This document shows, piece by piece, positions 1-64,000 of a DNA stretch of 64,000 nt. Location: assembly GCA_051294905.1 (NCBI GenBank), contig CM119372.1:33172001-33236000 (forward strand), written 5' to 3'. This stretch comes from Botryllus schlosseri. Lineage: Eukaryota. Under the pieces are notes generated by a model. It made no database searches. It was given only the letters and a program-made list of their open reading frames with translations, and was not told the origin of the DNA. Position numbers and translations under genes: made by a program. Each line of letters starts with the position of its first letter. The first letter of the stretch is position 1.

Positions 1-749
1 CTCCGGGCTTTAGCGATTCGGGAATAACTAAGCAGTATAATGCGAGAGTATCGAAATTCATCTTACGCTCTGTATCAGCGAAGATTCATCGAAGCGAACG
101 GTGCGTGGAACATGCTGCTGTATTCCAAATGAACGGGGCGAGTCTGGGTGTTCACGCGTGTTATTGTAAAGTTCGTTTTCCAACGAGAAGCTCGAAGGAT
201 CGCAACTTTCGAACATTCCGGTTGTTGGTACACCGAATTTCTGCTGAAAGTCCATTCCTGATCGTGTAGGGAACTGACGGGGTTCGTCAGAGCATGTGAT
301 TTGACGACTCCTTTGGCGGATTCTGAAGTACAAATTGACGAGTTCACTGTCAAACAGAACGGTGGCTATAGTTGAGAAAATATCGGTCAATCGCGTGTAT
401 AGTTTACCAAGAAAATTTCAGTACGCCTTCACGCTTCTCAACTGGCGAATCGTGGTCCTAATGCGGAACTTGTCAGTGCTGAGCCACCAGAGTATAGTTT
501 TGGCGAAAGGAAGGATTCACAAATAACTTTCATGCTCTTCGCAAATGTTTGGGTCTATTTACAGAGCTGCAAGTAAGCGCTTTCAAACACGAATTTTATT
601 TAAAAAAATATGATTTCGCACCTGTATGACCAGTGAAAACCTTCACCACTGCCTTCGATTTGCTCTTACGACTTTGGAACAAAAATATAAAGAACTGGCA
701 AGATATATAAAATTGCCAATCTTCCCACTATAGCTGCATGCGTCTAACA

Positions 750-1378
750 CAGGGGTGGCCAACCTTTTTGGCCAAAGAGCCATATTTCACTGACGAACCA
801 TCGCGCGGGCCACTAGCCGCGCGAAAAAATTTCAAAGTTTATAGGTCAATATTATTGTTGCTTGTGTATATTGCTGGGCTCAGTTTACAAGAACTGGACT
901 ATTCGGCGCCTGGCCATATCGATATCGAAAGCTTCGGCCAACATGCGTCAATCATTTACTGCCTATATGTTTCATCGTCGATGGTCTTTCTGCGAGTGCA
1001 AACGCAAGGTCGCATGTTGGACGACACTTTCTCTCGTAATTGCGAATATAATTAGACTTAATCTGGTACATTAGGCGTTCTTTCATTTTCAGGAGGGGGT
1101 AACGATATTAAAAGCAAGAAATCGAGTGACAACATATTGTGGAAAGCGTGAAGAAAAATTTTACTCTAGATAAATCTACCAAAATTTGACTGGCCCATGG
1201 ATCTGCCAATGCGTCGGAACTGATATTTTAGTCGTCACATCCCAAGTTTTGGGGCCAGACTAACCAAATTTTTGGTTGGCCAGGCCATGCAAGTTCACAA
1301 TCTGAGCAATCCACTTTTGGTGATATTACCAATTTATAAAATTACCTCGCGGGCCACTCAAAACCTTCTCGCGGGCAG
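750..1378. mobile_element. hAT-type MITE, CAGGG(G/C)TGGCCAAC family, right end truncated
   Basis: Colinear with the complete copy at 42187-42892. Confidence 0.8.
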
Positions 1379-2546
1379 GTATAGTCAGTGAATGATGCTT
1401 ATTCAACCAATCAATGAAATAGATATCGTTGCCTGATGTAAAAAAATGTAGCACGCCTACGGGGTCAATCCTGATTTCATATGTTTATTTGTACATTGTA
1501 TCAAAAAATCCAAATCCGTGCAATTGCGGTATTGGATCAGGGTAGCAATACTCAGACGCCTAATGCATTACTGGTCTGGCCTAGACCGTAAGCTTATATT
1601 CCTTTGCAGGTCCTCGTGGAAATCGTCGGCAAAGCGACGGAAGATATTGATTTTATAGGATTATTATATCATTTGATTGCCCCAGTTGATACATTTGGCT
1701 ACGTTTAAAACGGCAATATTTACTTCAGCATTGTGGCATTAAGTGGCTCGAGTCGTAGCCAGGTACCGTGTACATTAGGGGTCTTCAAAAATGAATTTTT
1801 TCTCAAATCGTACTGGCTACTTGATAAAATTGTTAGGTTACCTAATTTAAGCCTACACACCAAATTTGGCTCAATTCCAACCAGTAGCCGCATTGCTACA
1901 GGAGAAGAAAGTTTCTATTTATTATATAAAATTAAATAACTAAAAAATTGAAAATTTTCTGTTCACCCCACGAAAGTGTTAGGTTGTCTATAGAAACGAT
2001 GGTCACCAAATTTGGTTGAATTCCAACCAGTACAAGCGGAGTTATTGCCGTCTAAAAATTTGGATTTGATTAAAATAGTATTTACGGTGGGCACCACTAC
2101 AATGAATAATTAAACAATCGGTCACCGTAAATACTATTTTATTCATAGTCCAAATTTTTTGACGGCGATGAACTCCGCTTCACTGCACACTTCGGTAGAT
2201 ATAGCTCATACTTACAAGTGAGAGTCGCGCGAACTTTGCTGGGATGACGACCATGGTTCACGCAAGTTAATCTTTCCAAAGCCAGCACCTGTACCAACAT
2301 CAAGTATGATTTGCAGTGGAAGTGAAAGTCATTTACCAAGAGCTGGATTTACCTCTCTGCCGCTCCGATGAGTGGCCGTGTCGGGAAATCTGGATAAATA
2401 TCGAACGGAAAATGAACACAAGACGAGAGGCATTCCGATGAATTCTAATTTCGATGAGTACGTCATAGATATTTGCGCGCAGTGGTGATAATTCTGATCT
2501 TCGCTACTCGGCTAATCGTAATATAACAAAGCTATTGCCTATACAC

Positions 2547-3522
2547 CAGTGTTGGGATGACTCTAGTCATGACTTGACTCGAGTCAACTTTTTCGTATGA
2601 CTTGACTTGACTCGAGTCACTTTGCAAAAATGACTTGACTTGACTCGACGCTTCAGAAATGTGGATTGACTCGTGACTCGGAGAAAAATTTACGAGTCAA
2701 TTTCAAGTCATCAATAAGTAAATGGTGTCGACTAAATCACTGTATCACGTCACGTGTATGTTCGGATTATTCGCGATACGCTGGTGACACTTGTGAGAGC
2801 AACCAGTCATTCACTTATTGTACGTTTCTCTGGTCCTCGATTGTTACATCACAAAGAAATTGACCGCAAACGAAATGATTACGGCTCATGTTGTCGTATT
2901 AGTAGTAGTAGATTAATGGAAACGTATCTATTTCTTAGTCGATTCGGCGCTTACATTGAGCGGTGCTCACCTTTACCAACCCTCCTGTATGATTTAAATC
3001 GAATGAATATACTTCATGCGTTTATATTCTCACGGATGTGTAGCTGGGTAGTGTATTGTACCATGTCAATTTGGTTAAACTTCTCGAAGTTTCGTATTCG
3101 ATCCTCTATTTTGGCTGATAATAACAGACTGTAGCATGTAACTATAGTTAATCACGTATTTTATTAGCAGTTCTACGTGTGCGTGTGCGATACATCGCCC
3201 TTTTCCTTGTATATTTCACTTTATATTCGTTACTTGATTCAAGCTAAATGGCCGATTAATCTGTCTTTCACGCATCTGGCAAAATGCTATGACTTTGAAT
3301 CATCACTCATACTTCGAAGATTCAATTTGACTTGAATTGTGACTTGACTCGTGACTTGACTTGACTTGACTCGACTTGACTCGAGTCACCTCCAAAAATC
3401 GAGTGACTTGACTGGACTCGAGTCATCTTCAAATATCGATTGACTTGACTTGACTCGAGTCAAAATCTGCAATGACTCGAGATGACTCGTGACTCGAAGG
3501 TAGTGACTTGATCCCAACACTG
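2547..3522. mobile_element. hAT-type non-autonomous element (CAGTGTTGGGAT TIR, GACTCGAGTC subterminal repeats)
   Basis: Perfect 8-bp TSD CTATACAC; degenerate or partial relatives at about 25693-26345 and 60563-60830. Confidence 0.9.
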
Positions 3523-3620
3523 CTATACACCACGAAATCCTATATTGCAAAAGACGTATCCTGTCCAGAGACGGCCAAAGTAGCTACCGTTGGTTCTCCA
3601 GTAGAAGTATAGGTTAAGGC

Positions 3621-4244
3621 TGTACATTAGGGTTGTTAAAAAAAAACTTTTTTTTCCAAATCTCACTCGCCTACTGACTAAATCGTCAGGTTGTCCAAGA
3701 AAACGATGCACACCAAATTTGACTCAATTCCAACCAGTCAAGGCCGTGCAATCTTGAATTGAAATTTTTAATTTATTAAAAAAAATTGAAAAAAAAAATT
3801 TCTCAAATTTTTCTGTCAACCCCATGAAATTGTTGAGCTGTCTTCAAAGACAATGCAAAACAAATTTGAGTCAATTCCGACTTGTAGAAGCGGAGTTATT
3901 CGCGTTTTTCGTTGATATTTGTCGGATTATCCTTGATCCGGGGATTATCAACGAAAAACTCAAATAGCTCCGCTTCTACAAGTCGGAATTGACTCAAATT
4001 TGTTTTGCATCGTCTTTGAAGACAGCCCAACAATTTCATGGGGTTGACAGAAAAATTTGAGAAATTTTTTTTTTCAATTTTTTTTAATAAATTAAAAATT
4101 TCAATTCAAGATTGCACGGCCTTGACTGGTTGGAATTGAGTCAAATTTGGTGTGCATCGTTTTCTTGGACAACCTGACGATTTAGTCAGTAGGCGAGTGA
4201 GATTTGGAAAAAAAAAAGGTTTTTTTGAACAACCCTACTGTACA
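3621..4244. mobile_element. Foldback/palindromic element, ~295-bp near-perfect arms; related half copy at about 1769-2060 and diverged relative at about 41600-41940
   Basis: 3621-3917 is the reverse complement of about 3946-4244, with a short spacer. Confidence 0.9.
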
Positions 4245-6136
4245 TTTCTACTCTATTACAAGTACAAGTACAGATTCCCATATCAATTCCAAAGCTTCTT
4301 TACCTGGAAGTAGAAAATGAAGATATGAAAAGTACCCAAATAAGCAGTTTGTAATATAGCGATGGCCGAGGGGCCGCATTTACTCGCATACTTTTCTGGC
4401 CGGCGGTGACTTCCTTCGAAATAGCAGAGTGCATTTTCGAGACTAAATGACTAATGAATGTACGGTAATGATATTACGAATAGGTGACATTTTCAATATT
4501 AGATTCAGTTACCATGACACAGGGTATTTCGCCCAATTTTTATGACACTAAATTTCTATCATAAACATGAAACCCCAACCCCAACACTACTATCTGATAC
4601 AAGCATAGCTAGTACAAGTATATACTCTCCAAACCTACTAGGGTACACCCGAAAGGCATACTTCCCTACTGATAACCGCTGATCCTGTCTAAATGCCCCA
4701 AGCTGATGCACGCAATATGGAGTGCATAGTAAAGTTACCCTGTTAGCAACACGCGATAAGAACCACAATTAAAAGTTAGTGCGCCAACCTGTTGCATGAA
4801 TTGGTCTATACGTGTTGACTGGTTGGAAGGCTGTGGGTCGAAATGGCGCCGCCGAATCCAGTCAATATCGAAATCGAACAGCGAACTGAAGTAAATTTCA
4901 AACCGTGGAATAATTCCGTGATACAGACAGAGTTGTCCAGCGACTCAAGTTAGTCACTTATATTTCTCAAGTCGACAATTGCTCGATCTGTGTGTTACCT
5001 AAGTCTACAATGATAGTGAACGGCTAGAGATATATGTATGTATAGCGTAGCATTAAAAGTAGTTTCCGAGCAGCTTCTATGATTAAATTACAAGATGCAT
5101 TGCGATGACTCACGATAAGTGCTTGATAATGGAAAATCTCCCAGGTTCCATCAGGTAAAGTAATTATGATTCCTGCATAAACTGTTGTTTTATAAAAGAA
5201 AAACATGCAAAGGCGGATTGCTCGAAAGGATGCAGTGCAAGTGGAAATTGAGTATCACTTTTAAAAACTAAAACTACCTCGTTACTGACATTATGTCGAA
5301 ATATATCATGAGCAATGTTCCCTTCAAGCTGTGCAATTGCCCAGTGCTGAGACGGTCGAAGTGAGGACCTTTTTTTAGTCGTTACGCACTATTGTCCAAG
5401 GAGCTGCGCAGTAAGTTGGTAAGTGCGCGCAGACTCGTGAAAAATTAGAGGGAACATTGATCAAGGGCATCATCAAAAATTGAATGCAATGCAACTGGCC
5501 TCGTGAATGTGGCGAACAGTCTGTTCTGACTGTTCTAAGTGAAGTTTTCCAGCCCAAACGCGTTACCTTTCTGGAAACAATCCCTCGCTTGCCTTGTCCG
5601 TAGTGCCAGCGAAGTCAAACTTAGGAGGTTCTGCCATAGCAGAAGCGTTCGGCACATTGAGAGTTTGACCGCACTTCCCGGGATTGCCGTCACTCTTATT
5701 CCTATGGCCAGAGGGTAAGTTAGCGTCAAACAGGATCAAATGTACGAGAGAGGAAAATATCATTAAACTTGACGCCCGTTCACCTTGCTCTACAGGGCAT
5801 CAGTCCAGACGTTCCGGTGTTGATATTTGTACCTGATAATAGGAATCAATGTGACGACTTCGACTATTTCTTGTGTGCGGACTGTCCCTCTTTTATATGA
5901 CAGCAAATCTTTACTAAAGAATATTATTGTCGATAGAGGTCGTCAGTAACGAAGTACTTCTTTCTTGGAGTAGGCTACTCGAGTTGGTTTTGGCTGCATG
6001 TGCGAGGAATTTATGCTTTTATATACTACTGTTTTTATACTCCTACTTGATATTTTTAGGTAAAACTACTTACTTTTTACACTCCGTTGATAGTAGTTTT
6101 TTGATGTATTTGCATGACTGAAACTGTAAAGGCATT

Positions 6137-7003
6137 CATCATCATCATTGGTTTATTAGCAATTTTATCAGTTCAATACACCACAAAAATGCGATACAAT
6201 GAAAAGACAGGAAGATGTCGAAGCGACAAGGCGTAGTCTATGGAATCTGACACCCACCTTGGCCTAGGCGATGTAAAGAGGAGGCATGCACACTGAATGA
6301 AAGTAAAGAAGATAGTATAGAAGAAGAATGCGACAAGAAATAGGGCGGCATGTCACGGGAAGCGAGATCGATAGGTCAGTCGTGGTCCGGTAATCTTGAG
6401 GATGGACTGTATTTATTTAGTAGTAATTGCTTGTATTTCGACTTGAATGTGGACATGCTCGTCGACTATCGGATGGCCGGCGGGATACTGTTCCACACAT
6501 CAGGTCCGGCATATTTGATGGAGCGATGATCTTTTCGGTCGATCATATGATATTTGGACGACGTGGACGCGCGTGTGTTGTACTTGTGCGCTTTTGATTC
6601 AGAGGTAAAGAAGTCATTGAAATATTCGGGGCAACGACCGCAGTGAAACTGATACATAAACTTGGCGATTTCTAGTTTCCGCATATCTTCTATGTTTAGG
6701 ACGCCGAATCGCTTCAGCAGCGACTTATTGGATGGGCAGCCAAGCCCCTTTGGGGCCCTAGCTATGATTCGGAGCACTTTATGCTGCAGTTTCTGCAGTG
6801 GCTTGAGTGCAGTTTTACTGGCAGCCCCCCAACAGAGGATGCCATAATGTAACTTCGATTGGATTAAGGATTTAAAGAGTATCAGAAGAACCCATGCTGG
6901 CATGAAGCGCCCAAGGCTGTAGAACAGGCCGCACTTCGGTGATAATTTAGTTTCTAGGGACTGAATATGACTCTTCCAGCACATGTTCGAGTCCAGTAAA
7001 ACA
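6137..7003 (-). mobile_element. 5'-truncated CR1/L2-group LINE (post-RT end of ORF2 plus 3' UTR)
   Basis: LDSNMCWKSHI..LHYGILCWG..LQKLQHKVLRII..HKYNTR..GPDVWNSIP, typical of the ORF2 C-terminus of this group; ends in an (ATG)n tail. Confidence 0.85.
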
Positions 7004-8189
7004 TCTTAGTGGATTAGCCCCGTTATCGCGGAAATTGAATCTATCTTCGAAAATGTCTATTATTTGAGTGTCACTTGTCATTTTGGCGTTAGTCGTGAAG
7101 ATGAATTTTGCGATTACGAAAGTAGCCGCCTCCGATCAGCTGCTAAACGCATGGGAGCCCTCGTCCAAATCTACTTACGTACTTTCATACCTTCAATATA
7201 TACTGCATGCGACTTGAAGTAGTCTTGACATGCATTGGCAATCGCCACCTCGTCTTGTAATGGGTGGAAATTTATGTTGTTGTTGCTTCTATTTCTACTC
7301 GAGTGCCAACGTTGACCATGCACACTTGCACAGTGACCATCTCATTGATAAATATGCGTTGCACCAATCACTCCGTAATTTTTGAACCGTGCGGTAAACT
7401 CGAGTATTGGCATCAACATTTCGAAACAGAGATACAAAAAAAAGAGCAAAATTAAAATCAACATCATGTCGCCTCAATTTATAGCCCACATACCCCGCGT
7501 GCCTGCGTAATTCGTAAAATTGGATATTTACCTATGTTCAACAACGTTAGATGTAAAATGAATGATGAAACTTTCCATGCCACGAGTACGGACTACGGGG
7601 TAGTCACTCCAACGACAGTGGTAGATTATTTTGCAAAAGTTGTGTAGTATTGTGCAGATTTTCCACTTTGTCTCGTCCATAACAGGGTTAATAATATCAA
7701 TGAGGCCGAGAGGGTAAATTATTACGATCACTTTAAAACACCAACCGCTATAAACATTCCTTGCAGATCGCTTCGTGTTAACGACACAGTCGAGATGAAC
7801 CAGATCTTTACTCCGATGATCACTCGCGTAGCGAGGCCTACGCACTACGTTCATGGCAGTCTTGTTGCGCGATCCATTACGTATACATTCGAAAAACACC
7901 TAAACATTTGGTATTGATTTATCTAATTTACGAGTAGTCGGACTGAATTTGGATTTAGATTTGCTCGGTACTGAGGATTATAACCAAGACCGTAACTGCC
8001 GCACCCCAAACCCCGTAATTTAGGGAGGGGGTGAGCTCGAAGGGGGCCCATAATAATTTCGTGAATTAGCATAAATTATACAGTATATTTGAAAATTTAT
8101 GCAACTTTTCAAAAAATTTTCGCGCGATTTCAAGTTGCCAAATATCTTGGTTTTTGGTTACTCTTCCCTCAAGAAACATGCGCAACATT

Positions 8190-9090
8190 TATAGCTATGG
8201 GCATATCGGCGTTGGCCATTACCGCGCAACGACGCACCAAGACATATGATGCTTTAAGCTATGTAACATGCGACTCCAAGAAGTGTGCCAGAACGATCGG
8301 CAGCGAGAAAACTTTGGCCGAAAATGACTGCCCTTATGCTGACCGAAAACTTCGTTATGTATACAATATACTATTATAGGCTTAATTGTCCGTAGGCGCC
8401 TAAATTACTGGCGCCGAATGTTTACGTCTTGGCAATCTCAACCTCACAAGACAAATACCAGCTCGCAGAGAAAAATTATATGCCAGTGAAGAAATACCAA
8501 TTTGAAATCATGTGATCTTTTAGTTTAGTACGTTTGGGCGATTCTATATTTTTTGATATAGCAGACAGGAGATCACGAAGTCATACCAACGGGTCCACCC
8601 GTTCGAAGACGTTTAATTATTATTTACGGGCCCTACAGTTTTCAAGACACCTCAGTCAGCTCTACCGGTAAATCTGATTACGTGAGCAGAGAGGACAAGA
8701 AATTGATAGCAATATATATGCAATTCCTGATGTTATTGACCGATTTTATCATGAATTATCGAAAATTTACGCGCTTGACGCTGGCTCTCTAAACAGTACA
8801 ACTATAATTTCGTGGCCAAAGCGAACGACGTGATGGGGGTGGGGGTCGGTTTATCACCTTATGGTAGCCCAAGATTCAAATCTTTTTTTTGGGGGGGGGG
8901 GCTGACGAAGTGCCGTTTCATTCCTGCCAACGGGTATGCACCCGAAGATGTTTAATTATTATTATTGGGGAGTCATACCTTTTCAAACACACCTCACTCA
9001 GCTCTACTGTTAAATCTGATTGCGCGAGCAGACAGAGGATAAAATTTGACAGCAATATGTATCATGCCATTCCCGATCATATTCGATAGT
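8190..9090. repeat. Dispersed repeat, inverted relative to the copy at about 21130-22385
   Basis: gcgactccaagaagtgtgccagaacgatc and long downstream blocks match the reverse complement of 21130-22385. Confidence 0.85.
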
Positions 9091-9653
9091 GCCACATCGT
9101 TTCATTTTCAGCAATTAATGTGTAAAATCAAACTTAACATAATTTTCTTTGCACTATTGAGTATCGAAATCGCAATAGGAAAGTAATTAAATATCCACGA
9201 TAGAGCGGTAGGCCTACAATTAGACTATCGGGATAATAGTTGCAGGTAATATATTATTGGCAAAAGAGCATGAGATGAAACGTGTGGCAGGCTACCTTGG
9301 AGCTCTTTCGAGGAATTCGTGAACGGGATGTACTATTCCTGCAAAATATAGAGCATCTATAAAATTCTCTCTCACAAAACGCATGAAACACGTCACTAGT
9401 TTCAAATGTGATGATTTCTTTTTGGGATATTCATGTTATTTCCGACTGCAATGGTCATTTATCACTGGGTCGATATTCTTTTTATTATTCCGTGTCTGCC
9501 GGCTTGTAGCGCGGCCCACTTCTAGTTTTTTTATGACATCAGTCACTCAGATCATATGGCGAAACCCGCAACCTATTGATGTTTCAGGTTCAGCTGTGGA
9601 TCGTGGCACTACGCTAATCTCGCCGATTCGAAGATGGTCACGGATATTAACAG

Positions 9654-10052
9654 TAGGCTTACCATATTTTGGAAATCTAAAAAGAGGACACTTTTTCAGA
9701 AATTTGAGACTTGCAAAACCGGAGAAGAATTCTCAAAAACCGGTGAATTTTTCCCACTTTGTGATCGGTTGACTAGAAAAAAAATGGGTCATCTTTTCCA
9801 CTCAGAGCTCAAAATACCGTTTTTCTTTCCGCATTGCTAGGTGGATGACTAAAAAAAGGTCGTCTTTCCGCCCAGAGCTAAAATCACCGTTTTTCACTCC
9901 AAAATACCCACAGGATCGTCACTTCTGTGCTAATTTACGGCATATCGCTCGCAATTGGCTCTAAATCTGACCTAAATTTTCAAATAAGAGGACAAAATAT
10001 CAAAAAAGAGGACAAATCCTCTTAAAAGAGGACGTATGGTACGGTAACCCTA
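9654..10052. mobile_element. hAT-type MITE, TAGG(C/G)TTACCAT family with AAGAGGAC repeats
   Basis: Perfect TSD ATTAACAG. Confidence 0.88.
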
Positions 10053-12945
10053 ATTAACAGATAATTTCCTGTAGCCTCAACGACATAAACACTGCGTCCA
10101 AAATAATGGGATTTATAGTAAATAGTTCAATTTAGATTTATGCGCGACAAGAACCCCTAATCCTAAAATTCTTGCAATATATATATGTTCAACGCAGAGC
10201 CCGATTACGTAGAAAAATAGTGGCATCCATCACGACGATTCTGAAACGCTCACTACCGGTACTGGTTTGTTATCAACTCGCATCTCTCACCTATTAGTGG
10301 TCCAATTCATTTTCTACGAATTCCAGCAAGTATTTGCTTCTAAACGACTCGTAACCTCGACGATCTAACTGAAAACCAGATCAGAATTATCTTTCACACT
10401 GGATCAACGCACAGTTGAGTGTGGATGTTGATTGTTGTTGACAAACTGTCGCCAGCGAACAACCATCTAGGCTACGCATTGTAGATTGTATGTTACGTCA
10501 CAGAGGTGTACGGTAAAGGCTTTGAACGCCAGCTGTAGTCTTCAAGTAGTCTTCGGTCGCAACGAAAAATGTATTCAACAAGGTTGTAACCAAGTCACAA
10601 GGCTCCGAGTCACAAGTCAATCTCACATTTTATAGTTTTGACTCGAGTCATTTTCAATTCCTCACCGAATCAAGTCCTAGTCCAAGTCAGCGAACAGAGG
10701 GTTGAGTTCGAGTCATGACGTTATGACTCGAGTCCGAGTCCGAGTCATTGTGTTGACTGCTCGGTTTCCAATTCGATTCCAAATTCGATAATGCAGCAAT
10801 CAAGCAGTCAATCGACAACTGAAGCTATTGCATTTTACGACATTATGATCTTACTAATCTAATATAATTGATTTTCTAACATGAAATTAACCTAATGAAC
10901 ATGATGTTGAAAAAAAAAAACAGATTTTAAGGACAAAAACCCAGAAACCCAGGTGATGCTCGAAAAGCCCAGATCTGGGTGGAAAAACCCAGGAGTGGCA
11001 TCTCTGCACTACAGGAGAGCGTTAGCCCGACTGTGCCTCATTCATTAAAAATCTAGTCATTCATAAGCATCGTTAGAAAATACCAATAATCATTGAATGT
11101 TTCAATGTATGTACTGCCGTAGTGACCAGACATGGGGTAATCGCGATTAGTAATCGTAATCGATTACGACGATTACAGCATTTTCAAGTAATCGTAATCG
11201 CAATCGATTACATTCGAAAAAATGCCGAAGTAATCGTAATCGTGATCGTAATCGACTACTTCCCGTATCTAATCGATTCTTTGTGAAAGAACGATTACTT
11301 TTTATTTGTACATGGACTATGGCAGTGGTTCCCAATTGGGGAGGAATTCCCCCTTGGGGAGATTTTGCAATTTTTAGGGAGGAATTCCACTTTGGAACTG
11401 TAACGGATTTCCCAAATTGCTCATGTCCGAACTGTCATGTAGTCAACCCCCTTGTTTTTTTTTTAAAAACTAGTTCAGATGTGCTGCAGTTCGCAAGACA
11501 ATTGTAGGCCAGCGAAGGCCTCTCAATCAAATACATCCTAAGCGAGCAAATGTCGTGCCGAATCTATCACAACAAGGCCTCTGGTGAAAGTATTTACCTT
11601 GTATTTTCAAGTCAACATTTTCAGACAGTGACAAAATATTCCATGTCATCGACTCAAGTCGAAGAGATCGCTAGCCTTGTTTTATTTTTAGTGAACAGCT
11701 ACCCGATCAAAAAAGGCATGTTAAGCTTGGTGCAATGTTGCCGAAACGTTGGGCCAATTGTAAGTATAGTCCCCTTCGTTGCACTATGTTATTTCTTGAC
11801 ATCCCATCAGGATTGTCGGTATAGTGGAAAGATATTGGATTCGCCCAAACGTAGGCCTACCAGAAACAAATTTCCTTCGTGAACACGAATACAAATTGGT
11901 ATTTCTTTATGAGGCGCATCATTTTCCTCTGCTGTTCGCATCTGTACAAAGGACACTTCTATATTAAAATCGGATATCAACTCGCATTAAAACCGCCCAT
12001 AGCGAGAAGAAAATTTCAAGAATAATTCACACCTCTCAATATTTCGTTGAGGTTAGCTAACTACGGTATTTGCTGGAAATCTATCTCCTCGCAAAGCTTG
12101 GTGTTTCTGAGAGCCCGAAGTCGTTTTTAAAGCGCCTCGGTCTAGGCAGTGGTGGGCCATTGCACGTCAATGCAATATGCCCATTCATATCAGCAAATTC
12201 TTCCACCATGGAATGATATTACCATCGCCGAGGCGGTATCAGCTACTTCCAACTGAAAGACTTTGGAATTAGGCTCAGTTGTAAGCCAACTATCTCAATT
12301 GACTCCAACAAAACAGAACTATTGTCGGTTTCTCACTACATGGACTGTTATTATATATGTATCTGATTATCTGATACATATTATGTTAGTAGCACAACTA
12401 ACTTTGCTACAACCTTAAAGATTTTCAAGTACAAACTGAATGATCAAAAATGACCATAAGGCTCACCAGCTCATTCTTGTGTTTTACAATTCTTGGATAT
12501 GGTGGTGCTATTTGTGTCAATTGGGTTTACACCATAGTATTTTGCTTTTTGTCTTAAAGCAGCCCCATACATGGGTTTCTCAAATAGCGGGTTGACATTC
12601 CTTCTTCTTAAGAATTATGTAATTGTGTAATAATGAGTATGCATAAATACGCTGCTTAGAATGTTATAATCCAATGTTCATGCGCTTACCATACAATTTA
12701 TTTTCGGGTCGGGCAAAAAAATATTCGAGAACCTCTGCTTTGTAGACTATATATGCTTTGCGACTTCAGTTTATATCTGTTCCATTTTATTCAACAAAAT
12801 AACTGCAACAACACAACTGGTACATCGTTTATAATTGTCAATTATCAGAGAGGATGAGATCTAGTCGGTATTAGTGGTATTTTATCGTTTAAAAACACCA
12901 ACAGATAGTGATGAGATTACAGAATAGGAAGGTATTGGAATGACA

Positions 12946-13513
12946 CAGGGTTGTAACCAACTTACAAGGCTCCAAGTCACAAGTCAATCTCACTTTTATA
13001 TTTTTGACTCGGGTCAAGTCGAGTCATTTTCAATTCCCACCGAGTCAAGTCCGAGTCCAAGTCAGCGAACAGAGGATCGAGTCCGAGTCATGGTATTATG
13101 ACTCGAGTCCGAGTCCAAGTCATTGTGTTGACTGATCAGTTTCCAGTTAAAGTCATCCTAAACCCACTTTTTTTAACTCTGTTTGGTGATACTGAATGGT
13201 TCGCATTTATAATATATCAAACTTCATCACTTTTAACAGTTTCTGGCCGCATTTTCAAGCACCAGTACCAACAAACGAAATCCCAATAATGTGTTGGCTT
13301 CGAAATTACAATGAAATGTCAGTCTCGGCCGTCTGAATCTCGAGTCAATGACTTGCTTCAAGTCATGCGCAATGACTCGAGTCCAAGTCGAGTCAATACA
13401 CAGATTGACTCGAGTCGAGTCGAGTCATTTCCGTATTTTTAGAAAATGACTCGAGTCGAGTCGAGTCATCCGAAAATCGTGACTCGAGTCTGACTCGAGT
13501 CATTACAACCCTG
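12946..13513. mobile_element. hAT-type MITE, CAGGGTTGTAA family
   Basis: TIR cagggttgtaa/ttacaaccctg; perfect TSD GAATGACA; partial copy at about 10579-10770. Confidence 0.9.
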
Positions 13514-16242
13514 GAATGACATGAAGTCTTTCAACCAGACAGCTATTTGGTTAAGGTCATAATATATCTAGAAAGGGTTTGTGTTGAATCCAGTCCAATC
13601 TGGTGTAGTTTTGGTCGCTAAATGTCGAAAATAATAATGATAGAACCATTGTAGTTGGTGATAAGGATTGAATCATAATTTCAGCACTTCCATCACGAGG
13701 ACAAGACGCCAAGAAATAGCATCATTTTCGTCGGCTAACAGCTCTTTGATATCCATATGGTTGATTTAAGTTGATATGGATACTTTCACCATCCTCGTTG
13801 TACGTCCAGAGACGAAATTAGGTCCATGTTTAGTCCAGTCCCATAGTAAAGTATATAACAACAAAACAGATTTGGGTCGAGTTACCTTTGTCGCCACCGC
13901 GAGTTCAAAATGAAGTGGAACAGCCCCATTGCACATCGTTAAGTTATGTTCATGTCCTGTCGATAAGCTTGTTAATCAGCCTTACGCCGGTTCGCACCAC
14001 GGAGCTTTATAAACACCCCACATCCAGTGGTTTCCAACCTTTTATGGTAGCGACTCAATCTCCAATTTGAAAATGTTCCGTGGCCCAGATCAAAATTTTA
14101 CGAGCTGATTACTAAAAGAAGTCAGCACCTTTGCCCAGACTTACTCACGGGCTATTTTGTGACTGATTACGTTCAACATATTCGCAAACCCATAATGAAG
14201 GCAAACGACCCCTCCCCTCGTTTGGAGTCACTATATTTGAATAAAGCATTTAAACGGCCTTAACGATCTCTAGGAATATACCGTTCTCCTATAATTGCGA
14301 TTACAATTTGGCTTATTCCAGTAAACGAAGGTCGTTTTTATTTATATTTTATGGCAGTTTTTGCGAGGGTGGTAAGTCTCCATATTAAAATCATTAAATG
14401 TGAATGTAAGTCGCGCGCAGCGCGAAGAAAAATATCATATATCAGCATAAATATTCCCAAACAATATTGTTTTTATGCTGATTTACGAAAAAAATCATGA
14501 GCCTACGTCAAAATTCCGGACATTTGGCATATTTTAGAAATTCCTCCCAGACGCTAGTTTGAACAGTGAAATTCCGGACATGTCCGGGAAATTCCGGACG
14601 TATGGCAACCCTAGATAGCCTACATACTATGGACCAAACGTTATATCGCAATTCGTAGTTCAGATTTGGAATCTTCGGTACTGTCACCCGCTTATACCAT
14701 GTTAGCGTCACATTTTCCTAAATAAGTTGTCTCATGATGCAATCGTATATATGTTTCGAATACGCAACGCCTCTAGGCACAAGTCGCAAGTTCAAGTACG
14801 CAAAATATAAATCAGAAATGACTATAGACCTATTCGTCGGTCCGTAAGGTGCTTTTACCTCCAAAATCTTATATCACTGTGGAGGAGTGACGTAGCCTAA
14901 GCCATCTATCTGCTAGTCATCTTACGGTAGACACCGTTAAGCATGTGAATTATACTGAACGATAACCGTCTCGAGTTTCACGAATATCTATGGGCACTAT
15001 AGCAGTGGCACACGAAGAGCGCGTGCGTGGCCAAGTTTACTGAGACTGCCTAGCACAGACAGCAAGCTAAGCTCTCTAAACCGGCATTTGTATACCTATT
15101 TAGCTATGGCCAACGAAGTATATTCGGAATCTCAGCAACGACCAAGTTCGATTGTCAGTTTTCGTAAATTTCCCACGCGGGAAAATGCTCGGAGCTGTAG
15201 ACAATCTGCGATTGTAACCCTCTGAGATTTGTTGATTGGCGGTGCTGCGAAAAATTAGACTTGTGAAAAGCATATAGAGTAGCTATGAGATTCGTTTGTA
15301 TTGGATGTATTCGAGGTGCGCAGTAATGCAGGGAATGTGAAAAGAAAGTGCAATGAGGACTGCCGTTTACCATAGACAAGTGTTTAGTCCGTGCGTTGCA
15401 GGCCTTATGGACGTAAGCTCAACTGCGGCCCAGTCCGTTATCTCACCTCGCTGTATTTGATTATATTTATAAAGCAGTATGCAACCAAGGTGTCATTTAT
15501 ACTAGTACTACCCATTTAAGTTATTGGCTATCCAGAAGCATTATATAATGAGGCTAAATCTAATCGACATCAAGTATTGTATACGTTGGCAAGTATTATA
15601 CTACATACCTTGGCGCAGTATCGCGATTGCATTACTTTCACGTGCAAGACGGGGCTTGGTAACGCAAGATTTTTCAACGATAGCAATCGGTAATCAAAAT
15701 CACTAATCAGTGTTGAATCTGTTGATACTAAGTCATAATAGGCACACTGTCGATAGGCGGGTATTCGTGTGTGAAGCACGCTCGGATGCGGTTTGCACAG
15801 GAGGCATGGCAGAACCTTAGTAGGGGACTTGGGGTGAAATTGGTCACTCAAGTACTCGACTGATAATGCAGTCACTCGAATAGAATAGGCTAATTCTGCA
15901 CCAACTTATAGCTGGATTTTATTGGAAAGTCAATTGACTGCAAAAGAATGACGGCACAAAAAAGTTGATTGCATATCAGGCATTGAAGTGGCGTAGGCCT
16001 ACTAGTCCGACCAAGAATCGAAATGGTATAGTTTCAGATATATTAGCAAGCGGAATGGTTGCAAACCAACTCCGTAAACTGTACAGAAGCCATCTAATTT
16101 GAAGTGAGAATGCTTTCTTACAGTTTCTTGTAGTTAATGTAAATACGTTGTTACCTTTGCGAGCCTACTGAATTTTGGATGCATCAGGGAATCGTTACAG
16201 TCGAAGATTGGTTCAAATTGCTTGATATTGACACGCAGTGTG

Positions 16243-18441
16243 ATGGATGACGGAGACAGTACAAGTCAAAATTTTGGAAATATGGATGACGTGGTTCTAG
16301 AGTGTTTAGTCAGCCCCTCCCCTGTTGCTACTCTTCCATGGCTGCAGGATTGCAGTTTGAATAAATCGCACTCACTACCAGCCAAACGAGACGTAAACGC
16401 GAATGATAACTATGAGGCATTTCGGATTGCTTTGAAGAAAGCTAACGGACGAAGAGAGCTGATTGAAGCTAATAGGGCCAGTACAAATCATGAATTCTCG
16501 AAAGCTTTCCAAGCACTCTGTGATGAGATCTCGCGTACGAGTGCTTTTGATACGATTACAACAAAAAAGCGAGGCCAGCATGTACCTGATGTTTGCGTTG
16601 ATCGCTCAGACATTGGCAACCCGCCATTATCCGAATTGAATAACCGCGAACTAGTTCCTGGTCAGTCGAAAACCTCTCACGGTGACTTTAACATGAATTG
16701 CCTCGATCAAACTACGAAACTAGAAAGTGTGATAGCACCGAACGCGTTATTCCAAAACTACACACAAAATGATGCTATCTCGAAGAATGGCGGAAGCTTT
16801 GGACACGAGTTATTGTCTTCCGAAAAGATCGACCCTTCTGCAGTATCCAGGAGCGCACCTAAAATCCGGGATAGGCTCGTTCAATCTCAAAATCCAGCGA
16901 GTCTGATTGCGCCGAAAGTAGTACAGGATTTATCCGAAAACACCGGAAGAAACGACCTCTTTCCGAAGAATGACGCTAGCTTAGCACAAGGGATTGATGC
17001 TTCAAAGACTGGTCCCTTCACAGAATCTATTGGTGCAACTAAGATACCGAATTGTGTCGATCAAGCTACAGGTGTAATTGCACCAAAAGCATCAAAGGCT
17101 TTATACAAAGACAACAGTAGAAACGATCTCTTTATAAGGAATGGAGCTAGCTTTGCACAACCTATCGATGCAACGAAGAAATCATATTCCGCCCACTGTA
17201 ACGACGCAGCTATCGTCCCGACATGTGGTCGCAATAGAACGTACGTTTCGGTCATGGAGACTTACCACGATCCGAGACTGGATACATCGCGACCTGACAG
17301 TGAAGTTCCTACTCTTAGCCCACCATGCGACGACACACTTATAATTGTACCGACAGCGGCTTCCAATCGTCTATCGACTCGTGATCATGATGCTAGCCAA
17401 TCCCCGAATACCGCTGCTGGATGTGCCTCAAATGAACCTACCCAGCCCCCAAAATCTCCCTCGAAGACATCGGAATATTTTAGCATTAATCTGCCTTCCA
17501 ACATAGCAATGAGTGTTCGTGCACCTGACGCTCAGTTGCTCTCTAGTGAAATGACCGGCAAGGGAAATGCTTGTATTCCACAAAATGAAACATCCTCATA
17601 CGGTGTGAAGCTCGCTACAGGTACTTCGCACGAGTGTCGACCCGGCCGACCGCGCAGCGATACCAGTGCCATTCACTCAACGCAAAATGAATTCGTGGAG
17701 GTGGAAATCAAAGTGGAATCAGCATCCAGAGAGTCCGCTATTCCTAGATCCCGCCAACATTCATCAGTGCTGTCCACGTACGATTCCTTCGCAGGGTGTA
17801 TTGCTGACGACATGTCGCATCAATCCACGCCTCACAAATCGCCAAGAAGTAACATGGCGGCGTCCGAAAACCCACTACTTGCCAACCAAGCTCACAACAC
17901 TGCGATAATACTGCAGCAGCCCAAGATTGGAAACAACCTCAACCCACCGGACAAGGAAAACGAGAGACCGTGCACCGTCGTCACAATGAAATACGAGGCC
18001 GCGTCGTCCGCAACGGCCGTGGATTACAAAGGTCCAAAACTGTACAAAGAGTTCACCTACAAAATCAACAAGCACATCATCAACAACGCAATTTGTCACA
18101 ATTGCTTGCCCGGGAAAGTGAACGAAAATACCCGCACCTCGGTAATCTCGACGTTGGAAGCCTCCGAATGCAGGCACTTCGTGATATTATTTCGCGACAC
18201 TCAATGCAAATACCGCGCGTTATATTCCTACGACTTGGATGAGAACAAATTGTCGAAATTAATCGGCAACGGTCCGAGCACAATTGCGCCGTCCTCGATC
18301 GACTATATGTTCAAGTATAACTCTGGACGCAAGTCGTTCACGAAGCTGTCGTCCAAGACGCTGTCGTTGAGCATTGACGCCGTTGCGATTAAGAACGCGC
18401 TGTGGCAGACTGTGAAACGTGGAAATACAGTCAGAAGATGA
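16243..18441 (+). CDS. Intronless CAMSAP/Patronin-like protein: long low-complexity region plus C-terminal CKK domain (about 18031-18420); no CH domain
   Basis: 732-codon ORF from the first ATG. The C-terminus GPKLYKE..NKHIINNAICHNCLPGKVNE..FVILFRD..CKYRALYSYD..GPSTI..MFKYNSGRKSFTKLSSKTLSLSIDAVAI..LWQ matches the CAMSAP CKK consensus. Candidate AATAAA at 19093. Confidence 0.88.
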   Translation: MDDGDSTSQNFGNMDDVVLECLVSPSPVATLPWLQDCSLNKSHSLPAKRDVNANDNYEAFRIALKKANGRRELIEANRASTNHEFSKAFQALCDEISRTSAFDTITTKKRGQHVPDVCVDRSDIGNPPLSELNNRELVPGQSKTSHGDFNMNCLDQTTKLESVIAPNALFQNYTQNDAISKNGGSFGHELLSSEKIDPSAVSRSAPKIRDRLVQSQNPASLIAPKVVQDLSENTGRNDLFPKNDASLAQGIDASKTGPFTESIGATKIPNCVDQATGVIAPKASKALYKDNSRNDLFIRNGASFAQPIDATKKSYSAHCNDAAIVPTCGRNRTYVSVMETYHDPRLDTSRPDSEVPTLSPPCDDTLIIVPTAASNRLSTRDHDASQSPNTAAGCASNEPTQPPKSPSKTSEYFSINLPSNIAMSVRAPDAQLLSSEMTGKGNACIPQNETSSYGVKLATGTSHECRPGRPRSDTSAIHSTQNEFVEVEIKVESASRESAIPRSRQHSSVLSTYDSFAGCIADDMSHQSTPHKSPRSNMAASENPLLANQAHNTAIILQQPKIGNNLNPPDKENERPCTVVTMKYEAASSATAVDYKGPKLYKEFTYKINKHIINNAICHNCLPGKVNENTRTSVISTLEASECRHFVILFRDTQCKYRALYSYDLDENKLSKLIGNGPSTIAPSSIDYMFKYNSGRKSFTKLSSKTLSLSIDAVAIKNALWQTVKRGNTVRR
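16729..17230 (+). repeat. Three ~57-58-aa coding repeats within the CKK protein
   Basis: Units start at 16729 (VIAPN..QNDAISKNGGSF), 16903 (LIAPK..RNDLFPKNDASLAQGIDASK) and 17074 (VIAPK..RNDLFIRNGASFAQPIDATK). Confidence 0.8.
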
Positions 18442-19820
18442 TTCAAATAGCAGAATTATAACCTCTACGCTAAGGCATGTAGTTAAGTGCGCTTGTGAGA
18501 GTGTTTGAATACCGTCTTTCGAAATCTTTCGCAACTGACTCTATGGTGAAAAAAGTCGCACAGTTTCGAGTATTTCGTGTTTTGCAGTCCCTTTCGTTAT
18601 ATTCCAACCTTTTTGAAAATATCTTCCAACAAGTTGTCCTGTTGGAAAATGCATTTTGTATTCGTTGCACCCGTCTTTTTCCCGATAAATATGATTAGAT
18701 TACAATGACTTGACTTGATTTCTTCGTACGATGGTCAGGAAATTGATTTTGATTTCCGATACAAATACCTTTCTGATATTGTTGGGTACCGACATCATTA
18801 CCTCGTGTCGTAGTGGGAGCAATTTCTGCAATCATTTATTTTGATTCCTTGAAGTCGATTCAGAAAGCCATCTATAAATAGCTTCGGCACCTTGTATTGG
18901 GAATGTGAATGTAAGTAGTAAATGCAAGACAGCTTTTCCAGTATTTCAACGACTGTGGTAAAACACTATACGTGAGAGCTATTTCTTATAGATTTCGTAG
19001 GTCGCAATTTCGAATTTCTTTTCGCTGATATTTTGCGATGATTTTTGAAGTAAAATCGTTCACCTCTTTCATTCGTGTCACGTAAAATGCACAATAAAAT
19101 ACAAACTGCGACAGTGGCGGCTCGTGACAATATCGGGTGGCGGGGCAAGGGGTGTACGCGATTTTTATTGTCTAAATGACGTCACAATAGTGTATTCCGA
19201 CGTGAAAATGTGACTTCGTGGTGACCACACACAGTTTGTATGGGGTATAGACATATTACGCATGGCTAACAAGGCGTACGTATTTCAAATTATTCGAAAG
19301 AAAATATGAAGGACGGTAGTTCATACCTGCATATGCATATTTTAACGTTTGTATCAGTGAGCCTACTGCGCGCGGCGTGATTTCAAATGTTCAATGACGA
19401 GTTCATTGAAATCTGGAATACCCAGAAACGCATCTAACGCATCGAGCCTAATTACTGCAGCAAAGTTGATAGAAAGCGATTTTTCAACTATAGGAATTTT
19501 AAAAGTTCACTAGTGGTTACTACTTTTGAAAAATATGTATTGGAATATAAACAAGTCAACTCGAGTCGAGCAAAGTCGACCATCGGGTGATATCGAGACA
19601 CCGTTTGCAGTAGACCACATGCTTCAGGCCACGATACCCAATTTCCGTCGAACTGGACACACTGCCCCTGGCACTAGCAGTGTTAAAGTGTATAACAAGG
19701 CGTCCTTAGACTTGCATATACGTCAGCCATTCATTTTTGTCGAAATACGTTGGAAAAATACAAGAGTGCGCTTTCCTCCCGCGTACGATTAGATCAATGG
19801 ATAATTTCCAGTCTGATAAG

Positions 19821-19993
19821 CAATGTTCCCTCTAATCTGCGCACGTGCGCAAATGCGCAGTGCTGATACGGTCTCTGCGCACAAAAAATCCGAAGTGATG
19901 ACCTTTTTTTAGTCGTTACGCACTGTTGTCCAAGGGTCTGGGCAGTGAGTTGGTGATTGTGCGCAGACTCGTCAAAAATTAGAGGGAATATTG
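19821..19993. mobile_element. Small MITE (CAATGTTCCCTCTAA TIR); second copy at 5313-5459
   Basis: Perfect TSD CTGATAAG. Confidence 0.85.
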
Positions 19994-20421
19994 CTGATAA
20001 GGACCGAGTTTTGCGTAAAAACACTGAATTTTGCGTAAAATATATTGAGGAATAGACTGATCAATCATTTAGCTGTTAGCCGTCATTGAAAACGAACTAG
20101 CTATCGCGCTTGACAGGGGGTTGTAAGCAAATGGTCTGAAGGCCACAATTTCACGGTGAAATTGACATTGGACAATATAAAATAAAGTAAATATTTGAAT
20201 GCAAACCGAGAATCTTAGTAAACTGTTTCATGAGATCATAATCTCATCACCTATCTCAGTATGAAACACAGTTAAATTTATTAGCACAGACCAACACTGG
20301 CTTTTGCGTGAAATCCACGATGCGGTAGTTAGGCCTACGTGTCAGATCAGCGTAGGCTACATCTCTACCATACTCGACCTCGATAACGAAATTACTGTCC
20401 TAATCTTTGAGTGTCAACCTC

Positions 20422-20754
20422 GGGACTTGGCACAGCGTTCGATACTAGAATCAAGACATACCGTCCAAAAATTTATGACCGATGAAGGTATGGAGCATCG
20501 TTAGAGTGAATAGAGACCGATAGCGGTTTTGCGTAAAATCTGTTAGCGATAAATAGCGAGTCAGCTCTCACTCGATTAAGGTAACGAAATGAACGCCCAC
20601 ATAGTTCAGTGATACACTTGAGACTTGGTATAGCGTTCGATACTAACAGTAAGACTTACTATGCCCATTGCCCAATGTTACGACCGATCTCGGTATGGAA
20701 CATCGCGAAAATCAATGGAGACCAATACCCGGCTTTGAGTAAAATCTGCTTGCG
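20422..20754. repeat. Degenerate direct duplication, period ~200 bp
   Basis: gacttgg..agcgttcgatacta..gaccgat..ggtatgga.catcg..gagacc..gtaaaatctg occurs twice. Confidence 0.7.
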
Positions 20755-21920
20755 TTTATGATACTTGACGGATCAGCACACAGACAACTTTGGAAACGAA
20801 ATTAATACCCTAAACTTCAAGTAGCAACCCTAAAACTTTGTAGCAGTGTTAAATACCACCATTACACATAACATACCTATAGTTTCAAGAATTATCATTT
20901 TGCGAAACAGAGCCGTAACAACACCTCGTCAGCCCCCCCCCAAACGTTGGCCTTCGGCCCCCAAATATGATGATAAACCGAGCTTCTGGGGGGCGGGGGC
21001 TGCACCCCCAGACCCCCTTAGGTTATACACTGCTTATCGCTACTTAACATCTACATTGGGGCCGTCAGCTGAATCAGCTTTTCACACCTGCACGCGCGAA
21101 ACGCGAGGAAATTCTATAATTCACGATTGAATCGGTCAATATGATCGGGAATAGCATACATAGCCTATTGCTACCAATTTTCATCCTCTCTCTGCTCACG
21201 TATTCAGATTAATAGGTAGAGCTGAGTGATATGTGCTTGAAAAGGTAGGACCCCTCAATAATAATGAAACATCTTCGGGCGTATAGGCTACCCGTTGGCA
21301 GGAACGAAACAGCACTTCGTCAGCCCCCCCAAAAAAACTTGGGTCTTGGGCTCCAATAGGGTGATAAACCTACCCCCAATCACGTTGTTCGCTTTTGCCA
21401 CGCACAGACGTATTTCAGTGAGCCAGCGCGAAGCGCGCAAATTTTCGATAATTCATGATAAAATCGGTCAATAAGAACGGGAATTGCATATATATTGCTA
21501 TCAATTTCTTGTCCTCTCTGCTCACGTAATCAGATTTACCGGTAGAGCTGAGTGAGGTGTTATGGAAACTGTAGGGCCCGTTGGTAACATATGTTATTTC
21601 GTGACCTCCTGTCTGCTATATCAAAAATATAGAATCGCCCAAACGTAGGCTACTAAACTAAAAGACGCACACGATTTCAAATTGGTATTTCTTCACTGGC
21701 ATATAATATTTCCCTGCGGGATGGTATTTGTCTTGTGAGGTTCAGATTGCCAAGACAGGAACATTCGGCGCCAGCAATTTAGGCGCCTAATTAAACCTAA
21801 ATGTATTTTGTAGATATAGGATAACGAAGTTTTCGGTCAGCATAAGTAGGACAGTCCTTTTCGGCCAAGGTATTCTCGCTGTCGATCGTTCTGGCACACT
21901 TCTTGGAGTCGCATGTTACA

Positions 21921-22040
21921 TAGGCTTACCATATTTTGGAAATCAAAAAAGAGGACACTTTTTCAGAAATTTGCAAGTTGCAGAACCGGAGAGAAATTCT
22001 CAAAATTCGGTTAATTTCTCCCCACTTTGTGATCGGTTGA

Positions 22041-22073
<33 letters not shown>

Positions 22074-22298
22074 TCATCTTTTCGCTCAGAGCCAAAATCA
22101 CCGTTTTTCACCCGTCGGAGCTTCACGTCTGTGCTAATATGTGGCATATCACTCGCAATTTGCTCTAAATCTGCTCTAAATCCTTAAAAAGAGGACAAAA
22201 TCTCAAAAAAGAGGACAAAAGGGCGTCCTCCGAGGACACTTTCAAAAAAGTCAAAAAAGAGGACAAATCCTCTTAAAAGAGGACGTATGGTAAGCCTA
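21921..22298. mobile_element. Same MITE family, nested inside an older repeat
   Basis: TIR taggcttaccata/tatggtaagccta; perfect TSD ATGTTACA; the empty site is seen in the paralog near 8260-8275. Confidence 0.9.
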
Positions 22299-24881
22299 AT
22301 GTTACATGGCCTAAAACTTTATATGTCTTGTCTTGGTGCGTCGTGGTCCGGTAATGGCTGACGCGGATATGCCCTTTTCTATAAATCACCAGCTAGGTTC
22401 TTGGCAGACAGCAAATGAACCCGGTATCTGAGGTAGGCTAACCCTGCTACTACGCTCGCCATCGATAGAATCGTATGGTCACAGAAGTCACAAATCATCA
22501 TCATGTTACTATTTGAAACGAGGCCTATGGAGTCCGAGTTTTGTGTTGATAGAGTGAGAAAAAGATTTCATCAATCTTTGGAGTCGGGAAACACACTATG
22601 GCTGAAGTCGGAGCTTGTTAAAATACTCCCACCCCGACTATATTTAAAATCGAACTCAACGTTGCAAGAAACGTTCTAAAACCTAATTTATTTCTGCATG
22701 CTGATTCACTTGATATAACTTACCAAAATGTAACTTTAGCGTATAACGTCCCTAGTTGAATTCGCAGTTTTGTGAATAGGCTAGAAACGAGTGTTTCAGA
22801 AGTAATAAAGGTAAAGTAAGCATACTCCACCGCGCCGTTTGAAACTAGATCGAAACGAATGAATACCTTTGGCTTTAGAAAATTCTTCCGCGCCACCAGA
22901 CACCTCGCGGGTCGCCTGTTCTAAGCCTTCCTAAGCTTGGCCTCACCTGCATTACTTTTGCTACAGCTCAACTAGTCTCTCCTTCAAACACTGACATCAA
23001 ACAGAATCGCGCTGCTCAGACGTGGGCTACAGCCAGCAACTCTATTCGCATTCGCAATCCATTCAGAGAACGTAATCGGAACATCTCAACGCAGTAGAAA
23101 TTGCATCAGCGCTCGAAACAGCATAGAAAGACTTTTCATTCGCACGGCAACAGTAATTTGAGCAGCTTAGGTTAATTGCAACCGGTCCGCGAAAGGCGCA
23201 AATCCACACACTTTCACGTTACGCAACGGTGACACCGACAAAAACCCGAGATAGTATTTGCAAAATGCCTCATATTGTCTTACGCAATGCCAGATAACGG
23301 TACTAATTTCAATAGCAAAAATTTAGTGTGTCACAACATGCTTAGTGCCTACAAACGCACGGATCAATCATCCACATTCCACAATGTTATGGCCAGAACC
23401 ACACGGATTAAGTATTTCAGTTACCGCGCCAGAAGAATTGTATGCACGCGAGACGGAAAATTAAAGACGCGTGTTAACGTCACAATTAACTGTAACGTCA
23501 CTGTGTCGCGCTTCCGATATCTTCGTAAATTCACAACACACGTCTAAGATCCATTGCGATAGTGCTAAGCAATAACCACATGGACGCATTCGTCCTGTAT
23601 TAATCAGGTTACAATCCCCACACCATAACAGTGCAATCAATCTCCAAACAACGATTTTGTAATATCGTCAATATCAACCGTATTTTACCGAAATTAAACG
23701 GAAAATCTCAAGCAATGTCGCCATATTTTGACCCAGTATTGCCAAGATCGAAAGAAAAGGTAAAAACGTAACCCTCTGGCACACTATGGGAAGAGGTTGA
23801 CTTCTGTACAATCGTAGCAGCATAAAAATAAATTCAGGTGTAGGTGTAGCTCACACTTGAGGGTTAACGTCGGCACGGCTGCATCAGCATCTGAATGAAT
23901 CCATCTAGTCTTAAATTAAAAACTTTTTATCAATATCTCTACATAATATAAATATAACAGATGAGCAGTATGCAATCAGTCCACACCGCGACGAAGATAT
24001 AAATAGCCATATCCGAGTGGTTCTTTAGCAAGGGTTACACAGTACAACCAAAGATGGGCAATTTTATAAATTGTTTTACGTTTCAATGGGGGAATAAAGA
24101 AATAAACAATTTTCCGATTTCAAAGCGAATCCAACAGATAGATGTTAGGATCAGGTGCATAAATACTATTACAGGTGTCTATTTGTTTTACCGGTAACAG
24201 TATATAGATTGATTCGTACCCAGGATTCAGTACATTTGTCATAGTTAGTTTGCTCCGTTCTGTTTTTCGGCAGGGGGTACAAAGAGGATGAATGGAAACG
24301 GTTGCAATTTGACAAGCCAAGCTCGTTTACTCGTGGCATTCAAATGGGACATTAGCAGGTCTGTAACTCACTTCACTAGAGTATGGTAATAGAAAACAGG
24401 TTACTACCAGGTTAGTTTGTATCATCAACTTACGGGGCAGGCGATGTTACTCTACAACAGGCTAAGGTCGCAAAAACAGAAAGAAAATGGTGAAAGATCC
24501 TACATTTTTGATGTGCTGTTCGGAAGGTCTCCCGGCACTTATAAAACAAATTCAGAGTCCAATTAAACATATGAGCTATCGATTTCAATATCAACATTTC
24601 AGGCGAGTCAGGCACCAGCACCTCACCCCACCGACAGACACACGGGACTGCATCTCGATTTACACGAATCACAGAACGTAAATTACCTAAAAACCAAACG
24701 CATGCAGCTTGTTGTTTTTGAAAAAACACACAGGTACGGGAGAACGGCAACTCGACAAATAACAATTACAAGACGTAAACAAGAAATCGACTGCGACGGT
24801 AAGAAAAGTGTTTTGTCCTTTGCAGTCTCGCAGTGTCTCGGGGAGAGTCCAAACATGAGGGGCTGCGGCGCGCGTGCCCGT

Positions 24882-53446
<28,565 letters not shown>

Positions 53447-56032
53447 GGCGACAAGTCCGGCACGTCGATAACTAAATTCTCCGATTTTGCAGTAATTTAT
53501 ACGAGTTACAATGTCGGAACTAGTCGGAGGAAATAGACACTGCCAAAACAACATCGTTTTTTAAACCAGTTCACTATTGTCATGGAACTCTTGACCTTGG
53601 CTTATCGCATGTGTTCAAGTTAATAATGTAGCCTCCAAAATTTACAGCAATCACAAAGAATCGGACTTTTCAACCCACATTTACAGATCAGGCAAGTTGG
53701 TAAAACCCCCGTCTTACACCAATATTTTCTCAGCATTCCACTTCTACAGTCAATCCCCAGACCCATCACAAATGTAATACGCGCCAATGTGTCTTGATAA
53801 TGCCGAAAATACCAGATTTATAGATACAAGCTGTGATATCCCACACGACAACAGTTGTACCAACAGTTATCGCACAACCGACAACTGGCAATTGAAGGAT
53901 TTTCAGGGAGAGAAGACTCGAAATTTCGTAACCTCGTGAGTTGGAACAGCAGATCAGTGCTTAGTGATCTGTAACATGACTCGGCAGAATTTTACGCCAA
54001 AGGCCTTCCCTTACCATTTACTCGCAAATATGACACCCAGATCAGAGTCATGTACAAAATAAAAATACTTCGTAATAAATCAGTCGTTTTAAGGAGTGAG
54101 GGATGTAAAAGATCCTCAAACCAGAAAAATATTGCATGCAAACAAGTGTACATATTTTTCAGTAGGCCTAGCCTTCCATTCAACTTCGCCGGTCATCAAT
54201 GTTAAATTATCCGAGTCGCAACACTAGGTGAGGAATTATCGCAATTTCAATCATAGTTTTTCATCACATCTCACTTTCAGCAACATAACAAATCTCACAT
54301 TATCATATAAAGACAGTAAATTACCAGATTATTCATTGAAATTAGTTTTTTGCCATTCATCACAAATACTAGAATACTGTGTGAATGACATAAGTTTCAA
54401 GTATCCCCATAGGATAGCGGCAATTAGTGTGCTAAGGTCAAAGTACAAAATTCAAGAGTACGTACTCACGTACTCTACCTACTCGCTAAGACATGGACTC
54501 AACTGATAATGCAGCTCAGACTAGTTTCAATTAGAGATAGCCCTCCAGTACTACATTGAAATGGTGTGCAGCAAATTGATATTTGCAGTCACTACACAGG
54601 CCTACACGTTCTATATAAGTATATCTCGATACTGTAATGAATAAATACCATATGCCAGTTATTCTAAGAATAGTAGTTAATTAAAACGCAGTTCAAATAA
54701 ATAAAATATATTCAGGCAGGTCTTAGAATCGGCAGCTGTGAAGCGACATCCAAAAATAATACAGTGCAGGTAATTTGATAGAGATTGCCAAAAGATAATA
54801 CCCAAGACGACCCATATTGACGCAAGTAAGATCGGATACCTTTACCCGTACCAGAATAAACGCTGGGTAATGACAGCATGTTCAATGTCTCAGGGGTCAT
54901 TTCACGGTATCCGATGTTGTCACATGATGACAGATTGCAGACCACTAAAAATACCACACTATCTAACTGTATTTTGCAATGCCACCACTATGGCTAATGG
55001 TCTACATCAATTCTAGACTAGGATGATAAGATAAGTCAGCATATTAGTCTGTGAATTTGCAAGTAATACTGAGTTCTCAAACCACCTAACCTTCAATTGA
55101 ATTTCTTACATAGGCAAGTGAAGGATAAGGCAAACAGTTCTAGAGAATTCAGAATAGGTACCCAGTAAAAATACTACCCTACGTTCTTATCTATATCTTA
55201 TCTTTGAATGTCCACTGAATATCTGAAAATAATGATGGACCACCTCGAAACTGTCTGTTTTGTTCCACCATGCACCTTTCATCAACTTTAATCACGAGTC
55301 AATTAGGTCAAGGTGGCAATATAAACATGAAAATTCAATATTTTTGTATCAGGGTTACTCTGGGGCACAACATATAAAATGGCATAAATGCCAATTACAA
55401 TTGTTAATTATGACGAAGTACAAAAATCTATTGCAGCATCACAAATGTAAGGGACCTCTTTGACACACGCAAAACATCAAAAATTTCTCCCATCATTAAG
55501 TAAATGTAGGCCTACGTCACTGAATGAAGTTGGGTTTCGGGGCTGCTACCGCGTTTCAGATCGACGAGTGGGTTTGATATGGCACACATACTGCCCCTGG
55601 CAGTAGAAATCATGGGCCGTGTAACGGTAGGCCTACCTCAAATTGCACCTTCACGAGTCAACTACATTATGATATCAAAGGGTAAGGAGAAGCCGGCCAA
55701 GACCTTGACTCGTACCAACACCCACGAGTAACCCCGTAACCAAGAGAGCGCATTGACCAAGTGACATGGGAAGCCTTTCAAATAGTTTGATTTGTGTTCA
55801 TGAGGGGCAATTCCCGATGCAGTGCTTTTACCAAAGAATCACCAAACATAAATACAAAATTAGAGTAACTTATAAACTTTGAACACCCGGTTGGCATGAA
55901 AATCAATTTGTTATAAATGCACCAATGGGCCCAGACTGACAAAGGTGGCTGTTTTCACAGTAAATACAGTGTCACTGAAGGGCATACTGCATAATGACAC
56001 AATGAAAAGGAAAATTGCGTGGGACGTTGCCA

Positions 56033-56583
56033 CAGGGTTGTAACCAAGTCACTAGGCTCCGAGTCACAAGTTAATCCCACTTTTATAGTTTTGACTCGAG
56101 TCCAGTCGGGTCATTTTCAATTCACCACAGAGTAAAGTACGAGTCCAAGTCAACAATCAGAGGGTCAAGTCCGAGTCATGGTATTATGACTCGAGTCCGA
56201 GTCAAAGTCATTGTGTTAACCGTTCAGTTCCGAGTTAATGTCATGTGAAACCCACTTTGTATAACTCTGCTCGGTGATATCGAATGCTTCGCATTCATAA
56301 AATACTAATTTCCCTCACTTTTAGCAGTTTCTGGTCGCATTTTCAAGTAGGCTACCAGTACCAATAGACGAAATCCCAATAGTGTGGTTACTTTTCTATT
56401 CTTCGAAATGACAATGAAATGTCGGTCTTGGCCGTCAGAGTCTCGAGTCATATGACTTGGTTCGAGTCATACGAAATGACTCGAGTCTAAGTCGAGTCAA
56501 TACACAGATTGACTCGAGTCACTTGGATCGTATTTTGAGATGACTCGAATCATTGGAAAACCGTGACTCTCATTACAACCCTG
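56033..56583. mobile_element. hAT-type MITE, CAGGGTTGTAA family
   Basis: TIRs intact; TSD cgttgcca/tgttgcca. Confidence 0.88.
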
Positions 56584-58997
56584 TGTTGCCACCAATTCCA
56601 CTCCAGCAAGGGTGGCCTGTAGCAACATAGGGTTGTAGAATTTGTCTGTTTTAGCTAGCCATGCCTTCATGATACGACAATCACACGGTCAGTGCAAAAT
56701 GAGATCCAAACGTGAAACAGGAAGGTTTTGTAGCAAAATGACCTTATAGAAATACCGTAGTAGCTTTTACTCTCGGAGGATTTTGGCTCGGGTATATCGT
56801 CCGAAGGGGCCCACAGGATCAGAGAGGTGGGAAACGAGTGACGTAGCAAGTCTGCTAATAACAAGTCTACCACAACAATGGTAATGTTGGTCCTGTTTAT
56901 CGTTTTATATAGTAAAAACTAGGAATGGTGTGGATGGATGTTCACGTTCACGTTCTGTGTGTGAACCTCAGAAATTCAGAGGTTCAAGTTCACAAACGAA
57001 CCTTTGTAGGTTCTGCACTGTGAACCTTTTCCATAAATCACAATTTTTTACCTCATTACAAGCATTTCAACTTGCGACCACATAAAATAAATCAACACTA
57101 AACGAGCACAGAAATTGACAATCTTAAAAATTTTACTTGATTTGTTAGAAAAGTTTGCTTAAAATATTCAGCTTTGCATTTGTGAATATTTGGTGACTCT
57201 CTGCTGTGAGCTTGACCCAACCTCAAGAAATAAATGAAACTAGGAGTAGGTAGTCAGTGAACTATGAATAACCTGTTTAGACCTATGGGATAATATCGGT
57301 AGCAAGCATAGAAACCCCTTGTACACTCAACTCAATATGTAGCGTCAGAAGTCGAATACATTGTTCGGTCTGGCCTAAAAAGGTCCGCGTTCACACGAAC
57401 CTGAACCTGTTGGGGGTTCACAGCATCCCCAGCAAGGACCATTGTAATGTAATAATGAAATGATAAAATAACCATCAGCAATGCCACCTTTGCTCTCCCA
57501 TAAATCGCTATGGGCCGTGATGATCATGTTTGGCAAAAGAGATTTTCTTGTCAGAGCCTTTACTCTTATCTCAGAAATTCAGACACATTTTCACAAACAA
57601 TAAATCATTGGGAATTCATTGTTTCAGTATCAATTGACATGGGCAACACATGATTTGATCGACAACCACTATAACAATAAGTAATAACCATAACAAAGCA
57701 GACGACTAAAACAAGCTATACCAACCTATCGCAAAGTTCCAAAAGAGCAAACAAAATTCACTGAGATTATTCTGACAATCCTCAAGACATCAACTACTAT
57801 AGCTAGACTAGAGGCTAATAGTCAACCAGAGGTGGCTAAAGTAGTCAATGTTGCTACTAAAGTAGAAGAAATGTTGGTAAATTTGCACTCAACTGCCAGT
57901 TAACATTTTCAAGTAAAAAAAATGAGTATTCTAGGCCTAGTTTTTCCTAGTAAACTTGGAACATCCAAGTAGAGGTATAAGTAGGCTAAATCAGAACAAC
58001 TTGTGCGCTCTGCCCTCTGGTCGCCATCCATAAGATTACCATAGTTCTCAATTCAACCGACTAGTAATAGGCATTAAAAAGGAGTGACGTTACTCCCCCA
58101 GGCCTGATTGGAATCGCTGGCCTTTTTGCCTGATATATCAGGTGAGCAGCGATGATTTTCCAAGTTAAAGTAATTTAGTAAAAAATATTTAAAAAATGAA
58201 ATATAGTGTGAGCACAGGACACCGATTCCGAACAGGCATTACATACGACATTACTTCACATATAGATGGCATGAGTATGACTATAAACGCAATACTACAT
58301 ACAGAATTGTCACACAAAGATATACGTAATGGCATGGATTATTAGGCTATCGTCATTTCATCAAGATGTTCATCAAATTAAAAGATCATAAGATTGCGAT
58401 ATAATGAAAAGAGAGGAAGGTGAATATACGACTTGAAGCGTCTTTCAACCAGACACCCACCTTGCTGTTGCACTGTGGAGCATGTAAATCAGAGGCAAAA
58501 TAAGAGGGCACTATTTAGCTAATAGTTCTTGGAACAGGTATTATCACCTAAACTAGAACAACACTTCTTCACACAATCATCACTTACGGCGCTTACCTAA
58601 TTGTGATACTATGGTAGTGGTATGGTGATGTATGTCCTTGACATAGTACGATGACAAGACGAAATCCAGACACATACTCACAGAATACAGTGATATAGTT
58701 CATTTGATGCCCATCCGACACCTCACGAAACTCACAGAGAATGAGGAGATCCTGTATAATCCATTGAGAAAAATTATTCGTTCGAGAGATCTTCGAAGAA
58801 TACCAATATCATGACATTGATACATCTGGCTCGGCTAACAAACCTTGAAAAACGTTCTCATATGCGAAAAAAACCCAGTAGGCTAAGGATCAGCAGGCAG
58901 CATGCGTGAAGCCTACGATCGCTACTGATGACGAGGCAACATTACACCGGCTCATCGTATTGCAGTCATTGAGCCATGAACAGCTGTAAGTCGTAAC

Positions 58998-59266
58998 CAG
59001 AGATGGGCGGATTCCCAAATTTCGGGATCCGAATCTATCCGGATCCGGCTGGCAATGTGAGATTCGGAGTCCGGCTGTTGAAGGTCCAGCTTGGAATCCG
59101 AAAAAATCCTGCCATAACAATGCTAATTAATCATATTGCAGCAAAAAATCCGGCTAAAATCCGACCATCACCGCAAATTCAAAATCCGGATCCAGTCCGG
59201 CCAGGTAAAAATTCAATGAAATCCTGCTCCGGCTCCGGCTCCTGAACCGGACTGTGGCCATCTCTG
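58998..59266. mobile_element. hAT-type MITE (CAGAGATGG TIR, ATCCGG repeats)
   Basis: Perfect TSD GTCGTAAC. Confidence 0.88.
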
Positions 59267-59454
59267 GTCGTAACGCACCACTGAACATATACATTTTAAA
59301 TTTCATCCCAATCGCAATGATCGTAATCGTGGGGATATGTATTTTCATACGTCCCAGACATGCAATGGACAATGGGATACAGCGAACTTAGCTCCATGCA
59401 GTGAAACAGATAGAAGGATGTTGTATCGCAGCAGTTACGGTTTCTTATGTAACA

Positions 59455-59912
59455 TGTCGGCGCGTCCATGTCGTCCAAATATCGTATGATCGACCGAAAA
59501 GATCATCGCTCTATCAAATATGCCGGACCTAACGTGTGGAACAGTATCACGCCGGCCATCCAACAGTTGGCGAGCATGTCCATTGTCCACATTCAAATTA
59601 AAATACAAGCAATATGTACTAAATAAATACTAGTCCGCCCTCCAGACCACCGGACCACGACCTGACCTGACCTATCGATCTCGCCTTCCGTGACATGCCA
59701 CCCAATCTTGTCGCTTGCTTTTTATATACTATCTTCTTTTACTTTTCATCAAGTGTGCATGCCTACTCTTCACATCGGGTCGACCAAGGTATGGGTGTCT
59801 GATTCCAAAGACTACTCCAAGTCGTTTCGACGACTTCCTATCTTTTCATTGTATCGCAATTTTTGTGGTGTATCAAACTGAAAAAATTGCCTATAAACCG
59901 AACTGAACTGAA
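59455..59912 (+). mobile_element. Second, shorter copy of the same LINE 3' end
   Basis: Matches the reverse complement of about 6150-6575 (gatcgaccgaaaagatcatcgct..gtgtggaacagtatc); ends in AACTG repeats. Confidence 0.85.
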
Positions 59913-60256
59913 TTAAACTACTAACAATCTTACATCCACCTCGGCTACTGCCCGGTCATCCTAATCATCAATAATTACCGCCAGACTACAATGTTTTCAT
60001 CTGATAGACACAACACACAATGTATACAATGCGATGTAATGAACAGGTAGAAGATGCCGAACTACCGGTTGTGGTCTCTGAAACTGACATTCACCTCGAC
60101 CTAGCGCCCGATGTCACGGTTCTTTTTCGATCTTTTTTCCGCAGCTCTTTATTCTTGCTCTTTGCATTCCTTGGTGGGTGCGTTCTTGCATTGGGTCTTT
60201 TTCTGGGATTTTCTGTCGCCATAAGAACTGCGACGCGGGGAAGAGGAGCACAGATG

Positions 60257-60318
60257 AATGTCCGACGCGGAATCGAACCCGGGTAGCAGGCGCTTGTCGT
60301 AACCACAACGCTAACATT
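60257..60318 (-). mobile_element. tRNA-like/SINE head (degenerate); a second degenerate one at about 60466-60530
   Basis: Minus-strand A box TAGCGTTGTGG and B box GGTTCGATTCC, spaced too closely for a full cloverleaf. Confidence 0.55.
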
Positions 60319-61776
60319 GTTCGAGCTTGATCTTTCGTCTGTTTTTTCTTTATACGCTCTTACTGGCTCTTCGTGGGGTACCCTTCTCTTTTACTCCGTA
60401 AGACGAGTGACTCAGAGGAGAGGCGCCAAGATACATCTACCACGGTTGGAAAGCGTGCTATTATTGGCAGTAATCGAACCAAGGTTCGCCTGCATCAAAG
60501 ACGATAGATTTGACCACCAACTTTCCCACTCCAACACCATGTATGGCTCTGTGTTTATGGACCAGTGTTGGGATCAAGTCACTATTTGAGTCAAAAGTCA
60601 TCTCGAGTCATTGCACATTTTGACTCCATATCCAGTCAAGTCAGGTCACTCGATAATCTAACGTGACTCGAGTCAAGTCAAGTAACTAGTCAAACCAAAG
60701 TTGAATTTCCAACGTACGTGACATGATTCAAAGACGTAGCATTTTGCTAACTGTTTTAAATACAAGTGGAGCCCTATTTATTCTGAACCGAGGAACGAAT
60801 AAAGAGTTGAGTTATGAGTATACACGAACGCAAAGGCGATGTATCGCTCACGTATAGGGCCTACGCAGGACCAAAACAGACCTCCCAAAAAACGTTGGTA
60901 TTGGACCCCCATAGGACGATAAACCAATGCGAGATGACATTTGTCTTGTGGAGATCAGATTTCTTGGACAGGAACAAGCAAATCCCTCGGCTCAGTGAAA
61001 TTGGTCTACGTCTGACTTTTTCTTGGTCAAATAAAAGGCATATTGACTATAATTTTTGTCCGGCTTGCCCAGGGGCGGGAAACTTCTTCATCCGGCGGGC
61101 CGGATAGAGGAACATGAACTTGAGGCGGGCCGGATTCCTGAATTTTTTCAAGAGTTGAGGGGAGCTCCCCCGGGGGGAACGCGCCACAGATCCGTCCATC
61201 CTACCCTACACTACCCTTTGTACATACAATTCAGAGACGCACACATTCCTGCAGTTGCGAACTATGTATAGATTGGGCGACCGATTCACGGGCGAGCGCA
61301 TATCGGTGATATGAATGTGATCAAAATTCAGTATAATTTACCTCTAGTCGCGCGAAGCGCGAAAATTTTTTGCATATAATTGAATGAATTTGATCAATGA
61401 TATTTGTGAGTGTATGAGCAAGTGGTTTCTTCGAAAATTTACAGCACGTATAATTATAATTTTGAACATTGATCATGGCATAAGAATATCCATTCATGAG
61501 CTTATCGCAGATTATTCACTTCCGGCGGGTTTATTCTTATTAATTACTTTGTTGAAAACTCCTGCTTCACCCGTCCTCCTGGGAATGGCATGGCCACATT
61601 TGCCCCTGCCCAGCAAACACTCGATGTCCAGCTGACTTCCGGTGGAATTGCCGGCAGGACGTCCGGTAACTTACGGCCGTCACCTCCCTGGAGTGAGTTT
61701 GTCGACAACTAGGGACGTCCTGTCTGCTCTCTGAGTACGTCCGCAATGACGTGTTGTGGACATGAAGCGACTCCTC

Positions 61777-61925
61777 ATGGACGCGGCTGACCTATCCTGG
61801 ACGTCACGTGGTTCCCTATGGACGTGGCTGACGTACTGTGGACGTCATGCCACTCCCTATGGACGCGCCTGACGTACTGTGACTTGACGCCACTCCCTAT
61901 GGACGCCAGTCCACGTACTGCGGAC
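61777..61925. repeat. ~40-bp tandem repeat (ccctatggacgcggctgacgtactgtggacgtcacgccact)
   Basis: About 4 degenerate units. Confidence 0.7.
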
Positions 61926-62732
61926 GTGTTATTCGCCCCTGTTCAAGTCCTCAGGACTCCCTGTGGAATACTTAATGATCTCTATGATTACCTCCTCCAC
62001 TTCGATACCTGCTCTGCTCCCACTACATGGAATCCCAACTACATGGAATCCAACATCATATAAGCTCACAAACTGTTTATATTGGGTTACTGGAAAACGA
62101 CAATTGCAAATTTCAAGTAAAACATTAATTAAAGAACTCTTATTATTTAATTTAACAAAGTTAAGGATTAAGTGAAAATTCGATCACAAAATTATAAAAA
62201 TATGAAATAAATGTGTCGCTAGTTTTAACTAACTAACATGACAAACATTCCAATTGAGGTGCATACGAGAAATTTGAAAGAAACGTGTCAAAGGAATTTG
62301 ACAAAGGACAACCGCTAAGACAATTAAAAACAGACATAAGCAATCATAAGTAGGAACTACCATTGCAAGACGTAAAACGATGCATCGGCTGTACCGCATC
62401 ATGTTAAGAGCGCGTATTTGTCTTTGGCAATAAACTTTGGTTGCAACAACAGGTTTCTTCTCAGTCCTTGTTTTGCCTGAAGCACATAAAAACAATGTCA
62501 GCAAATTGTATGTAGATACACTCTTCATAGCACATGAAATATGTATCAGAACTTCACTATATATTTCCACTTGCATTAATTGTAATATGTCTTGTAAATC
62601 GCTACTTCTATTTGTACTTGAGTGAAAATTTATGACGATACTATGACTACTGCGTCTATTTGAGTGTGGAGAGCTTCTGAACTAGCGATACAGAGTATGC
62701 GTCAGCCAATCAAATCAACTTGTGGAAACACC

Positions 62733-63217
62733 CAGGGCTGTAATTGCAATGAGTCGAGTTGCGATTTCTGGTGACTCAAGTCTTTTTCTCAAAATTTGGA
62801 AATGACTCGACTCGAGTCAATCTATGTAATGACTCGGACAAGTCATATGAATCGAGACTCGGACGGCTAAGACCGATAACACACTAGTGTAACCACACTA
62901 TTGGTATTTCGTCTAATGGTAGCAGTACTTGAAAATGCGACCAGAAACTGTTAAAGGTGAGAAAAATCAGTAGCCTATATTATAAATGTGAACCGTTGAT
63001 ATCACCGAACAGAGTTATAAAAACTGGATTAAACAAGAATTTAGCTGGAAACTGAGCAGTCAACGCAGTGGTTGAACTTAGTCATAACACGATGACTCGG
63101 ACTCGACCCTATACTCGCCAACTTGGACTTGACTCGGTGGGTAATTGGAAATGACTCGACTTGACTCGAGTCAAAACTATATAAGTGAGATTGACTTGTG
63201 ACTTGGCTACAACCCTG
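62733..63217. mobile_element. hAT-type MITE, CAGGGTTGTAA family, reverse orientation
   Basis: TSD gaaacacc/gaaacatc. Confidence 0.85.
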
Positions 63218-63434
63218 GAAACATCTAAAGTACATACTTGAGTACTTTTCAGAAATTATACTTTCACATCAATTAGTTTGGACAAGACTTGTAAATCACT
63301 GCTTGTACCAGAGTGGAAATACATGGCGTTACTACTACTTCTACTCCATTGATGACACAACAAATACTTCTACTTGAGTGCTGAAAACAACTACGTTTTT
63401 GACCATCTCTGTTCAGAAGCATGCACCTACGACT

Positions 63435-63943
63435 CAGGGTTGTAACCAAGTCACAAGTCAATCTCAATTTTATAGTTTTGACTCGAGTCAATTTGAGTCA
63501 TTTTCAATTCACCACCGAGTCAAGTCCGAGTCCAAGTCATTGTGTTGACGCTCAAGTTTCCAGTTAAAGCCTTGTTAACCCACTTGTTATAACTGTGTTT
63601 GGTGATATCGAATGGTTCTCAATTCTCATTCAAAATATAGCCTACTAATTTTCCTCACTTTTAGCAGTTTCTGGTCGCATTTTCGAATACAAGTACCAAT
63701 AGATGAATTCCCAATAGTGTGGTCACTTTACTATACTTCGAAATTGCAATGAAATGTTGGTCTCGAGTCATATGACTTGGTTCGAGTCATGCGCAATGAC
63801 TCGAGTCCGAGTCGAGTCAATATACAGATTGACTCGAGTAGAGTCAAATCATTTCCTAATTTTGCGAAAATGACTCGAGTCAAGTCAAGTCATAAGAAAA
63901 TCGGGTCACGAGTCGAGTCATGACTCGATTCATTACAACCCTG
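63435..63943. mobile_element. hAT-type MITE, CAGGGTTGTAA family
   Basis: Perfect TSD CTACGACT. Confidence 0.9.
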
Positions 63944-64000
63944 CTACGACTACATACAATAAGCCTCGACATTTCGACTGTGTCCATTTTTTGAAACTAC

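Follow-up and report, generated by a model that had tools for sequence, protein, structure and literature searches.

The window (the whole 64-kb stretch of DNA analysed here) contains a gene that is a CAMSAP by descent and by its CKK domain, and is non-canonical in architecture. We interpret it as a transcribed, intronless ascidian CAMSAP that retains an intact CKK, tethered by a long low-complexity linker to a shortened CC1, and is probably a retrocopy of the 3' half of the CAMSAP mRNA, with a product predicted to be a CKK-only binder that neither anchors nor nucleates microtubules; this reading as a whole we consider somewhat likelier to be right than wrong. The gene is likely a relaxed CAMSAP retrogene, while the evidence for selection on its protein is ambiguous.

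Translation of positions 16243-18441 (+ strand) yielded 732 amino acids free of stop codons, bearing out the run of uninterrupted codons described in an earlier sequence-only reading of this DNA. From stop to stop the frame extends over 16138-18441 (767 codons), and the runner-up frame in the window has 179 codons. The sole Pfam match in the ORF was CAMSAP_CKK (PF08683), which covered the full profile (1-119) at residues 598-716 with an E-value of 8.8e-45; of the three profiles proposed in that reading as a check (CAMSAP_CKK, CAMSAP_CH and CAMSAP_CC1), CKK alone matched. The ORF and the features of its C-terminal domain are as follows:

16243-18441, + strand: single-exon ORF of 732 aa, CAMSAP-derived (translation, Pfam, and the gap-free contigs X1, covering the entire ORF, and X12, covering it from 16297)
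18034-18390, + strand: complete CKK microtubule-binding domain (Pfam, fold match), which spans or abuts the three intron positions of locus L006 (18031/32, 18150/51 and 18271/72) uninterrupted
18049-18069, + strand: EFTYKIN, an altered CKK N-terminal extension, with isoleucine at residue 608 where 27 of 27 other alignment rows have serine

The whole-profile match and the fold both place the protein in the CAMSAP/Patronin family by its C-terminal CKK. The closest solved structures were mouse and human CAMSAP CKKs, and an AlphaFold model of the last 150 residues (16 sequences) had a mean pLDDT of 82.7 and an rmsd of 1.0 Å to 6qus_I, the human CAMSAP1 CKK. In a 28-row alignment the domain retains 40 of 47 highly conserved columns, and eleven well-conserved positions are altered, including S to I at residue 608 and M to S at residue 685, both invariant in the 27 other rows. 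The complete yet divergent CKK of the sequence-only reading, with EFTYKIN and a retained IIxN asparagine (N615, 18085-18087), was therefore recovered. N615, R651 and R658 are the equivalents of human N1492, R1528 and R1535 (by an inferred residue offset), and all three are kept; the human residues are described as important for minus-end selectivity and affinity (PMC6868217). The same source describes the CKK N-terminal extension as touching tubulin and tuning affinity without setting end specificity (PMC6868217).

We assessed the descent of the gene in a tree of the 28 CKK rows, in which the ORF was sister to the P0002/P0003 group (support 93/92), next to Styela. It is nested among tunicate CAMSAPs, and a CC1 remnant and a linker motif outside the CKK likewise indicate descent from an animal CAMSAP. 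Three alternative placements of the ORF were retained by the AU test (p-AU 0.30, 0.23 and 0.087). The ORF branch, flagged as long, measured 0.59 compared with 0.10-0.15 for the sister tips, and relative-rate tests counted 25 vs 6 unique changes (p 0.0009 when Styela served as outgroup; range over six tests 0.0009-0.064), so that the CKK of the ORF has evolved about fourfold faster than that of its sister. The ORF sequence was absent from the protein collection, and a word-index protein search with its C-terminus recovered no orthologue of the copy (1 of 143 near-length and 1 of 104 shorter candidates matched), a missing orthologue that constitutes weak evidence given the low sensitivity of the search. 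When P0002 was the query against longer proteins, the best 120 of 202 candidates comprised Styela and vertebrate proteins only.

Outside the CKK, the protein has the following features:

16336-16536, + strand: shortened CC1 remnant, residues 32-98 (profile match at 32-80, helices at 53-98)
16708-17223, + strand: unit of about 57 codons present three times in frame, residues 156-327, not seen in relatives (blastn 73% over 103 nt, E 2e-12, spacing 171 nt; three-way alignment)
17770-17847, + strand: conserved tunicate CAMSAP linker motif (YDSF...STP), residues 510-535, normally located before CC3 (blastp to P0002 56% over 34 aa; profile 23.1 bits, reached by 0 of 1000 shuffles)
17848-18030, + strand: short spacer replacing the CC3 helix and linker of relatives (125-171 aa shorter)

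Neither tblastn of the window, for which the N-terminal 350 aa of 98 long CAMSAPs served as queries (best E 0.007, minus strand), nor a CH profile run over the six window frames (best E 0.97) identified a CH-like exon, and Pfam matched no CH domain in the ORF; within the 64-kb window this agrees with the earlier statement that CH and upstream CAMSAP exons are missing. The CC1 trace, called faint in that statement and centred on RRELIEANR (residues 70-78, 16450-16476), is real: it scored 9.2 bits with a two-sequence profile of the nearest relatives, a value reached by 0 of 1000 body shuffles. Its helices at residues 53-98 have a pLDDT of 55-66 when the full protein is modelled from its sequence alone, a model that serves as a hint only for these helices and for a helix-free body (overall pLDDT 33, CKK misfolded); the body, supposed earlier to be largely disordered, is largely unstructured and free of helices in this model. 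The CC1 helix is shorter than in P0002 and Styela, and Pfam CAMSAP_CC1 matched neither the ORF nor the Styela, Ciona or Phallusia proteins. A remodelled N-terminus had also been proposed, and the region is indeed altered, although as a truncation and a shortened CC1 rather than as a new domain, and the loss of CC3 is the larger change.

The linker motif is separated from the CKK by 84 aa in the ORF vs 209-255 aa in nine of nine tunicate proteins, and a CC3 profile did not match the ORF. The profile was trained on those nine tunicate proteins and also missed 41 of 251 proteins of at least 400 aa, so the spacing is the stronger argument. Together, spacing and profile indicate that the CC3 coiled-coil block is deleted, as judged from sequence comparison, and because P0002 keeps both CC1 and CC3 this loss appears specific to the lineage of the ORF. 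The 57-codon repeat was reported by DNA self-comparison, whereas protein self-blast was silent, and the ESM Atlas held no usable match for the repeat region. The loss of the CC3 block and the triplicated unit both lie beyond what the sequence-only reading had described.

Transcription with an intact frame was evident from two contigs and from thin raw RNA reads, the runs behind the contigs not being on record as RNA. Four of the 24 listed sequencing runs were aligned to 13500-21100, and the following features delimit the transcript:

16179-19111, + strand: minimal unspliced transcript span (X1 and X12 contigs; strand assigned from the ORF and the poly(A) signal)
16113-16137, + strand: two putative acceptor-like sites (ending at 16123 and 16133; TAG/CAG), followed by an in-frame TAA at 16135-16137
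19093-19098, + strand: AATAAA polyadenylation signal, the only one in 18401-19300; the X1 contig stops 13 nt beyond it

X1 contributed one contig of 2933 nt (16179-19111; 13 differences, 0 gaps) and X12 one of 2762 nt (16297-19058; 0 differences), both aligned over their full length; X12 is possibly the source of the window, and the contig depths (13 and 169) do not rank expression. Depth was 0 at 14770-16039 in all four runs, a pattern more typical of RNA than of DNA, even though the records do not list X1 or X12 as RNA runs. Raw RNA reads covered 10 of 11 bins of 16294-19087 in X20 and 3 of 11 in X24, and they ran in both directions, hence the assignment of strand by ORF and poly(A) signal. 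None of the 15 splice joints listed (the best 15 of 18) touches the gene, and no aligned read or contig splices upstream exons onto the ORF; such splicing, of CH-encoding exons, is what the sequence-only reading had named as counting against it.

We also asked whether the ORF could be an outsized terminal exon, belonging to a longer CAMSAP gene with its CH exons in the DNA 5' of the window; this we judge the least probable of the histories considered here and highly improbable in itself. In its favour, no stop interrupts the frame from 16138 onwards, an AG at 16163 comes after the in-frame TAA, the contigs leave the 5' end unfixed (16179 in X1, 16297 in X12), and big exons do occur in CAMSAP genes (an 821-codon match in locus L002). 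However, neither tblastn nor the profile found CH or post-CH motifs in the 16 kb upstream of the ORF, and the X1 contig stays unspliced across the 64 nt that precede the ATG and shows no loose end. Both acceptor-like sites (16123 and 16133) come before the in-frame TAA, so splicing there could not extend the frame, and a longer gene of this kind would still be missing its CC3.

The neighbouring gene was considered as a possible host:

24882-53560, - strand: multi-exon SERCA calcium pump, tail to tail with the ORF (Pfam matches, translations, sequence)

Those pieces of SERCA with Pfam matches sit in frames no longer than 147 codons. The putative terminal exon of SERCA ends at about 24882, 6.4 kb from the ORF, so the ORF is not nested; nesting is ruled out by the tail-to-tail layout, and 13500-21100 contains no other uniquely covered exon. 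Pfam identified no other gene upstream in 208 of 217 window frames of at least 66 aa (the nine that overlap the ORF being excluded), and no further upstream gene in 136 frames of 44-65 aa below 23500.

To place the uninterrupted frame among related genes, ten CAMSAP loci were drawn from metagenome contigs. In L006, a locus that falls among tunicates by its spliced CKK, three GT-AG introns lie at this domain: one in its first Gly (ORF residue G597), one following helix two (S636/T637) and one within the G-x-G-P turn (G677). The second of them recurs in the fish-like L002, where it was read directly, and so does the first, as judged from a tblastn break. The ORF crosses all three positions uninterrupted, as expected of a retrocopy, the comparison being with L006 and not with the gene's own parent. 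Truncation at the 5' end is described as a hallmark of LINE-made retrocopies (PMC5470649). No poly(A) remnant was found (no A tract after 19111), and no convincing target-site duplication (the longest flanking repeat is 10 nt and implausibly placed). Both marks are expected to erode in old retrocopies. The possible retrocopy of the sequence-only reading is thus favoured by an intronless, CH-less and transcribed gene lacking the L006 introns, but gains nothing from poly(A) or target-site traces.

Four tunicate proteins encoded on ENA contigs of 85 kb-1.7 Mb (P0005, P0008, P0011 and P0012) are uninterrupted over 861-954 aa from the post-CH region through the CKK, which suggests that certain tunicate CAMSAP genes were already intronless over this stretch. 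That four unrelated proteins look both intronless and CH-less weakens the argument that an intronless gene must be a retrocopy; the DNA of this group had no match in the genome-contig or viral-contig collections. The four frames, and the want of retroposition scars at the ORF, would be compatible with a DNA-level duplicate or descendant of a CAMSAP that was already intronless and CH-less (through a giant last exon, or as an older short paralogue shared with P0002) and later lost CC3, a history that we regard as quite unlikely. P0002 (876 aa) points the same way: it has no CH as called and lacks two motifs found in 7 of 7 other tunicate proteins checked, and its match to Styela begins at residue 771, near the same point as the ORF, so that CH loss may predate the ORF gene or be an artefact of gene calling. 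However, P0002 could be an incomplete protein called from a transcript contig, and the ENA group branches with Phallusia (support 100/97), apart from the ORF. L006 shows that the intron-bearing state exists within tunicates, and no CAMSAP-like flanking exons occur in the window.

A further possibility is that the gene is the only CAMSAP of its species, having either displaced its parent as a retrogene or lost its introns, CH and CC3 in place. In Ciona, the replacement of genes by their retrogenes is said to be relatively common (PMC5803294, citing Kim et al. 2014), and a placement of the ORF inside the P0002/P0003 group survives the tree test. We nevertheless find this very unlikely, since orphan retrogenes are described as well conserved (PMC5470649) while the ORF is accelerated about fourfold, and since it lacks the CC3 kept in nine of nine tunicate relatives; Styela, Ciona intestinalis and Phallusia all have full CH-CKK proteins.

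Whether the protein of the favoured retrogene is maintained by selection is ambiguous. The X1 allele differs from the window by 8 nonsynonymous and 2 synonymous changes (pN/pS 1.18 for one allele and 10 sites), which is compatible with neutrality (p 0.70) and rejects an omega of 0.2 or below (p 0.013), with 3 of the 8 replacements in the CKK. Changes on the ORF branch fell in 7 of 46 conserved vs 18 of 59 variable columns, a weak and non-significant bias (p 0.10), and GC3 was 0.67 in the CKK and 0.72 in SERCA vs 0.44 in the ORF body, similar to the flank (0.43). According to the sequence-only reading, an untranscribed frame with neutral dN/dS would have spoken against it; the gene is transcribed, yet this single allele comparison looks neutral.

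These observations bear on a transcribed retrocopy that is on its way to becoming a pseudogene, its frame still open and its protein unselected and functionless, an outcome we think unlikely while giving it real weight. The allele pair, the changes at invariant CKK sites, the weak column bias, the flank-like GC3 of the body and the thin raw-read coverage in X20 and X24 all agree with decay, as does an out-of-frame upstream ATG at 16179 that overlaps the start. On the other hand, the 732 codons are open in two haplotypes despite a large deletion and a triplication, and all length changes in the ORF preserved the frame; at an amino-acid divergence of at least 17%, a neutral frame should have acquired about 7 stops (P ~0.0009, a rough extrapolation from the CKK). 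The CKK, moreover, keeps its highly conserved columns, a high GC3 and a confidently predicted fold. If the gene is decaying, it is an ordinary transcribed retrocopy.

Under the retrogene reading, a 5'-truncated or naturally short CAMSAP transcript would have been reverse transcribed and the copy inserted downstream of SERCA, where it would have gained a promoter; CC3 and part of CC1 would then have been deleted in frame and the 57-codon unit triplicated under relaxed selection. This sequence of events assumes a full-length parent elsewhere in the genome. Work on the human and mouse proteins predicts that the CKK, with its basic tail, could still insert itself as a wedge between protofilaments and perhaps follow minus ends. 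For aster formation, mouse CAMSAP2 is described as needing at least CC3 plus CKK, with none formed by the CKK alone, and a construct lacking CC3 nucleated with fewer asters (PMC9239687). CAMSAP3 is reported to require a second lattice-binding region beside the CKK for stabilisation, and CAMSAP1 to track ends only (PMC9998277), while the table of one review gives the C-terminal coiled-coil region a role in localisation and partner binding (PMC8927778). By analogy with these CAMSAP2 and CAMSAP3 domain data, we infer that the protein binds microtubules through its CKK only, on a flexible tether, and that it probably tracks ends weakly or binds the lattice while being poor at anchoring and nucleating. 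Without CC3 it would be expected to form few asters and to stabilise poorly, and its changed N-terminal extension may lower or shift affinity.

A bolder proposal, which we rate as rather unlikely, is that tunicates repeatedly spawned intronless, CH-less CAMSAPs (the ORF and the ENA group), and that the ORF encodes a fast-evolving, positively selected, CKK-only competitor of full-length CAMSAP at minus ends or on the lattice, non-stabilising and confined to a restricted cell type such as the germline; germline expression is described as a general tendency of retrogenes (PMC5470649). If functional, the retrogene would be a natural counterpart of the in vitro constructs that lack CH and CC3, with the tubulin-touching extension changed and the key residues kept, and would test what the CKK core needs for minus-end preference and whether a CAMSAP that is unanchored and does not nucleate is put to use by an animal. 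An invertebrate chordate would then also have its own lineage-specific CAMSAP duplicate, a case of which we found no description in the open-licence literature.

Among named proteins, the nearest relative of the ORF is the Styela clava CAMSAP1-B-like protein (XP_039269189, P0004, 1722 aa; 62% identity over the CKK region), followed by Ciona and Phallusia proteins, in keeping with a tunicate host. The Styela protein and the ORF share the CC1 region, the YD(S/T)F...STP motif and the C-terminal CKK. However, the former has two CH-type domains and CC3, whereas the ORF has neither, is 990 aa shorter and carries its private 57-codon repeat. Proteins from Logan (P0002, 876 aa, and the fragments P0003 and P0153) are 66-67% identical to the ORF over the CKK region, and the P0002/P0003 group, its sister in the tree, includes a protein that is also CH-less as called (P0002). 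P0002 differs in keeping a full CC1, CC3 and the EPSLKSN extension, and its CKK branch is several times shorter than that of the ORF.

Compared with vertebrate CAMSAP1-3 and Drosophila Patronin (6qus, 5m50, 1ugj), the ORF has the same CKK fold (rmsd 0.8-1.3 Å to cryo-EM and crystal chains), but has no CH, no CC3 and a single exon, and its equivalent of S1485 is Ile. The CKK of Naegleria gruberi (6quy) is described as being without minus-end specificity and as divergent in the termini and loops that contact tubulin (PMC6868217); the CKK of the ORF is nearer to animal CKKs than to this one (E 1e-38 vs 2e-12; TMt 0.94-0.97 vs 0.85). Chordate retrogenes such as the intronless genes of Ciona and SYCP1 in amphioxus and Ciona are likewise described as single-exon genes whose relatives have introns (PMC5803294). 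Unlike these, the ORF would be a partial copy that has lost domains.

The upstream leader of the intronless CAMSAP-derived gene (CKK gene, 16243-18441, plus strand) contains an out-of-frame ATG opening a 23-codon frame (16179-16250, plus strand) that stops just beyond the main ATG, which could weaken translation of the gene or favour Met14. Base composition also changes within the gene, GC at third codon positions stepping from ~0.43 to 0.66 near residue 541 (17863-18438, plus strand), ~50 codons upstream of the start of the CKK domain.

The window also holds the following repeats:

3638-4225, near-perfect inverted repeat with arms of 290 nt, 96% complementary, and 8 nt between them
10578-10789, 12941-13490, 31935-32368, 56028-56594 and 62889-63943, both orientations, dispersed MITE-like family
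8259-9057 and 21166-21923, mutually inverted, related elements on either side of the CKK gene, ~7 and ~3 kb away

The ends of the MITE-like family are rich in GACTCGAGTC. The related flanking elements do not mark the ends of the CKK gene. At the C-terminal end of the tail-to-tail SERCA calcium pump gene (24882-25252, minus strand), two alternative tails are possible, namely read-through to a protein ending in FVEGMLSA and a stop, or splicing to a short last exon followed by a stop.

P0002, a CAMSAP of the group that the CKK tree places as sister to the window protein (876 aa without CH, from a 7372-nt Logan contig), is missing two motifs found in all seven other tunicate proteins checked, and may be a partial gene call, a paralogue or a short isoform. 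A further uninterrupted CKK-coding stretch (P0067, positions 158-925 of metagenome locus L001) falls outside the tunicate group by best hits; its 1857-nt contig may be a transcript.

Four tunicate-like CAMSAP frames from ENA contigs of 85 kb-1.7 Mb (P0005, P0008, P0011 and P0012) each run 861-954 aa without interruption, from just past the CH region through both CC3 and CKK. All four share the same motif 20-30 residues downstream of the start, and they form a single clade (support 100/97). They reflect either intron loss that produced a giant last exon or a second, independent family of CH-less retrogenes.
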